Assembly (NCBI GenBank): GCA_963790025.1
Contig: CAWBMP010000005.1
Location: 128,001-192,000, forward strand
DNA from: Nitrospirota bacterium
GTDB lineage: Bacteria > Nitrospirota > Thermodesulfovibrionia > Thermodesulfovibrionales > Dissulfurispiraceae
Length of the DNA: 64,000 nt
Reading direction: 5' to 3'
In this document: positions 1 to 64,000 of the stretch, in pieces
Layout of the letters: every line of letters begins with the position of its first letter
How positions within the stretch are numbered: position 1 is the stretch's first letter
The notes under the pieces: model-generated
Databases searched by the model: none
What the model saw: only the letters and a program-made list of their open reading frames with translations
Told to the model about the DNA's origin: nothing
Translations under genes and position numbers: made by a program

Positions 1-524
1 ATTTGTGTTTGTGAAATTACATGTCCTTTCATGGCTTTTTCAAGATCAGGCTTCTTTGCGCCGGCAGGCAGGTTCAATGTAGTATCGAGGGCGTAAAGCT
101 TGAAAAAGTAACGATGGGTGCCGGATGGCGGACAGGGACCGCCATAGGATTGTTTCCTGAAGTCGTTCAGTCCGGTCTCTGCGCCTTTCGGTGTGTCGTT
201 TTCTTTTATCTCTTTAATGTTGGGGGCGATGTTCCAGACAACCCAATGGACCCATGTGCCCATCGGCGCGTCGGGATCATCGACAATCAAAGCCAGGGAT
301 TTGGTCCCCGGCGGGACATTCCCTATGACCAACTGTGGATTTATATCGCTTCCGTCACAGGTATATTTTGATGGGATAGACCCGTTATTCTGAAAGACGG
401 CACTCGACAGTTTAAATTCGCTCATCGTCGCTCCCTCCTTGCTCAAAGTGATCGATACGAAAAAAATCACAACAGCAATTGCGAACCAAACGGGTGTTAG
501 AATTATTTTCGTTTTTTTTATCAC
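1..524 (-). CDS. YbhB/YbcL (PEBP, Raf-kinase-inhibitor-like) protein; 3' end runs off the window
   Basis: Not in the ORF track. Manual translation: GTG 524 (hydrophobic leader) in frame with ATG 425, MSEFKLSS...KYTCDG...SLALIVDDPDAPMGTWVHWVVWNI...YGGPCPPSGTHRYFFKLYALD, which carries the PEBP DPDAP and GPCPP motifs. Confidence 0.9.
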   Translation of the reverse strand, partial: MIKKTKIILTPVWFAIAVVIFFVSITLSKEGATMSEFKLSSAVFQNNGSIPSKYTCDGSDINPQLVIGNVPPGTKSLALIVDDPDAPMGTWVHWVVWNIAPNIKEIKENDTPKGAETGLNDFRKQSYGGPCPPSGTHRYFFKLYALDTTLNLPAGAKKPDLEKAMKGHVISQTQ

Positions 525-610
525 ACCATTACCTCCAGCACAGCGCATCCTGCAACACCGATGGCTCTTTTTCCAGGGCGTTTGTTTTTATTAGAATAAT
601 AAATTAATCT

Positions 611-1816
611 TCATCTATTTGCAATCCCTTTGACGGGAACAATATCTCCGACTCCATAGTGGAAGGCAGAGGCAGCAATCAGCACCACAAGTGATGCAGC
701 GATAAAAGAGCCGGCAAAACCGAGATAGGCAGCTATAAATCCCGATATCAGAGGGCCGGTCGTATGCCCTGTATCCATAATCGAACCTAAAATTCCCATG
801 GCCAAGCCCCGGTTTTTATAAGTGCTCAAATCCGCAATGAAAGAAGACGTTGCGGAGGTGACGACCGAGAGGCTGAAGCCGAACAGTATGCTAAGTGCAA
901 GCATGCCGGTAAAGGACGCGGCGAAAGAAAAAGCAGCGATACACCCGGCGCCGATAATAGCGCCTGAAATTATTTGGGGCTTCCTGCCGTGTCTATCCGA
1001 AAACTTTCCCATCAACGGTTTTGTGAGCGCAAGTGTGATGATCTGGGAGGACAGAAATATACCGACATGATAGGCGCTCAGGCCTTTCTTGATGGCATAG
1101 AGCGGCAGAAAGGTCTCGAATGTTCCGTATGCAAAAAGAATGGCCGCCTCAACGAGAGCGGTCAGGATAATGGGTCTGCGCGACAGTACTGATCTGAAGG
1201 CACGAAATGATTCATGCCACTCTTTGCCGGTCCCGTGTTTTTTTTCCTGCACCGGAAGCTTAATGCCGGGGACGATAAGCAGCGATGCCATACCCGCCAG
1301 ACCGCAAACAAGGTAGACTGTCTTGTAACTTGTCTGGGGATTGTAAGCCATCAGTCCGATAATGCCGCCTCCTGAAAGAGGCGCTGCAAAGCGGCCCAAA
1401 AGCGTTGCCGAGGAAAACCATCCTATCTTTTCTCCCCGCCCGTGGTGAAAAAGATCGGAGACTGAGGCCATTGCGACGGGTACGAATATGGCTGTGGCCA
1501 GACCGTGATAAAATCTTACAAATGCCAGCTGCCATATGTTTGTTACGCATAAATAGAGAAATGGCGCCGTGGCAAATACGGCGGCTGAAGTAACCAGCAT
1601 TTGTTTTCTTCCCCACCGGTCGGATAGTATCCCCGCCGGTATACTTACTATGATCCCGGTAAGGGCCGACACTGCGGCAACCAAGCCCACACCTGAAGGA
1701 CCTGCGCCCAGGTAAGTGGAAAAAAGCGGCAACACGGGGCTTTTTGAAATGGTGGAGCTAAAAATTGCAAAAAAACCCGTGATGCAGATAAGTACGAATG
1801 GACCCGGTCTAAACAT
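611..1816 (-). CDS. MFS transporter
   Basis: About 12 hydrophobic segments; motif A twice (GILSDRWGRK, GKFSDRHGRK). ATG 1816 has AGGAGG upstream; ORF track starts at 1855. Confidence 0.9.
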   Translation of the reverse strand: MFRPGPFVLICITGFFAIFSSTISKSPVLPLFSTYLGAGPSGVGLVAAVSALTGIIVSIPAGILSDRWGRKQMLVTSAAVFATAPFLYLCVTNIWQLAFVRFYHGLATAIFVPVAMASVSDLFHHGRGEKIGWFSSATLLGRFAAPLSGGGIIGLMAYNPQTSYKTVYLVCGLAGMASLLIVPGIKLPVQEKKHGTGKEWHESFRAFRSVLSRRPIILTALVEAAILFAYGTFETFLPLYAIKKGLSAYHVGIFLSSQIITLALTKPLMGKFSDRHGRKPQIISGAIIGAGCIAAFSFAASFTGMLALSILFGFSLSVVTSATSSFIADLSTYKNRGLAMGILGSIMDTGHTTGPLISGFIAAYLGFAGSFIAASLVVLIAASAFHYGVGDIVPVKGIANR

Positions 1817-2008
1817 GCTGATGCTGACCTCCTGTCTGTTCCATGCGATGTTCATACATAATAGTGCAATCTATGGCTAAAATCCATTATCTCCGACAGC
1901 CCTTTCTGTTGTATAATAAACATTGAAGCGTAGACTAAAGTACGGTATATATATGCTTCCCTCAGAGCCTGCGACCTTTGGGGGAGCCGCATAAGCAGGA
2001 GGGTCAAG

Positions 2009-2854
2009 ATGAACGGGTTGAAAACAATGGTTTTGATGGTGACACTCACCTTGTTGCTTGTTGCTATCGGGGGGATGCTGGGCGGAAGGACTGGGATGAC
2101 CTTCGCGCTTATCATGGCCTTTGGTATGAATTTCATAAGTTACTGGTTCAGTGATAAGATTGTGCTGAGGATGTACCGTGCCAAAGAGGTTAGCGCTTCT
2201 GAAGCGCCTGAACTTTATGAGATAGTAAGAAGACTCGCCAACAGGGCGGAGCTTCCAATGCCCAAAGTATACATGATAGACGAGGACCAGCCAAATGCAT
2301 TTGCAACTGGACGGAACCCGGCCCATGGTGCGGTTGCGGTCACAAGAGGTATTATGCGGATTCTTTCTAAGGAAGAGCTTGAAGGTGTTCTGGCACATGA
2401 AATGTCTCATATAAAACACAGGGATATACTGGTAAGTACAGTTGCCGCTGCTATTGCCGGCGCTATCAGCTACCTTGCACAAATGGCGCAGTGGGCCATG
2501 ATCTTCGGCGGCGGGCGCGACGATGACGACAGGGGCAATCCGATTGCAGCCATAGTGATGATGATCGTCGGACCGATAGCTGCAATGCTGGTACAGATGG
2601 CGATATCCCGCTCCAGGGAATATGGGGCCGATGAAGGCGGGGCAAGGCTCACGGGAAACCCCCGGTATCTTGCCGGCGCGCTCAGGAAGCTTCAGGCCGC
2701 TTCACAACGGATACCCATGGATGCCAACCCTGCGACATCACACATGTTTATTGTTAACCCCCTTACGGGTGGGGGTCTCGTTAAGCTTTTCAGCACGCAT
2801 CCCCCGATAGAGGAAAGGATTGCGCGGCTTGAATCGATGTCGAAGGGAAGATAA
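2009..2854 (+). CDS. htpX: Zinc metalloprotease HtpX
   Basis: [16 protein letters not shown] (HExxH), [15 protein letters not shown]. Confidence 0.95.
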
Positions 2855-3351
2855 TGAAGCCTATGAAGAAACCATTAATTGGGATCCTGGTCGGAAGTGA
2901 AAGCGACCTTCCTGTTATGGAGCAGACAGCGAGGGTGCTGAAAGAGTTTGGCATCCCTTATGAAATGCGTATAAGTTCTGCTCACCGTCTGCCTGACCAG
3001 ACGGCTGATTATGCTAAGCGGGCCAGGGAACGCGGCATCGAAGTACTGATTGCCGGGGCCGGAATGGCAGCGCATCTTGCAGGAGCGCTGGCGTCCAATA
3101 CCACACTGCCGGTGATCGGCGTTCCTCTGGCGTCAGGTCCGATGGGCGGCCTGGATGCCCTGTGTGCCACGGTACAGATGCCTCCCGGGATTCCTGTGGC
3201 AACTGTAGCGATAGACGGCGCAAGGAATGCTGCATTCCTTGCGTGCTCGATACTCTCAGTTAAATATCCCGACCTGTCCGAGAAACTGGAACAATACCGC
3301 AAAAAGACAAGAAAGAGTCTCCTAAGCGCAGGCAAAAGACTCAAAGGCTGA
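2854..3351 (+). CDS. purE: N5-carboxyaminoimidazole ribonucleotide mutase
   Basis: [30 protein letters not shown]. Confidence 0.95.
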
Positions 3352-3378
3352 GCCTTGGCCTATCGCCTTTAGCCCGTG
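3352..3378. repeat. Short heptamer-period repeat (GCCTATC/GCCTTTA)
   Basis: GCC recurs at 3352, 3358, 3365 and 3372 right after the purE stop; same unit family as 19423 and 47156. Confidence 0.4.
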
Positions 3379-3400
3379 CTTATTTTTTTTGGAGGAAGAT

Positions 3401-4279
3401 ATGGCAGAAGTTATTATGAAAACAGATTTCAATGATGTTAAACTGCTCCGGCGCGGCAAGGTGCGCGATGTGTACGAGATAGATGCTTATCTTTTGATTA
3501 TAGCCACGGACCGGGTTTCGGCATTTGATGTGGTATTGCCCAACGGCATATCGGAAAAAGGCAAGTTGCTTACCAGGATATCTCTTTACTGGTTCAAACA
3601 GATGTCGGACCTCATCGAAAACCATATCGTTGCAACTGAAGTGAGTGATTATCCCAGCGTACTCCATAAATACGCTGATGTTCTTGAGGGCAGAAGCATG
3701 CTGGTGAGGAAGGCACAGCCGGTACCCATCGAATGCATTGTGAGGGGGTATCTTTCGGGTTCGGGATGGGGTGAATACAAGGAGAGCGGTATGGTATGCG
3801 GCATCGGGTTGCCGTCAGGCCTTCTGGAGTCAGCGCGGCTCGATGATCCCATATTTACGCCGAGCACTAAAGCTGAAGAGGGGCACGACATTAATATAAG
3901 CTTTGATGAAATGAAGAGGATAGTGGACGGGCCCCTTGCTGAACAGCTCAGGCAAGCCAGCCTCGCCGTATACGGCAGGGCAAGGGAACTGGCCGAGAGC
4001 AGGGGCATAATCATAGCCGACACCAAAATGGAATTCGGAATTTGCGCCGGCAAACTGATTCTTATAGATGAGTTGCTTACCCCTGATTCGTCCCGCTTCT
4101 GGTCAGCGAAGGAATACAAGCCGGGCAGGGGGCAGGACAGTTTCGATAAGCAGATAGTGAGGGATTATCTTCTCACGCTGGACTGGAACAAGACATATCC
4201 TGGACCCACACTCCCGGATGATATAATCCGGAAAACAGCAGACCGGTACAGGGAAATCACGGAAATACTGACGAAATAA
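3401..4279 (+). CDS. purC: SAICAR synthetase
   Basis: GKVRDVY, DRVSAFD, ECIVRGY, DTKMEFG, DELLTPDSSRFW, DKQIVRD; GGAGG precedes ATG 3401. Confidence 0.95.
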   Translation: MAEVIMKTDFNDVKLLRRGKVRDVYEIDAYLLIIATDRVSAFDVVLPNGISEKGKLLTRISLYWFKQMSDLIENHIVATEVSDYPSVLHKYADVLEGRSMLVRKAQPVPIECIVRGYLSGSGWGEYKESGMVCGIGLPSGLLESARLDDPIFTPSTKAEEGHDINISFDEMKRIVDGPLAEQLRQASLAVYGRARELAESRGIIIADTKMEFGICAGKLILIDELLTPDSSRFWSAKEYKPGRGQDSFDKQIVRDYLLTLDWNKTYPGPTLPDDIIRKTADRYREITEILTK

Positions 4280-4369
4280 GAGTTGTCAATATCTTCTGCC
4301 CTTTTTCATATTTTCCGGTTATTCAGCAGATTTACGTCAAAAATTAGTCATAGTGGTTTTGGTATAATT

Positions 4370-5134
4370 ATGGATAATCTTCAAAAATTATTGGATATAA
4401 TGGAAAGGCTTCGCGCTAAGAACGGCTGCCCATGGGATAGGGAACAGACGAAGGAGTCTCTTACACCATATCTTGTGGAAGAGGCCTACGAGGTCATTGA
4501 GGCAATTGCGGAAAATTCTCCTGAGAAAATAAAAGAGGAACTCGGCGATCTTCTTTTTCAAATTGTTTTCCACTGCCAGCTGGCGAAAGAGCAGGGTGAA
4601 TTCAGCATTGAAGACGTGATTGATGCGATTAGTGAAAAATTAACGAGAAGACACCCGCACGTTTTCGGCGATGCCAGGTTTGAGACGTCGGAACAGGTGC
4701 TGAAGCAGTGGGAGGACCGGAAGAAAGAGGAGGGCAAGAACAGGGAATCAATTCTCGAAGGCGTCCCGAAAGAACTCCCCTCTCTTCTCAGGGCGCACAG
4801 GATACAGTCGAGGGCGGCCCGTGTTGGATTTGACTGGAACAGCGTCGAGGGTGTCATGGATAAACTGGACGAAGAACTGTCCGAATTCAGAGATGCCCTT
4901 GAGAAGAAAGACCCGGCAGCGATTGAAGACGAACTTGGTGATGTTTTCTTCGTTCTTGTAAACCTTTCCCGTTTTGTTCGCGTCAATCCCGAAGATGCCC
5001 TGAGGAAGACGATCATGAAATTCATAACCCGTTTTCGCTTTATGGAAATGAAGGCCGCTGGGACCCACCGGAAGCTTGCGGACATGACACCGGAAGAACT
5101 GGATGAACTGTGGGAAGAAGCAAAGAAAGGGTAG
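4370..5134 (+). CDS. mazG: Nucleoside triphosphate pyrophosphohydrolase MazG
   Basis: [15 protein letters not shown], two ELGD motifs, [12 protein letters not shown]. Confidence 0.93.
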
Positions 5135-5160
5135 ACATTTTGGATGCAATATGGTATAAA
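5132..5160 (+). promoter_or_regulatory. sigma70-type promoter of the cold-shock gene
   Basis: TAGACA-17 nt-TATAAA with an extended -10 TG. Confidence 0.5.
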
Positions 5161-5232
5161 TTTCGTATTGCGACGGATTGTGTCGTAATTGAGCAATTCC
5201 CGGAAACAGGAAAAAAGGAGGATTTGGCAGTC

Positions 5233-5436
5233 ATGGCTTTTGAAGGTAAGGTTAAGTGGTTCAATGAGTCAAAGGGTTTTGGTTTTATCCAACAGGATAA
5301 CGGTTCGGATGTCTTTGTTCACTTTTCTTCTATTAAGAGCGAGGGATTCAAGACATTGGCCGAAGGTCAAAGAGTGCAGTTTGATATTGAAGAGGGAGAT
5401 CGCGGACCAAAGGCCGTAAACGTTATAAAAATCTGA
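5233..5436 (+). CDS. Cold-shock protein (CspA family)
   Basis: [19 protein letters not shown]...DVFVHFS; start trimmed from the ORF track. Confidence 0.95.
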
Positions 5437-5544
5437 CACATCGAGGGCCTGACAAAGGCTATTTTTATTTTTCTTCAAATTGCCCATCCTTGCTGTAAAG
5501 CAACCGGTTGTGCCATATAAGGCTTGTTGTGTAAAGAGTAAACT

Positions 5545-6399
5545 ATGCGCTTACCCGACTGGATTAAAACAACTGCGGCTGATTTACATTATACAAAGGA
5601 CCTTTTGAGGAGCCACCGTCTCACGACTGTTTGTGAAGAGGCCCGGTGTCCAAATAAAGGGGTCTGTTTTTCAAAACCGACAGCCGCCTTTATGATAATG
5701 GGTGACTGCTGTACTAGAAATTGCGCTTTCTGTTCTGTCAAGCCTGGCGTCCCCGAAGAACTCGATGCTGCTGAACCGGAAAGGGTTGCAGAAGCTGCGC
5801 TTGAATTTGGCTTGCGCTATGTGGTTGTTACTTCGGTGACAAGGGATGACCTGCAGGACGGGGGGGCCTCGCATTTTGCGGCAACGATCACGGCGTTAAA
5901 AAACGCTCTGCCGGATGCAAAGATAGAGGTACTGACCCCCGACTTCCGTGGGGACGCGGCTGCTCTGGAAACAGTATTGGATGCATGCCCGGACGTATTC
6001 AACCATAATATTGAAACGGTTAAAAGACTCTATTCCACTGTCCGGCCCCAGGCTGATTACCGGCGCTCACTCGAGGTACATAGAATTGCCAGGGCCATGA
6101 GGGCCGATATAAAGACAAAATCCGGCCTGATGGTAGGGCTCGGTGAAACGGTCGATGAGGTGAAGGAAGTGATCAGAGATATCAGGACATCCGGTTGCGA
6201 CTTTTTGACGGTGGGCCAATATCTAAGGCCTGCAAAAAAAAATCTTCCTGTTGTAGAATACATACATCCTGAAGTTTTTGATGAGCTGAAAGCATATGCT
6301 CTTGGCCTTGGTTTTGAATTTGTCGCTTCCGGTCCGCTTGTGCGGAGCTCGATGAATGCGGAGGAAATGTTTACAGGCGCCGGGCGCCTGACGAAATAA
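5545..6399 (+). CDS. lipA: Lipoyl synthase
   Basis: [35 protein letters not shown]. Confidence 0.95.
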
Positions 6400-6410
6400 G
6401 GAGGTTTTTA

Positions 6411-7589
6411 GTGTTTGAGTTTAACAGGATCAAGAGACTGCCGCCCTATGTGTTTGCAATAGTAAACGCATTAAAAATGGATTATAGGAGAAAGGGTGAA
6501 GATATTATCGATCTTGGCATGGGCAACCCTGACCTGCCGACTCCGAAACATATCGTTGAAAAGCTCTGTGAGGCCGCTCATAATCCCAAAAACCACCGCT
6601 ATTCCGCTTCAAAAGGAATAACACAGCTCAGAATGGCGATTTCCGAATGGTACAAAAGAAGGTTTGATGTCGACATCGATCCGGAATCCGAGGCGGTGGT
6701 CTCTATAGGCTCAAAGGAAGGGCTCTCACATTTGACGCTCGCCTCTATTCAACCGGGAGATGTGGTGATGACGCCGACCCCTGCCTATCCCATTCACCCC
6801 TACGGTATTGTTATTGCCGGCGGTGAAGTAACCGGTGTGCCCATAGGCCCCCATATAGATTTTTTTGACGAACTGGATAAGGCCCTTAAGAAGACATGGC
6901 CGCGACCAAAGATGCTCATTCTCAATTTCCCTCATAATCCCACTACTACTGTTGTCGAGGGGCTCGATTTTTTTACAAAGATTGTGGGCTTTGCCCGTGA
7001 GAACAACATTATGGTCATTCAGGATTTTGCCTATGCAGACCTTACCTTTGATGATTACAAGGCGCCGAGCATTCTCCAGGTCCCGGATGCCAAGGATGTG
7101 GCGGTTGAGTTCTTTTCCCTTACCAAGAGTTATTCAATGGCTGGATGGAGGGTCGGCTTTTGCGTCGGCAACAAGGAAATGGTCGGAGCGCTGATAAAAA
7201 TCAAGAGCTATCTCGATTACGGGATGTTTCAGCCCATTCAGATAGCAAGCATTGTAGCGCTTCGGGGGCCCCAGGACTGCGTTGAGGAGATGCGGAAGAC
7301 CTATCAGGCCCGCAGGAATGTCCTGATAAAGGGATTGAATAATGCGGGATGGAAAATCGACTCTCCGAAGGCAACCATGTTTGTATGGGCCGAGATCCCG
7401 GAGCAATTCAAAAAAATGGGATCGCTCGAATTCTGCAAATATCTCATAACGGAGGCCAAGGTTGCCGTGTCACCGGGTATCGGCTTCGGAGAGGGCGGCG
7501 ATGACTATGTCAGGTTTGCGCTCGTAGAGAACGAGCATAGAATACGGCAGGCCGTTGCCGGCATAAAAAAGGTGCTCGGCAGGGGATAA
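6411..7589 (+). CDS. Class I/II PLP aminotransferase (AlaC-like)
   Basis: [29 protein letters not shown]; directly upstream of hom. Confidence 0.88.
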
Positions 7590-7591
7590 GA

Positions 7592-8911
7592 ATGAAAAAG
7601 AATACTGTTTCGGTGGGTATCATAGGATTCGGAACTGTTGGTTCAGGTACAGTGCGTATCCTGCTCGAAAGCGCTCCTATTCTCAAAGAGAGGACAGGCT
7701 TTGATATCGATCTGAAGAGAATAGCGGACCTCGATGTCATCAGAGACAGGGGGATCAGCGTTCCTGCGGGTGTCCTGACTACAGATGCAGCAGCAGTAAT
7801 CAACGATCCCGAAATTGATATTGTCGTTGAGCTTATGGGAGGCATTCATCCTGCAAAGGAATTCATACTCCAGGCGATCAGGAATAAAAAGCATGTGGTC
7901 ACGGCCAATAAGGCGCTGCTTGCCACAGAGGGGAATGAACTGTTTGCCGAGGCTGAGCGCTGCGGTGTTGAAATAGGGTTCGAGGCATCTGCCGCCGGGG
8001 GCATCCCTATAATTAAAGTGCTAAGAGAGGGCCTGATAGCCAACAGGATTATCGCCGTATACGGCATTATCAACGGGACGTCGAATTATATCTTTACAAA
8101 GATGACCGAAGAGAAGGTCGAATTCTCTGTTGCTCTTAAAGAGGCGCAGCGGCTGGGGTATGCGGAAGCCGATCCAACGTTCGATATCGAGGGCATCGAT
8201 TCCGCCCATAAACTCACCATTCTTGCTTCGCTGGCCCATGGTATTCCTCTGTCGTATAACGAAGTCTATAAAGAGGGCATTACAAAAATAACGGCCCAGG
8301 ATATCGTTTTTGCCTCTGAACTCGGTTACAAGGTGAAGCTGCTGGCGATCACAAAGGCGACAGATGAGGGCATCGAGATGCGGGTGCATCCCACTATGGT
8401 GCCGAATGAATATTTGATCTCAAAGGTCGATGGTGTCTTCAATGCGGTGTATGTGCAGGGTGACGCGGTCGGCTCTACACTTTATTACGGCAGGGGCGCC
8501 GGAGACATGCCGACAGGAAGCGCCGTTGTTGCCGATATTATAGATATCGGACGAAATATAATGTGTGGCGGTGTCATGCGCATTCCGTGCATTCAGGCCA
8601 AAGGTGCGACAGGCACAGGGGCCAAAAAGATCAAAAGGATGGATGACATCGAGAGTATGTACTATTTCAGATTTTCCGCGCTGGATCAGCCGGGTGTCCT
8701 GTCGAAGATATCGGGCATTCTCGGCAAATATAATATCAGCATTGTCTCTGTCATCCAGAAAGGCAGGAGTGTTGTGGGCTCTGTTCCGCTTGTCGTGCTC
8801 GCGCACAGGTCCAGGGAAAAGGATGTCATTAGTGCGATAAGGGAGATCGATGACCTGCATGTTGTTTCGGAAAAAACGGTGTTCATCAGAGTCGAGGGCA
8901 GCGAAGAGTAG
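7592..8911 (+). CDS. hom: Homoserine dehydrogenase with C-terminal ACT domain
   Basis: GFGTVG, VVTANK, NGTSNY, GYAEADP, GAGDMPTGSAV. Confidence 0.95.
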   Translation: MKKNTVSVGIIGFGTVGSGTVRILLESAPILKERTGFDIDLKRIADLDVIRDRGISVPAGVLTTDAAAVINDPEIDIVVELMGGIHPAKEFILQAIRNKKHVVTANKALLATEGNELFAEAERCGVEIGFEASAAGGIPIIKVLREGLIANRIIAVYGIINGTSNYIFTKMTEEKVEFSVALKEAQRLGYAEADPTFDIEGIDSAHKLTILASLAHGIPLSYNEVYKEGITKITAQDIVFASELGYKVKLLAITKATDEGIEMRVHPTMVPNEYLISKVDGVFNAVYVQGDAVGSTLYYGRGAGDMPTGSAVVADIIDIGRNIMCGGVMRIPCIQAKGATGTGAKKIKRMDDIESMYYFRFSALDQPGVLSKISGILGKYNISIVSVIQKGRSVVGSVPLVVLAHRSREKDVISAIREIDDLHVVSEKTVFIRVEGSEE

Positions 8912-8933
8912 GGCAGCTTATATCGAGAACATC

Positions 8934-9095
8934 TCACCTTTCCAACCGGACTTTTATGCCATGCGGGTGAGTTGGGGATTTTGTCAGAATGTCTTTTACT
9001 ATCCCCTCGGTCAACTTACCGGTCCCCTGGTCTTTTTTTAAAACGATCGAAACCCTTAACCCCGATTTTATATCAGCACGATCTGTACCGCTCAT
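8934..9095 (-). CDS. YwbE family (DUF2196) protein, 53 aa, probably C-terminally truncated
   Basis: Below the ORF-track cutoff. Translation MSGTDRADIKSGLRVSIVLKKDQGTGKLTEGIVKDILTKSPTHPHGIKVRLER*; the usual G-x-VGRV tail is missing. Confidence 0.8.
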   Translation of the reverse strand: MSGTDRADIKSGLRVSIVLKKDQGTGKLTEGIVKDILTKSPTHPHGIKVRLER

Positions 9096-9097
9096 AT

Positions 9098-9313
9098 TCA
9101 GTTCTCCGGCGCCTTAAGCGTGTCTGTCGTTATCTCTGCACTGTAAGTGCGTTTGCAATGCGCACACTCAAGCAACAGCCTTATCCCATCGGCAATCTCT
9201 TTTATGCCTGCATTGTGCTGTTGTAATATATTCTCCAGGATCTTTCGGATGTCCTGCTCTTGCTCCGTTTTAAGTTGATTTTCCTCTCCGCACCAGCTGC
9301 AAGTCGTTTCCAA
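9098..9313 (-). CDS. Small putative zinc-binding protein
   Basis: CSWC...CAHC; GAGG upstream; abuts the YwbE gene. Confidence 0.55.
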   Translation of the reverse strand: METTCSWCGEENQLKTEQEQDIRKILENILQQHNAGIKEIADGIRLLLECAHCKRTYSAEITTDTLKAPEN

Positions 9314-9433
9314 TTATTACCGCCTCTATATTGTGAACCTATCATACTACTTCCGGCTAGTGTAGTAAAAATGGTGCTACATGTGCATTGGCGTCAATAG
9401 TGTATACTTTAGTGAGAGAATGCAGCAAAGGAG

Positions 9434-9814
9434 TTGAAATTGAATATACTTGTGAGAAACCTGCCGAGGGAACTAACTGAAAAGGATATCTTCAAGCTGT
9501 TCCAGCCGTTTGGAGAGATATTGTCAGTCAACCTCGTACTGGATGGGGCAACAGGCAGGTCAAAAGGCTTTGGCTTTGTCGAGATGCCCGAGTATTTCCA
9601 AGCCGTGGCGGCGATAAATGCCTTGAACGGCAGACTCATCGGCGGCGAAAAGATTCGTGTGAAGACTACAAATCAGCCCGATAGGTCAAGGCCGAAGCTC
9701 TTTGGGGATAAAGCGGAAAAGAGCGGTGGCAAAGAAATAAACAGCCGCAAAGGGAAAACGCACGGCGTACAATCTAAACAACCCTCCAGCCGTGGGCGTC
9801 GGGAAAAGCACTGA
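9434..9814 (+). CDS. RRM-domain RNA-binding protein with basic tail
   Basis: ILVRNL (RNP2) and TGRSKGFGFVEM (RNP1); AAGGAG before the TTG start. Confidence 0.9.
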   Translation: MKLNILVRNLPRELTEKDIFKLFQPFGEILSVNLVLDGATGRSKGFGFVEMPEYFQAVAAINALNGRLIGGEKIRVKTTNQPDRSRPKLFGDKAEKSGGKEINSRKGKTHGVQSKQPSSRGRREKH

Positions 9815-10431
9815 AACTGTCCACAATCGGTTTTACCATAAATTCGCGGTAACCAGGACCTTAGCTCGGTCCTTAAGCCCCATAGCATTTTTTTGCACTC
9901 AGAGCGGCGTGCATGCCGAGGGGATGTTGCTTCATTTTCGTCATAAGCCGTTCCACATTCTCGGGAGCATAGTTATAGAGTTCCTGCTTTTTACGTAATC
10001 AAGGAAAATGATGGAGAGAAGGTGTCCTGTTCGAATGTCGTTGCAAGGATCCCCCAGGAGATACTGGAAACAGAGGATGAAGTAGATAAGGAACGTGAAC
10101 ATTTTTGGGTGGATGGACTATACAGCCATCCAAGGTACCGAGTCCCACCAGTTCCGAAATCACTGGCACCGTTTGTATCCAAAAAAAACAAACAAGAAGA
10201 TTTAGATACTTATTTTTGAAACCTGCATTAGTTGCATTACGGTGAAACTGTTGAATTTTAGAAGTTCGAGGGAGAATATTAACAGCAGTACTGTTGCAAG
10301 ATAGGCAATTCGAGAAAAACAAATGTACAGGAAGAAAGTGAGATGCTATCGTCACGAGTCCGGGATCTCACTCTTTCTGGCAATCTTGCGTTAACATGTC
10401 TGAACAATATGTGATCGATTTCCTTCGCAAT

Positions 10432-10765
10432 CTACGTTTTTTTGCCCATCGAAAATGCTTTGCCGATATGTCTGCCAATACCATAATAGGCGCTTTGCCC
10501 GGTATCGAAAATAAACGGTCTGACCTTCAGGATGTCCAGCTTGCCATCTTCGCCAAGCACCGACTCTTCGGCCTTGATGTCTATGATCTCACCAATGAAT
10601 TGCGTGTGGAGACCTATTTCCAACGTATGGATAACCTTGCACTCTATCACAACAGGGAACTCTTTTATGTATGGAGCGTCAACCAACTCACTTCGAACAG
10701 GAGTCAGATTTGTCATAGCAAACTTGTCGATATTTCGGGGAGAAACCAAAATTTCTTGATCACAG
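10432..10765 (-). pseudogene. C-terminal half of a flavin reductase/flavoredoxin
   Basis: DKFAMTNLTPVRSELVDAPYIKEFPVVIECKV...GLHTQFIGEII...YYGIG...GKAFSMGK; the upstream part of the ORF does not resemble the family N-terminus. Confidence 0.7.
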
Positions 10766-10964
10766 GCTATTGATCCCACTTCTTTCTGGTAAGCAACACG
10801 TGCTACTAACCTGATTGCACTGATGGTTACGGTTGGAAAAAAATACTTTTGTGACACCTCAAGGTATCCAGTTGGTCGTTTCTTTTATCCAGCAATTCCC
10901 TGATATATAGCGCTCTCACTTGTGATCAGAGACTAACTTTGCGAGGTGATTTGATATTGAACGA

Positions 10965-11780
10965 TCAGTCCCACATTTCAGCTTCAGATTTCCTCCAGCC
11001 AAGTAATGTGCAACACCTTGCAACATTGTCAGAGATGTTACCAGTTGAATAAACTGCCAGGTGATATGGCTGTCTGTGCAGGAAGCTCACAGGACCACGC
11101 ATACCGTCAGGAGGAGAAGGCCAGATTACAGTTGCCCTTTTCTTATCAAAGGTAAATAATTCTAAAACAACCTTCAGTCCAGGCTTTAACATAGTTTTTA
11201 ATGAATCAATGATGGTTTCCCATAGAATATTATCCGGTCCAAAAAGATCTACAAGAATGAAAAGTGTATCAATGCTTTCGGGGAGACGAATGCGATTGAG
11301 ATGAGAAGCATCTGCTAATAAGGCATGGTTTTCTTGGCGTTCCTCGTATAGTTGCTCCCGAAGGGTGGTCATTGTATCATGATTTTTTTCTGATAGTATT
11401 AGGTATGGATTGCTGACTCCCATTTCTTTCAGTGTATCTATAGCTAATCCAGCAGAGCATCTGTAATTCTTGCCATTTATGATTGCCCGTTCAGCATCCA
11501 TATAATCTTTATAGGATTGGTATAGGGACAGCTCACTACATACTTCCTTTATCCAGTGGGCATGTTTAGGGCATGAAACATTCAGCAGGAAAGCATGAGT
11601 TTCCATATAAGCAAAGCCGTGTTCATTGTGGCGTGCAAGAAGTTTAAGCAAATTAATAAGAGCTGCATGCTTGAGAATATCTCCAAGGTTTCCAACATTG
11701 CCGTATTGTGGATTGCAATTCATAATGCCGTAATGGTTCAACAAGCTAAAAAATCTTTTTTTCACGGACACCTGTTTCAC
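10965..11780 (-). CDS. Divergent RlmJ-like methyltransferase-fold protein
   Basis: GNLGDILKH and FAYMETHA resemble RlmJ GNHADVLKH and FLYLDTHAG; ILVDLFG sits where DPPY is expected. Confidence 0.55.
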   Translation of the reverse strand: MKQVSVKKRFFSLLNHYGIMNCNPQYGNVGNLGDILKHAALINLLKLLARHNEHGFAYMETHAFLLNVSCPKHAHWIKEVCSELSLYQSYKDYMDAERAIINGKNYRCSAGLAIDTLKEMGVSNPYLILSEKNHDTMTTLREQLYEERQENHALLADASHLNRIRLPESIDTLFILVDLFGPDNILWETIIDSLKTMLKPGLKVVLELFTFDKKRATVIWPSPPDGMRGPVSFLHRQPYHLAVYSTGNISDNVARCCTLLGWRKSEAEMWD

Positions 11781-11995
11781 ACCTCCAGAACCGGCATTTC
11801 ATAATCTTGTTGCAACTATGGTCTCAAAATAGGCATAAGCATGCTCCGTTAACTCACTTATGAATAACGTTGGGGTTCTTATTGTCCTCTATTTACCCCA
11901 ATTTCAATTAGTTCCATTAAACCATCTCAAGGACTTTTGCTGATAATTACTCAAAGAATTACAGACCTTCAGCTAAGACTTATGGTTAGCAGTAT

Positions 11996-12691
11996 TCAAT
12001 CTCCTGTCAGGGAGATGCGGAATTCTATGACAGCATTAAGCTTGGATAATGTTTCCGAGAGGCGTAACATGCTTTCCCTGCTTCGGGTCTGAATCAGCAT
12101 GTCATATTCAAAGCACTTTCCTCCTTCCGCAAGAGAATAACTCAGCTTCGAAATCTTGACACCGTGACTCGAAACAAGTTCTCGCAAATCCTTTTCGGAC
12201 ATAGCCCCTTCCCGGCAGAAACGCAATGAATGCTGAGCGTAGATAAGGGCTGGTATTTTTGATTCGATCCACCTGAAAATGGTTAGAGTCCCAAGAGTAA
12301 GAGCTGTTTGAATACATACCGCGGTATAAAAACCAACACCGGCCAGAATCCCTATTGCAGCAGTAATCCATATACATGCTGCCGTTGTGAGGCCGCGTAT
12401 GGAAAGTCCTTCCTTCATGATAACTCCCGCGCCGAGAAAACCGATGCCGGTCATTATGCCCTGGGCCATACGTGTCGGATCAACCCGTACGGTTTCGGTC
12501 GCGGCAGCATGAAACCATTGTCCCTGATGAATTGTGACATGCATAAGGAGGGCAGATGCCATGCACACGATAGTGTGGGTGCGAAACCCCGCGGCATGGC
12601 CGTTATAGCTTCGTTCGAGCCCTATCAGCCCTCCTGCGATCATTGCCACAATCAAGTGCAACAAAATATCAAAGAAATCGCTGTTCATCAC
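11996..12691 (-). CDS. MgtC/SapB family membrane protein
   Basis: IGLER, AGFRTH, DPTRMAQGIMTGIGFLGAGVI, GLTTAA. Confidence 0.93.
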   Translation of the reverse strand: MMNSDFFDILLHLIVAMIAGGLIGLERSYNGHAAGFRTHTIVCMASALLMHVTIHQGQWFHAAATETVRVDPTRMAQGIMTGIGFLGAGVIMKEGLSIRGLTTAACIWITAAIGILAGVGFYTAVCIQTALTLGTLTIFRWIESKIPALIYAQHSLRFCREGAMSEKDLRELVSSHGVKISKLSYSLAEGGKCFEYDMLIQTRSRESMLRLSETLSKLNAVIEFRISLTGD

Positions 12692-12759
12692 GAATCTAAC
12701 CGGAACAGGTTATTAATGAGAAAATCTATCATATCATTTAAAATATTCATCCGTAGCAA

Positions 12760-13287
12760 TTAATTCCCCTCTACGTGTGCGAACAGTGTATGCCAGCGGT
12801 CTTCCGGTAAAGGATATTTCCTGCAGATTGCTTTCCGTTCAATGGCAAAGTCCATAGCTTCCCACGGTTGTAGTTTTTTTATTTGGGCTGTCGCAGTCAG
12901 GAAATAATCGGTCAGGCTGTTGTTAATTTGAATTAATTTCTCAGCCTTGAAGCTATCACCATATAAATGAAAAACAATATTTTGCTGCGTAGACATTAAA
13001 TTAAATATCCGTTCTCCTTTTTTGCCTGTCTCGTGGTAATCAATCCACGTCTCGAAAAAATGCTTTATATCAGGACCAAGCATGAACATTATGGTCAGCA
13101 ATCCTACCCTGTTTTGAATATATAGACCCGAGCAAATAGTGATAACCGGATTTATAAGTTTATTGCAGATTACGTCTGACTTCTCTCGCGCGAGAAAATT
13201 GACAGACTCCTCTTGATAGCATGAGAGAGTGCAAATGGCGCCGCCTGGTCGTATGTGGTGGATAAGCGGTTCAGAATCGGACAGCAT
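12760..13287 (-). CDS. Hypothetical protein
   Basis: 175-aa ORF with GAGGAG upstream; no recognised motif. Confidence 0.55.
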   Translation of the reverse strand: MLSDSEPLIHHIRPGGAICTLSCYQEESVNFLAREKSDVICNKLINPVITICSGLYIQNRVGLLTIMFMLGPDIKHFFETWIDYHETGKKGERIFNLMSTQQNIVFHLYGDSFKAEKLIQINNSLTDYFLTATAQIKKLQPWEAMDFAIERKAICRKYPLPEDRWHTLFAHVEGN

Positions 13288-13426
13288 AATCTTTCTTCTC
13301 CCTCACTGATATTTAAATAACACTCTAAATGCTGTGCTCAAGTGACTAAAAGATAATAAAATAACCATTACTTACCTACTTTTAATTTACAAGATGGTAT
13401 GTGATTTTGCAACAATTGTTCGAGTT

Positions 13427-13543
13427 GGTGTGAACCGGCTTTCAATTATGACCCGCCTGTATCTTGACAAATTGATTGGATACAAATTTATATTGGTTAA
13501 ACTGGGTGACGATACTGGTCAAAATTGCAAGCCGATTCACACC
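13427..13543. mobile_element. MITE-like element with 27-bp terminal inverted repeats
   Basis: GGTGTGAACCGGCTTTCAATTATGACC (13427-13453) versus the reverse complement of 13517-13543, GGTGTGAATCGGCTTGCAATTTTGACC: 24/27 identical. The ends resemble IS21-family IRs. No target duplication seen. Confidence 0.55.
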
Positions 13544-13821
13544 CTGATATTTTATTTTGCTCCTGCAATCTCAACTCATTCACTGATCAGTAAAATAAAA
13601 GGCCGAACAGCCCATAGTGATTTTGCAGGTCGGCCGTCTTTTGTTACAAGATACATAACTTTCCGTCCTCTCCTAACGAAGGGTTTAGCTTGAAAGGTTA
13701 AACATAACGAATAAAATTACGATTATCAATAAATTATTCATCTCATTATTCAGCTAACAAGGGGCCAAAATGTTGTTGACATGCCATTTGAACATCTACT
13801 AAGCTACTGGACAGATAACAT

Positions 13822-14442
13822 ATGAAGTTCTTTTTTCCCAAAGAAATAAATTTTTTCGAACTCTTTGACATAGCGTCGCGGAATGTCATCAAAGGAGCGT
13901 CTCTTTTAGTCGCCTTACTCCAGAACATGGATAATCTTGAGATCCTTTCGAAGGAGGTTCGGGAATGCGAAAAGGAGGGCGACTCCATGACCCAAGATAT
14001 CATCAAAAAACTCAGCAAGACTTTCATCACGCCGATTGACCGCGAGGACCTTCATGCTTTGACTATAAAAATCGACGACGTTATCGACATAATATGGGTT
14101 TGCGTAGAACGATTTACGATTTTTAAACTGCGGAGTTCTACACCTGAAGCTGTCGCCATGGCTAGGGAACTGATGGCAACGACTGAGATCATGAGCAAGG
14201 CTGTTACAGCACTTAGGAACAAAAAATATTCATATGTCCAGGAATGCTGTATCGAGATTAATAGCTTTGAAAACCGGATTGACAGGCTTTACCGCCAGAC
14301 TCTCGTGAAACTCTTCGATGAAGTCAAAGACCCTATATTCATTATAAAATGGATGGAAATTTACGAATACCTGGAGAAAGCGTCCGATGCATGTGAGGAT
14401 GTGGCAAACATTCTCGAGGCAATAGTCCTTAAAACTGCATAA
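13822..14442 (+). CDS. DUF47 (PhoU-like phosphate transport regulator) protein
   Basis: EKEGD, TFITPIDREDL, DDVID, IYEYLEKASDACEDVAN. Confidence 0.9.
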   Translation: MKFFFPKEINFFELFDIASRNVIKGASLLVALLQNMDNLEILSKEVRECEKEGDSMTQDIIKKLSKTFITPIDREDLHALTIKIDDVIDIIWVCVERFTIFKLRSSTPEAVAMARELMATTEIMSKAVTALRNKKYSYVQECCIEINSFENRIDRLYRQTLVKLFDEVKDPIFIIKWMEIYEYLEKASDACEDVANILEAIVLKTA

Positions 14443-14486
14443 TTCTTTTTCCCTGCTGGTCTCAATATCAACATGCTGCCAGTCAA

Positions 14487-14819
14487 TCATGATTGTGGCT
14501 TGCCAGCCCTCCGAGGTCTTGTTCGCTGCCTATAGAACTTCTCTTTCTCTGCATCAGGAATGAACTCGAAAGCTTTTTCGATGAATTCTTTGAGCTCTTT
14601 CAAAAAAGGATACCGGGGATTAAAAGTATACAATCTTACTTTTCCGACAAGTCTACTTGCTACAATGCCGCTGTCTTCAAGCCTTTTGAGTTGCTGCTGA
14701 ATCCTGTTTACGGGAACTTCAAAGGTTTTTGCCATACCTAAAGGATAGCCCTCACCATAGGTGGCGATAAAGAAGAAGATTTTCTCAATAATAATGTTTC
14801 CGAAAAGACCCTCAAGCAT
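14487..14819 (-). CDS. Winged-helix transcriptional regulator / putative antitoxin
   Basis: IQQQLKRLEDSGIV...GKVRLYTFNPRYPFLKEL; RPRRAGKP tail; AGGAGG RBS. Confidence 0.75.
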   Translation of the reverse strand: MLEGLFGNIIIEKIFFFIATYGEGYPLGMAKTFEVPVNRIQQQLKRLEDSGIVASRLVGKVRLYTFNPRYPFLKELKEFIEKAFEFIPDAEKEKFYRQRTRPRRAGKPQS

Positions 14820-14829
14820 GACTCCTCCT

Positions 14830-14867
14830 TACCATAATCATTGGTATTAATACCATATATTATGGTA
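14830..14867. promoter_or_regulatory. Tandem operator palindromes TACCA-N7-TGGTA
   Basis: TACCATAATCATTGGTA (14830-14846) and TACCATATATTATGGTA (14851-14867), 21 bp apart, just upstream of the wHTH gene. Confidence 0.65.
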
Positions 14868-14894
14868 GAGATATCAAGTGATTCGAATTTATGA

Positions 14895-16253
14895 CTAATG
14901 AGGGTTAAGTTTTTTCCTGAGGGTCAAGCGGTTTATACCGAGGATGCGCGCGGCCTCTGATTGGTTCTCCCGGGTGTGCGATAAAACATAATCGAAAATA
15001 GGTCTGTCCACTTCACGGTGTATGCTTTCATAAATATTCTTGTCCTTCTGTGCAATGGCCTGCCTTAACATCGGGATTATCACCGGGCCAAGTGTTTCGG
15101 CAGTCGTTCCCTTCTTGTATAGTGCCTGCTGGTTGACTCCGAGTTCTTTGATCTCCTGAGTGGTGAGGAAATGCGTCTTGCTCAGGGCAATGGCGGAACG
15201 TAACGTATTCTCCAGCTCTCTTATATTTCCGGGCCATTCATAGGCCTGGAGTTTTTTAAGAAATGCCTTTGTGATGCCCTTGATGGGTCTTGGCCCGGTA
15301 TTACGGTAACGGTCAACAAAAAAATTTACCAGGGGGAGAATATCTTTTCTGCGTTCGCGCAGCGGCGGGATATGTATTGTTGCCACGCGAATCCGGTGAA
15401 GCAGGTCCTCTCTGAAGGCCCCCTCTTTCACCATCGATGCGAGGTCCCTGTTTGTTGCAGAAATCACACGAACATTCACCTGCTCTTCCCTGATGCTGCC
15501 AATAGGATAAAACGTTTGAGTCTGCAGAAAGCGGAGCAGTTTTCCCTGCAAAGAAAGCGGCAACTCGGCTATCTCGTCGAAAAAGACCGTGCCTTCATCA
15601 GCGATCTTCAGCATTCCGGCCTTTGCCGAGACTGCGCCGGTAAAGGCACCCTTTTCAAAGCCGAAAAGTTCAGATTCAAGGAGCGTTTCAGGAACGGCAG
15701 CGCAGTTAACTACGACGAAGGGTTTCCCGAAACGTGAGGAAAGCTGGGCTATGGATTCAGCGATGAGTTCCTTTCCGGTACCCGTCTCGCCGGTTACCAG
15801 GACCGGGACCTCTGCCTGGGACAGCCGTGCCAGTTTTTTACAGACTTCCATAATGATCGGCGAACTCCCCACTATTGCACAGGTCGGCGCCGGCGGCAGG
15901 TTTTTAATGGGGATAGGATCCTGCAGTTCCTCTCCCATTTCATGGAGTTCCTGAAGTAATTGAAGCACGGTCTCCCGCTGCAGCGGACGATGGATTATTT
16001 CGTATGCTCCGAATGTCACTGCCTCCATCACAGGCTCGGTCCGTTTTAACTTTGTGACTGCAATAATAATGTTGGCGCGGCCCAGTTCTTTAATAAGCCC
16101 GGTCTTGACCGTATCGATATCGAAGAAGATAAATGCGTTGTGAAGGCCTGACGCGTGGGTGACTATTGTGGATCCCTTTGGGAGTACTCCCGAAAGTTCT
16201 TCACTCAGCGCCGCATCTCCGGTTAACAAAACCACTTCGTTTTTTCTTTTCAT
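14895..16253 (-). CDS. sigma54-dependent enhancer-binding protein with degenerate receiver domain
   Basis: GETGTGKE, ESELFG, GAFTGA, FFDEI, WPGNIREL, Fis-type HTH NQSEAARILGINRLTL. Confidence 0.93.
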   Translation of the reverse strand: MKRKNEVVLLTGDAALSEELSGVLPKGSTIVTHASGLHNAFIFFDIDTVKTGLIKELGRANIIIAVTKLKRTEPVMEAVTFGAYEIIHRPLQRETVLQLLQELHEMGEELQDPIPIKNLPPAPTCAIVGSSPIIMEVCKKLARLSQAEVPVLVTGETGTGKELIAESIAQLSSRFGKPFVVVNCAAVPETLLESELFGFEKGAFTGAVSAKAGMLKIADEGTVFFDEIAELPLSLQGKLLRFLQTQTFYPIGSIREEQVNVRVISATNRDLASMVKEGAFREDLLHRIRVATIHIPPLRERRKDILPLVNFFVDRYRNTGPRPIKGITKAFLKKLQAYEWPGNIRELENTLRSAIALSKTHFLTTQEIKELGVNQQALYKKGTTAETLGPVIIPMLRQAIAQKDKNIYESIHREVDRPIFDYVLSHTRENQSEAARILGINRLTLRKKLNPH

Positions 16254-16352
16254 GTATAAATAGTATGCACTATGATTATTTATTATGCAATTATAATCTT
16301 CAGCATAGTCTTCAGCCCCGACTATTTCTTTTTATTTCAATCACTTTTTGCC

Positions 16353-16368
16353 TGGCATAACTATTGCT
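16353..16368 (+). promoter_or_regulatory. sigma54 (-24/-12) promoter
   Basis: TGGCATAACTATTGCT (GG-N10-GC), 47 bp upstream of ORF 16415 and divergent from the activator gene. Confidence 0.8.
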
Positions 16369-16414
16369 GTACTTTGGATAAAGTGCAAAACTAAACAAGG
16401 GAGCGTGAAGGGAC

Positions 16415-16732
16415 ATGGAAACAGCAAGTGTATGCGGGCTTTGTCTGGGACGGTTGAAATACCAGATCGATAATGCGAAAAAGAGGGCAGCGGCTGATAG
16501 CAGACGGGTGCGCAGCGGAAGGGTCTTGCTGGAGAGTTATTACACCGGCGAACCGGATGAAATCATAGATATCCTTGAGCTTTATCATGTAAAAGACCGG
16601 ACACTTGAGGGGGTAGTAGAGACGCTCGCTGAACTGTCCTATTCAGCATCGGTGCTTACCAGGGAGTCGCTTCATTTTGACTTTGATAAAGAGGGTCACT
16701 TCGGGCTATATCTTTCCCTCTGCAAACAATAA
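16415..16732 (+). CDS. Hypothetical protein, sigma54-driven
   Basis: 105 aa, N-terminal CGLC; lies downstream of the sigma54 promoter. Confidence 0.6.
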   Translation: METASVCGLCLGRLKYQIDNAKKRAAADSRRVRSGRVLLESYYTGEPDEIIDILELYHVKDRTLEGVVETLAELSYSASVLTRESLHFDFDKEGHFGLYLSLCKQ

Positions 16733-16840
16733 GAAAATAAGTAGTTAAGGAATAAAAACAAGTGAAAAGTAATAAGTAAAAAGTAGAGACGAAGACATTT
16801 TCTTTTGTTTCTTTCACTTTTTACTTCTTACTTTTTACTT
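16730..16840. repeat. Heptamer tandem repeats arranged as an inverted pair (AAGTAAA-like / TTTTACT-like)
   Basis: aagtgaa aagtaat aagtaaa aagtaga (16760-16787) ... tttcact ttttact tcttact ttttact (16812-16840). Confidence 0.75.
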
Positions 16841-16878
16841 GATATATTCTATAATCGTACAGGGAGGCCGTAGAGACC

Positions 16879-17694
16879 GTGATATCGCATAACAGGGAAT
16901 TTACCGAAGATCAATTACAGAGGTATAATCGTCATATTCTCCTGCCTGAGGTCGGGGCAGCAGGACAAGGAAAGCTGCTGGATGCAAAAGTATTCATTGT
17001 GGGTGCCGGCGGTCTAGGAAGCCCTGTGGGCTATTATCTTGCTGCGGCAGGCATCGGCACTATCGGGATCATTGATAACGACAGGGTGGAAATCAGCAAC
17101 CTGCAACGGCAGATAGCGCACAGTACAAAGACGCTCGGCATGCTTAAAGTTGAATCGGCAAAGGCGACCTTCGAGGCTTTGAATCCGGATGTTAAAGTCA
17201 TAGGCCTTGCGGAAAGGCTTTCTAAAGATACGATCAGAGATATTATCATAAATTACGATGTAGTTGTGGATTGCAGCGACAACTTCCCGACCCGCTATCT
17301 GGTCAATGATGCGTGTGTGATGGTGAAAAAGCCGCTGGTAAGCGGCGCCATTCTCAGGTTTGAGGGCCAGGTGACGACAGTTTTGCCTGGAGAAGGCCAC
17401 TGCTACCGGTGTCTGTTTGAAGAAATGCCGCCGGCAGGACATGCACCCTCCTGCCAGGATGTGGGGGTCATCGGAGCGATCCCGGGAGTAGTCGGCTCTT
17501 TGCAGGCAGTTGAGGTTATCAAACTTATTCTCGGCAAGGGAGAGGTACTGAAAAACACTCTGCTGATATACGATGCCCTGAAAACAACCTTCAGGCGCGT
17601 CAGTGTCCCCAGGAATGATGAATGCCCGGTGTGCGGGGCAAACCCCATCATTACTGAACTGCAGGACTACGAGTCTGGATATTGCCGGGCTTGA
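16879..17694 (+). CDS. moeB: MoeB/ThiF family E1-like adenylyltransferase, no rhodanese domain
   Basis: RYNRHI, GAGGLG, SNLQRQ, DNFPTR, CYRC, CPVC. Confidence 0.9.
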   Translation: MISHNREFTEDQLQRYNRHILLPEVGAAGQGKLLDAKVFIVGAGGLGSPVGYYLAAAGIGTIGIIDNDRVEISNLQRQIAHSTKTLGMLKVESAKATFEALNPDVKVIGLAERLSKDTIRDIIINYDVVVDCSDNFPTRYLVNDACVMVKKPLVSGAILRFEGQVTTVLPGEGHCYRCLFEEMPPAGHAPSCQDVGVIGAIPGVVGSLQAVEVIKLILGKGEVLKNTLLIYDALKTTFRRVSVPRNDECPVCGANPIITELQDYESGYCRA

Positions 17695-18101
17695 CTGAAA
17701 CATATCAAATAACAATACCGGAGCGTATCTTTGACGAAATGATAGCCTATTGCAGGGCCGGCTATCCGAACGAGGTGTGCGGGATTTTAGCCGGCAGGGG
17801 GCAAGAGGTCTCCAGTCTTTACCGGATGCGGAACGTCGATGGTTCACCGGTAAGCTACCTGATGGATTCAAAAGAACAAATCCAGGTAATGAAAACGTTG
17901 CGTGATGAAGGGCTCTCAATGGTGGGGCTGTTCCATTCCCACCCCGATTTTGCGGCGTACCCGTCGGCAAAAGACGTGGAACTCGCGTTTTACGAAGACA
18001 GCGTCTATGTTATTGTGAGTCTGATTGAAAAAAGGCCGCGGGCTAAAGCGTTCTTCATCAGAAACGGCACGGTCGAAGAGGTAGAAATCAGAAATCGCTA
18101 A
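17682..18101 (+). CDS. JAB/Mov34 (M67, Mec-like) metalloprotease
   Basis: PNEVCGILAG and FHSHP...PSAKD (JAMM motif); start may be TTG 17691. Confidence 0.92.
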   Translation: MPGLTETYQITIPERIFDEMIAYCRAGYPNEVCGILAGRGQEVSSLYRMRNVDGSPVSYLMDSKEQIQVMKTLRDEGLSMVGLFHSHPDFAAYPSAKDVELAFYEDSVYVIVSLIEKRPRAKAFFIRNGTVEEVEIRNR

Positions 18102-18106
18102 CTACT

Positions 18107-18135
18107 TTGATTTTCTACCGATTTTAAAGTAAAAT
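18107..18135 (+). promoter_or_regulatory. sigma70-type promoter upstream of the thrC-like gene
   Basis: TTGATT-17 nt-TAAAAT. Confidence 0.5.
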
Positions 18136-18197
18136 AAAAATTCGTTCAGGAACTGTCCAGAGGGGTTATTGCTCGCAGTAATGAACAGGAGGTCCTT

Positions 18198-19436
18198 ATG
18201 GGATTTGTCAGAGGTCTGAAGTGCAGGGAATGCGGCAGGGAGTATCCTGTTGATCCTATATATGTCTGCGAATTTTGCTTCGGTCCTTTGGAAGTCTCTT
18301 ACGACTACACAATGATCAGGAAGGCGCTGACACGCAAAACTATAGAAAAGCGGGAAAAAAACCTCTGGCGTTATAAAGAACTGCTTCCAATAAACGGCGA
18401 GCCGCAGGTGGGACTTGATTCCGGTTTTACCCCTCTGGTAAAGGCTGATAACCTTGCCGGTGCCCTCGGCATTAAGGAACTGTATGTTAAAGACGACACT
18501 GTGGTGCATCCCACTTTGTCGTTCAAGGACCGGGTTGTTGCCGTTGCGCTTACGAAAGCAAAGGAGTTCGGATTTGATACGGTGGCATGCGCATCTACCG
18601 GCAACCTGGCCCACTCGGTTTCGGCTCATGGCGCCAAGGCGGGCTTCAAACGTTTTGTGTTTATTCCCGCCTCTCTTGAGCAGAGCAAGATAGTTGCCTC
18701 GCTGGTATATGAACCGAACCTGGTGGCGGTTGACGGCAATTATGATGAGGTCAACAGGCTTTGCAGTGAGATTGCCAATAAATACCCGTGGGCCTTTGTC
18801 AATATAAACATAAGGCCGTTCTATGCGGAGGGCTCGAAGACACAGGGGTTCGAGATTATCGAGCAATTGGGATGGGAAGCCCCCGATAATGTGGTTGTGC
18901 CTTGCGCCAGCGGTTCTCTTCTGACAAAAGTGTGGAAGGCGTTCAAAGAGTTCAAGGAAATAGGACTCATCAAAAAGCTGGACACAAAAGTGTTTGCGGC
19001 CCAGGCAACAGGATGTTCTCCCATTGCCTGTGCCATAAAGCAGGGGACCGATATAATAAGGCCGGTCAAGCCTGACACGGTTGCTAAATCGCTTGCCATA
19101 GGCAACCCTGCCGATGGGTACTATGCCTGGCATGTCGTTAATGAAACCGGAGGCTACGGAGAGGATGTTTCCGATCAAGAGATTATAGAAGGGATAAAAC
19201 TTCTTGCAAGGACAGAGGGTATTTTTGCCGAAACCGCGGGAGGCGTGACAGTCGCAACGGCAAAAAAACTTATTGAGCAGGGAAAAATAGGCAGGAACGA
19301 AAGAACTGTAATATGCATTACCGGCAATGGTCTGAAGACCCAGGAAGCTCTTGACGGGCACACAGCCTCAGTGCATAATATCAAACCGAACATGGCAGCG
19401 TTCGAAGAGTTTTTTAAGAAAATAGGCGATAGGTGA
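18198..19436 (+). CDS. thrC: Threonine-synthase-like PLP enzyme (clade usually paired with a MoaD/ThiS carrier)
   Basis: N-terminal CRECG...CEFC, PTLSFKDR (PLP lysine), ASTGN, EGSKT, ITGNGLK. Confidence 0.85.
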   Translation: MGFVRGLKCRECGREYPVDPIYVCEFCFGPLEVSYDYTMIRKALTRKTIEKREKNLWRYKELLPINGEPQVGLDSGFTPLVKADNLAGALGIKELYVKDDTVVHPTLSFKDRVVAVALTKAKEFGFDTVACASTGNLAHSVSAHGAKAGFKRFVFIPASLEQSKIVASLVYEPNLVAVDGNYDEVNRLCSEIANKYPWAFVNINIRPFYAEGSKTQGFEIIEQLGWEAPDNVVVPCASGSLLTKVWKAFKEFKEIGLIKKLDTKVFAAQATGCSPIACAIKQGTDIIRPVKPDTVAKSLAIGNPADGYYAWHVVNETGGYGEDVSDQEIIEGIKLLARTEGIFAETAGGVTVATAKKLIEQGKIGRNERTVICITGNGLKTQEALDGHTASVHNIKPNMAAFEEFFKKIGDR

Positions 19437-19449
19437 TCGCCTATAGCCT
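19423..19449. repeat. Short heptamer hairpin (AGGCGAT/ATCGCCT)
   Basis: taggcgataggtgatcgcctatagcct across the thrC stop codon. Confidence 0.5.
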
Positions 19450-19468
19450 GATTTAAGGAGGTGTTTGT

Positions 19469-19756
19469 ATGGCGGTAAAAGTCAGAATCCCGACGCCCCT
19501 CCAGCGGCTTACCCAGGGGAAAGAGGAGGTTGAAGGTAAGGCTGGTGTAATTATAGAGATTATTAATGACCTTGAGGCGCGCTACCCGGGCATTGCAGAA
19601 AGAATATCGGAGGGCGGCAAGGTGAGGAGATTTGTCAACGTGTATGTCAACGAGGAGGATATCAGGTTTTTACAGGCTGAACAAACGCCTGTAAAGGACG
19701 GGGACGAGGTTTCTATTGTTCCGGCCATAGCCGGAGGTTCGGAGTCAAGGATCTAG
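19469..19756 (+). CDS. Ubiquitin-like sulfur carrier protein (MoaD/CysO family) with masked C-terminus
   Basis: VRIPTPL...FVNVYVNEEDIRFL...VPAIAGG followed by SESRI. Confidence 0.93.
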   Translation: MAVKVRIPTPLQRLTQGKEEVEGKAGVIIEIINDLEARYPGIAERISEGGKVRRFVNVYVNEEDIRFLQAEQTPVKDGDEVSIVPAIAGGSESRI

Positions 19757-19795
19757 CGTCGCGCCTGGTGTTTGACGATTAAAAAGGAGGAGAAC

Positions 19796-20032
19796 ATGAA
19801 AAGGCGTGTAAAATTGACGTTTCCTCAGAATCTTATCAAAGAACCGGTAATATTTACCATGGCTAAAAAGTATGATATCCTGCCCAATATACGGCGGGCG
19901 CGGGTGACCGACACGATTGGCGAAATGATTCTTGAACTGGAGGGAGACGAAGAGAAACTTGAAAAAGGGATCAAGTCTTTACAGGAGCAGGGGATTGAAG
20001 TAGAGTTGATCGAAGGAGACGTAGTACAGTAA
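19796..20032 (+). CDS. Stand-alone NIL-domain protein
   Basis: LTFP...EPVI...PNIRRARV...GEMILELEG; AGGAGG RBS before ATG 19796. Confidence 0.85.
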   Translation: MKRRVKLTFPQNLIKEPVIFTMAKKYDILPNIRRARVTDTIGEMILELEGDEEKLEKGIKSLQEQGIEVELIEGDVVQ

Positions 20033-21253
20033 GTGAAATACATTGTTATTATTGGAGACGGTATGGCGGACAGGCCGGTCAGTGACATCGGCGGGCTGAC
20101 CCCGCTCAAAAAGGCTGTCACGCCTAACATGGATAGGCTTGCCAGCGAAGGGATCATCGGCAGCGTCCGTACGGTCCCGGAGGGCATGCATCCCGGTTCC
20201 GATGTTGCAAACCTTAGTATTCTCGGCTATGCACCGCAGTTTTACTATACAGGAAGAGCGCCGCTTGAAGCTGCAAGTATCGGGGTTGCGCTCGACGTGC
20301 ATGACGTCGCTTACCGGTGCAACCTGGTGACGCTGAAATTCAACGAAGACAAGACCCGCGCTGTTATGGATGATTACAGCAGCGGACATATCTCTACCGA
20401 AGAGGCGCGTGAAATTATCGCTGCGATCGGAGAGAAGCTTGGCAGGATGGATCTGGTATTCTACCCCGGTGTCAGCTACCGGCATCTCATGGTATGGAAG
20501 AACGGCTCTGCGGACCTCGAATGCACGCCGCCCCATGACATACTTGAAAAGGAGATTGCTGAATATTTGCCTGCAGGAAAGGGAGAAGACGTCCTGAAAG
20601 AGCTGATGAGAAGTTCGGTTTCTCTGCTCGAAGGACATCCGGTAAACAGGAAGCGGGTGGAGAGCGGCAAGAAACCGGCAAACAGTATCTGGTTGTGGGG
20701 CCAGGGAAGGAAACCGCAGCTTCCGACATTTAAGGAGAAATATGGTATTACCGGGGCACTTGTATCCGCAGTCGATCTTACCAAGGGGCTCGGCATATAT
20801 GCAGGATTTGAAGTGCTCGAGGTGCCTGGTGCAACAGGATGGCTTGATACCAATTATGCGGGGAAGACCGAGTATGCACTGCGCGCCCTTAATCACGTTG
20901 ATTTCGTCTATATCCATATAGAGGCGCCTGATGAAGCGGGACACGCGGGAAGCTGTAAAGACAAGATACAGGCAATAGAGGACTTTGATGCCCTTGTCGT
21001 AGGCCCCGTGATGAAGGGGTTGGAAGAGCGCTTTAAGGAATATCGCGTGCTGCTTATGCCTGATCACGCAACGCCTGTCAGGATCAGGACCCATACTGAC
21101 GAACCTGTCCCGTTCGTCATCTACGACAGCCGCAGGAAGATGATGGACCGTCACGTAGCTTATGATGAGTCCATTGTTGAAAGAAACGACAGGATGGTCG
21201 TTGAAGACGGGCACCGGCTGATGGATTTACTTATCAGGGAGGTACTGGACTGA
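20033..21253 (+). CDS. apgM: Cofactor-independent phosphoglycerate mutase family protein (ApgM-like; proposed homoserine kinase in thr operons)
   Basis: [33 protein letters not shown]. Confidence 0.88.
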
Positions 21254-22473
21254 TGCTTATTGTTCAGAAATACGGAGGCACGTCCGTTGCCAATACAGAC
21301 AGGATCAAGGCGGTTGCCGAGCGTGTGGTCAAGACGGCAAAGCAAGGCAACAAGGTCGTTGTCGTTGTTTCCGCAATGTCCGGAGAAACGGACAAACTAA
21401 TAAATCTGGCCCATCAGGTTTCATCAGATCCGAGCAATCGTGAAATGGACTTGCTCCTGTCATCGGGAGAGCGTATAACCAGCGCGCTCACTGCTATTGC
21501 CATTGAAGCACTGGGACATAAGGCGATGGCGCTTACAGGAAGACAGATGGGTATTATTACCGATACGGTCCACACCAGGGCCAGGATAGAAAAAATCTCC
21601 TGCGTGAGGGCTGAAAAGGCGCTTTCGGAGGATTACATACTGGTGATCGCCGGTTTTCAGGGGATCACCGAGAATGAGGAAGTGACTACACTCGGAAGAG
21701 GAGGCTCCGATCTGTCGGCGGTGGCTATAGCCTCTGCACTGAATGCCGACCTGTGCGAGATTTATACTGATGTCGACGGCGTTTATACTACTGATCCGAA
21801 TATTGTTCCCGAGGCCAGGAAACTCGACAAGATTTCATTCGAGGAGATGATCGAACTGGCAAGCCTCGGCGCAAAAGTGCTTCAGACGAGATCGGTCGAA
21901 TTCGCCATGAAATATGAGGTGCCCCTGGTCGTACGTTCAAGCTTCAACTACAACGAGGGCACGTTGGTGACCAAGGAGGACGAGGATATGGAAAAGGTTG
22001 TGGTATCAGGGGTCGCATACGATAAAAACCAGACAAAAATTACTGTTATGGGAGTCCCTGATAGGCCCGGCATCGCTGCGACGCTGTTCAAAGGGATTGC
22101 GGATGCAAGCATCGTGGTCGATATGATTGTTCAGAACGTCAGCAGTGACGGGAAGGCCGCCGATATCTCGTTCACGGTACCGAAGACGGACAGTAAAAAG
22201 GCCCTTGAACTGACTGAGGAGATTGCAAAGGAACTCGGCGCAAAGGGAGTGCTTGTAAGGGAGGACATCTCCAAGATCTCGATTGTCGGGGTCGGCATGA
22301 GGACCCATTCCGGTGTTGCTGCGCAGATGTTCGAGACCCTTTCGAAGCACGGCGTCAACATTATTATGATCAGCACTTCGGAAATAAAAGTTTCGTGCAT
22401 CATAGACCTCAAATATACAGAACTGGCTGTGAGGGTGCTGCATGACATCTTCGGGCTGGCAGAAGGCATATAA
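21253..22473 (+). CDS. lysC: Aspartate kinase
   Basis: [29 protein letters not shown], two ACT domains. Confidence 0.95.
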
Positions 22474-22474
22474 A

Positions 22475-24052
22475 ATGATATCCGTGAGCACGATCGAAAT
22501 ATATGATACCACCCTACGGGACGGCTCACAGGCTGAGGATATTTCCCTGTCCGTTGAAGATAAACTCCGGATCACCGAGAAGCTCGACGAAATAGGTATC
22601 CATTATATTGAAGGGGGGTGGCCGGGCTCCAACCCCAAGGATGCCGAATATTTCAAGAAGGTAAAAAAACTCCCTCTTGCCAACTCGTTGGTGGCAGCTT
22701 TCGGCAGCACGCACAGCCCTAAACACAGCGTCGAGGACGACCCGAATTTAAAGGCGCTCGTTGATGCAAAGGTGGGGATTATCACCATCTTCGGAAAGAC
22801 CTGGGACTTCCATGTAAAAGAGGCATTAAGAATTTCTCTTGAAGAGAACCTAGATATTATTCACAATTCGGTCCTCTTTCTGAAAAAGTATGCCGGGAAG
22901 GTTTTCTTCGACGCAGAGCACTTTTTTAACGGTTACAAAGACAACCCCGGTTTTGCCGTTAAGTGTCTTGAAGCCGCGCAAGCCGCGGGAGCCGACTGCC
23001 TGGTTCTCTGCGATACGAACGGAGGGACATTGCCGGAGGAGATCCGGCAGATTGTGAAAACGGTCGGCAATAAAATTGAGACGCCCATCGGTATCCACGC
23101 CCACAACGATTCCGATTGCGCAGTGGCAAACTCTTTGATTGCGGTCGAAACCGGGGCTGTGCAGGTGCAAGGGACAATCAATGGGTTCGGGGAACGTTGC
23201 GGCAATGCCAATCTGTGCTCAATCATTCCCAACCTGCAGTTAAAATTGGGATATGCCTGTCTTGCAGGCGACAGGTTGAATAAATTGCGCGATGTGTCAA
23301 GGTTCGTCAACGAGATAGCGAATATGCGGCATTTCAAAAGGCAGCCGTTTGTCGGCGACAGCGCTTTTGCCCATAAGGGCGGCATTCATGTAAGCGCTGT
23401 AAGAAGGAGGCCCGAAACCTACGAGCATATCCAGCCTGAGCTGGTGGGCAATTCTCAGAGAATACTGATCTCCGACCTTGCAGGCAGGAGCAATATACTC
23501 AGGAAGGCCGAAGAATTCAATATCCATCTGGAAGCCAATTCACCTGAAGTGCAGGGCATTCTGGATTCGCTCAAAGACCTGGAGCATCAGGGCTTCCAGT
23601 TTGAGGGCGCCGAAGCGTCGTTTGAGCTGCTGCTTAAAAAAGCACTCGGGCTCCACCGGAGATTTTTTGATCTTATCGGCTTCAGGGTCATCGATGAGAA
23701 GAGGAAGGAAAGTGAGCTGCCGCTGAGCGAAGCAACGATTATGTTAAAGGTAGGCAAGAACATCGAGCACACAGCAGCCGCCGGCCACGGTCCTGTCAAT
23801 GCCCTCGACAACGCCCTGAGGAAAGCACTTGAGAAATTCTACCCTGAGTTGAAATCGGTCAAGCTGCACGATTATAAGGTACGCGTCCTGACCGCGGGTA
23901 AGGGCACCTCTGCACGCGTGCGGGTTTTGGTGGAGTCCGGTGATGAGATGCACAGTTGGGGGACCGTTGGAGTTTCCGAAAATATCATCGAGGCATCCTG
24001 GCAGGCGCTCGTCGACAGCATCGATTACAAATTGCTGAAAGAAAAAGAGTAG
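22475..24052 (+). CDS. cimA: Citramalate synthase
   Basis: [45 protein letters not shown]. Confidence 0.92.
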
Positions 24053-24209
24053 AGCTGGAGAATTACCACTACTTGACCGCCTGATAATACATTATCAAGT
24101 CCTGCCTTATGTTTGTTATTCATCAGTATTAGCCGAGATTACTTTCCAAAGTTGAAGCTCGCAGTTATACTTAATATAAATAGACGTCTTCACTGAGGAG
24201 GACCAAGCC

Positions 24210-24311
24210 ATGAAGGTTATAGTTATAGGTGCAACGGCCACAATGGGAAAAGCCATAGTGAAAGCCCTCGAAGGCTCCATGGATGGTGAGGTGATTGATG
24301 CAATCCGATAG
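24210..24311 (+). pseudogene. 33-codon remnant of a short-chain dehydrogenase (internal deletion)
   Basis: GAGGAGG RBS; MKVIVIGATATMGKAIVKALEGSMDGEVIDAIR*: a Rossmann-type start fused to an SDR-like terminal motif. Confidence 0.55.
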
Positions 24312-24333
24312 TAAAACCGGCGGCTACTGCTTC

Positions 24334-24981
24334 ATGGATATCGTTGCCAGGGAGGCAGAAGAGTATGCTGCAGACCATACAACACCCCTGTCCGCGCTCC
24401 TTGAGGAGATCGAATACTTTACCCTGACGAGGACACCCTATCCCTCTATGCTCACAGGACGGGTTGAAGGCCGGTTCCTGCAGATCATAGCTCAACTGTC
24501 CAAGGCACGGCACATCGTCGATATTGGCACTTTTACCGGCTATTCGGCCCTTGCCATGGCCGGGGTCCTGCCCGATAACGGTAAACTTCTGACCATCGAA
24601 TATAATCCCGACTACGCGAAGATCGCCCAGAATTTCTTCGATCGCAGTCCAATCGGCTTTAAGATCGCCCTGCGTATGGGCAATGCCCTGGATATTCTGA
24701 AGACCCTGCCGGATGCCGAGACCGACCTTGTCTTCATCGATGCCGATAAACGAAACTACAGCGCCTATTACAAGGAATCGGTCCGGATTTTACGAAATGG
24801 CGGGTTGATACTTGCCGACAATGCCCTATGGTACGGCAGGGTCTTTGATCCGAAAGACGATGAAAGCCGGGCAATGGCAGACTTCAACGAACTGGTGAAA
24901 GGAGATAACCGGGTCGAGAAGCTGTTTCTTACCATCCGTGACGGGATTTATTTGATAAGAAAACATGCCGGCGTTGAATGA
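24334..24981 (+). CDS. O-methyltransferase (COMT/CCoAOMT-like)
   Basis: DIGTFTGYSAL, DLVFIDADK, GGLILADNALWYG, IRDG. Confidence 0.92.
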   Translation: MDIVAREAEEYAADHTTPLSALLEEIEYFTLTRTPYPSMLTGRVEGRFLQIIAQLSKARHIVDIGTFTGYSALAMAGVLPDNGKLLTIEYNPDYAKIAQNFFDRSPIGFKIALRMGNALDILKTLPDAETDLVFIDADKRNYSAYYKESVRILRNGGLILADNALWYGRVFDPKDDESRAMADFNELVKGDNRVEKLFLTIRDGIYLIRKHAGVE

Positions 24982-24987
24982 ACCCAC

Positions 24988-25386
24988 TTATGGCCTCCTG
25001 GGGATAAAATCGCCTGTTCTTGGATTATAGTATCCGTTTTTAGACGGGAAATAATATTCGCCCGTTCGGGGATTTATCACTCCCTCTCCTGATGGAGGCA
25101 GGTATTCTCCGGTCTGTGGATTTATCACACCGCGACGTTCCTGTTGCTGAGGCTGAACAGGTGACGATGGAACAGTTATAACCGGTGGCTTTGGGACGCT
25201 TATCTCAGGTGGTGGCGGCACATTTATTGCGGGTAGCCGTGGCATAACTATACCGGGTGGCGGCTGCATCTTTATCTGCATATCGCCGGTGCTATCATCT
25301 TTTGCTTCTTTATTGTTGGAGTAACCGGTCGAGGCAGTGATAACTGTTAGAAGAAGACCCAGTGATAGTAGAATTGTATACCGCAT
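24988..25386 (-). CDS. Secreted Pro-rich protein with three NPxTG repeats
   Basis: Signal peptide, Pro-rich linker, then GVINPQTGEY / GVINPRTGEY / GYYNPRTGDF. Confidence 0.7.
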   Translation of the reverse strand: MRYTILLSLGLLLTVITASTGYSNNKEAKDDSTGDMQIKMQPPPGIVMPRLPAINVPPPPEISVPKPPVITVPSSPVQPQQQERRGVINPQTGEYLPPSGEGVINPRTGEYYFPSKNGYYNPRTGDFIPRRP

Positions 25387-25500
25387 AATATATCCCTATA
25401 ACTATACATACACCATTTTTTTAAATCGGTCAAATTGACCTACTACCAGATCGTTACCCATGTTTACTGTGCAATGGGATATATAGTAGGATAAATAGTC

Positions 25501-25938
25501 ATGGAAGAAATTGGGGTTGTAAAGGAAATCAAGGGCATAAAGGCTCTAATTACCGTACCGAAGCAGGACTCGTGCAAGTCTTGCCCGGGCACCGTTCTTT
25601 GTGAATCACTCGGAGCGGGCGAGGCGGTTATGGAGGCATACAACCATGTAGGCGCCAGGATCGGAGATACTGTTAGGGTGGGTTTCAAGTCCTCGAACTA
25701 TTTGAAAGGAACCATAATTGTTTATGGTCTTCCGGCTTTAATGCTCATTACAGGAGCGGTACTGGGAAAGGAATATATGGGCCCGTTTTTCCCCACCGTT
25801 GATCCCGATCTTGTATCTGCCGCCGCTGGATTCGGTCTGTTCGCTGTCACTTTTTTGATCTTAAAGCTGTGTTCAAAGTTGTTTGAGAATAAAAAAGAAT
25901 ACATGCCAATAATAGAAGAAATTATAAACAGGGGGTAG
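25501..25938 (+). CDS. RseC/MucC family membrane protein
   Basis: MEEIGVV, SCKSC...LC, GARIGDTV, YGLP followed by two TM helices. Confidence 0.85.
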   Translation: MEEIGVVKEIKGIKALITVPKQDSCKSCPGTVLCESLGAGEAVMEAYNHVGARIGDTVRVGFKSSNYLKGTIIVYGLPALMLITGAVLGKEYMGPFFPTVDPDLVSAAAGFGLFAVTFLILKLCSKLFENKKEYMPIIEEIINRG

Positions 25939-25940
25939 TT

Positions 25941-28037
25941 ATGTCAAAATTGAGCGCTGGACAAATAAGGAACGTAGCAATTATCGCTCACAGCGGCGCC
26001 GGCAAGACCTCATTGACCGAGGCTGTTCTGTTCGATGCCGGAGCTGTAGACAGGATTGGAAGCGTGGAGGCTGGAAATACCACAACCGATTGCGAACCTG
26101 AAGAGATCTCGAGGAAGATAAGCGTGGTATCGGCAGTTGCCTACTGTGACTGGAAAGGCACGCGGATAAACCTCATCGACACACCGGGCTTTATAAATTT
26201 TATAGAAGACACCAGAGGAAGTCTCAGGATCTCTGATGGGGCCGTCGTGATTGTAAGTGCCCTTTCCGGGGTCAAGGCGGAAACCGAAAAGATCTGGAAG
26301 TACGCCTGCGAATTCGAAGTGCCGAGAGTAGTCTTCATCAATAAGCTCGACAAGGAGGCGGCAAATTTTCACATGGCCCTGGGCGAGCTTGAGAAGTCCT
26401 TTGAGTCAGAGGCCGTTCCTCTTTATATCCCTATTGGGGAGGGCGCGGACTTCAAGGGTATTGTGGACCTTATCACCATGAAGGCGTTTATTGCAGAAAA
26501 CGGCAAGGTGGTGGAAGCTGATATTCCGTCTTCCCTGCAGGACAGTGCCGGCGACTACAGGAAGAAGCTTGTGGAGAAGATTGCGGAATCAGATGACGCG
26601 CTCCTCGAGAAATATCTCGAAGGAAATGAGCTTACCAGTGAAGAAATCATGAAAGGCGTTCGTGAGGGCTCTATGACGAGAAGGTTTATTCCGGTGATAT
26701 GCGGCTCGGCCACGCTCAATATCGGGGCCAGCCAGCTCCTCGATGCTATGCTCCTCTGCCTGCCTTCGCCGGAGGACATGAGCAGGATTTCACCCATCAG
26801 GGGAAAAAATCCCAAAGAGGGCAAAGAGGTGGAAAGAAAACCGGTCGAGACCGATCCTCTTACCGCATATGTCTTCAAGACCGTAGCGGACCCCTATTCC
26901 GGGAAAATGTCTATTTTCAGGGTCTATTCCGGTATATTTAAAGCTGACTCAACAGTCCTGAACTCAAATACCGGCGCCAAGGAAAGGATAGGCCAGGTCT
27001 TTTACCTGCAGGGCAAGAAACATGTTCCGACACCGGCTGCCGGGCCGGGTGAAATTGCAGCAGTTGTAAAATTGAAAGACACCAATGTGGGTGATACGTT
27101 ATGTGAAGAACACCATCCCCTGGTGCTTGAGAGGGTCAATTTCGCAGAGCCGCTTATTTCATACGCTATTGTGTCCAAAACCAAAGGTGATGAAGAAAAG
27201 GTAAGCGTAGGACTGAACAGGATACTTGAAGAGGACCCAACGCTTCGCTTCACCCGCGATGAGGAGTCCAAAGAAATGATCCTCTCCGGAATGGGGCAGG
27301 TACACCTTGAGGTTGCACTTGAAAAATTGAAAAGAAAGTTCGGTGTTGAGGTGGTCATGAAGACGCCGAAGATCCCATACAGGGAGACCATACGGGCTTT
27401 TGCAAAGGGGCAGGGCAGGTATAAGAAACAGTCCGGGGGGCGCGGACAGTACGGAGACTGCTGGATTGAAATGGAACCGCGGCCGAGGGGGGCGGGTTAC
27501 GAGTTCGTAGATAGAATCGTCGGCGGTGTCATTCCCCAACAGTACAGGCCCGCAGTCGAGAAAGGAATTGTTGAGGCTATGCGCGAGGGTGTTATTGCAG
27601 GATATCCGATGGTGGACGTGAAGGTGACTCTTTATGACGGTACTTACCACTCCGTAGATTCCTCTGAAATGGCCTTCAAAATAGCCGGCTCGATGGCCCT
27701 GAAAAAAGTGGTACAGGATGCAAAACCTGTTTTACTGGAACCGATGATGCAAGTTGAAGTTACTGTCCCTGAAGATACGCTCGGATCGGTCATAGGAGAT
27801 CTGAACACGCGGCGAGGCAAGGTCCAGGGTGTAGAGCCGCAGGCAGGCGGAAACCAGAAGATCAATGCGCTGGTCCCGATGGCGGAGATGCTTACTTACG
27901 CGAACCAGCTTCAGAGCATAACATCCGGAAGGGGGCTCTATTCTATGGAATTTTCCAATTACGAGGAAGTGCCTTCTCACATTACTCAGAAGATCATAGC
28001 GGAACGCCAGAAACTGAAGGCGGACGAGAACCAGTAA
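25941..28037 (+). CDS. fusA: Elongation factor G paralog (EF-G2-like)
   Basis: EF-G domain order with KKQSGGRGQYG and HSVDSSEMAF; divergent G-motifs AHSGAGKT, RKISV, DTPGF; not in the str operon. Confidence 0.9.
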   Translation: MSKLSAGQIRNVAIIAHSGAGKTSLTEAVLFDAGAVDRIGSVEAGNTTTDCEPEEISRKISVVSAVAYCDWKGTRINLIDTPGFINFIEDTRGSLRISDGAVVIVSALSGVKAETEKIWKYACEFEVPRVVFINKLDKEAANFHMALGELEKSFESEAVPLYIPIGEGADFKGIVDLITMKAFIAENGKVVEADIPSSLQDSAGDYRKKLVEKIAESDDALLEKYLEGNELTSEEIMKGVREGSMTRRFIPVICGSATLNIGASQLLDAMLLCLPSPEDMSRISPIRGKNPKEGKEVERKPVETDPLTAYVFKTVADPYSGKMSIFRVYSGIFKADSTVLNSNTGAKERIGQVFYLQGKKHVPTPAAGPGEIAAVVKLKDTNVGDTLCEEHHPLVLERVNFAEPLISYAIVSKTKGDEEKVSVGLNRILEEDPTLRFTRDEESKEMILSGMGQVHLEVALEKLKRKFGVEVVMKTPKIPYRETIRAFAKGQGRYKKQSGGRGQYGDCWIEMEPRPRGAGYEFVDRIVGGVIPQQYRPAVEKGIVEAMREGVIAGYPMVDVKVTLYDGTYHSVDSSEMAFKIAGSMALKKVVQDAKPVLLEPMMQVEVTVPEDTLGSVIGDLNTRRGKVQGVEPQAGGNQKINALVPMAEMLTYANQLQSITSGRGLYSMEFSNYEEVPSHITQKIIAERQKLKADENQ

Positions 28038-28040
28038 AAT

Positions 28041-29414
28041 ATGAAAAAACCCTGGGCAGGAAGGTTCACCGGAAAGACTTCCAAAAGTGTAGAAGACTAT
28101 ACGGAGTCAATATCGTTTGATAAAAGGATATGGAAATACGACATCGAAGGCAGTATCGCCCACGCAAAGATGCTGTCTAAACAAGGGATTATTCCGAAGC
28201 GCCACGCCGGCCGCATTGTCGGCGGACTCAAGGAAATCTACACGGAAATAGAAGAGGGCAGATTCAAATTCAGCCTCGAACTGGAAGACATTCACATGAA
28301 CATCGAAGCTGCACTCATAAGGAAAATTGGCGACACAGGCGGCATGCTGCACACTGCCAGATCTCGGAATGACCAGGTGTCGCTCGATCTCCGGCTTTAC
28401 CTCAGGGCCTCGGTTAAGGACATACTCATGCTTCTCCGGGACCTTGAAACCGTTCTCGTTGACATGGCTGAAAACAATATCGGCCTGATCATGCCGGGCT
28501 ACACACACATGCAGAGGGCTCAGCCGGTGCTTCTTTCGCACCACCTTATGGCATACGCCCAGATGTTTGACAGGGACCGGATGAGATTAGGCGACGCGCT
28601 GAAGCGGATCAATGTCCTGCCGCTCGGTTCCTGCGCGCTCGCCGGCACCGCGATGGATGTAGACAGGCAGTATGTTGCAGCTTTGCTGGGTTTTGATGCC
28701 GTTTCGGAAAACAGCATGGACTCAGTTTCAGACCGGGACTTTGCGCTCGAATTTCTTTCCTGTGCTGCGTTGCTTATGATGCATGTTTCCCGTATGGCGG
28801 AGGAGATTATTCTGTGGTCGTCCGAAGAGTTCGGTTTTATCGGGCTGTCCGATGCTTTTACTACCGGGTCCAGCATTATGCCGCAGAAAAAAAACCCCGA
28901 TGTCGCTGAACTGATGCGTGGCAAGACAGGCAGGGTCTACGGCAATCTTATGGGTCTCCTTACTACCATGAAAGGCCTTCCACTTACTTACAACAGGGAC
29001 ATGCAGGAAGATAAGGAGCCGGTCTTCGATACGGTCGATACTGTCAAGGCCACGCTCTCGATTCTCCCTGGGATGTTGAAAAACATAATTTTTAACAAGA
29101 AGCGCATGAAAAATAGCGGGGATGCCGCATTTTCCACTGCTACCGACATTGCCGAATATCTGGTGAAAAAAGGAGTGCCATTCAGGACTGCCCATGGGAT
29201 CACCGGCAGGATAGTCCGCTTTTGCATTGATAAGGGCAAGCGTCTGAATGATTTGGATATCGGTACGTATCAATCCTTTTCCCGGCTTATAGAAAAAGAT
29301 GTTTTTGGCATTATAAGCGCCGAGGCTTCTGTCAATGCCAAAAAATCATATGGAGGCACATCACCCCAGGCAGTCCGGGCGCAGATCAAGAAGTTCAGGA
29401 AACAACTTAAATGA
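28041..29414 (+). CDS. argH: Argininosuccinate lyase
   Basis: EDIH, RSRNDQV, GYTHMQRAQP, GSSIMPQKKNPD. Confidence 0.96.
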   Translation: MKKPWAGRFTGKTSKSVEDYTESISFDKRIWKYDIEGSIAHAKMLSKQGIIPKRHAGRIVGGLKEIYTEIEEGRFKFSLELEDIHMNIEAALIRKIGDTGGMLHTARSRNDQVSLDLRLYLRASVKDILMLLRDLETVLVDMAENNIGLIMPGYTHMQRAQPVLLSHHLMAYAQMFDRDRMRLGDALKRINVLPLGSCALAGTAMDVDRQYVAALLGFDAVSENSMDSVSDRDFALEFLSCAALLMMHVSRMAEEIILWSSEEFGFIGLSDAFTTGSSIMPQKKNPDVAELMRGKTGRVYGNLMGLLTTMKGLPLTYNRDMQEDKEPVFDTVDTVKATLSILPGMLKNIIFNKKRMKNSGDAAFSTATDIAEYLVKKGVPFRTAHGITGRIVRFCIDKGKRLNDLDIGTYQSFSRLIEKDVFGIISAEASVNAKKSYGGTSPQAVRAQIKKFRKQLK

Positions 29415-30367
29415 AAGTTGGAGATTGGATTATTGTGGTGCTTATCAGCGCGCTGCTTATGTCATGCGGGCAAAAGGGAGACCCGACGCTTACTACTTTT
29501 GTGAAACCCTCGCCTGTAGGAAACATTACGGCGGTGCACCGTGAGAATTCGTTACAGCTTTCATGGGACTATTCCGATACGCAGGAGCTTATAAAGGGTT
29601 TTTATCTTGAGAAATCCGAAGTTGCAGGCGGTAATGATCGTCCCGGAGAATTCAAAAAGATCGCTTTCCTTCCTGACAGCGCCAGGCATTACGCGGACAC
29701 AGAATTCGTTGTCGGCAGGACTTATTTCTACAGGATAACTGTAGTAAGTCTCAGAAAAATTTTAAGTAATTTGTCACCGGTGCTGAAGGTTGTCCCGGCA
29801 GTGCCTCCTGCGCCCCCATCAGGATTGTCCTATGAACTGACAAACGAAGCCGTGATAATCAAGTGGAACGAGGTGTCCGTAAAGGTGAAATACAATATAT
29901 ACAAGAGCCATGACAAGAAAGTCTTCCCCGATTCGCCGTTGAATAACCTGGAACTCGACAGGCCGGTTTACAGTGACAAAGTGGAAACCGGATTGCCGTC
30001 ATACTATGCGGTCAGATCAGTCCTCAATACACCGATTAAAGACGAAGGGCCCCTTTCTGAAGCGCTTGAGGTAAACCCTGAAACCTTTGTGCCGTCCAGG
30101 CCCTCCGGTTTAAAATACGTCTATGCCCCCAAGGGGATTGTGCTTATCTGGAATGAGAATCCGGAGACTTGGGTGAAGCGGTACCGTGTGTATCGGAAGA
30201 GAGCTGGTGAAAGCGTTTTCAGCTTTATCGGTGAGGTCGTCACTCCCACATTCAGGGACAACGATCCTCTGACGTCTAAAACTGAATATTACATCACCGC
30301 TCTCGGGCCCTCACGGGAAAGCGGGCCGCTGGAGCCGGTAGAAGTGAGTCCCGAGGTTCAAAGATAA
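29411..30367 (+). CDS. Lipoprotein with fibronectin type III-like domains
   Basis: Lipobox LMSC then GQKGDP; repeated L-x-W...Y-x-V/I FN3 patterns. Confidence 0.8.
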   Translation: MKVGDWIIVVLISALLMSCGQKGDPTLTTFVKPSPVGNITAVHRENSLQLSWDYSDTQELIKGFYLEKSEVAGGNDRPGEFKKIAFLPDSARHYADTEFVVGRTYFYRITVVSLRKILSNLSPVLKVVPAVPPAPPSGLSYELTNEAVIIKWNEVSVKVKYNIYKSHDKKVFPDSPLNNLELDRPVYSDKVETGLPSYYAVRSVLNTPIKDEGPLSEALEVNPETFVPSRPSGLKYVYAPKGIVLIWNENPETWVKRYRVYRKRAGESVFSFIGEVVTPTFRDNDPLTSKTEYYITALGPSRESGPLEPVEVSPEVQR

Positions 30368-30368
30368 G

Positions 30369-31376
30369 ATGGAACGTATCCTTCTCGGCCACGGAAGCGG
30401 CGGAAAACTCATGCATAGTCTGATCAGGGAATATTTCGAACCCGTATTTAATCTTGGTACGCTGGGTGACGCGGCGGTAATCGAATACGGCAGCCGGGGG
30501 CAAAAGTTTGCTTTTACAACAGATTCCTATGTCGTATCACCGCTGTTCTTCCCGGGCGGCAACATAGGCGAACTTGCAATCAACGGGACGGTAAATGATC
30601 TATCCATGGTGGGCTCAAAGCCCCTCTACATCACCACAGGCTTTATTATAGAGGAAGGGTTTGCTGTCAATGATTTGAAGCGTATCATCGGATCAATGGC
30701 AGCGGCAGCTCAAAAGGCCGGCGTCCGTATTGTTGCCGGCGATACAAAGGTTGTAGATAAGGGCAAGGGTGACGGACTGTTTATCAACACATCAGGTATC
30801 GGCATGGTCCCTGATGGCAGGGAACTCGGCCCACACAAGATCATGGAGGGAGATAAGGTAATTATCAGCGGCCTTATAGGAAGCCATGGAGTAGCAGTTA
30901 TGGCTGAGCGTAACGGGCTTGCATTTGATCCGCCTGTGATAAGCGATACGGCAGCCCTGAACGGCCTTGTTGAGGCGATGTTCGGTGCATCAGCCGGTTT
31001 GCGGATGATGAGAGACCCCACAAGGGGCGGTGTTGCAACAACGCTGAAGGAAATCGCCCTGGAATCGGGGAATTGCATATCCATAAACGAACAGTCCCTG
31101 CCTGTGCCCGAGGGAGTCAGAGGGGCCTGTGAATTGCTTGGCCTCGATCCTCTCTTTGTGGCAAATGAAGGAATACTTATTGCCATAGCTCCGGCTGACG
31201 ATGCAGGGAGGCTGATTGCAATAATGAAAGAGCACCCGCTCGGCGTGCGCGCTGCTGTAATCGGCGAAGTCTGCGGGGAAAAGCGCGATCGTGGGATGGT
31301 ACTCCTTAAAACGGCCATCGGGGGTACACGTATCATAGATATGCTTACCGGGGAGCAACTGCCGAGAATATGCTAG
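30369..31376 (+). CDS. hypE: Hydrogenase maturation protein HypE
   Basis: HGSGG, TTDSYVV, GDTKVV, RDPTRGG, C-terminal LPRIC. Confidence 0.95.
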   Translation: MERILLGHGSGGKLMHSLIREYFEPVFNLGTLGDAAVIEYGSRGQKFAFTTDSYVVSPLFFPGGNIGELAINGTVNDLSMVGSKPLYITTGFIIEEGFAVNDLKRIIGSMAAAAQKAGVRIVAGDTKVVDKGKGDGLFINTSGIGMVPDGRELGPHKIMEGDKVIISGLIGSHGVAVMAERNGLAFDPPVISDTAALNGLVEAMFGASAGLRMMRDPTRGGVATTLKEIALESGNCISINEQSLPVPEGVRGACELLGLDPLFVANEGILIAIAPADDAGRLIAIMKEHPLGVRAAVIGEVCGEKRDRGMVLLKTAIGGTRIIDMLTGEQLPRIC

Positions 31377-31393
31377 AATACACAGATAACATC

Positions 31394-31566
31394 AGGTAAA
31401 GGTATAGGTATAGGTGAAGACAAGAGAATCAGGTAAAGGGAAAGACACAGGTACAGGCAGAGGTACAGGTATGGAGATAGGTAATGACTAATATAAAAAA
31501 GAAAGTTTTCTTTGTTTTGGCTTTACCTATGCCTATACCTGTGTCTTTATTTTCCCTCTGCCTTGT
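31394..31566. repeat. Hexamer-period degenerate repeats (AGGTAT-like) with a complementary right arm
   Basis: aggtaa aggtat aggtat aggtga...aggtac aggcag aggtac aggtat ... ttacct atgcct atacct gtgtct. Confidence 0.75.
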
Positions 31567-31584
31567 TTAATTGGAGGTGTGGTT

Positions 31585-32532
31585 ATGATTAAAAAGGGTT
31601 TCGTTGCCTCATGGCTTATTGTGGCTGCCTTTGCGTCAGTTTCGCAAAGCGCAATATTGCTTGACAAGGTGATTGCTATTGTAAACAAAGAGGTCATAAC
31701 CTGGAGCGATGTATACCGGGAAATGGAGTTTAACTCCAGCGATGAGATAAAGGCAATGAAGGACACGGAAAGGCGGCGTTATTTTAAAGAGCATGAAACG
31801 AGTTTTCTGGAGAACCTGATCGATATGAAGCTGAAGTTGCAAGAGGCTGAAAGGATCGGAATAACCGCTACTGACAATGATGTTGAATCCGCTGTCAAGA
31901 ACATAAAAAGTAAATACTCCATGACCGACGAGACGTTGATCGAAACAATCAAGAAAGACGGGTTTACTCTCCCGACTTATAAGAAGAAGATAGCAGAGCA
32001 GATAATCCTGAATCGCGTGATCGACAGGGAAGTCAGGCAAAATATTCTTGTTACCGAACGTGAGATAGACGCCTATCTTGCCGAGCATAAAGACGCTGTA
32101 AAAGACAGCGAGGGGTTTGATATGAGCCAGATTGTGCTCAAGAAAACCGGTGATGACAAGCAACTGGAGCAAAAGGCCAAGGACATCTATAATAGGCTTA
32201 AAGCCGGCGATAGCTTTGCAGATATTGCACGGCAATATTCGGATGACCCAACTGCGCGGAATGGCGGAGAAGTCGGTTTCGTGCGGCAATGTGATATGTC
32301 AAAGGAATTTTTGGATATCTGTTCCGGCATTAAGGCCGGCGAAATAAGCGGGCCGATATGGAGAAGCGATGGTATATATATCATCAGGGTAAATGAAGCA
32401 AAGGTATTCAAGACCACACAAGAAATACGGGAGGCGATACGGCAGAAGCTGCTCAATGAAAAATTCGATGCCGACTTGAAAAGCTGGTCAAGAGGATTGC
32501 GCGAAAGATCGTACGTCGAATTAAAGATATAA
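31585..32532 (+). CDS. SurA-like peptidyl-prolyl isomerase/chaperone
   Basis: Signal peptide, DKVIAIVNKEVIT, parvulin motif FADIARQYSDDPTARNGGEVG. Confidence 0.88.
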   Translation: MIKKGFVASWLIVAAFASVSQSAILLDKVIAIVNKEVITWSDVYREMEFNSSDEIKAMKDTERRRYFKEHETSFLENLIDMKLKLQEAERIGITATDNDVESAVKNIKSKYSMTDETLIETIKKDGFTLPTYKKKIAEQIILNRVIDREVRQNILVTEREIDAYLAEHKDAVKDSEGFDMSQIVLKKTGDDKQLEQKAKDIYNRLKAGDSFADIARQYSDDPTARNGGEVGFVRQCDMSKEFLDICSGIKAGEISGPIWRSDGIYIIRVNEAKVFKTTQEIREAIRQKLLNEKFDADLKSWSRGLRERSYVELKI

Positions 32533-32603
32533 AAGGAAGGCAAAGGTAAAGGTATAGGTAGAGAGTAAGGCGTAAGTAAAGAAAAATCTTTACCTTTAGC
32601 TGT
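32533..32603. repeat. Hexamer-period repeat hairpin (AGGTAA-like)
   Basis: aggcaa aggtaa aggtat aggtag ... ctttacctttagct. Confidence 0.6.
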
Positions 32604-32611
32604 ATTTTATT

Positions 32612-33385
32612 TTGGAACAGAGAATTCAGAAGATACTGGCGCAAATGGGCATAGCCTCACGACGAAAGGCTGAGGAGCTTATTGCTGAAGGCAGGGTTAC
32701 TGTCAACGGCAGGACGGCTGAAATAGGCATGAAGGCTGATTCTGTCAAGGACCACATCAAAGTCGATGGAAAACTCCTGACGCGGACTGAGCCGAAGGTA
32801 TATCTGATTTTTAACAAACCCAAAGGTGTGGTGACGTCTCTTTTTGATCCCGAAGGCAGGCCTACGATAAAGGATTACCTGCAGCGCGTCAAATACCGCG
32901 TGTTCCCTGTCGGGAGGCTGGATTATGATTCGGAAGGGCTGCTGCTTATAACTAATGACGGTGATTTTGCCCAGTCACTCCTGCATCCTTCTCATGAAGT
33001 ACCCAAGACGTATCTTGTGAAGATCAAGGGGCTGATCGAAGAGGAGCGCCTGGAAAAGCTCCGGCGTGGTGTGCGTCTCGAGGATGGGATGACGGCCCCT
33101 GCCAGGGTGAGAAGGATCAAGATGGGGAGGGCCTCGGAAAATAACCAGTGGCTCGAAATGACCATCCATGAGGGCAAAAAGCGGCAGGTGCGCAGGATGC
33201 TGGAGAAGGTCGGACATGACGTTGTAAAGCTCAAGAGAACAAGCATTAACGGTCTGAAACTGAGGGACCTGAAGCCGGGAGCATTCAGGCCGCTTGCACC
33301 GGAAGAATTGGTTATGATACAGAATGAAAGCAGCGGCCCGGCAGGAAAAGATAAAGTGAGCAGGAGGTTGCATGTTGAGAAATAA
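32612..33385 (+). CDS. rluB: 23S rRNA pseudouridine synthase (RluB/RsuA family)
   Basis: S4 domain [36 protein letters not shown]. Confidence 0.88.
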
Positions 33386-35144
33386 ATGGTGCACCGCACT
33401 GAGTGCATCCGATATCGGTTCGCGCTGCACACTCGCCGGATGGGTCTTCAGGAGAAGGGACCACGGTGGCCTGATATTTGTCGATTTGCGTGACAGGAGC
33501 GGTATCGTTCAAGTTGTGTTCAGTCCTGATGTTTCCGGTGAGGTCCACTCACGTGCTCACGACCTCAGGGCTGAATTCGTCATATCGGTGACAGGCGAGG
33601 TGCGGAAAAGACCGGAAGGCACCGAAAATCCCGGTTTGCGCACAGGCATGATCGAACTGTATGCCGATGCCATCAAGGTGTTGAATGAAGCTGAAACTCT
33701 CCCGTTTCCAATGGAAGAAGCAGCTGAAGCATCAGAGTCATTGAGGCTGAAATACCGGTATCTCGACCTGAGGAGACCCGAACTGCAGCACAACCTTGTT
33801 GTGAGACACAAAACAGCAAAGGTCATAAGGGACTATCTGGATGAGCAGGGCTTTCTCGAGATAGAAACCCCGATGCTTACTAAATCCACACCCGAAGGAG
33901 CGCGGGACTATCTTGTGCCCAGCAGGCTCAACCAGGGACAGTTCTATGCATTGCCGCAATCGCCGCAGCTTTTCAAGCAGATACTCATGGTGTCGGGGCT
34001 CGAAAAATACTTCCAGATCGTCAAATGTTTCAGGGACGAGGACCTGAGGGCGGACCGGCAACCCGAATTTACGCAGGTTGATATAGAGATGTCCTTTATC
34101 GACATAGAGGACATTTTAACGCTTACTGAGGGCCTGCTTAAAACGCTGTTTCAGGAAGTGCTGCACAAAGACATTCGTTTGCCGTTTCAGCGCCTGAGTT
34201 TCACGGAATCGATGGAACGGTTTGGAAACGACAAGCCGGATCTGCGGTTCGGAATGGAACTCAGGGACATGGCAGACCTTGTCTCAAAAGGATCATTCAA
34301 AGTCTTTCTTGATGCCTTGGCGTCAAAAGGACGGGTCAAGGCAATTAACGGCAAGGGAATGGCTGGCATGACCCGGAAAGAAATCGACATGCTTACGGAA
34401 GAGGCCCAGTCTTTCGGCGCAAAGGGGCTTGCCTGGATAAAGGTCAAGAACGGCTTTGATTCTCCCATCGCTAAATTCTTTCCCGAAGAGGTGCTGCGCG
34501 GCATGGCCGAGAGGCTCGATGCAGCCGAAGGTGACCTAATGCTTTTTGTAGCCGATAAAGAAAAGGTCGTCCACGATGTGCTCAGCCGGATGAGGCTTGA
34601 GTTGGGGAAGCGTCTCGGCCTGATAAGAGAAGAATTCAACTTTGTATGGATAATTGATTTTCCCCTGCTGGAATGGGACGAAGACGAAAAACGTTTTGTC
34701 GCCATTCATCACCCCTTCACTTCGCCGGTGGACGATGATATCACGAAGCTCATTTCGACCGGTGGCAGTGGTCCTGAACTGCCTGCATCACTCAGGGCAA
34801 AGGCATATGATATTGTGCTGAACGGTTACGAGATCGGCGGCGGAAGCATCCGTATCCACAAGCGTGACGTGCAGAAAAAAATGTTTGAACTTCTCGGAAT
34901 TTCCAATGAAGAAGCACGGATGAAATTCGGCTTTCTCCTCGATGCCCTTGACTACGGGGCCCCTCCCCACGGCGGGATCGCGCTGGGGCTGGACAGACTG
35001 GTAATGCTGATGGTCGGAGCGTCTTCGATACGTGATGTAATAGCATTTCCTAAAACCCAGAAAGCTGTATGCCCCATGAGTGGCGCTCCTTCAACGGTCG
35101 AGAAAAAGCAGCTGAAGGAACTGTTTATAAAAGTGGACCTATAA
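33372..35144 (+). CDS. aspS: Aspartate--tRNA ligase, likely non-discriminating
   Basis: [42 protein letters not shown]. Confidence 0.96.
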
Positions 35145-35152
35145 GAGCCAGG

Positions 35153-35959
35153 CTAAAAAGAAGTAGGCAGTAAGCTCTTTTGTGCGTTACCTAACGCCGG
35201 ACTGAACGCGGGTATTTGACAGTCGTAGACAACTTTGTTGCGCCCCGATCTCTTGGCGGAATAGAGGGCGTCGTCGGCGCGCTCGATGGTGTCCATCGGG
35301 CTGTTATCAAGATCGGAAACCGTGGCAATGCCTATACTTATGGACAAACTTATTTCGAAGTTATTATAGGGAACCTTTTGCTCGGCGATACTGCAGCGTA
35401 GGCGGTCGAGCGGAAGTGCGGCCCGGCTGCTGCTCGTATCAGGGAGGAGGACCAGGAACTCCTCGCCGCCGTATCTTATAAGAATATCGCATTCCCGAAG
35501 CCCCGCCTTGAGTGTGGATGCAAGGTAAGTCAAAACTTTGTCGCCCGCCAGATGCCCATACGTGTCATTAATAGCTTTGAAGTGGTCGGCATCGACCATG
35601 GCAACTGAGAGAGTAGTACTACTTCTCTTTGCCCTGGCGAATTCCTCATTCAGGCGGATGAGGCCGGCACGGCGGTTGTAAACCTTAGTGAGTTCGTCAT
35701 AAAGATAATCATTTTGCAATGAGGCATAAGACGCGGTCAGGGTCGATTCTGTTTTCCGCACGAAATAGCCGTTTACGAACAATAGGTTAGCTGAACAGAG
35801 CATGAGCCCCCCCGATGCGGTCAATATTGCCACCTTCGATATTGCAAAGCCAAGGCATATCAGGACAACCGGGACGATAACGGCGAGAACAAGCATATTC
35901 AGGAGTATCATCCGGTTCAAGTATTTGGCAAGGTCATTTATTACCGATTTGAATCCCAT
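35153..35959 (-). CDS. Membrane-anchored diguanylate cyclase
   Basis: Two N-terminal TM helices, DADHFKAINDTYGH, RECD I-site, RYGGEEF. Confidence 0.92.
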   Translation of the reverse strand: MGFKSVINDLAKYLNRMILLNMLVLAVIVPVVLICLGFAISKVAILTASGGLMLCSANLLFVNGYFVRKTESTLTASYASLQNDYLYDELTKVYNRRAGLIRLNEEFARAKRSSTTLSVAMVDADHFKAINDTYGHLAGDKVLTYLASTLKAGLRECDILIRYGGEEFLVLLPDTSSSRAALPLDRLRCSIAEQKVPYNNFEISLSISIGIATVSDLDNSPMDTIERADDALYSAKRSGRNKVVYDCQIPAFSPALGNAQKSLLPTSF

Positions 35960-36007
35960 ATGCGACTTATTCTCCTATCAGGTTATCGCAGCTTTATAAT
36001 TAATTTA

Positions 36008-36023
36008 TGCAAAAATTATGCCT
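36008..36023 (-). promoter_or_regulatory. sigma54 promoter for the diguanylate cyclase
   Basis: Minus strand AGGCATAATTTTTGCA (GG-N10-GC), about 50 bp upstream of the start. Confidence 0.65.
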
Positions 36024-36167
36024 AATTTTAAAAACATTCAAAAGCAAAGACGTATTTAACTGATTGGGCCATTGCTAGAGCAATTAGGCCTTAAAGCTCG
36101 ACATTTTTTTCCGCCCTGGCAAATATTTCCTATCAAGTCAGGGTCTACTCTAAAGTTTCTTTTTTAA

Positions 36168-36209
36168 AATCCGATAAATATGTCAAATTAATGACATAAT
36201 TATCGGATT
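36168..36209. promoter_or_regulatory. Long palindrome, candidate enhancer (bEBP site)
   Basis: AATCCGATAAATATGTCA-AATTAA-TGACATAATTATCGGATT; the arms are 17/18 complementary. Confidence 0.65.
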
Positions 36210-36292
36210 GCATAACGGTCCAGTGGCCCGAAAAATACGAATATCACATCACAAAGAGGCCATATTGCCTTGCGGGACACAAAAGGCAAATC

Positions 36293-36308
36293 CGGCACGA
36301 CATTTGCT
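36293..36308 (+). promoter_or_regulatory. sigma54 promoter for pilMNOPQ
   Basis: CGGCACGACATTTGCT (GG-N10-GC). Confidence 0.7.
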
Positions 36309-36399
36309 AGTAATATGTAAGGTTAAATATGCCAATAGCAAATAGCGGCATTTACTATAGAATTGTATAATAGAGAAAAAAATAAAACCGTCAGGATGA

Positions 36400-37461
36400 T
36401 TGATGTTCTTTAAAAAGAAACAACCAATAGGACTTGATATCGGTTCGGGCTATATAAAGGCAGTCCAACTCAGTGACACCAAAGAAGGGTATGAGCTCTC
36501 TTTTATGGGCATAATGCCGCTGGCCCATGAAATTATTATCGAAGGGACTATTGCCGATAAAAAGAGACTGAAAGCTGCCATAAAGGATCTTTTGAAAGGT
36601 GGTAGCGCCCGAGGCGGCAGTGCAATTATAGGCGTATCGGGACATTCGTCGGTTATCGTAAAGAAAATAGTGATACCATTGATGACCGCGGACGAATTTG
36701 CCATCTCTATAAAATATGAGGCGGAGCAATACATACCTTTTGATATTAACGATGTGAATATCGATTTTACGATTCTTGGTCCCAGACGGGATGAGGAGGG
36801 CCAGATGGATGTGCTCCTTGTTGCGGCCAAGAAGTCCGTAATCGCTGATTATCAAGAGGTGGTTGAGGGCGCCGGACTCGATCCCTTAATTCTGGATGTC
36901 GATGCTTTTGCCTTGAGCAATATGTATGAGCTGAATTACCAGGGTCTGGACAACAAGAATTTGGCGCTCGTCAATGTCGGGGCCAGCAAAACGAATATTA
37001 ATGTGTTGCTCGGGGGCCAGCCGGTTTTCACAAGAGACAGTGCTATGGGCAGCAACCTGCATAACGAGATGTTGCAGAGGATGCTCGATATCTCCCATGC
37101 GGATGCGGAGACGCTGAAGTTGGGAAGACCCGTCGCCGGCGTGTCGCCTGAACAGGCACAGTCTGCTCTTTTAAATGCTTCGGCTGAAATTTGCGCTGAA
37201 ATCGATCGGTCTTTTGAGTATTTCAGGAGCACCGCAGCCGAAGAAGAAGTGAGAGAAGTGGTCCTGAGCGGCGGTGCGGCCCTTATAAAGGGTTTCCCTG
37301 AAATGATGGCCGAGAAACTCGGTATGCGGGTGGAAGTGGCCGATCCCTTTAAGAAAATAATAATACCTGATAAGCTCAATCCCTCTTATATCAGGAAGAT
37401 TGCGCCCATTGCCGCTGTGTCGGTGGGGCTTGCGCTGAGGCGTGCCGGGGATGCTGGATGA
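36400..37461 (+). CDS. pilM: Type IV pilus assembly protein PilM
   Basis: GLDIGS, EAEQYIPF, VLLVAAKK, LSGGAA. Confidence 0.94.
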   Translation: MMFFKKKQPIGLDIGSGYIKAVQLSDTKEGYELSFMGIMPLAHEIIIEGTIADKKRLKAAIKDLLKGGSARGGSAIIGVSGHSSVIVKKIVIPLMTADEFAISIKYEAEQYIPFDINDVNIDFTILGPRRDEEGQMDVLLVAAKKSVIADYQEVVEGAGLDPLILDVDAFALSNMYELNYQGLDNKNLALVNVGASKTNINVLLGGQPVFTRDSAMGSNLHNEMLQRMLDISHADAETLKLGRPVAGVSPEQAQSALLNASAEICAEIDRSFEYFRSTAAEEEVREVVLSGGAALIKGFPEMMAEKLGMRVEVADPFKKIIIPDKLNPSYIRKIAPIAAVSVGLALRRAGDAG

Positions 37462-37997
37462 TAAGAATTAATCTTTTAACGGAAAAAGGAAAAAGAAAAT
37501 TTAAAGGACCGGAAAACCTGGTCCGCGCCCTTGTCATAGTTAACCTGTCCGCATGGCTTATTGCCGGTGCGGTGATCGTGTGGCTGCATTTCAGGGTGGC
37601 ACAACTCGGTGACGAAACCTCGGCCAATAAAAAAGTCGTGGATACTCTTACAAAAAGGATCAACGAAACGAAAAAGTTTGAAAAACTGAATAAGGAACTC
37701 GGGGAGCAGAGCGAGCTGATAGAAACACTGCGTAAAAATCAATCGGTCCCTGTCAGGGTCCTCGATGAAGTGAGCATGCTTATTCCGGAAGGGGTGTGGC
37801 TCAATTCTCTTTTTTTTAAGGACGACGGCATCAACCTTGAAGGAAATGGGTTCTCAAATATTGATATCGTTGTCTTTATAGATAATTTGAAAAAGTCGCC
37901 GGACCTTTTGGATGTGTATCTGGATGAATCGAGGGAAGCAGAGATCGAGAAGGTCAAGGTATACAAGTTCAAGGCCCATTTCAAGGTGAAGGTATAG
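37458..37997 (+). CDS. pilN: Type IV pilus assembly protein PilN
   Basis: MIRINLL, TM helix, IPEGVWL. Confidence 0.92.
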   Translation: MIRINLLTEKGKRKFKGPENLVRALVIVNLSAWLIAGAVIVWLHFRVAQLGDETSANKKVVDTLTKRINETKKFEKLNKELGEQSELIETLRKNQSVPVRVLDEVSMLIPEGVWLNSLFFKDDGINLEGNGFSNIDIVVFIDNLKKSPDLLDVYLDESREAEIEKVKVYKFKAHFKVKV

Positions 37998-38005
37998 GGT
38001 TGGGC

Positions 38006-38647
38006 ATGGATATTAAAGCAGGCATAGACCAGATACATTCAAAGCTCGAAGCGGTTTCGCCGTCCCGGAAGAATATGCTGCTCATTATTCCTCCGTTACT
38101 GGTCATACTGCTGGCCGGTTATTTTTTTGGCATGCCTGCCTTTCACGAGAAGCGCATAATGGAAGAAGAGATCAGCAAACAGATGAGTGAAATCGGGACT
38201 CTCCAGAAGAAGTCGGCCAGACTTCCAGTACTGCAGGCTGAGAATCGGCGTCTTGAAGACAAACTGAAAGAATTGCAGTTTCAACTCCCCGTAGAGAAGG
38301 AGGTTTCAGGACTTTTGAGGCAGGTATCAGAACTTGGCGTGAAGTCGGGATTGCAGGTGGTCTCCTGGAAGCCGCGGGACAAGACCGTTCATGCCGGCAA
38401 CGAAGTCTATGATATTCCCGTTGACGTGGAAATGCGCGGGACGTATCATATGTTCAGGCAGTTTTTCAGCAACATAACAGGGCTTAACAGGATCGTCAAT
38501 ATAACCAATATCACAATGAAATTCGGGGACCAGAAGATGATCCCGCGAGGCGTCGCCGGGCTTAATGTGGGCTTTGTTGCAATAACGTATTCTTTAATAC
38601 CCGAAAGGGAAAAGAAGGAGTTACTGAAAAAGGGCCAAAAGAAATGA
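38006..38647 (+). CDS. pilO: Type IV pilus assembly protein PilO
   Basis: TM helix, coiled coil, QLPVEKEV, GTYH...LNRIVNI. Confidence 0.92.
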   Translation: MDIKAGIDQIHSKLEAVSPSRKNMLLIIPPLLVILLAGYFFGMPAFHEKRIMEEEISKQMSEIGTLQKKSARLPVLQAENRRLEDKLKELQFQLPVEKEVSGLLRQVSELGVKSGLQVVSWKPRDKTVHAGNEVYDIPVDVEMRGTYHMFRQFFSNITGLNRIVNITNITMKFGDQKMIPRGVAGLNVGFVAITYSLIPEREKKELLKKGQKK

Positions 38648-39240
38648 AGAAACGGCTTCCATTAATACTTGCCGTCTCGGGTATATTGATTATTATTGCC
38701 GTCGCAGCTGTTGTGTATGAACTGCATTTTGGAGCACAGGCGGTTAAGGAGGCCGGAACTCCGCTACTGGGTCCGGTTGTTTCTCAGAGCAGGTCTTCGC
38801 CCCGGCCACAGAATACGCCGGGGCTGGAGAAGACGGGCCAGGCTATTCCTACGGGCACCCTGCAGGGGGTCAATGAAAAAACGGTCCCGTTTACTGCATA
38901 TGGCTATAATGCAAAAGACAGGAGGGACCCGTTTGCTACATTGATTCAGAAACCGGAAGGCGAGAGAAAGAAGGGGTCTGACCAGCTTCAGAATTATGAC
39001 GTTGCGGAATTGAAATTGACGGGAATTTTATGGAGCAATTCGGAATTTTATGCGGTGGTTTTAGCACCCGATGGTAAGAGTTATATCGTCGGTCAGGGAA
39101 GAAAGATCGGATTACATGGCGGAAACGTATATAAAATCACGAAGGACTCTGTTATCGTAAGAGAGTTGTTGAAGGATTACAGAGGAACCATTAAACCAAA
39201 AGATACTGATTTAAAGCTCCGCAGGGAGGAAGAGGCATGA
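38644..39240 (+). CDS. pilP: Type IV pilus assembly protein PilP
   Basis: RRDPF, LKLTGI, APDGKSY, IGLHGG; N-terminal TM anchor without a lipobox cysteine. Confidence 0.88.
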   Translation: MKKRLPLILAVSGILIIIAVAAVVYELHFGAQAVKEAGTPLLGPVVSQSRSSPRPQNTPGLEKTGQAIPTGTLQGVNEKTVPFTAYGYNAKDRRDPFATLIQKPEGERKKGSDQLQNYDVAELKLTGILWSNSEFYAVVLAPDGKSYIVGQGRKIGLHGGNVYKITKDSVIVRELLKDYRGTIKPKDTDLKLRREEEA

Positions 39241-41378
39241 AGATAAAGAACAGAAATCGTGCGGCTGCAGCGGGTTTTATTTTATCGCTTTCCATTGTGC
39301 TGGCGTCATTCTTGCCGTCTCCTGTATTAGGGAGCGCACTAAAACAGACTGAAATTATCGGCATTGAGATACTTGATAACGCCGTACAGATTAAAGCCGA
39401 TGCTCCGATAAAGTATAAGCTTTACAGGCCGGAGGACCCATTCAGGATTACGGTAGACATAGAAGACGCCCGTCTCGGAAAATTTCTGGACAGGATGTTT
39501 CCGGCCCGGGCCGGAATTACCGAAATTGAGCCCATTCAAATTTTGGAACCGGCTACCGTGGGGCGTTTTAACATACTGCTGCAGTCGCCCGCAACAATCA
39601 CGCCTGAAGTTAAGGACAATGTTCTTGTCCTCACAATAAAACCTGATGGAATGCTCACTGCAGGAACGGCCCCTGACAGTAAATCGCCTGATAACGGCAG
39701 GGCAGCCGGCCCCGTAGTCGGTCCGGCATACGGTAAAAGCGGCGACTCTGAAGAGACGGGTGCAGCTGCCGGGGAAATCGTTGAATTGCTCTTTAGTAAA
39801 ACTGACAATGGAGCGGCACTGGTCTTGAAAGGTGATGGCGAAATCCCGGACCCCAAGGTAATCGAACTCGGGAACAGGGTTATTATCGAAATCCCGGATA
39901 TTTTAATTAACGCCCCTCTGCCGCATAACATTGCCGCTCCGGTCAAAGCTATCAGTTATGACTACGGGAAAGACAATCTAAGGGTCATTATTGATATGAC
40001 GGACGGGGCGAAAGCTTCGGTGGAGGCGCTTGAAGACGAATTGGTTGTCGATATAGCCTCTAAAAGCATCGGTGACGGAAAGGGTGAAAAGTCGGGCACG
40101 GTTCAGCAGTCAGCTGCCCCAATGGTCTCTTTTGACGTTCAGGATGCCGATATTGTGACGATCATGCGGCTTTTAAGTGATGTGAGCGGATACAATATTG
40201 TTGTACATCCCGAGGTTAAGGGCAAGATCACTATGAAGCTTTTGAATGTGCCCTGGGACCAGGCGTTGGATCTGATCCTGAAGACCTTCCGCCTCGACAG
40301 GATTATCGAAGGTAATGTGATCAGGATTGCAACAATAAAGACATTTCAGGATGAGAAGAAGGCAGAGGCTGAAACGCAGGAACTGTTCGGTAAGACTGAA
40401 AGTGTAGAAACAAAGGTCTTTGAGGTGAACTATGCCAGTGTTGACAAAGTAAAGGATTCCATCGACAAGGCGAAGATACTTTCAGCCCGTGGTAATATCA
40501 GCACCGACATCAGGACACGCTCTATCATTGTGAATGACGTGTCCCATAGTCTCGAAGCAGTCCAGAAACTTATAGCGACTCTCGATAAGCCGACCCGGCA
40601 GGTACTTATAGAGGCAAGGATCGTCGATGTCTCAAAGAATTTCACTAATGAGCTCGGGGTCCAATGGAGCGGCTTCTGGAGTCCGACAGCAACAAAATCA
40701 GCTTTCGACTTGGTTGGTTCCAACCCTCCTACTGCAACTGCCGGATTGGATGGTACGCGAAATATTCTTCCCGGCTCCACTGCGGGCAGCCAGTATTTCC
40801 CTACACTCGTTAATCTCGGCACCAATGCTCCACCCTTCGGCGCTTTTACACTGGGATATCTGAACGCCAATCGGACGTTAGGGCTGGATCTGAGGCTGTC
40901 GGCGCTCGAATCCAACGGCAAGGGCAGGATCATTTCCAATCCCAAGATTATGACTGTGGACAATGAAAAGGCAGTGATCAAGCAGGGGCAAAGGATTCCC
41001 TATTCAACTGTTTCTCAATTCGGCACGCAGGTCCAGTTTATAGATGCCAGCCTTGATCTGATAGTTACACCCCAGGTCGGTCCGGACAAGGTCATCTTGC
41101 TGAATATTGAGGCCCACAATAATCAACCTAATTTCGCACAGCAGTCGCAGGGCCTTCCGACAATAAATACAAACGAGGCAACCACGCAGGTTCTGATAAA
41201 AAATGGAGAGACGGTCGTTATCGGCGGTGTTTTCAAACTGAATGAGACTGAAAGTGAAGACAGTGTCCCGGGCATTGCTAAAATACCCCTGCTGGGAAAT
41301 CTTTTCAAACATAATGCCAGTGCGTCGACTACTGAGGAACAGCTCATTTTCATTACGCCAAGAATCATAGAACAATGA
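39237..41378 (+). CDS. pilQ: Type IV pilus secretin PilQ
   Basis: AMIN-like N-terminus, VPWDQALD, QVLIEARIV, GETVVIGG, IPLLGNLFK, IFITPRII. Confidence 0.95.
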   Translation: MKIKNRNRAAAAGFILSLSIVLASFLPSPVLGSALKQTEIIGIEILDNAVQIKADAPIKYKLYRPEDPFRITVDIEDARLGKFLDRMFPARAGITEIEPIQILEPATVGRFNILLQSPATITPEVKDNVLVLTIKPDGMLTAGTAPDSKSPDNGRAAGPVVGPAYGKSGDSEETGAAAGEIVELLFSKTDNGAALVLKGDGEIPDPKVIELGNRVIIEIPDILINAPLPHNIAAPVKAISYDYGKDNLRVIIDMTDGAKASVEALEDELVVDIASKSIGDGKGEKSGTVQQSAAPMVSFDVQDADIVTIMRLLSDVSGYNIVVHPEVKGKITMKLLNVPWDQALDLILKTFRLDRIIEGNVIRIATIKTFQDEKKAEAETQELFGKTESVETKVFEVNYASVDKVKDSIDKAKILSARGNISTDIRTRSIIVNDVSHSLEAVQKLIATLDKPTRQVLIEARIVDVSKNFTNELGVQWSGFWSPTATKSAFDLVGSNPPTATAGLDGTRNILPGSTAGSQYFPTLVNLGTNAPPFGAFTLGYLNANRTLGLDLRLSALESNGKGRIISNPKIMTVDNEKAVIKQGQRIPYSTVSQFGTQVQFIDASLDLIVTPQVGPDKVILLNIEAHNNQPNFAQQSQGLPTINTNEATTQVLIKNGETVVIGGVFKLNETESEDSVPGIAKIPLLGNLFKHNASASTTEEQLIFITPRIIEQ

Positions 41379-41379
41379 A

Positions 41380-41619
41380 TCACGTGTCCCAGGGGGAAAA
41401 TCCTTCCAGCAGCCTGACTCCCGCGAAGTAACAGCAGAGTTCGCTGTTGAGATCATTTATAAAGGAACGTTCCTTGCCGTCCTGAAAGAGGACCCTCACC
41501 AGGCAAAATCCGCCCGGCAAGTCAGAGTGTCTTTCCTCAATAACTTCCCCGCGCCCCCATGTTTTGTATCTGACATGTCTGACCTTGTCGCCCACTCTCA
41601 AATATAATCTGCACTTCAT
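41380..41619 (-). CDS. Small SH3/Tudor-like protein (DUF3553 / PcrA C-terminal-like)
   Basis: VGDKVRH...WGRGEVI...VRVLFQDGKER; ATG 41619. Confidence 0.6.
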   Translation of the reverse strand: MKCRLYLRVGDKVRHVRYKTWGRGEVIEERHSDLPGGFCLVRVLFQDGKERSFINDLNSELCCYFAGVRLLEGFSPWDT

Positions 41620-41641
41620 ATAATAATTATAACAAAGTGGT

Positions 41642-42517
41642 CTAGCGAATATATGTGCCCTGAAAGTAGTAAATGAAGCGGCCGGTAATGGTGAGCGAAC
41701 TCTCGTTCCAACTGTCGGGAAGCGGCCAGTAAGGATCCGCATCTCTTAAGGCCCTGATAGCTGCCTCGTCGAGGAAAGTATATCCGGAAGTGTGCACCAG
41801 TTCAACTGCGCCAAGTCTTCCGTCCTTTTTTATGGTGAATTTTATGTAGAGTTCACCGTTAATTCTTCTCTGCTCAGCTTCAGCAGGATACCTCCAGACT
41901 CCCTGGATCTTCTCCTTAAGGCGCTGCATATACCCGTAATACTTGTATTCTTTTGTATCGAAGGTAATGGCATTATCATTTTTTGACGTGCCTTCCCTGG
42001 TCGATCTGGCAAGGACCTCGGTATCGAAAAGTTTCTCCCGGGTTGTTCTGGCAGAAGGGAACTGCCGGCCGGTCTGAGAGGACCCTACGCCGCCGTTTCC
42101 CTTCATTGGTTGCTGTTCCGGCGCCAGGCCTTTCTGGTCAGGCTTCTGCTCGGGTTCCGAACTGCCCCGGGCCTGACTGTGTGCGGCATCGGGCGTTGCA
42201 GCTTTTTCAGAGGGAGCGGCAGGGCGTGCTTTCCTTGCGGGGGCTGAAGAAGAAGGTACAGCCGAGAACTCTTTCGGCGGCGGCAAATTCCTGGGAAGCT
42301 GCGGCATTCTGGAAAGTGGTGTTTCCTTTTGAGGCCGGGGCTTCCCGGATGGTGCTTTTTCCCTCATCTCTTCGGGAGTAATGATTGTTGCTATAAAAGG
42401 CGCAGTTTTCTTCTCCGGTTTGCTGGTTCGGATTATGATGATGGCCAGGAGGAGAATCATGAGATGAAATAATACGGAATAAACTAAATCTCTCTTCACA
42501 GTTCTATATTTTAACAC
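41642..42517 (-). CDS. TonB family energy transducer
   Basis: TM helix SVLFH, Pro/Ala-rich linker, WRYP...G...TSGYTFLDEAA. Confidence 0.88.
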   Translation of the reverse strand: MLKYRTVKRDLVYSVLFHLMILLLAIIIIRTSKPEKKTAPFIATIITPEEMREKAPSGKPRPQKETPLSRMPQLPRNLPPPKEFSAVPSSSAPARKARPAAPSEKAATPDAAHSQARGSSEPEQKPDQKGLAPEQQPMKGNGGVGSSQTGRQFPSARTTREKLFDTEVLARSTREGTSKNDNAITFDTKEYKYYGYMQRLKEKIQGVWRYPAEAEQRRINGELYIKFTIKKDGRLGAVELVHTSGYTFLDEAAIRALRDADPYWPLPDSWNESSLTITGRFIYYFQGTYIR

Positions 42518-42690
42518 AGCATATAAGACATGTTATAGCGTTTAACAGGAGCGTTACGGTCGACCAATGAAATGAAAAATTGTCATTGAGAATAATAATG
42601 AAGCAATTTTGTTTTTTTAAAAATTGCAGATTTTGCTTGAACTTTCTGAATCCAACAGGTAATATGTAAATCAAAACTAAGGAGGAGTAA

Positions 42691-42891
42691 ATGGCAATAA
42701 CAAAAAAGGCAACAGTAAAAAAAGCGGCAACTAAGAAACCGGTAACGAAGAAGGCTGCTGCAAAGAAAACGGCAGCCAAGAAAACTGCTGCTAAGAAGAC
42801 TGCGGTTAAGAAGACGGTAACCAAAAAGGTTGCAGCAAAAAAACCGGTCGCAAAGAAAGTTGTTGCAAAGAAGAAAGCCGCAAAGAAATAG
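42691..42891 (+). CDS. Lys/Ala-rich histone H1-like protein
   Basis: TAAGGAGG RBS; about 13 tandem xxxKK pentapeptides. Confidence 0.8.
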   Translation: MAITKKATVKKAATKKPVTKKAAAKKTAAKKTAAKKTAVKKTVTKKVAAKKPVAKKVVAKKKAAKK

Positions 42892-42905
42892 AACAAAAAG
42901 GTTAT

Positions 42906-42993
42906 TGCGTTCAGCGTACTGCGTTCAGCGTTCTGTGTCATAAGACCAAAACATATTTTTTTGACGCAGTACGCTGTACGCAGAACGCTGTAT
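42906..42993. repeat. Heptamer-repeat hairpin (GCGTTCA/TGAACGC family)
   Basis: gcgttca gcgtact gcgttca gcgttct gtgtca ... tgacgc agtacgc tgtacgc agaacgc. Confidence 0.8.
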
Positions 42994-43035
42994 GGCCGCC
43001 TTGCCCTAACTTCCTTTCAGATGGTATCTTAAAGA

Positions 43036-45636
43036 GTGACCCTTTCTTTTTTCCAAAAGCCCAGCCGTTATATAAACAGCGAATACAATGCAATCAAGCC
43101 GTCGTCGGTCCCTGATAAAAAAAAATCAGCTGGCGCTGCCCGGATTGTATTGGCCTTCCCTGACACTTACGAAATCGGCATGTCGCATCTTGGATTGAAA
43201 ATACTTTATGAATGCATCAATAAACTGCCCTTTGCTTCTGCAGAGCGGTGCTTTGCTCCCTGGCCTGACCTCGAAGCGCATATGAAGAGTTCGGCACTGC
43301 CGCTTTCGGCACTCGAATCGCATGCGCCGATCAGGGAATTTGACGCAGTGGGATTCAGTCTGCAGTATGAGTTGTCCTATACAACCGTCTTGAATATGCT
43401 TGCCCTCGGAGGAATCCCGCTGCGTACTGCAGAGAGAATGGATGCAAAAGGGCCTATGCCGCTGGTCGTTGCAGGGGGGCCGTGCACTGTTAACCCGGCG
43501 CCGATGAGCCCGTTTATCGATGCATTTCTCATTGGTGACGGAGAGCACGCTGCAGTTGAGCTTGCCAATATACTGCACCTCTGGAAAGTTGAAGGCGATG
43601 GAAGGCGGGAGACTTTATTACGGGGGATAGCGGACCTCGCTGGATTTTATGTGCCGCTTGTGCACGGCGCTGGTCAGAGGATACGGAGACAAATTGTCGA
43701 GGATCTGGATGCTGCGGCATATCCGGTAAGGCCGATAGTTCCTTATACCTCGATTGTGCACGACAGGATCAATATAGAGGTCTCGCGGGGATGTCCAATG
43801 GGATGCAGATTTTGCCAGGCGGGGATTATTTACCGGCCTTTAAGGGAGAGGAGCCCGGAGACAGTATTAAGGATTGCTGCGGAAGCGCTGGGCAGCACAG
43901 GATATGATGAGGTGTCTCTTACGTCTTTAAGTGCTGGGGACTATACCTGCCTGCTGCCGGTAATAAGGGAATTCAATAGAAAGTTCAGTTGCTCCAGGAT
44001 TGCGCTGTCCCTGCCTTCTTTGACGGTCAAGGCGATTGACCGGGCTGTTCTGAGAGAAATACGTTCGGTGAGAAAAACCGGCTTTACTATTGCCCCGGAA
44101 GCTGCTACAGACCGCCTGCGGAGTGTTATCAACAAAGATTTCACCGAAGAAGATTATGAACTTGCCCTGAAAAAGCTGTTCGAAGAGGGATGGCTTAATC
44201 TCAAACTGTACTTTATGGCAGGGCTTCCTACTGAGCGGGATGAAGATATAGAAGCAATAGAGAAAATGGCATCCGCCGCACTGAAGATCGCTAAAAAAAA
44301 CACAGGCAAATTTGTGAACCTCAGTATTACCGTTTCACCCTTTGTGCCAAAAGCACACACTCCTTTCCAGTGGTGTGGACAGGTCAGTCTCGATGAGATG
44401 CGAAGGAAGTTGCACTATCTGAGAGAATCCCTGAGCAGAAAAAAATTCAAGTATAAGGGACATGATGAACGGATGAGTTTTTTGGAAGCGGTATTTGCGC
44501 GTGGGGACAATAACTTGTCTCAGTTGATTGAGAAAGCCTGGGAGTCCGGCTGCCGGCTCGATGGCTGGACTGAACATTTCAATTTTCGGGCCTGGTCGGA
44601 AGCGATGGACAAAACAGGCATTGATGGCCCGGCCTGCTCTGAAAGGAGTTTTGGCAGAGATGAGAGGCTCCCGTGGGACATTATAGACATTGGGGTGAAG
44701 AAGGATTTTCTATACAGGGAATATGAGCGCGCACTATCTGAAGAGAAGACGCCGGGCTGCGGAGAAAGCTGTATGCACTGTGGCTTGCGGTGTCCCGGTG
44801 GAAAGGAAAACCATGAAGTTGAGACCCCGCATTCTTTTTCTGAAGTTTCCCCGCTTCTCAGATTCAAAGACTCCATACTTCCCAAAGTTAAGGTCAGGGT
44901 GCAATTCACCAAGATGGGCAGACTCCGTTATCTCTCACATCTTGAATTAATGACTGCAGTACTTCGGGGTTTGAGACGGGCTGGGGTCAGATTTGATTTT
45001 TCAAAAGGATTCCATCCCGCCCCACGGGTTGCTTTCGGTCCATCCCTCAGTGTCGGTGTTGCCGGAGAACGGGAGTATTTTGATATGGAGGTTTTCAGTC
45101 CTTTTGATATAGAATTTTATCAGGGAGAGATGAACAGGTCCATGCCTGAAGATATCCGGGTAAACAAAATGAAAATTATCGAGGTCAATGGGCTTTCCCT
45201 CAATAGTTTTATAGTACGTTATGAATATATTATCAGAGGGTTGAAAATTGAGAACCTGAAAGACGAAAGGGCCGGGGCATTCATGAGGGAATCCCGCGCT
45301 GCATCCTGCAGGACATTCGGCAGCTTTGGAGATTGCCGGGAAAGTCCCGCTCTTGTCGTCCTCAGAGACGGTAAGGAAGTCGATATAACCCACTGCATTG
45401 AAGAAGTGGCAATAATCGGGGTCCCCGCCAGAAGTGGGGACGTGGAAGCCAAAAATCCGGAGATTTATGGGGGTGGCGTGGGAAGGGACATCAGGCTTGT
45501 ACTGAAGGACCAGGACACAGTCAAGGCAAGGCTCGGAGAAGCGGTAGAAGCGCTTTTCGGCCTGAACTTCAGAGAAACGGACATCACGCGGACAGCGCTT
45601 TACGGTTGGACAAACGGATGGGTAGAGCCATTATAA
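43036..45636 (+). CDS. B12-binding radical SAM protein fused to a DUF2344 domain (TIGR03960/TIGR03936-like)
   Basis: FPDTYEIGMSHLG, FSLQYEL, RGCPMGCRFC, C-terminal YLSHLE...GFHPAPR; adjacent to rng. Confidence 0.9.
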   Translation: MTLSFFQKPSRYINSEYNAIKPSSVPDKKKSAGAARIVLAFPDTYEIGMSHLGLKILYECINKLPFASAERCFAPWPDLEAHMKSSALPLSALESHAPIREFDAVGFSLQYELSYTTVLNMLALGGIPLRTAERMDAKGPMPLVVAGGPCTVNPAPMSPFIDAFLIGDGEHAAVELANILHLWKVEGDGRRETLLRGIADLAGFYVPLVHGAGQRIRRQIVEDLDAAAYPVRPIVPYTSIVHDRINIEVSRGCPMGCRFCQAGIIYRPLRERSPETVLRIAAEALGSTGYDEVSLTSLSAGDYTCLLPVIREFNRKFSCSRIALSLPSLTVKAIDRAVLREIRSVRKTGFTIAPEAATDRLRSVINKDFTEEDYELALKKLFEEGWLNLKLYFMAGLPTERDEDIEAIEKMASAALKIAKKNTGKFVNLSITVSPFVPKAHTPFQWCGQVSLDEMRRKLHYLRESLSRKKFKYKGHDERMSFLEAVFARGDNNLSQLIEKAWESGCRLDGWTEHFNFRAWSEAMDKTGIDGPACSERSFGRDERLPWDIIDIGVKKDFLYREYERALSEEKTPGCGESCMHCGLRCPGGKENHEVETPHSFSEVSPLLRFKDSILPKVKVRVQFTKMGRLRYLSHLELMTAVLRGLRRAGVRFDFSKGFHPAPRVAFGPSLSVGVAGEREYFDMEVFSPFDIEFYQGEMNRSMPEDIRVNKMKIIEVNGLSLNSFIVRYEYIIRGLKIENLKDERAGAFMRESRAASCRTFGSFGDCRESPALVVLRDGKEVDITHCIEEVAIIGVPARSGDVEAKNPEIYGGGVGRDIRLVLKDQDTVKARLGEAVEALFGLNFRETDITRTALYGWTNGWVEPL

Positions 45637-45646
45637 AAGGAACAAT

Positions 45647-47152
45647 ATGACATCTGAACTGGTCATTAATGTTACGAGAGAAGAAAGCAGGGTCGCCCTC
45701 CTCGAGGGGGGGCAGGTTGTCGAGCAGTATATAGAAAGGAAGAGGGACACAAGCCTTGTAGGAAACATATACAAAGGAAAGGTCCTGAAGATATTGCCCG
45801 GCATGCAGTCGTCATTTATTGATATAGGTCTTGAGAAGGCCGCTTTTCTCTATGTTGCCGACATAATGAGGGAGATGGAAGATTATTACGCTGCATTTCT
45901 CGACAACGTGGAGGACCGGGAGTTATATGCAAGAAATGAGTGCAAAGAGGAATCTCTGTCTATAGAAGAACTGATTCAGGAAGGGCAGGAACTCCTGGTG
46001 CAGGTGTCAAAAGACCCGATTGGAACAAAAGGAGCGCGTGTCACTTCGTATGTAACTCTTCCGGGCAGATATGTGGTGCTCATGCCCAATGTGGAACACG
46101 TCGGCATATCACGGCGTATCGAGGATGAAGAGGCGAGGGCAACGCTGAAAAACATCGCGGCTGAGCTTAAACCCAAAGGGTTCGGTTTGATCATGAGGAC
46201 TGCATGTGAGGATGCAACAATTGATGAAATCAGACACGATCTCGAATTTTTACTGCTGTTATGGGACAGCATACAAAAAAAGAAGGACAAGGTTTCCGCC
46301 CCGAACCTTCTGTACAGTGATCTTGACCTGGTATTCAGAAGTGTTCGGGATTTCATGAGCCATAATGTGGAAAGACTGGTCATAGACTCTACTGATGAAT
46401 ACGACCGTTTGAAGGAATTTGCCAAAACCTATTTCCCCCGGCTTATTGATAGAATCGAGCTCTATGAGGGCAGGGAGCCGATGTTCGACGCCTTCGGGAT
46501 AGAACTTGATATTTCAAGGGCGCTCGGCAGGAGGGTATGGCTCAAATCAGGGGGCTATATCGTCATTGACCAGACAGAGGCAATGACTGTTATCGATGTT
46601 AATACCGGTAAGTTCGTGGGGAAAGAAAACCTTGAAGATACTATTTTGAAAACTAACCTTGAGGCGGTCAAGGAAATAGCGTACCAGGTGAGGCTGAGGA
46701 ACCTCGGAGGCATCATTATTACCGATTTCATCGATATGGAAAAGTTGGAAAACAGGGAAAAGGTTTTTAAGGCCTTTGTGGACGCGATGAAAAAGGACAG
46801 GGCGAAAAATACTATTTACAATATTTCGGAGCTCGGCATCATACAAATGACGAGAAAGCGGGTCCGTGAAAGTCTCGGACGCGTGCTGTGCGAACAGTGC
46901 CCCTACTGTGAGGGGAGGGGATTCGTCAAATCGGCGCGTACGGTCACGTATGAGATATTCAGGAAGGTGAGAAAAATGAATCTGGCCCGCGGAACAATGG
47001 CCTTGATCAAAGCTAATCCCGCTGTAGCCGAACTGCTTTCCTATGAAGAGCGGCAGGGCCTGGAGGAAATTGAAGGCGCCTATGGCATCCAGCTAATAAT
47101 AAAAGAGGAAATACGGTTTCATCAGGAGAATTACGAAATTACAATACTGTAA
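45647..47152 (+). CDS. rng: Ribonuclease G/E family
   Basis: GNIYKGKV, QVSKDPIGTKGA, IDVNTG, LRNLGGII, CPYC. Confidence 0.94.
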   Translation: MTSELVINVTREESRVALLEGGQVVEQYIERKRDTSLVGNIYKGKVLKILPGMQSSFIDIGLEKAAFLYVADIMREMEDYYAAFLDNVEDRELYARNECKEESLSIEELIQEGQELLVQVSKDPIGTKGARVTSYVTLPGRYVVLMPNVEHVGISRRIEDEEARATLKNIAAELKPKGFGLIMRTACEDATIDEIRHDLEFLLLLWDSIQKKKDKVSAPNLLYSDLDLVFRSVRDFMSHNVERLVIDSTDEYDRLKEFAKTYFPRLIDRIELYEGREPMFDAFGIELDISRALGRRVWLKSGGYIVIDQTEAMTVIDVNTGKFVGKENLEDTILKTNLEAVKEIAYQVRLRNLGGIIITDFIDMEKLENREKVFKAFVDAMKKDRAKNTIYNISELGIIQMTRKRVRESLGRVLCEQCPYCEGRGFVKSARTVTYEIFRKVRKMNLARGTMALIKANPAVAELLSYEERQGLEEIEGAYGIQLIIKEEIRFHQENYEITIL

Positions 47153-47155
47153 AAC

Positions 47156-47220
47156 AGGCTATGGGCGATAGGCCATAGGCGATAGGTTAAACATGGCCCA
47201 TTGCCCATGGCCCATCGCCT
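47156..47220. repeat. Heptamer-repeat hairpin (AGGCGAT/ATCGCCT family)
   Basis: aggctat gggcgat aggccat aggcgat ... atggccc attgccc atggccc atcgcct. Confidence 0.8.
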
Positions 47221-47230
47221 GGTTTTATTT

Positions 47231-48013
47231 ATGAAATATCAAAAACTTTTGTCCATCCTTCATGATATCGAATCAGCAGTACTTGCTTTCTCGGGCGGTG
47301 TTGACAGCACCTTTCTGCTTAAGGCGTTGAAGGAGTCGGGCATACGCACGCTTGCGGTGACCGCATATTCTGAAACCATGCCTGCAGCCGAGCTCGAAAG
47401 CGCTGTTACCCTGGCAAAAATTGTTGATGTTACGCATAGAGTGATCATGACCGATGAGATGTCCAATCCGGATTTTATACGCAATCCCAGAGACCGGTGC
47501 TTTTATTGCAAGGACGAACTCTTTTCAAGACTGGCCGCCATTGCCCGCGCTGAAGAATACCGGTTTGTGATTGACGGCAGCAATAAGGACGACCTTGCGG
47601 ACTGGCGGCCGGGCAGTCAGGCTGCGGCAAGGCATGGAGTGAGGAGCCCCCTTTTGGAAGCGGGATTATCAAAGGATGAAATACGGGCGTTGTCCAGGAA
47701 AATGGGGCTGCCGACATGGTCCAAACCTGCATCGCCCTGCCTCTCGTCGAGGTTTCCTTACGGGATTCAGATTACTAAGGATGGGCTTAAAAGGGTGGAG
47801 CACGCCGAGGCATTCCTTAAAGGACTTGGGTTCGGGGACCTCAGAGTCAGGAGCCACAATGATATGGCAAGGATAGAGGTTGATCCGGGAGAATTGTCCA
47901 GGTTCTTTGACAGCGAGATGAGGGAGTCCGTAGTTAAGGAGCTTAAAAAACTCGGGTTTAAGTATGTGAGTATCGATCTTGAGGGTTTCAGGAGCGGGAA
48001 GCTTAATGAATAG
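47231..48013 (+). CDS. larE: ATP-dependent sulfur transferase, LarE family
   Basis: AFSGGVDS PP-loop, RCFYCK, CLSSRFPYG, GFRSG. Confidence 0.88.
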   Translation: MKYQKLLSILHDIESAVLAFSGGVDSTFLLKALKESGIRTLAVTAYSETMPAAELESAVTLAKIVDVTHRVIMTDEMSNPDFIRNPRDRCFYCKDELFSRLAAIARAEEYRFVIDGSNKDDLADWRPGSQAAARHGVRSPLLEAGLSKDEIRALSRKMGLPTWSKPASPCLSSRFPYGIQITKDGLKRVEHAEAFLKGLGFGDLRVRSHNDMARIEVDPGELSRFFDSEMRESVVKELKKLGFKYVSIDLEGFRSGKLNE

Positions 48014-49226
48014 TGTCACCAGGCCTTCAAAATTCAGTTCAGAGACAGTTTCAGCCCTGGACCATTGCGTGCGTTGCGGCGGTTGCAAGGCACTGTGCCC
48101 GACATACGATGAGGATGTCACCGAGGGTATGAGTGCGCGGGGGCGTGTTCTCCTGCTCAAAAAATTTATAGAGGGTGAACTCGGGCCATCGGAGATACTT
48201 GACAAAAGAATCTTTAGCTGCATGCTTTGCGGCGCTTGCAATGCGCTTTGTCCTCTCGGGATAAGGATTACCGATGCTATATATGAAGGAAGGAAGAACC
48301 TGAGGACATTAGTCAATAAGAGAAGATTTCTCGGCATTGCTGCCAGGCTCGCTTTCAAACGGGCCTCCACAGGTTTTAAGGCGCTGAAAATGCTTGAGGG
48401 CATAGGGGAAATACTGCCGCTTCAAAGACTGCCGTATTTCAGAGTGCTGCATGAAATGGGCATAAATATTTCCGGCCCTGTGCTCAGGGACGGCATGTCT
48501 CTTTTCAAGGCGGCCAGGCCTAAAGGAAGGATTGCAGTTTTTGCGGGTTGCACCGTAAATTTTCTCTACCCGCATATAGGTGGTTCGCTCATAAGGATTT
48601 TGAATGGGATGAACTATGATGTTGTGCTGCCGAAGGGGGAAGTCTGCTGCGGGGCGCCGCTGCTCGGTCTGGGGTTTGAGGAGGACGCAGCCGAACTTGC
48701 GTACAGAAATATGGAGGTATTTAAAAAAATGAGCGTGGAAGCCGTCATCGGTCTTTGTCCGACCTGCGTTTATTTTATCAGGGATGAATACAAAAGGCTG
48801 GTTGGCGACTGCGTTGACAATGCACTGGAGGTGACCCAGTTCTTCAGTAACACGCCGCCTGAAATAAAAAGGGACATGGGTGACACTTTAATGCGTACGG
48901 CATACCACGATCCCTGTCACGCATTTTACAGTCTGCACGTGCATGCCGAGCCGAGGGCCATTCTGAAGTCGCTGGGAGTCGACCCCATCGCTTCTGAAAA
49001 GGGATGCTGTGGCTTTGCCGGTACATTTAGAGTATTATATCCGGATATGTCCAAAACTATTCTCGATAAGAGGATTGAGGGGTATAAGGAGGCTGATATG
49101 ATAGTCACCTCCTGCCCGAATTGTATTCTTCAGATCAGAAGCAGTATAAAGGGCCGTCACATAAGACACATTGTAGAACTCATAGATGAGGCGGTACAAG
49201 GAGGAAAGAAATGCAGAGAAAAATAA
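48006..49226 (+). CDS. Fe-S oxidoreductase with CCG domains (GlcF-like)
   Basis: Two CxxCxxCxxxCP motifs, CCG twice, YHDPCH, SCPNC. Confidence 0.88.
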   Translation: MNSVTRPSKFSSETVSALDHCVRCGGCKALCPTYDEDVTEGMSARGRVLLLKKFIEGELGPSEILDKRIFSCMLCGACNALCPLGIRITDAIYEGRKNLRTLVNKRRFLGIAARLAFKRASTGFKALKMLEGIGEILPLQRLPYFRVLHEMGINISGPVLRDGMSLFKAARPKGRIAVFAGCTVNFLYPHIGGSLIRILNGMNYDVVLPKGEVCCGAPLLGLGFEEDAAELAYRNMEVFKKMSVEAVIGLCPTCVYFIRDEYKRLVGDCVDNALEVTQFFSNTPPEIKRDMGDTLMRTAYHDPCHAFYSLHVHAEPRAILKSLGVDPIASEKGCCGFAGTFRVLYPDMSKTILDKRIEGYKEADMIVTSCPNCILQIRSSIKGRHIRHIVELIDEAVQGGKKCREK

Positions 49227-49963
49227 AAGATCAGCGGTTGGAAATCATTACACCGCAGGATACGGAAAATGATGATAGGCCGAAAAAAATGCGTCTGCAG
49301 AAGAGGACGAGTTGTATACGATGCGGCAAGTGTTGTACGGATTCGAGCCCTTCGTTGCTGAAAGAGGACCTGGCCCTTTTCACCTCAGGCGTTCTTTCCT
49401 ATGACAACACATATACCATAAGGCAGGGAGAGTTGGTGCGCTCTCACGGGGATGGACATATATATGAATCCTTCACGGAACTTATCAAGATACGCAGTAA
49501 AGGAGAGGGCCCTGTTTGCATTTTTTACGGCGAGGATGAGGGATGCGGCATTTACGAGAACAGGCCGTCCCAATGCAGGCAATACGAATGCTGGCGGCAG
49601 GTTGACCTTTATGGAGGGCTTGAGAAGAATTCTCTTGTTAGGAAGGAACTGTTTAATGATGTCGATGTGCTCCTGGATATTATTGGAAAACATGAAGAAA
49701 AGTGCTCATACGAGAAGCTTCACGGAGCATTTGAACGTGTTGCACAGAGGGACGAAAATGCTGTTGAAGAGATTATGGATATGCTTCAGTACGACACATA
49801 TCTGCGCCCCTTTCTTAATGAGAAGTTCAATGTTCCGGACGATGCCATGGACCTGCTGCTGGGCAGGCCGTTGGTGGAGGCGGTGAATGAATTCGGTTTC
49901 AGGGTGGTCAGGGAAGGCGATGATTATATTTTGTTGCCGCTAGAGAAGGCAGAGGAACAATAG
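49211..49963 (+). CDS. YkgJ family cysteine-cluster protein
   Basis: CIRCGKCC, CIFY, CGIYENRPSQCRQYEC. Confidence 0.85.
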   Translation: MQRKIKDQRLEIITPQDTENDDRPKKMRLQKRTSCIRCGKCCTDSSPSLLKEDLALFTSGVLSYDNTYTIRQGELVRSHGDGHIYESFTELIKIRSKGEGPVCIFYGEDEGCGIYENRPSQCRQYECWRQVDLYGGLEKNSLVRKELFNDVDVLLDIIGKHEEKCSYEKLHGAFERVAQRDENAVEEIMDMLQYDTYLRPFLNEKFNVPDDAMDLLLGRPLVEAVNEFGFRVVREGDDYILLPLEKAEEQ

Positions 49964-49978
49964 GGAGAAAGGTGACCG

Positions 49979-50203
49979 GTGGCGACTGAAGAATGGGTGG
50001 AGGTGCTGCTTACGTTCGATCCCCTTGAGGCGGAGATGGTTAAGGACATTTTGGAGAGTGGCGGAATTCCGGTCGCGGTGCGGTCTTCAAAAGTGGGCCC
50101 TTATCCGGTCAACATCGGCAGGATGGGCGAGATCAGGCTTCTGGTGCCGCAGGCCGACAGGGCACTGGCGGAGAAAGTGATCAAAGGAGACGAAGACTAC
50201 TAA
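49979..50203 (+). CDS. DUF2007 (PII-like) small protein
   Basis: EAEMVKDILESGGIP...IRLLVP...A. Confidence 0.8.
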   Translation: MATEEWVEVLLTFDPLEAEMVKDILESGGIPVAVRSSKVGPYPVNIGRMGEIRLLVPQADRALAEKVIKGDEDY

Positions 50204-51702
50204 AGCCCGGGCCTTCTTATCTTCTCCAGCGCTAAAAACGCCTCCCTGTGTTCATGAGGATAGTTTTCTGCGGTAAATACCTTAAGTGCCTCTTTATACG
50301 CCTGGGCCGCGCTGCTCATGTTACTCTTTTTGTCCTTGTATTTCGAGAGACTCCTGTATGCATTGCCTAGGTTGTACTGTATTGCAGCGAAAATGGCCGG
50401 ATCATTGACGGATGTTTGTACCGTGAGGGCCTCATTATAGGCTTGTATACATTTTTCGAGGATTTTCTCCTCACCCTCGTTTTCATAAAGCATAAGATAG
50501 GTATCTCCCAGCCTGCGCTGCACAGCGGCATATACGGCAGGGTCCTTCTCGGCTGTGTATATTTTCCCGGCGTTAGCGTAAGCGGAGCCTGCCTTGCGCA
50601 GGTTGTCAACTTTGTCGCTCAACCTGGAAAGCTCGCTGTAGACATCGCCAAGGCTGTCTTGTATTTCGGCATACACAAGGGGATGCTTCTTGCTTGTGTA
50701 TATTTTAAGCGCCTGATTATAAGCATTGATTGAATTACCAAGGATTTCCGGTTCGTGTTGTATCCTGGAGAGTAAGGCATAGGCCCTGCCGATGTTTTCC
50801 TGGGCCACACCAAATTCGGCGGGATATTTTTCGATAGTGTATACCCTGAGGGCATTCGAGAATGAATTGATGGCCATGACCAGATTGTCTTTCTGCTTGT
50901 GGATTTCTGTATATGTCATATAAATAGCGCCCAGGTTATTTTGAACTTGCGCATAATTTAAGGGATAGGTCTCGATTGTGTAAATTTTCAATGATTCATC
51001 GAATGCAGCTATTGCCCTGGGCATGTTGCTTTCCTTATTGCCGGATTCGGCAAGGGCCTTATATGAAGACCCCAGTTTGTATTGTGCTGAAGCGTAATCG
51101 AGAGGCTGAGTATCGGGCGTATGCAGCCCGATAACTTCGTTGAATGCGCGAACAGCCTTGCCGAGAAATTCTTCTTTCTTATGGAGTTCCGATATTTTCA
51201 GGTATGAATCGCCCAGGCTCGTCTGAATCGCGATATACACGGCAGGCTGTTTTTGGCGATCTATATACGGCAATGCCTCTTCGTATGCCTGGGTTGCCTT
51301 AATCAGGTTTTCAAGCGTATTGCGTGTCAGGGCGATTGCACGATAGCAATCCCCTTCGTTTTGCTTGATGTGACCAAACATCTCAGACTTAAGCTGTTTG
51401 GGCATATTAAGCAAAAGTTCATTATATATCGTGAGAGCTTCCATGGTCATTTTTTCATGCATCATCATATCCGCTGTTTCAAGACGTTTCAATATTCTGT
51501 TCCTGTATGCCTTCTGCTTCCGGTAATCCGAGTAGAGATACACTATTATGATAAGAGAGCCGGCGACAGCGGCCCCTATCATTCCGCCTAATAAGCCATT
51601 AATCCACCGCTGGGGGTCAATTGACATAAGATCAGAAAGCATAACGGGACAGTTCATTATGCGTTTGGCAACGGTATATTGTTTCAAGCCCGCGCACCGC
51701 AA
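50200..51702 (-). CDS. Membrane-anchored TPR-repeat protein
   Basis: One TM helix, then about 8-9 repeats of P-xx-YA-x-xQ-x-xLG-xx-Y...A-xx-A-Y/F-x-EAL; true start probably downstream of 51702. Confidence 0.85.
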   Translation of the reverse strand: MRCAGLKQYTVAKRIMNCPVMLSDLMSIDPQRWINGLLGGMIGAAVAGSLIIIVYLYSDYRKQKAYRNRILKRLETADMMMHEKMTMEALTIYNELLLNMPKQLKSEMFGHIKQNEGDCYRAIALTRNTLENLIKATQAYEEALPYIDRQKQPAVYIAIQTSLGDSYLKISELHKKEEFLGKAVRAFNEVIGLHTPDTQPLDYASAQYKLGSSYKALAESGNKESNMPRAIAAFDESLKIYTIETYPLNYAQVQNNLGAIYMTYTEIHKQKDNLVMAINSFSNALRVYTIEKYPAEFGVAQENIGRAYALLSRIQHEPEILGNSINAYNQALKIYTSKKHPLVYAEIQDSLGDVYSELSRLSDKVDNLRKAGSAYANAGKIYTAEKDPAVYAAVQRRLGDTYLMLYENEGEEKILEKCIQAYNEALTVQTSVNDPAIFAAIQYNLGNAYRSLSKYKDKKSNMSSAAQAYKEALKVFTAENYPHEHREAFLALEKIRRPGL

Positions 51703-51848
51703 TCCTCCATCCTATAAGCATTTTGTTACTCTATATACTATACTCTATATCGGCTGATTTGCAATTTGAATTGGTTAAACCCAAGTTGGGCGATACTTGG
51801 GTTATAATAATCCAATATGGAGTACAGGAATCCCGGATATGGCCGGAA

Positions 51849-52622
51849 ATGAACCCAATCGATATTTATAAGAAACTTCCAAAGACCAACTGCGGCGACT
51901 GTGTGCAAAAAGCCTGCATGCCTTTTGCCTTTGCACTGCTGAAGGGAGATGCGGACCTTTCGGACTGCACAGGGTTAACGGAAGAAGAAAAAGGCGAGAT
52001 GGCGGCCGTGGTCAGGAAAACCGATTGGCGTGAAGATTTGATTGCAAACCTGAAAGACGAAATAACGAAAATTCGATTTCATGAGGTCTCCGATAATCTC
52101 GGGGCCGAATTCAGAGACGGACATCTCTTTATCAGGTGTTTCGGGAGAGACGTCATAGTCGGTCCCTATGGAGAGATGCAGACGCAGAGCGGCCTTACTC
52201 CGTGGATGAGAATGCTTGTGCTTTTTTACATCAGGAATGGCGGCACGCAGGGCCTTTCCGGCAAATGGGTCTTGCACAGCGAACTGATGGGCGGGTTGAT
52301 GAAATACAAGGCCTTTAAAAGAGAGTGTGAAGGGCCGTTAAAGGAGCTGCTTGACAAGCATTTCAAGAAAGTCTCATTCCGGCTGGATGCTTATGGAGCT
52401 GAACACCCCGGGGGATTCGCGACTCAAAACGCCTGGTTAGTATATGTCTTTCCCAGACTGCCGGTCCTTTTTCTTTATTGGCCTGCTGATGATGAATTTG
52501 AATCGCAAGTCACTATACGCTTCGACTCCACAGCAGACAAATGCTTTGATGTGGAGCAGCTGATTTTCCTGGTAGAAGAAATAGTTAGAGACATGGAAAC
52601 GGCTATTGGAAACACCTTCTAA
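51849..52622 (+). CDS. Fe-S domain plus DUF3786 protein
   Basis: LPKTNCGDC...C..FA N-terminal Fe-S motif; FPRLPV...WPADDEF. Confidence 0.85.
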   Translation: MNPIDIYKKLPKTNCGDCVQKACMPFAFALLKGDADLSDCTGLTEEEKGEMAAVVRKTDWREDLIANLKDEITKIRFHEVSDNLGAEFRDGHLFIRCFGRDVIVGPYGEMQTQSGLTPWMRMLVLFYIRNGGTQGLSGKWVLHSELMGGLMKYKAFKRECEGPLKELLDKHFKKVSFRLDAYGAEHPGGFATQNAWLVYVFPRLPVLFLYWPADDEFESQVTIRFDSTADKCFDVEQLIFLVEEIVRDMETAIGNTF

Positions 52623-53806
52623 TGAAAGAGGTCATGTTCTGTCAGACCGTACAATTGTCTGACATATGCGCTTATTGTCTCAGGCAGGTACCTTCCCCAA
52701 AGCTTGATTGGCACGCGGCCAATATCGACCGAGGAACTGAATCCAACTTCGAACAGGGATTCAACAAGAAACTCCACGTTCTTTGGTAAATAGCCCTTGT
52801 AGCGTTTATTTTCTCTCTGGGCGATTATCCTTTCCTCATGAATACTGTTGCCTAGTTCCGATTCGAACATGTCAGGGAATGTCGAGAGTATCAGCTCTAT
52901 GTTTATCTTCGGCTCTGCATCAGCGAGGAAGGGTTCCAGTCCCTTTTTCAGGTCATCTTCCGGGATTCCGCGGTCCAGGTATTGTTCCCAACTCCGACCG
53001 TCCCTGTATTTTTGACAGACATGTCCGGCATCCCATGTTGTCTCAAGTACCAGGTTGGTGGCCTGATAATTGCCGCTGAATTCTTCCCGTTCGATAACGG
53101 TGATGTCAGGAGTATGCGCCAGGGTCTGTTCCAGTTGTTGCAGTTCGTCCTTGCCGGCCACGATTTTTATCGCCCCAACGTCTTGTATCGCCATGGCGTT
53201 CTTGTCGAACGTTATTCTGCCGTCTTTAAAGCTCCAGGCGATGAATTCCTCGGCATGGATAAATTCTTTTACCATTTCTTCTGCAGGTGTGACCAATCCA
53301 TGGAGAGGGACCCCTGACTGTTTCGCCCTTTCCCCGGCCATCTCCTGGGCCAGTCCAAGTACTTTTTCAAATATCCACTCGGCGATTCTTCGGTTCGCTT
53401 TTTCAGCGATCCTTTTAGGGCGCTTAATTCTGAACAATCCGAGCAGATGGTCCTGTTCATCAAGACACATCACTCCATTTATGGGAGCTTCGCGATAATA
53501 GTAATCGGGGTTTTCCCTATACCGGCTCGCAAGCTCGGCCACCCTTGGAGTTGCATCCCTGTCATCACGGCATATAAGATCGCGAAATTCTCCCTTGAAG
53601 CGAATATTCTTCTGACGGATGGGTTTCTGATAAATCATGCGCAACAGGCGTTTGGCCATAGTCTCCAGGGTTTGACCGATGACGAAGCCGTCACAGATCA
53701 GTATTTCGGAGAGGGCCCGAACGTCGCCCGGTTCAGGGTACCCGCATAACCAGCGCTCGGCGATCTTGAACAAAAATTGCCTGTGTATAAATGAAGTAAG
53801 ATACAC
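52619..53806 (-). CDS. Hypothetical protein with divergent RelA/SpoT synthetase-like motifs
   Basis: RIKRPKRIAEK, IQDVGAIKIV, GNYQATNL and IELILST...ESELGNSIH occur in RSH motif order. Confidence 0.6.
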   Translation of the reverse strand: MYLTSFIHRQFLFKIAERWLCGYPEPGDVRALSEILICDGFVIGQTLETMAKRLLRMIYQKPIRQKNIRFKGEFRDLICRDDRDATPRVAELASRYRENPDYYYREAPINGVMCLDEQDHLLGLFRIKRPKRIAEKANRRIAEWIFEKVLGLAQEMAGERAKQSGVPLHGLVTPAEEMVKEFIHAEEFIAWSFKDGRITFDKNAMAIQDVGAIKIVAGKDELQQLEQTLAHTPDITVIEREEFSGNYQATNLVLETTWDAGHVCQKYRDGRSWEQYLDRGIPEDDLKKGLEPFLADAEPKINIELILSTFPDMFESELGNSIHEERIIAQRENKRYKGYLPKNVEFLVESLFEVGFSSSVDIGRVPIKLWGRYLPETISAYVRQLYGLTEHDLFH

Positions 53807-53893
53807 TTTTTTGTAATTCCCTTTCCCGAAACAAAGAGTCTAATTCAAGCTGGATTATAACAGATTTGGGGTGGCACTGTTATAATATGACTG

Positions 53894-54697
53894 ATGAATA
53901 TGTTCATCATTGATAACGAATTTCTCATACGGCTTGGCTGTTTCCTGGCAGTTTTTTGTTCCATGAGTGTTTGGGAGATGGCGGCCCCCAAGCGTATGCT
54001 GACCGTGTCTAAAAGACTTAGATGGATGAACAACCTTATGATAACCTTTCTTAATTCCATTGCCGTTAGGTTGATCTTCCCAGCCGCAGCTATTGGGATA
54101 GTCAGTATGAGTAACTCTGCGGGATGGGGGATTTTTAACGTCTTACCGGTGCCTGCCTTGCCTGCCGGTCTTCTCTCGCTGGTGCTTCTCGACCTCGCAA
54201 TATATTCCCAGCACGCATTGTTTCATAAGGTGACCTTTTTTTGGCGTGTTCACAGGATGCACCATACGGACTTGGATATTGACGTTACAACGGGGGCCAG
54301 ATTTCATACCATAGAGATATTGCTTTCGATGGGCATAAAGATTGCCGTAATTGTCTTTCTCGGCAGTCCAGTGTGGTCTGTTCTGGCCTTTGAGGTCCTG
54401 CTCAACGCCACTTCCATGTTCAATCACAGCAATATCAGCATACCTGTCAATATCGACTCAATTTTGAGAAAAATAGTAGTGACTCCTGATATGCACAGGG
54501 TCCATCACTCCATTGTAATCCAGGAAACAAACAGTAACTTCGGTTTCAATTTTCCATGGTGGGACAGGCTTTTTGGAACTTATCGAGACCAGCCGCTGGC
54601 AGGGCATATGGCGATGGTTATAGGTTTGACGAACTTCAGGGATGCCAAATATCTGACTTTGCCATGGATGCTTGTTGTTCCCTTTCTTGGAATGTGA
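53894..54697 (+). CDS. Sterol desaturase / fatty acid hydroxylase family protein
   Basis: His boxes HALFH, HRMHH, FNHSN, HRVHH; NFG...WDRLFGTY. Confidence 0.92.
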   Translation: MNMFIIDNEFLIRLGCFLAVFCSMSVWEMAAPKRMLTVSKRLRWMNNLMITFLNSIAVRLIFPAAAIGIVSMSNSAGWGIFNVLPVPALPAGLLSLVLLDLAIYSQHALFHKVTFFWRVHRMHHTDLDIDVTTGARFHTIEILLSMGIKIAVIVFLGSPVWSVLAFEVLLNATSMFNHSNISIPVNIDSILRKIVVTPDMHRVHHSIVIQETNSNFGFNFPWWDRLFGTYRDQPLAGHMAMVIGLTNFRDAKYLTLPWMLVVPFLGM

Positions 54698-54707
54698 AAG
54701 TGACGGT

Positions 54708-54795
54708 GCTGAAAGCTAAGAGCTGAGAGTTTAGAGGCCGGAGCTAAAAATAAGTAAGCTATTCTTTCGCTCTTGGCTCTTGACTCTCAGCTCTT
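54708..54795. repeat. Heptamer-repeat hairpin (GCTGAGA/TCTCAGC family)
   Basis: gctgaaa gctaaga gctgaga gtttaga ... tcttggc tcttgac tctcagc, between convergent genes. Confidence 0.75.
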
Positions 54796-54823
54796 ATTAA
54801 AACACCGCTCGCCATGCGTACAG

Positions 54824-55378
54824 TTAATACCCGGGAGTTGGCCGCGGAGTCGGGTAGAGCGGCGGTTCGGAGCGGAGATCAGGAGGCGGAGGCGGAGGCA
54901 TCGTTCTCCGCATACTAGGAGCCGGGGCCGCTACTCCGGGGACCTGGTTCCCCTTGGCATACATGCACTGCATATAAGCGTTATCGTACCTGCGCTGCGC
55001 ATCCCTGCCATACGCTTCACCAGAACTTGCGCCTGCGGCTGTTCCGACAAGAAGTCCACTGCCGGCGCCGATGGCCGCTCCAGTGCCGGCATTACCCGAT
55101 GCTGCGCCGATTGCTGCACCGAGGCCTGCTCCTATGAGCGTACCCGCGACGGCCCCTGCGGCAGTATTACTATTGGCCGTTTCCTGAGGAGACTTGCCGA
55201 TCTGCTGTGCCGCCCACTGCTTACACATTACGTCATCAACCTGAAATTGATCAAAGGACTTTCCAGTGCCTGGCAGCACCATTACGCTTGGACCCGTTGG
55301 AACGGTCGCACATCCGACCAGCGTGAGCATCACCAGCCACACCAGAGATGAAAAGATGTTGTTTCTGCGTTTAATCAT
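54824..55378 (-). CDS. Glycine-zipper lipoprotein
   Basis: Lipobox LVGC, PTGPSVMVLPG, GAxxGA zipper, QCMYAKG. Confidence 0.85.
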   Translation of the reverse strand: MIKRRNNIFSSLVWLVMLTLVGCATVPTGPSVMVLPGTGKSFDQFQVDDVMCKQWAAQQIGKSPQETANSNTAAGAVAGTLIGAGLGAAIGAASGNAGTGAAIGAGSGLLVGTAAGASSGEAYGRDAQRRYDNAYMQCMYAKGNQVPGVAAPAPSMRRTMPPPPPPDLRSEPPLYPTPRPTPGY

Positions 55379-55382
55379 ATTA

Positions 55383-55805
55383 TCACCGCCTTTCGTCCTG
55401 TCGTCCCGTAGGAGGCATACCCTGCATCCCTTCGTCAGGTGGGGCCGAAGGTGGTATGACCTTCTTCCAGCCGCCAGGACACTGTTTTATGTATGGATAG
55501 TAGCCTTCTGGCTTCGTGCAGAAATACCAGTAGTTCTGTTCCTCCGGTTGCGGGGCAGGCTGCACATATACCGGGGGTTGCTGTTGGATAACCACGGGCG
55601 GGGCCGGATAGTACGGATCATAATAATACGGGTATGGCGTAGGCCCCCACCACGGACCCCATCCCGGACCCCAGCCCCATCCCGGACCAATCCAGACTCC
55701 CCCTCTAAAAACGAATCTCTCGTGTGCATATCCTGGCACAGTAGTGGCTAAGAGAAGTGTGAAGATAGAAAGAGTAAGGACGAGAAGAATAACAATCTTT
55801 TTCAT
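55383..55805 (-). CDS. Secreted Pro/Trp/Gly-rich protein
   Basis: MKKIV signal peptide, GPGWGWGPGWGPWW, WYFC...GYYPYIKQCPGGW; AGGAGG RBS. Confidence 0.8.
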   Translation of the reverse strand: MKKIVILLVLTLSIFTLLLATTVPGYAHERFVFRGGVWIGPGWGWGPGWGPWWGPTPYPYYYDPYYPAPPVVIQQQPPVYVQPAPQPEEQNYWYFCTKPEGYYPYIKQCPGGWKKVIPPSAPPDEGMQGMPPTGRQDERR

Positions 55806-55968
55806 TTCCAGCCTCCTTTCCGTTAACCTGGCTGCATTCTCATTTCTGCGTGAACGCATTTAAATTTATGCCCCTTTACTAGTATTGTAGTCGAAAAAGC
55901 CATTCGGAAGGTTACAATAAAATCGTCGCGGTAAATTTCCAATTGATATAATGAGTTGTAAGAGACCC

Positions 55969-57948
55969 CTAAGAGATAGTCCTGTCCTTGCCCAGGCTCT
56001 TTGCCTTGTAGAGGGCATTGTCCGCGCATCTGATGATCTCTTCTTTCGTGGGGCCGCATTCAGGATATGTCGCTATGCCGCTGGATACAGTCAAACGTTT
56101 TTTGGGACATCTTTTCCATGCCGGTTTGATATTGCTTTTGATGTTTTCCCTGATCCTTTCCGAAACGCTGAGAGCCTCCGCCTCTGAAGTCTGGGGCATT
56201 ATGATCGTAAACTCCTCTCCGCCGAACCTGGCGAGGATATCATGGGATCTTATCGCGGCGGTCATGATGTATGCTACCTCTTTCAGTATGCCGTCTCCGG
56301 CTATGTGACCCTCTGTGTCGTTGAAAAGCTTGAAGTCGTCGATGTCCATGATCGCAAGTGAAAGAATAAGATTATATCTCTTGGCCCTCAGATATTCCTC
56401 TTCGAGCCGTATGTCGAAGTATCTCCTGTTAAAAAGGCCTGTGAGCGAATCGGTCATCGATAATTTCTTCATTTCCTCCAGCGAGTCGTGGTAGATGCCG
56501 AGTTTTAGAAGGGCCGATGCCTGCAGTATAAAAGGGGACAGCATGGAAACGTCAGTTTGCGCAAAAGATATTCCTGACCGTTTATCACTCAGGTTCAGGA
56601 CCCCGATAATCTCGTCGGCCACCTTCAACGGCATACTCAGCGACGATGAAGTCTTATAATGAGACCGGGGGGTGTTCCCATAATTCTTCAAATCCTTCTC
56701 ACCGGTAATCAGCACAGGCAGACCTTGCTCATATACTTTTCCGGAAATGCCTTCGCCTCGCCGCACCCTCACGTTTTCCATAAGAGCCATGTTGATTCCC
56801 CTGGCCGACTGGACCTCCAGCATACCGTTGCCGTCCGACATCATCAGGGAACATTTTTCGGCGTCGGCCAGGGACGATGCTTCGCTCACAATGCCTTCGT
56901 AAAGGAGTCGGGGTTCCCGATAAAGTGAATAAAGAGAGGACGCATGTATCGAATGCACATTTAACCAGCCGGATGCCGCTTCCAACTCTTCTTTTTTCCT
57001 TCTTATCCTGCAAAGATAAGCTGCGAGTCTGCATAAATCTGTTATGGATTTGCAGGTTTCATCGTCGAGCGATGAGTTGAAGATGGCCAAAATACCAAGC
57101 AGGCCGGCATCAGAGGTGAAAGGGAACATAGTCAGCAGATTTATATCTTCCGGAAATCCGGCCTGCAAAAGTTCATGGCTGTCAAACGCCAAAACAGAAG
57201 TTTCCGCAACTTTAGCTATCAATCTATTGTCGTCTGAAATCCTCAGGTCCTGGATCAATCGTTTTTTTCTGCCTTCGAGGACCTCGGGAAGATATTCACC
57301 ATCTTTCTTGACCAGAATTGTTGCAGTGTCTATTTCGAACAGAAAAATAATGGCATCAATCACAATCTGGTAAATGTTGTGCACCGAATAATCGGAATCT
57401 ATATCGGACATGATGCTTATTATCGTCTTTGCTTGCCGATAACGTTTATTCAGGTTTTGATTCTTGGATTCTGAAGTTATCAGGGTTTGAAGGACAGACC
57501 TGACATTTTCCAAAACAGGTATAATCTCCTCATATGAATAAATGGGGATATCTTTAAGCCATTCCTCTTCAGTTCTTTCCGCTACTCCCAGGGCCTGACC
57601 GCGACTGCTGAAGTAGAATCTTTTGAAATCCTCCGCTGATGCATAGAACCCTTCAGCGAGGACTATCATAGCCTGTCCTTCGCAATGCAGAGGGATGAAT
57701 GCATGATGCTGACCCGTAAGGCCTTCAACAAAGAAAGGTTGATATCTTTCAAGGGCGATTTTAAGCTGTCCGACAATGAACTCTTCATAAAGCTCCTGAA
57801 TTTTGCTGTCGGACTTGATGATGGATAAGAGTCTGTCATGGTTCGACGACGACACAATCGAACGCTGTTTGTCGTCGTAAAGGGTACAGTGCATTTTTGT
57901 CAGACCTGAAAGGGCGTCGAGCGCTTTTTTTAACGAATAATCAAACAT
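55969..57948 (-). CDS. Sensor diguanylate cyclase (PocR-like, GAF domains, GGDEF)
   Basis: GAF motifs (GEGISGKV, SMPLKVADEIIGVLNL), DIDDFKLFND, RSHD I-site, RFGGEEF. Confidence 0.9.
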   Translation of the reverse strand: MFDYSLKKALDALSGLTKMHCTLYDDKQRSIVSSSNHDRLLSIIKSDSKIQELYEEFIVGQLKIALERYQPFFVEGLTGQHHAFIPLHCEGQAMIVLAEGFYASAEDFKRFYFSSRGQALGVAERTEEEWLKDIPIYSYEEIIPVLENVRSVLQTLITSESKNQNLNKRYRQAKTIISIMSDIDSDYSVHNIYQIVIDAIIFLFEIDTATILVKKDGEYLPEVLEGRKKRLIQDLRISDDNRLIAKVAETSVLAFDSHELLQAGFPEDINLLTMFPFTSDAGLLGILAIFNSSLDDETCKSITDLCRLAAYLCRIRRKKEELEAASGWLNVHSIHASSLYSLYREPRLLYEGIVSEASSLADAEKCSLMMSDGNGMLEVQSARGINMALMENVRVRRGEGISGKVYEQGLPVLITGEKDLKNYGNTPRSHYKTSSSLSMPLKVADEIIGVLNLSDKRSGISFAQTDVSMLSPFILQASALLKLGIYHDSLEEMKKLSMTDSLTGLFNRRYFDIRLEEEYLRAKRYNLILSLAIMDIDDFKLFNDTEGHIAGDGILKEVAYIMTAAIRSHDILARFGGEEFTIIMPQTSEAEALSVSERIRENIKSNIKPAWKRCPKKRLTVSSGIATYPECGPTKEEIIRCADNALYKAKSLGKDRTIS

Positions 57949-58120
57949 AGTATTCTGCGCTTACGCTGTCAGGATAGGAAAAGTGCTGCATAATAAAGAT
58001 CAAACCCCCGTACAAACCCTGTTACAGTCAAGCTAAATTATACATAAAATCAAAATGGAAATGCATATATAATTTCGTTATCGACTTCATTAACATTGAA
58101 AACAGCGTGGACCCATGGAA

Positions 58121-58338
58121 CTTGTTGATTTTTAAGAGATTCAGGACCTTTGTAAGTTCATAGAGCTTGAAGAGTATTTTCATAAGCTCCTTAGGAAAAA
58201 GGTCGACCTCATTGACAAGCAGGGGATTCGCCCGGAACTTAAAGACCGCATTCTCAAAGAAGTCGTCTACATATGACACTGGATTACAGCCTGTACGTAA
58301 AAGACATTCTTGGGCCGATCCTTAGCACGCCCTTGTGA
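58121..58338 (+). pseudogene. Remnant MNT nucleotidyltransferase and HEPN (DUF86) pair
   Basis: LVDF*EIQDLCKFIELEEYFHKLLRKKVDL...IRPELKDRILKEVVYI* overlaps (ATGA) MTLDYSLYVKDIL, which then breaks off. Confidence 0.7.
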
Positions 58339-58341
58339 AAC

Positions 58342-58362
58342 TATACGCCACTGACGTATAAT
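58342..58362 (+). promoter_or_regulatory. TA operator palindrome overlapping a -10 box
   Basis: TATACG-CCACTGA-CGTATA overlapping TATAAT (58357-58362). Confidence 0.6.
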
Positions 58363-58368
58363 GGTTAT

Positions 58369-58567
58369 ATGGTAATTATAGAGACCCCGATATTCACAAA
58401 AAGGCTACAGGGCATTTTTACTGACGAGGAATACAGGACTTTGCAAATCGACTTGATTGGCAGGCCAAATGCAGGAGCAATAATACCTCGTAGCGGAGGA
58501 CTGAGAAAGCTTCAAGGATGAGCAACTTAAACAATTAAAAAGGATTGTTGAAGGAGAATACAAATGA
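58369..58567 (+). pseudogene. RelE/HigB-family toxin pseudogene
   Basis: MVIIETPIFTKRLQGIL / frameshift / TDEEYRTLQIDLIGRPNAGAIIPRSGGLRKL / internal deletion / KDEQLKQLKRIVEGEYK*. Confidence 0.8.
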
Positions 58568-58875
58568 AAAAAGAGCTGTTTGATGAGCTTTTGGAAAGCG
58601 TAAAGCAAGGGGCGGCAATTGTAAAAGGGACTTTAAAGCCTTCTCGCACATTCAAATTCCCCGAATCGGAGGTCCGGAAAATAAGAAATCAATACGGCCT
58701 GTCTCAAGATAAGTTTGCTGCTCTCATGGGAATAAGCGTTGCTACGCTTCGCAACTGGGAACAAGGACGCAGGAAACCGGAAGGCCCGGCAAGGATACTT
58801 CTAAGCGTTGCTTCAAAGCACCCGGATGCCTTGCTCGACGTTGTCCATAAGAGGAGAACGAGGAAGACAGCATGA
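58564..58875 (+). CDS. HigA/NadS-like XRE HTH antitoxin
   Basis: LFDELLESVKQ, LSQDKFAALMGISVATLRNWEQGRRKPEGPARILL. Confidence 0.9.
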   Translation: MKKELFDELLESVKQGAAIVKGTLKPSRTFKFPESEVRKIRNQYGLSQDKFAALMGISVATLRNWEQGRRKPEGPARILLSVASKHPDALLDVVHKRRTRKTA

Positions 58876-59061
58876 GTACATATTGCAGCGATTTTGACGA
58901 TTTTCTCAGGTGATAGGATATACTTGCCCTGGCTCAGGCTGTTGAAAAACTTACTCCAGAATCGGGCTTAAGAATTGACACCTACTGCTTCGCCATAATA
59001 CACTTGCGGATTTCGGTTAATAACATACATCTTGGAGGTACAGTTCAACCCTGAAAACTAA

Positions 59062-59898
59062 TCAGGAGGATTGATTGATAAGTCGAACTACCTGTCTATG
59101 GCCTGGGATCTCGATCTTCTTCTCCTGAAAGCTTTCAAGCAGTGACTGATAGACCTCGGTCTGCGCCACAAAAAAATCATCGACGCTCACCCAGGGTTGG
59201 ATAGATAAGGTGATGAATGAATCACCCAGGGATGCAATCCCGAAACCGGGAACAGGCTCTTTGAGTATACGAGGGTTCTCTTTCAATACATTGTCGACCA
59301 ACGAACGGGCAAGGTTAAGGTCTGTGCCATAGGCTACGCCAACAGACAGATCAAGCTGCCGGATCTTGCCGTAATTATGCAGTATCTCTCCTACGATTTT
59401 GCGGTTAGGCACGATTACACGAGAATTATCCGCATGTAGCAAGGTGGTAGAAAATAGTGCAATATCAGTCACCTGTCCGTATACCCTGAGCACCTCAATG
59501 TATTCGCCAACAGTGAATGGTTTTGTGAAAATGATGGTTAATCCAGCAACGAGATTGCCGAGCAGCCCCTGCATTGCAAGACTCGCTCCGACACCTGCTA
59601 CCCCGATCCCTGCTATAAGCGGTGTAATCTGTATCCCCATCTGGCCAAGCGCCATGATTCCAATAAAGGCAATGATAAGGAGTTTAATCACCCTTACGAT
59701 GAGAGTGCTGACCGGCTCGTCAAATGCCTTTTTTCTCAGCCAGCGCTCCACGATATTACCGATCCACCGGGCAATAAGCACACCAATCCCCATAAGGACA
59801 ATGGCGGTGAGAATTTGAATACCGTGCTCCACAAAATAGAGAATTATCTTCTCCGCTACGTCCGGTGATTTCAGGCCTGATGCTGATTGATTTGTCAT
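59062..59898 (-). CDS. mscS: Small-conductance mechanosensitive channel
   Basis: Three TM helices, GIGVAGVG, KPFTVGEYI, VPN, VGVAYG; GAGG before ATG 59898. Confidence 0.92.
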   Translation of the reverse strand: MTNQSASGLKSPDVAEKIILYFVEHGIQILTAIVLMGIGVLIARWIGNIVERWLRKKAFDEPVSTLIVRVIKLLIIAFIGIMALGQMGIQITPLIAGIGVAGVGASLAMQGLLGNLVAGLTIIFTKPFTVGEYIEVLRVYGQVTDIALFSTTLLHADNSRVIVPNRKIVGEILHNYGKIRQLDLSVGVAYGTDLNLARSLVDNVLKENPRILKEPVPGFGIASLGDSFITLSIQPWVSVDDFFVAQTEVYQSLLESFQEKKIEIPGHRQVVRLINQSS

Positions 59899-60021
59899 GG
59901 TTCTCCGCCTCTCGAAAAAAGAATAGCATAGGAGGGTTGAATTTACAACACAACAATTTTTGCTTGTCAATTTTTGTTGTCAAAAAACTTTAGGGCAGTT
60001 ACCTGATGATCCGTTTTTAAA

Positions 60022-60050
60022 TTGACAAACATAGAGGTATATGGTATCAA
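60022..60050 (+). promoter_or_regulatory. sigma70-type promoter of mscL
   Basis: TTGACA-17 nt-TATCAA with a TG extension. Confidence 0.5.
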
Positions 60051-60099
60051 TTTAGTGAACATTCAGCCAATAAGGAAATTAAAATAAAAGGGGTAAGAT

Positions 60100-60555
60100 A
60101 TGTTAAAAGAGTTCAAAGAATTTGCCCTGCGCGGCAATGTAGTTGATATGGCTGTTGGAATTATTATCGGTGCATCTTTTAGTACAATTGTCACTTCGCT
60201 GGTATCCGATATTCTTATGCCCCCCATAGGTATTCTCATAGGTAATGTTGATTTTTCGAGCTTCTTTATTGTTCTCAAAGAAGGTAAGATTCTTGGCCCT
60301 TATGTTTCACCTTCTGCAGCGAAGGCAGCCGGGGCGGTTACGATCAACTATGGTATGTTCGTGAATACTATTATCAGCTTTTTAATCGTGGCCTTTGCAG
60401 TCTTTCTTCTGGTTCGCAGTATCAACAAGCTCAAAAGACAGGAACAAGCTTCACCAGCAGTTATAAGAACTAAGGAATGCCCCTATTGCCTGTCTGTTAT
60501 CCCTATTAAGGCCATTCGTTGTGCTCAATGTACCTCTGAGCTGAAGGAATCATGA
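60100..60555 (+). CDS. mscL: Large-conductance mechanosensitive channel with C-terminal zinc ribbon
   Basis: [26 protein letters not shown]; tail ECPYC...RCAQC. Confidence 0.94.
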
Positions 60556-60612
60556 AATTATTGAGATGATGAGAAGAGACCTGTGAATAGTTTTTTTGTT
60601 AAGGAGAAAAAT

Positions 60613-61332
60613 ATGAAAAAGCCGGTCTATTTTATTATTGTGGCAGTTATTTTATGTACATCGACTCTAACGCATGCGGGGTTCTTTGATGACGTAATGA
60701 AAGGTGTTGGCACTTCATCTAAAGGTATATCTGATGACAGCACGATAGCCTCAGGGCTTAAGGAAGCCTTATCTATAGGGACACAAAAAGCAGTAAATAA
60801 CGTTTCGCAGGTAAATGGATATTTCGGCAATCAGCTAATCAAAATTCTCATGCCTGACAAAATTCAGCAAGTCGCAGGAGTTCTAAGAAAGGCTGGCTAC
60901 CAGAAAGAGGTTGATGATTTTGTGCTCAGCATGAATCGGGCAGCAGAAAAGGCAGCGCCCCAGGCGACGTCCTTCTTTGTTGATGCAATAAAAGAAATGA
61001 CCTTTGATGATGCAAAAGGTATTCTTAACGGGGGGGACACTGCTGCAACAGATTTCTTCAAGAAAAAAACGAATGATAAGATTTATAACGCATTCAAACC
61101 CATTATTTCATCGAGCATGGATGAAGTCGGCGTAACACATTCATACAAAGCGATGATGGGAAAATATGAATCTATTCCTTTCATGAGCAAAGAATCGGTG
61201 GACCTCGACCACTATGTAACAACCAAAGCCATGGATGGTCTTTTTTCCATGGTTGGCCAGGAGGAAAAGAAGATCAGAACTGATCCGTCAGCGCGGGTGA
61301 CGGACTTATTGAAAAGCGTGTTCGGGAAATAG
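60613..61332 (+). CDS. DUF4197 family exported protein
   Basis: [32 protein letters not shown]. Confidence 0.9.
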
Positions 61333-61469
61333 CTGCAAGCCCTTCTTAAAGAGACTGGACTTTCAGCAAGTCTTCATTCCAACTGGTAGCGCAGAAATGA
61401 GGATTTGCAGAATAGTTCATTAATTTACGGATAGTGTATAATGCAAATAATTCCATGCGGAGGTGCGTT

Positions 61470-64000
61470 ATGCCACTAACTCAGAACGTCCTTCAATTCA
61501 TCAAGACCCGTCGTGCCAAAATCATCGGTATTGTCGCCCTGGTTTTTTTCATCATTTTTTCGATCACCGGATTCTTCATCGTACCGCCATATGTGAAGTC
61601 AATTGCCCTGGACAAGCTGAGCAGGCAGCTCGGCCGGCCGGTCGCCATACAGTCGCTGAGTCTCAATCCATACACTCTATCGGTCACAATCAATGGACTT
61701 GTCGTTAAAGAGCCTGACCTGAAGCAGACATTTTTCTCGGTAGACAGCCTATATGTGAATGCAGCGATCATGTCTTTATTTAGAGGCGGTCCTGTCCTCA
61801 AAGAGATAAGAGTTGAAAAGCCGTACCTTCACGTTGTGCGCACGGCTGCGAACACCTATAACTTTTCGGATATCATTGAACGTTCCAAAAAAACTGCAAG
61901 TACTGCGGGTCCTTCAAAACCCGCCGTGTTTTCACTTAACAATATCCGCGTTGTTGACGGCAGCGTGGATTTCATAGACGAGCCGGTCGGAAAGGTGCAC
62001 ACGGTCCGCTCCCTTTCCTTCGCCATCCCGTTCGTATCGGACATGCCCGGCGATGTGAACATATTTGTAAAACCCATGTTCAAGGCGAATGTGAACGGAT
62101 CCGAGTTCGCTTTTGGAGGCGATACAAAACCTTTTTCAAACTCTGTTGAAACATCGGTAAATGTACAGCTGAAAGACCTGGACATACCTTTTTACATGGC
62201 GTATCTGCCTGTCAAGCCCAGGGCGATTGTAAGCTCGGGCCGTCTCGACATCAAGATGGCAATCTCCTTTCACAAGCATAAGGACCGTTCCACTGCGCTC
62301 ACGGTTTCCGGTGATGTGCTGCTGAAGAAGCTGGCTGTTACTGATTTGAGGAAGAGGCCTGTGGTCAGTTTCGATGCTCTTAACGTGTCTATAGCCTCGG
62401 CCGAACCTTTTGAGAAACGTATATCATTTTCGAACATCATACTGGAGTCGCCCAACCTCACCCTGGCTCGCGATCGTAGTGGAGCTTTGTCGATTTTCAG
62501 TCTTATGCCCGGTCATTCAGGACCTGTCCGTAAGGTCCGCGCCCCTGAAACGTCAGATGCTGCTGTTCCCGCAGCATCTGTGGAGGCTGGGAACATCGAG
62601 GTGCGAAAGGGAGTTATTAAGTTCAGTGATGCAGGAGCTGCAAAGCCTTTTGCCACCACTCTGAGTGATATTGAAGTCAAAGTTGCGCACTTCAGCACCC
62701 TAAAAGACAAACGGGCTGCATTTTCCGCCTCCCTGGTGACTGAGGCAGGGGAGACAGTAAAGGCGGATGGCGACATAGGCATGACACCGATTTTCTATGA
62801 GGGTAAACTCTCCGTTAATTCTGTTTTACTGAAAAAATACATGCCTTATCTTGCAAAGCAGGTCCTCTTTGACATTACGGATGGAAAGCTTGACCTGGCG
62901 GCCAATGTCAGTTATCAGGCACGTGGCGAGAAACCGGTGATGCGCCTTTCCGCACTCGAGACTTCTCTAAGGAATCTTCGTGCTGTGAAACGGGGAGAGA
63001 AGGAAGATTTCCTCAAAGTTGCTGCGTTTTCGATCAGAGATACGTTGATTGACCTCACTGAACGGAAGGTCGATATCGGCATTATGTCCACGGAAAAGGG
63101 TTTTTTCTTAATACGGAAGAATAAGGACGGGTCTCTGAATCTGGCAAACCTGATGCCTCCTGCGCCAGCCCCTCCGGTGAAGTCAGCGCCCTGGACAGTC
63201 ATGGTCCGCTCTCTTAACGCCGGGAACTATATGGGCAGGGTGGAGGACCTGAGCCCTGCAGAACCCGTCAGTCTTGATATAGACAGGATCGCTGTCAAAG
63301 GCAAGGGGCTCTCAACAGCAAAGAAGACCAGGGGGACGATCTCCCTTGCCTGCCGTGTTGCCAAAAAGGGTACGGTAGCGGCATCAGGGACTGTTTTACT
63401 GGAACCGCTTAATACGGCACTATCCATAAACATCAAAAACCTGCCCATAGCCCCTATGCAACCTTACGTTGCAGAAAAGGTCAAAGTGCTCTTTACCGGC
63501 GGCGCCATCAATGCAACGGGAAAAGTCACGGTTGGGATGACTGCAAAAGAGGGACTAAAAGCGGCTTATAAGGGCAAGGTATGGATAAACAACTTCACTA
63601 CGGCTGATGCCTTGAATTCGGAGGACCTGCTCAAATGGGACAGTCTGTACATGGGCGAAATGGACGTGCGCTATTCGCCGCTTTTTGTCGACATCAATGA
63701 GATATCACTTACAAATTTTTACTCCCGCATTATAGTCAACGCGGACCGCACGATCAACCTGAAGGAGGTCTTCAATATTGCACAGCCGCAGCAGCAACCC
63801 GTTCCGCAGGAACGGACGGAGCAGTCAACTGTACAGCCCGCTGCTTCAGAGCAAAAACCTGCAAAACAGAAGACGATCAAAATATCCAGGATCACGCTGC
63901 AGGGCGGAACGGTTGACTTCACTGACAAGTCCATAAAGCCGGCTTTTAACAGCAAGCTCTCAGAGATAGGCGGACGCGTCTCAGGGCTCTCGTCTGAAGA
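61470..64000 (+). CDS. DUF748 (AsmA-like) envelope protein; runs off the window
   Basis: Not in the ORF track (no stop in the window). GGAGG then ATG 61470, MPLTQNV...TM helix...LGRPVAIQSLSLNPYTLSVTINGL...YNFSDII; only the start was translated codon by codon. Confidence 0.85.
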   Translation, partial: MPLTQNVLQFIKTRRAKIIGIVALVFFIIFSITGFFIVPPYVKSIALDKLSRQLGRPVAIQSLSLNPYTLSVTINGLVVKEPDLKQTFFSVDSLYVNAAIMSLFRGGPVLKEIRVEKPYLHVVRTAANTYNFSDIIERSKKTASTAGPSKPAVFSLNNIRVVDGSVDFIDEPVGKVHTVRSLSFAIPFVSDMPGDVNIFVKPMFKANVNGSEFAFGGDTKPFSNSVETSVNVQLKDLDIPFYMAYLPVKPRAIVSSGRLDIKMAISFHKHKDRSTALTVSGDVLLKKLAVTDLRKRPVVSFDALNVSIASAEPFEKRISFSNIILESPNLTLARDRSGALSIFSLMPGHSGPVRKVRAPETSDAAVPAASVEAGNIEVRKGVIKFSDAGAAKPFATTLSDIEVKVAHFSTLKDKRAAFSASLVTEAGETVKADGDIGMTPIFYEGKLSVNSVLLKKYMPYLAKQVLFDITDGKLDLAANVSYQARGEKPVMRLSALETSLRNLRAVKRGEKEDFLKVAAFSIRDTLIDLTERKVDIGIMSTEKGFFLIRKNKDGSLNLANLMPPAPAPPVKSAPWTVMVRSLNAGNYMGRVEDLSPAEPVSLDIDRIAVKGKGLSTAKKTRGTISLACRVAKKGTVAASGTVLLEPLNTALSINIKNLPIAPMQPYVAEKVKVLFTGGAINATGKVTVGMTAKEGLKAAYKGKVWINNFTTADALNSEDLLKWDSLYMGEMDVRYSPLFVDINEISLTNFYSRIIVNADRTINLKEVFNIAQPQQQPVPQERTEQSTVQPAASEQKPAKQKTIKISRITLQGGTVDFTDKSIKPAFNSKLSEIGGRVSGLSSE

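Follow-up and report, generated by a model that had tools for sequence, protein, structure and literature searches.

A probable MetM/MetO-type thiocarboxylate route to homocysteine in an aspartate-family operon of Thermodesulfovibrionia (Nitrospirota)

Genes at the locus

The window, as we call the whole stretch of DNA analysed here, spans 64,000 nucleotides of a Nitrospirota genome (contig CAWBMP010000005.1, positions 128,001 to 192,000). It contains a cluster of eight genes, all co-oriented and tightly packed with intergenic distances of -32 to +96 nt. The E1 and JAB genes share 13 nt, and 0 nt separate the NIL gene from homK. The eight genes and the upstream hom are as follows.

16879-17694, + strand: E1 (ThiF/MoeB-type), 271 aa; PF00899 281 bits, E=8e-84
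17682-18101, + strand: Prok-JAB protease, 139 aa; PF14464 82 bits
18198-19436, + strand: MetM-type ThrC-family PLP enzyme, 412 aa; TIGR00260 296 bits
19469-19756, + strand: MetO-type carrier of ThiS/MoaD fold, 95 aa; PF02597 62 bits
19772-20032, + strand: stand-alone NIL protein; PF09383 67 bits
20033-21253, + strand: HomK (ApgM-like); TIGR02535 561 bits, cut-off 446
21253-22473, + strand: aspartate kinase LysC with two ACT domains; NF005155 615 bits
22442-24052, + strand: citramalate synthase CimA; TIGR00977 799 bits, cut-off 450
7592-8911, + strand: homoserine dehydrogenase Hom, in a separate upstream operon; NF004976 537 bits

Every gene named in the initial annotation is there, lies on the + strand and has the stated coordinates or ones close to them. 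It had not seen asd, and this gene indeed lies outside the window, on another contig. The separation of hom is not universal, as hom stands directly upstream of E1 or of NIL in three relatives. CimA belongs to the isoleucine branch and is a co-transcribed neighbour. No SAM riboswitch or other Rfam element was found in the window.

The PLP enzyme and its partners

The PLP enzyme begins with a CxxC...CxxC ribbon (Zn ribbon) and has an invariant K110. It is 86% identical to a Dissulfurispira thermophila protein named "threonine synthase", and 53.4% identical over 96% of its length to a Nonomuraea gene that is preceded by a SAM riboswitch (RF00162, 68.7 bits) and followed by a MetO carrier ending at GG. 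In a FastTree phylogeny of 111 rows, the window enzyme falls with this riboswitch-led gene in one 65-row clade with SH-like support of 99, apart from canonical ThrC, while the relatives' 355-380-aa paralog groups with the Priestia ThrC of hom-thrC-thrB.

The two groups differ at 22 alignment columns, each at least 93% conserved within the 76 MetM-clade and the 59 canonical ThrC sequences. The window enzyme and the Nonomuraea gene both have the MetM-clade state at all 22. These states include a one-residue insertion together with S204N, N206R and R209Y in the N-S-x-N-P-x-R loop. Sequence comparison supports a place for the window enzyme in the MetM clade rather than with canonical ThrC, the orthology to MetM being judged via the Nonomuraea gene as a stand-in for the characterised S. 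albulus MetM.

The E1 is predicted to be the carrier adenylyltransferase, similar to MoeZ, MoeB and UbaA. It reads with a GxGxxG motif, two CxxC pairs and a cysteine in ...PSCQD..., and scores 334 bits against NF047750 (SAMP-E1). Against the MoeB model NF006444 it aligns over positions 117-381 only, and it has no rhodanese domain. Three ThiF-type genes are encoded in the genome, this one included.

The carrier shares 51% identity with its Nonomuraea counterpart downstream of MetM and ends in ...PAIAGG followed by the five-residue tail SESRI. A masked Gly-Gly had been pointed out in the initial annotation and proves to be a general feature, since further residues come after GG in 76 of 79 related carriers; the tail is variable in 74, absent in three and read through into NIL in two. 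The JAB/JAMM protein, with the motif E...HSHP...S..D, is predicted to be Mec/HcyD-like and to trim this tail after Gly-Gly. It scores 84 bits against the desampylase model NF041370, under the cut-off of 130. E1 and JAB are directly upstream in only 17 of the 51 relatives having sufficient upstream sequence.

HomK has seven residues that are invariant in 62 sequences (D9, S56, D300, H304, D344, H345 and H354). It is the only recognisable homoserine-phosphorylating enzyme and would supply O-phosphohomoserine. Its TIGR02535 score speaks for this assignment, and no ThrB was found in the genome.

The NIL protein is conserved only from M9 onward, so translation probably starts with the ATG at position 19796, giving a protein of about 78 aa. 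Its sequence has no cysteine and it is therefore ruled out as a persulfide carrier. It is the sole NIL domain in the genome, and a single copy is the rule in the class (119 of 121 genomes). Its profile matches MetN 269-340 at E=1e-5, where N39 aligns with the methionine-binding N295 and A43 with A299.

Distribution, proposed route and alternatives

In 78 of 80 related loci metM, metO and NIL stand side by side in this order, which chance does not account for. Of the 80 loci, 79 have MetO after MetM and 78 have NIL after MetO, both misses being at contig ends. Next after NIL comes a canonical thrC in 63 of 78 loci and homK directly in 13.

Among 102 high-quality genomes of the class Thermodesulfovibrionia, MetM is found in 96, Cys_Met_Meta_PP in 26 and DUF39 in none, nor was DUF39 found anywhere in the class's 121 genomes. 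All six genomes lacking MetM encode a Cys_Met_Meta_PP enzyme, and 76 of the 96 with MetM have neither Cys_Met_Meta_PP nor DUF39, the other known kinds of homocysteine synthase. The counted genomes are related and the six come from four genera, and the pattern is no statistical test.

The genome itself is 98.8% complete. HTS-type MetA, bona fide MetX and DUF39 were not found in it, the MetX-like match being PRK06489 with about 100 bits on MetX models, and neither MetH nor MetE was found for the final methionine step. One cystathionine-gamma-synthase-like enzyme is present. O-phosphohomoserine could be its substrate too, with homocysteine or cystathionine as the product, and MetM is therefore not necessarily the sole route to homocysteine. 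A second thrC, as the initial annotation had thought worth looking for, lies elsewhere in the genome. This divergent ThrC of 450 aa has canonical active-site residues and ThrC-type states, and threonine probably comes from it.

From the observed gene content, orthology, conservation and phyletic pattern we infer the catalytic steps and the role of NIL. Homoserine would be made by LysC, Asd (encoded elsewhere) and Hom, and then phosphorylated by HomK. The JAB protease would remove the five residues after the carrier Gly-Gly, and the E1 would adenylate the exposed C-terminus for its conversion to a thiocarboxylate, the E1 itself having no rhodanese domain to serve as sulfur donor. At MetM, ThrC-derived and with a remodelled phosphate loop, the carrier sulfur would displace the phosphate of O-phosphohomoserine. 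Homocysteine would be released directly or by JAB hydrolysis of a carrier-homocysteine adduct, and NIL would be a conserved accessory.

Most probably the cluster is the form that the published MetM/MetO homocysteine route, with its carrier thiocarboxylate, takes in Thermodesulfovibrionia, built into an aspartate-family operon. The initial annotation had proposed that the ThrC-like enzyme condenses O-phosphohomoserine with the carrier thiocarboxylate, and the MetM clade, the second ThrC and the missing acyl-homoserine route all support this. The route itself is not new, having first been reported from Streptomyces in 2024. The Streptomyces system mentioned in the initial annotation does exist, according to PMC13759103 (Table 2). 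There, the 2026 GapMind account, which cites Hasebe et al. 2024, leads from O-phosphohomoserine to homocysteine by way of MetO, Mec, MoeZ and MetM, describes MetM as frequently misannotated as threonine synthase, and lists a predicted Mec for Dissulfurispira thermophila of the same lineage.

The ThrC-like gene might instead be a real or bifunctional threonine synthase, with the carrier, E1 and JAB serving molybdopterin, thiamine or tRNA thiolation. Its TIGR00260 score is far above the cut-off of 167 and also above that of the genome's other ThrC (217 bits), which counts against the MetM reading, and this genome lacks a ThrC of the canonical 355-380-aa kind, whose gene comes after NIL in 63 of 78 relatives. 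Threonine synthase activity is reported for a MetM-like homolog of the cyanobacterium Microcystis (PMC12172450), so a MetM-like enzyme may be bifunctional. We nevertheless regard this explanation as improbable: the window enzyme has the full set of MetM states, remodelled phosphate loop included, whereas the 450-aa paralog keeps the ThrC states and, in three relatives with nearly complete genomes, is the sole member of the ThrC family. Moreover, MetM and canonical ThrC share the operon in those 63 loci, the carrier gene follows MetM almost without exception, the actinomycete ortholog lies behind a SAM riboswitch, and two further ThiF-type E1s could serve the other pathways. Synthesis of cysteine or another thio-compound by a CysO/CysM-like thiocarboxylate route appears even less probable. 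An E1, a JAB protein, a carrier and a fold-type II PLP enzyme do make up the mycobacterial cysteine route, and a second JAB in the genome adjoins a CysK/M-like PALP gene. However, the window enzyme scores 34-38 bits on the cysK/cysKM models (cut-offs 344-351) against 296 bits on thrC, its operon includes homK, joined by thrC in relatives, and the actinomycete ortholog is SAM-regulated.

The NIL protein is the one part of the cluster not yet described, and our tentative preference is for a regulatory subunit that binds methionine and acts where the pathway branches at O-phosphohomoserine. The Met/SAM sensor suggested in the initial annotation is a reading from homology, namely the N39 alignment to MetN N295, and as NIL persists beside homK in genomes lacking MetM and MetO, its target may be other than MetM/MetO. 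In all six high-quality MetM-less genomes NIL is kept, directly upstream of homK or thrC-homK; in two of them, G108 and G110, MetO was undetected genome-wide, and the order in G110 is hom-NIL-homK. Together with the 0-nt junction in the window and the methionine-binding position, this makes it possible, if rather doubtful, that NIL works with HomK and the O-phosphohomoserine supply instead of MetM/MetO, and could tune homoserine phosphorylation to methionine. Yet none of the 17 longer proteins matching NIL at E<=1e-5 is fused to HomK: 15 are ThiS plus NIL, another is a 166-aa protein named sulfur carrier, and the last is a fragment that joins NIL to PALP. The read-through of MetO into NIL in two loci and the thrC that usually stands between NIL and homK also count against this reading.

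Comparison with known systems

Wolinella succinogenes makes homocysteine from a protein thiocarboxylate by HcyS/HcyD/HcyF/MetY, where a JAB-type protease unmasks a carrier with extra C-terminal residues and the acceptor is a MetY-type Cys_Met_Meta_PP enzyme on O-acetylhomoserine. The window would share the thiocarboxylate-derived homocysteine and the unmasking of the carrier but has a ThrC-family acceptor, and no homoserine acyltransferase was found.

The closest likeness is to MetM/MetO/Mec/MoeZ of S. albulus (Hasebe et al. 2024, Appl Environ Microbiol), as related in PMC13759103 and PMC12172450. In both, a GG carrier of ThiS/MoaD type comes after a PLP enzyme derived from ThrC, a JAB hydrolase and an E1 are present, and the substrate is O-phosphohomoserine, as predicted for the window. 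Relative to that account, the window lacks the SAM riboswitch and the rhodanese domain of the E1, its carrier has the five-residue tail after GG, an additional NIL protein is encoded, homK, lysC and cimA belong to the same gene cluster, and O-phosphohomoserine would come from HomK, not ThrB. At the Nonomuraea locus (L101), no NIL is among the ORFs listed for positions 3500-8500.

HomK resembles BT2402 of Bacteroides thetaiotaomicron (HomK/ThrB2/TIGR02535), with the same D9 and S56 numbering as quoted in PMC13759103, and its DxxxH, DH and H metal motifs are invariant. Unlike BT2402 as described there, it would feed the methionine branch as well as threonine, and a NIL gene precedes it.

The NIL protein belongs to the same Pfam family as the C2 (NIL) domain with which MetN, of the methionine ABC importer, is regulated (PDB 3DHW/3TUZ; PMC6233128) and keeps the methionine-contacting Asn and A299. 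The MetN domain is described as the tail of an ATPase, whereas the window NIL is free-standing with about 78 aa. It also differs from the NIL-ferredoxin that goes with DUF39 in methanogens and Desulfovibrio (Price et al. 2018, PMC5764234; PMC13759103, Table 4), as it has no ferredoxin domain and no DUF39 was found in the class's 121 genomes. What the two systems would have in common is a NIL domain next to a homocysteine synthase of non-canonical type.

Gene cluster and assignment of the ThrC-like enzyme

Eight co-oriented and closely spaced genes occupy positions 16879-24052 of the window, with hom upstream and asd on a different contig of the genome. The initial annotation described all eight genes, their common orientation and the upstream hom, and was right on every item.

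Genes of the cluster and hom (window coordinates, strand, description)
7592-8911, +, hom, upstream of the eight-gene cluster
16879-17694, +, ThiF/MoeB-type E1, 271 aa, without rhodanese domain
17682-18101, +, Prok-JAB protease (JAB), PF14464
18198-19436, +, ThrC-family PLP enzyme (MetM), 412 aa, cysteine ribbon at the N-terminus
19469-19756, +, ThiS/MoaD sulfur carrier (MetO), C-terminus PAIAGG-SESRI
19772-20032, +, stand-alone NIL protein, true start probably 19796
20033-21253, +, ApgM-like protein (HomK), TIGR02535
21253-22473, +, aspartate kinase, NF005155
22442-24052, +, citramalate synthase, TIGR00977

Shortly before the E1 gene, at 16353-16367 (+), there is a sigma-54-type -24/-12 element with one mismatch (TGGCATAACTATTGC), flanked by a divergent sigma-54 activator (14895-16253, -) and a 105-aa ORF (16415-16732, +) with no family match. 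The sigma-54 pattern has 63 matches in the window against 57.9 expected, which is no enrichment. The 80 related loci have neither the activator nor the ORF here, save for a weak activator-like match, 34% identical, in locus L078. The Rfam search of the window returned no family at threshold.

MetM scores 226 bits on PF00291 and 296 bits on TIGR00260, and K110, the PLP lysine within its SFKDR motif, does not vary across 75 sequences. The carrier gene begins 32 nt after it. A Dissulfurispira thermophila protein 86% identical to it is named threonine synthase at NCBI, and a cluster look-up of 10 MetM representatives gives only this name, plus one Micromonosporaceae match. The close-homologue search is filled by relatives of 84% identity or more and gives no distant named anchor. 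Four lines of evidence point to MetM: an ortholog, the phylogeny, the signature residues and a second ThrC.

The ortholog is a Nonomuraea gerenzanensis gene, taken as a proxy for the characterised S. albulus MetM (UniProt A0A059WBP2) and found by tblastn in the plasmid collection with 53.4% identity over 96% of the length. It is preceded by a SAM riboswitch (RF00162, 68.7 bits) and followed by a 91-aa carrier with an AVAGG end, 51% identical to the window's carrier. This order, riboswitch and then metM-metO, is like that stated for S. albulus in PMC12172450. The Nonomuraea record (NZ_LT559118.1) is filed as "plasmid I", yet its 11.85 Mb is chromosome-sized.

The initial annotation proposed that the ThrC-like enzyme condenses O-phosphohomoserine with the carrier thiocarboxylate, and the FastTree phylogeny of 111 ThrC-family rows sets this enzyme apart from canonical ThrC. 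The window enzyme, 13 Nitrospirota orthologs and the Nonomuraea gene fall in one 65-row clade with an SH-like support of 99. The relatives' second paralog (355-380 aa) groups with the ThrC of a Priestia hom-thrC-thrB operon, and these canonical ThrCs lie outside the clade.

The same division appears in the residues when 76 MetM-clade sequences are compared with 59 canonical ThrC sequences. The two sets differ at 22 columns that are at least 93% conserved within each, and both the window and Nonomuraea enzymes carry the MetM state at 22 of 22. Most of the differences gather in two stretches: the ThrC loop N-S-x-N-P-x-R-x-E-G-Q-K-T becomes N-I-N-I-R-P-F-Y-A-E-G-S-K-T in the MetM clade, and A-I-R-I-G-N-P-A-S-W becomes S-L-A-I-G-N-P-A-D-G. 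The window enzyme has neither the loop nor the motif of the 59 canonical sequences. The N-S-x-N-P-x-R part presumably holds the substrate phosphate in ThrC structures.

The genome has just one other TIGR00260 match above the cut-off, a 450-aa protein at 30072-31421 of contig C5 that retains S, N, R and other ThrC states. Its counterpart is the sole ThrC-family gene in three genomes of the class (G108, G110 and G112), each 98-100% complete. The second thrC sought since the initial annotation is therefore present, and the window enzyme is not the only one.

With this assignment, MetM would convert O-phosphohomoserine and carrier-COSH to homocysteine. The observation is confirmed and its interpretation supported, while the core pathway is already published. 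The Streptomyces route, named in the initial annotation as a ThrC-like enzyme plus carrier, is in print in PMC13759103, where GapMind 2026 includes four homocysteine steps after Hasebe et al. 2024, MetO, Mec and MoeZ among them.

Predicted carrier processing and substrate supply

The carrier's PAIAGG is kept among the 79 related carriers and the residues after GG are not. Three carriers stop at GG, 74 run on for about 1-18 unrelated residues (a third Gly or later GG shifts the count in 4 loci) and two read through into NIL. The variable tail looks like a removed propeptide and would fit the neighboring JAB gene. JAB matches PF14464 with 82 bits and has the E...HxH...S..D metal site in its translation, and its action on the carrier is predicted.

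The E1 consists of a ThiF domain alone, with a rhodanese domain at neither the N- nor the C-terminus. It covers positions 12-271 of 392 in the MoeZ model NF005902 with 292 bits (cut-off 647), so it probably works like MoeZ though not of MoeZ architecture. PMC13759103 defines MoeZ as [MetO]-sulfur ligase, Mec as [MetO]-cysteine hydrolase and MetO as the sulfur carrier, with a predicted Mec also entered for Dissulfurispira thermophila.

HomK reaches 561 bits on TIGR02535 against a cut-off of 446, with intact nucleophile and metal ligands. All 62 sequences compared share its D9, S56, D300, H304, D344, H345 and H354, those after S56 being placed on BT2402 by motif rather than alignment. According to PMC13759103, the ApgM-like BT2402 family is a validated HomK that can stand in for homoserine kinase.

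Conservation and other homocysteine routes

The 80 closest loci in the contig collection are nearly all labelled Nitrospirota or Thermodesulfovibrionales, and the cluster described in the initial annotation is conserved in them at its core. MetM is directly followed by MetO in 79 of 80, and MetO by NIL in 78; contig ends account for the misses. Downstream of NIL, 63 of these 78 loci have a canonical thrC, 13 have homK directly, as does the window, and 2 are truncated. The upstream part is looser: of the 51 loci whose upstream sequence exceeds 3 kb, 17 have E1 and JAB directly before MetM, 4 have just E1, 3 have just JAB and 27 have neither. One locus (L075), whose MetM operon is 80% identical, is labelled as a Chloroflexota MAG, which may be misbinned because every close relative is labelled Nitrospirota.

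We sampled 121 genomes of the class Thermodesulfovibrionia, 102 of them of high quality. MetM orthologs occur in 96 of the 102 and Cys_Met_Meta_PP enzymes, another homocysteine-synthase type, in 26; the DUF39 type was found in none of the 121 genomes. All six high-quality genomes without MetM have a Cys_Met_Meta_PP enzyme, and 76 of the 96 with MetM have neither other type. Since the genomes share ancestry, with four genera behind the six, these counts describe a pattern and are no statistical test.

In a single genus, three genomes (G068, G088 and G106) lost MetM but kept metO-NIL-(thrC)-homK, and have one to three Cys_Met_Meta_PP genes elsewhere. Their carrier may feed a different enzyme. 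In Wolinella, the carrier HcyS feeds MetY.

Loci outside the window
L002 150-2703 (contig C5 of the source genome, 28871-31421), -, 450-aa ThrC and CGS/MGL-like pair, also in L107, L108 and L110
L005 2-2151 (contig C5, 252098-254247), second JAB locus
L111 4378-7272, L112 6293-8290 and L113 726-2710, metO-NIL-(thrC)-homK with MetM lost

Rival routes were sought in the source genome, which is 98.8% complete. A cysteine route of the CysO/CysM type is very unlikely for the window enzyme, which scores 38 bits on cysK against a cut-off of 351 and 34 bits on cysKM against 344. As to the canonical methionine genes, their absence, a check set by the initial annotation, holds in part. No HTS-type MetA was found and the one MetX-like match is a PRK06489 protein, which the MetX models score at about 100 bits, not a bona fide MetX; neither DUF39 nor ThrB was found. 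One Cys_Met_Meta_PP enzyme is present, CGS/MGL-like and below every equivalog cut-off, and it could provide a second route from O-phosphohomoserine.

That enzyme is encoded directly downstream of the 450-aa ThrC, which is divergent with an N-terminal Zn ribbon. Of 120 other genomes of the class, 11 have an ortholog of this ThrC, 74-85% identical, and in three of the 11 (G092, G110 and G112) the two proteins are fused in one frame of 848-856 aa. By match counts, canonical ThrC is missing from 9 of the 12 genomes carrying the 450-aa form. The pair resembles an alternative module for the threonine/methionine branch point, working on O-phosphohomoserine.

Elsewhere on C5, a second JAB protein of 149 aa stands beside a DsrC-like protein and a PALP enzyme whose length of 309 aa is that of CysK/CysM, with no carrier gene recognised at the locus. 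It may be a cysteine module of the CysM/Mec type. No methionine synthase was recognised in the source genome, where PF02574 (MetH/BHMT homocysteine-binding) and PF01717 (MetE/Mes) have no match. TIGR02082 hits only pterin- and B12-binding pieces, none above the cut-off, in this genome and 12 others of the family.

The NIL protein and comparison with known systems

NIL matches PF09383 with 67 bits (cut-off 24). It is the only NIL domain of the genome, and the domain occurs exactly once per genome in 119 of the 121 genomes of the class. A persulfide relay replacing the missing rhodanese was considered and rejected for it because NIL has no cysteine and its alignment no conserved Cys column.

Compared with a 62-sequence NIL profile, E. 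coli MetN gives a match in its C2 domain (E=1e-5) that places N39 on N295 and A43 on A299. The MetN N295A substitution abolishes L-methionine binding, as stated in PMC6233128. The homology suggests, with modest confidence, that NIL regulates the O-phosphohomoserine branch point in response to methionine.

The partner of NIL is drawn in two directions. Among 17 longer proteins with a NIL match of E<=1e-5, 15 are ThiS-NIL fusions, one is a 166-aa "sulfur carrier" and one a fragment; none is a fusion to HomK, and this pulls NIL towards MetO. The MetO-GG-linker-NIL frame (166-187 aa) is seen at L043 5704-6225, at L091 2233-2748 and in proteins P0294-P0309. The fusion P0303 has no Met from GG to the conserved NIL start; therefore a cut after GG would free NIL 1:1 with the mature carrier. 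The pull towards HomK comes from the six MetM-less genomes, where NIL lies directly upstream of homK or thrC-homK, in G110 as hom-NIL-homK. MetO is undetected genome-wide in two of the six, so NIL has a role that needs neither MetM nor MetO.

A more specific and rather doubtful proposal is that NIL is a methionine-sensing allosteric subunit partitioning O-phosphohomoserine between threonine and methionine. Its target would be MetM, HomK or the ThrC-CGS fusion, whichever is present, and it would often be made 1:1 with the carrier as a MetO-GG-NIL precursor, which JAB would cut in the manner of ubiquitin fusions. The complex prediction for MetM, HomK and NIL gives 0.01 against a mark of 0.32, an uncontrolled value for three chains, unlike the calibration, that speaks neither for nor against binding. 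The literature search, with the full text of Hasebe et al. 2024 outside its scope, returned no described NIL partner of MetM/MetO.

The "threonine synthase" label hides the sole recognisable homocysteine route in 76 of 96 high-quality MetM-bearing Thermodesulfovibrionia genomes, and the corrected annotation alters the metabolic models of these sulfur-cycling bacteria. As the core pathway is already published, the value lies in the annotation and the NIL question rather than in new chemistry.

The threonine/methionine branch point is here O-phosphohomoserine rather than acyl-homoserine, as in plants, and the conserved NIL is a candidate for the missing branch-point control. Plants place threonine synthase under SAM control, and the allosteric reading of NIL, if true, would be its bacterial counterpart. 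In comparison with the published MetM/MetO route, this lineage presents a variant with an E1 without rhodanese, a masked carrier, supply by HomK, no riboswitch and a conserved NIL.
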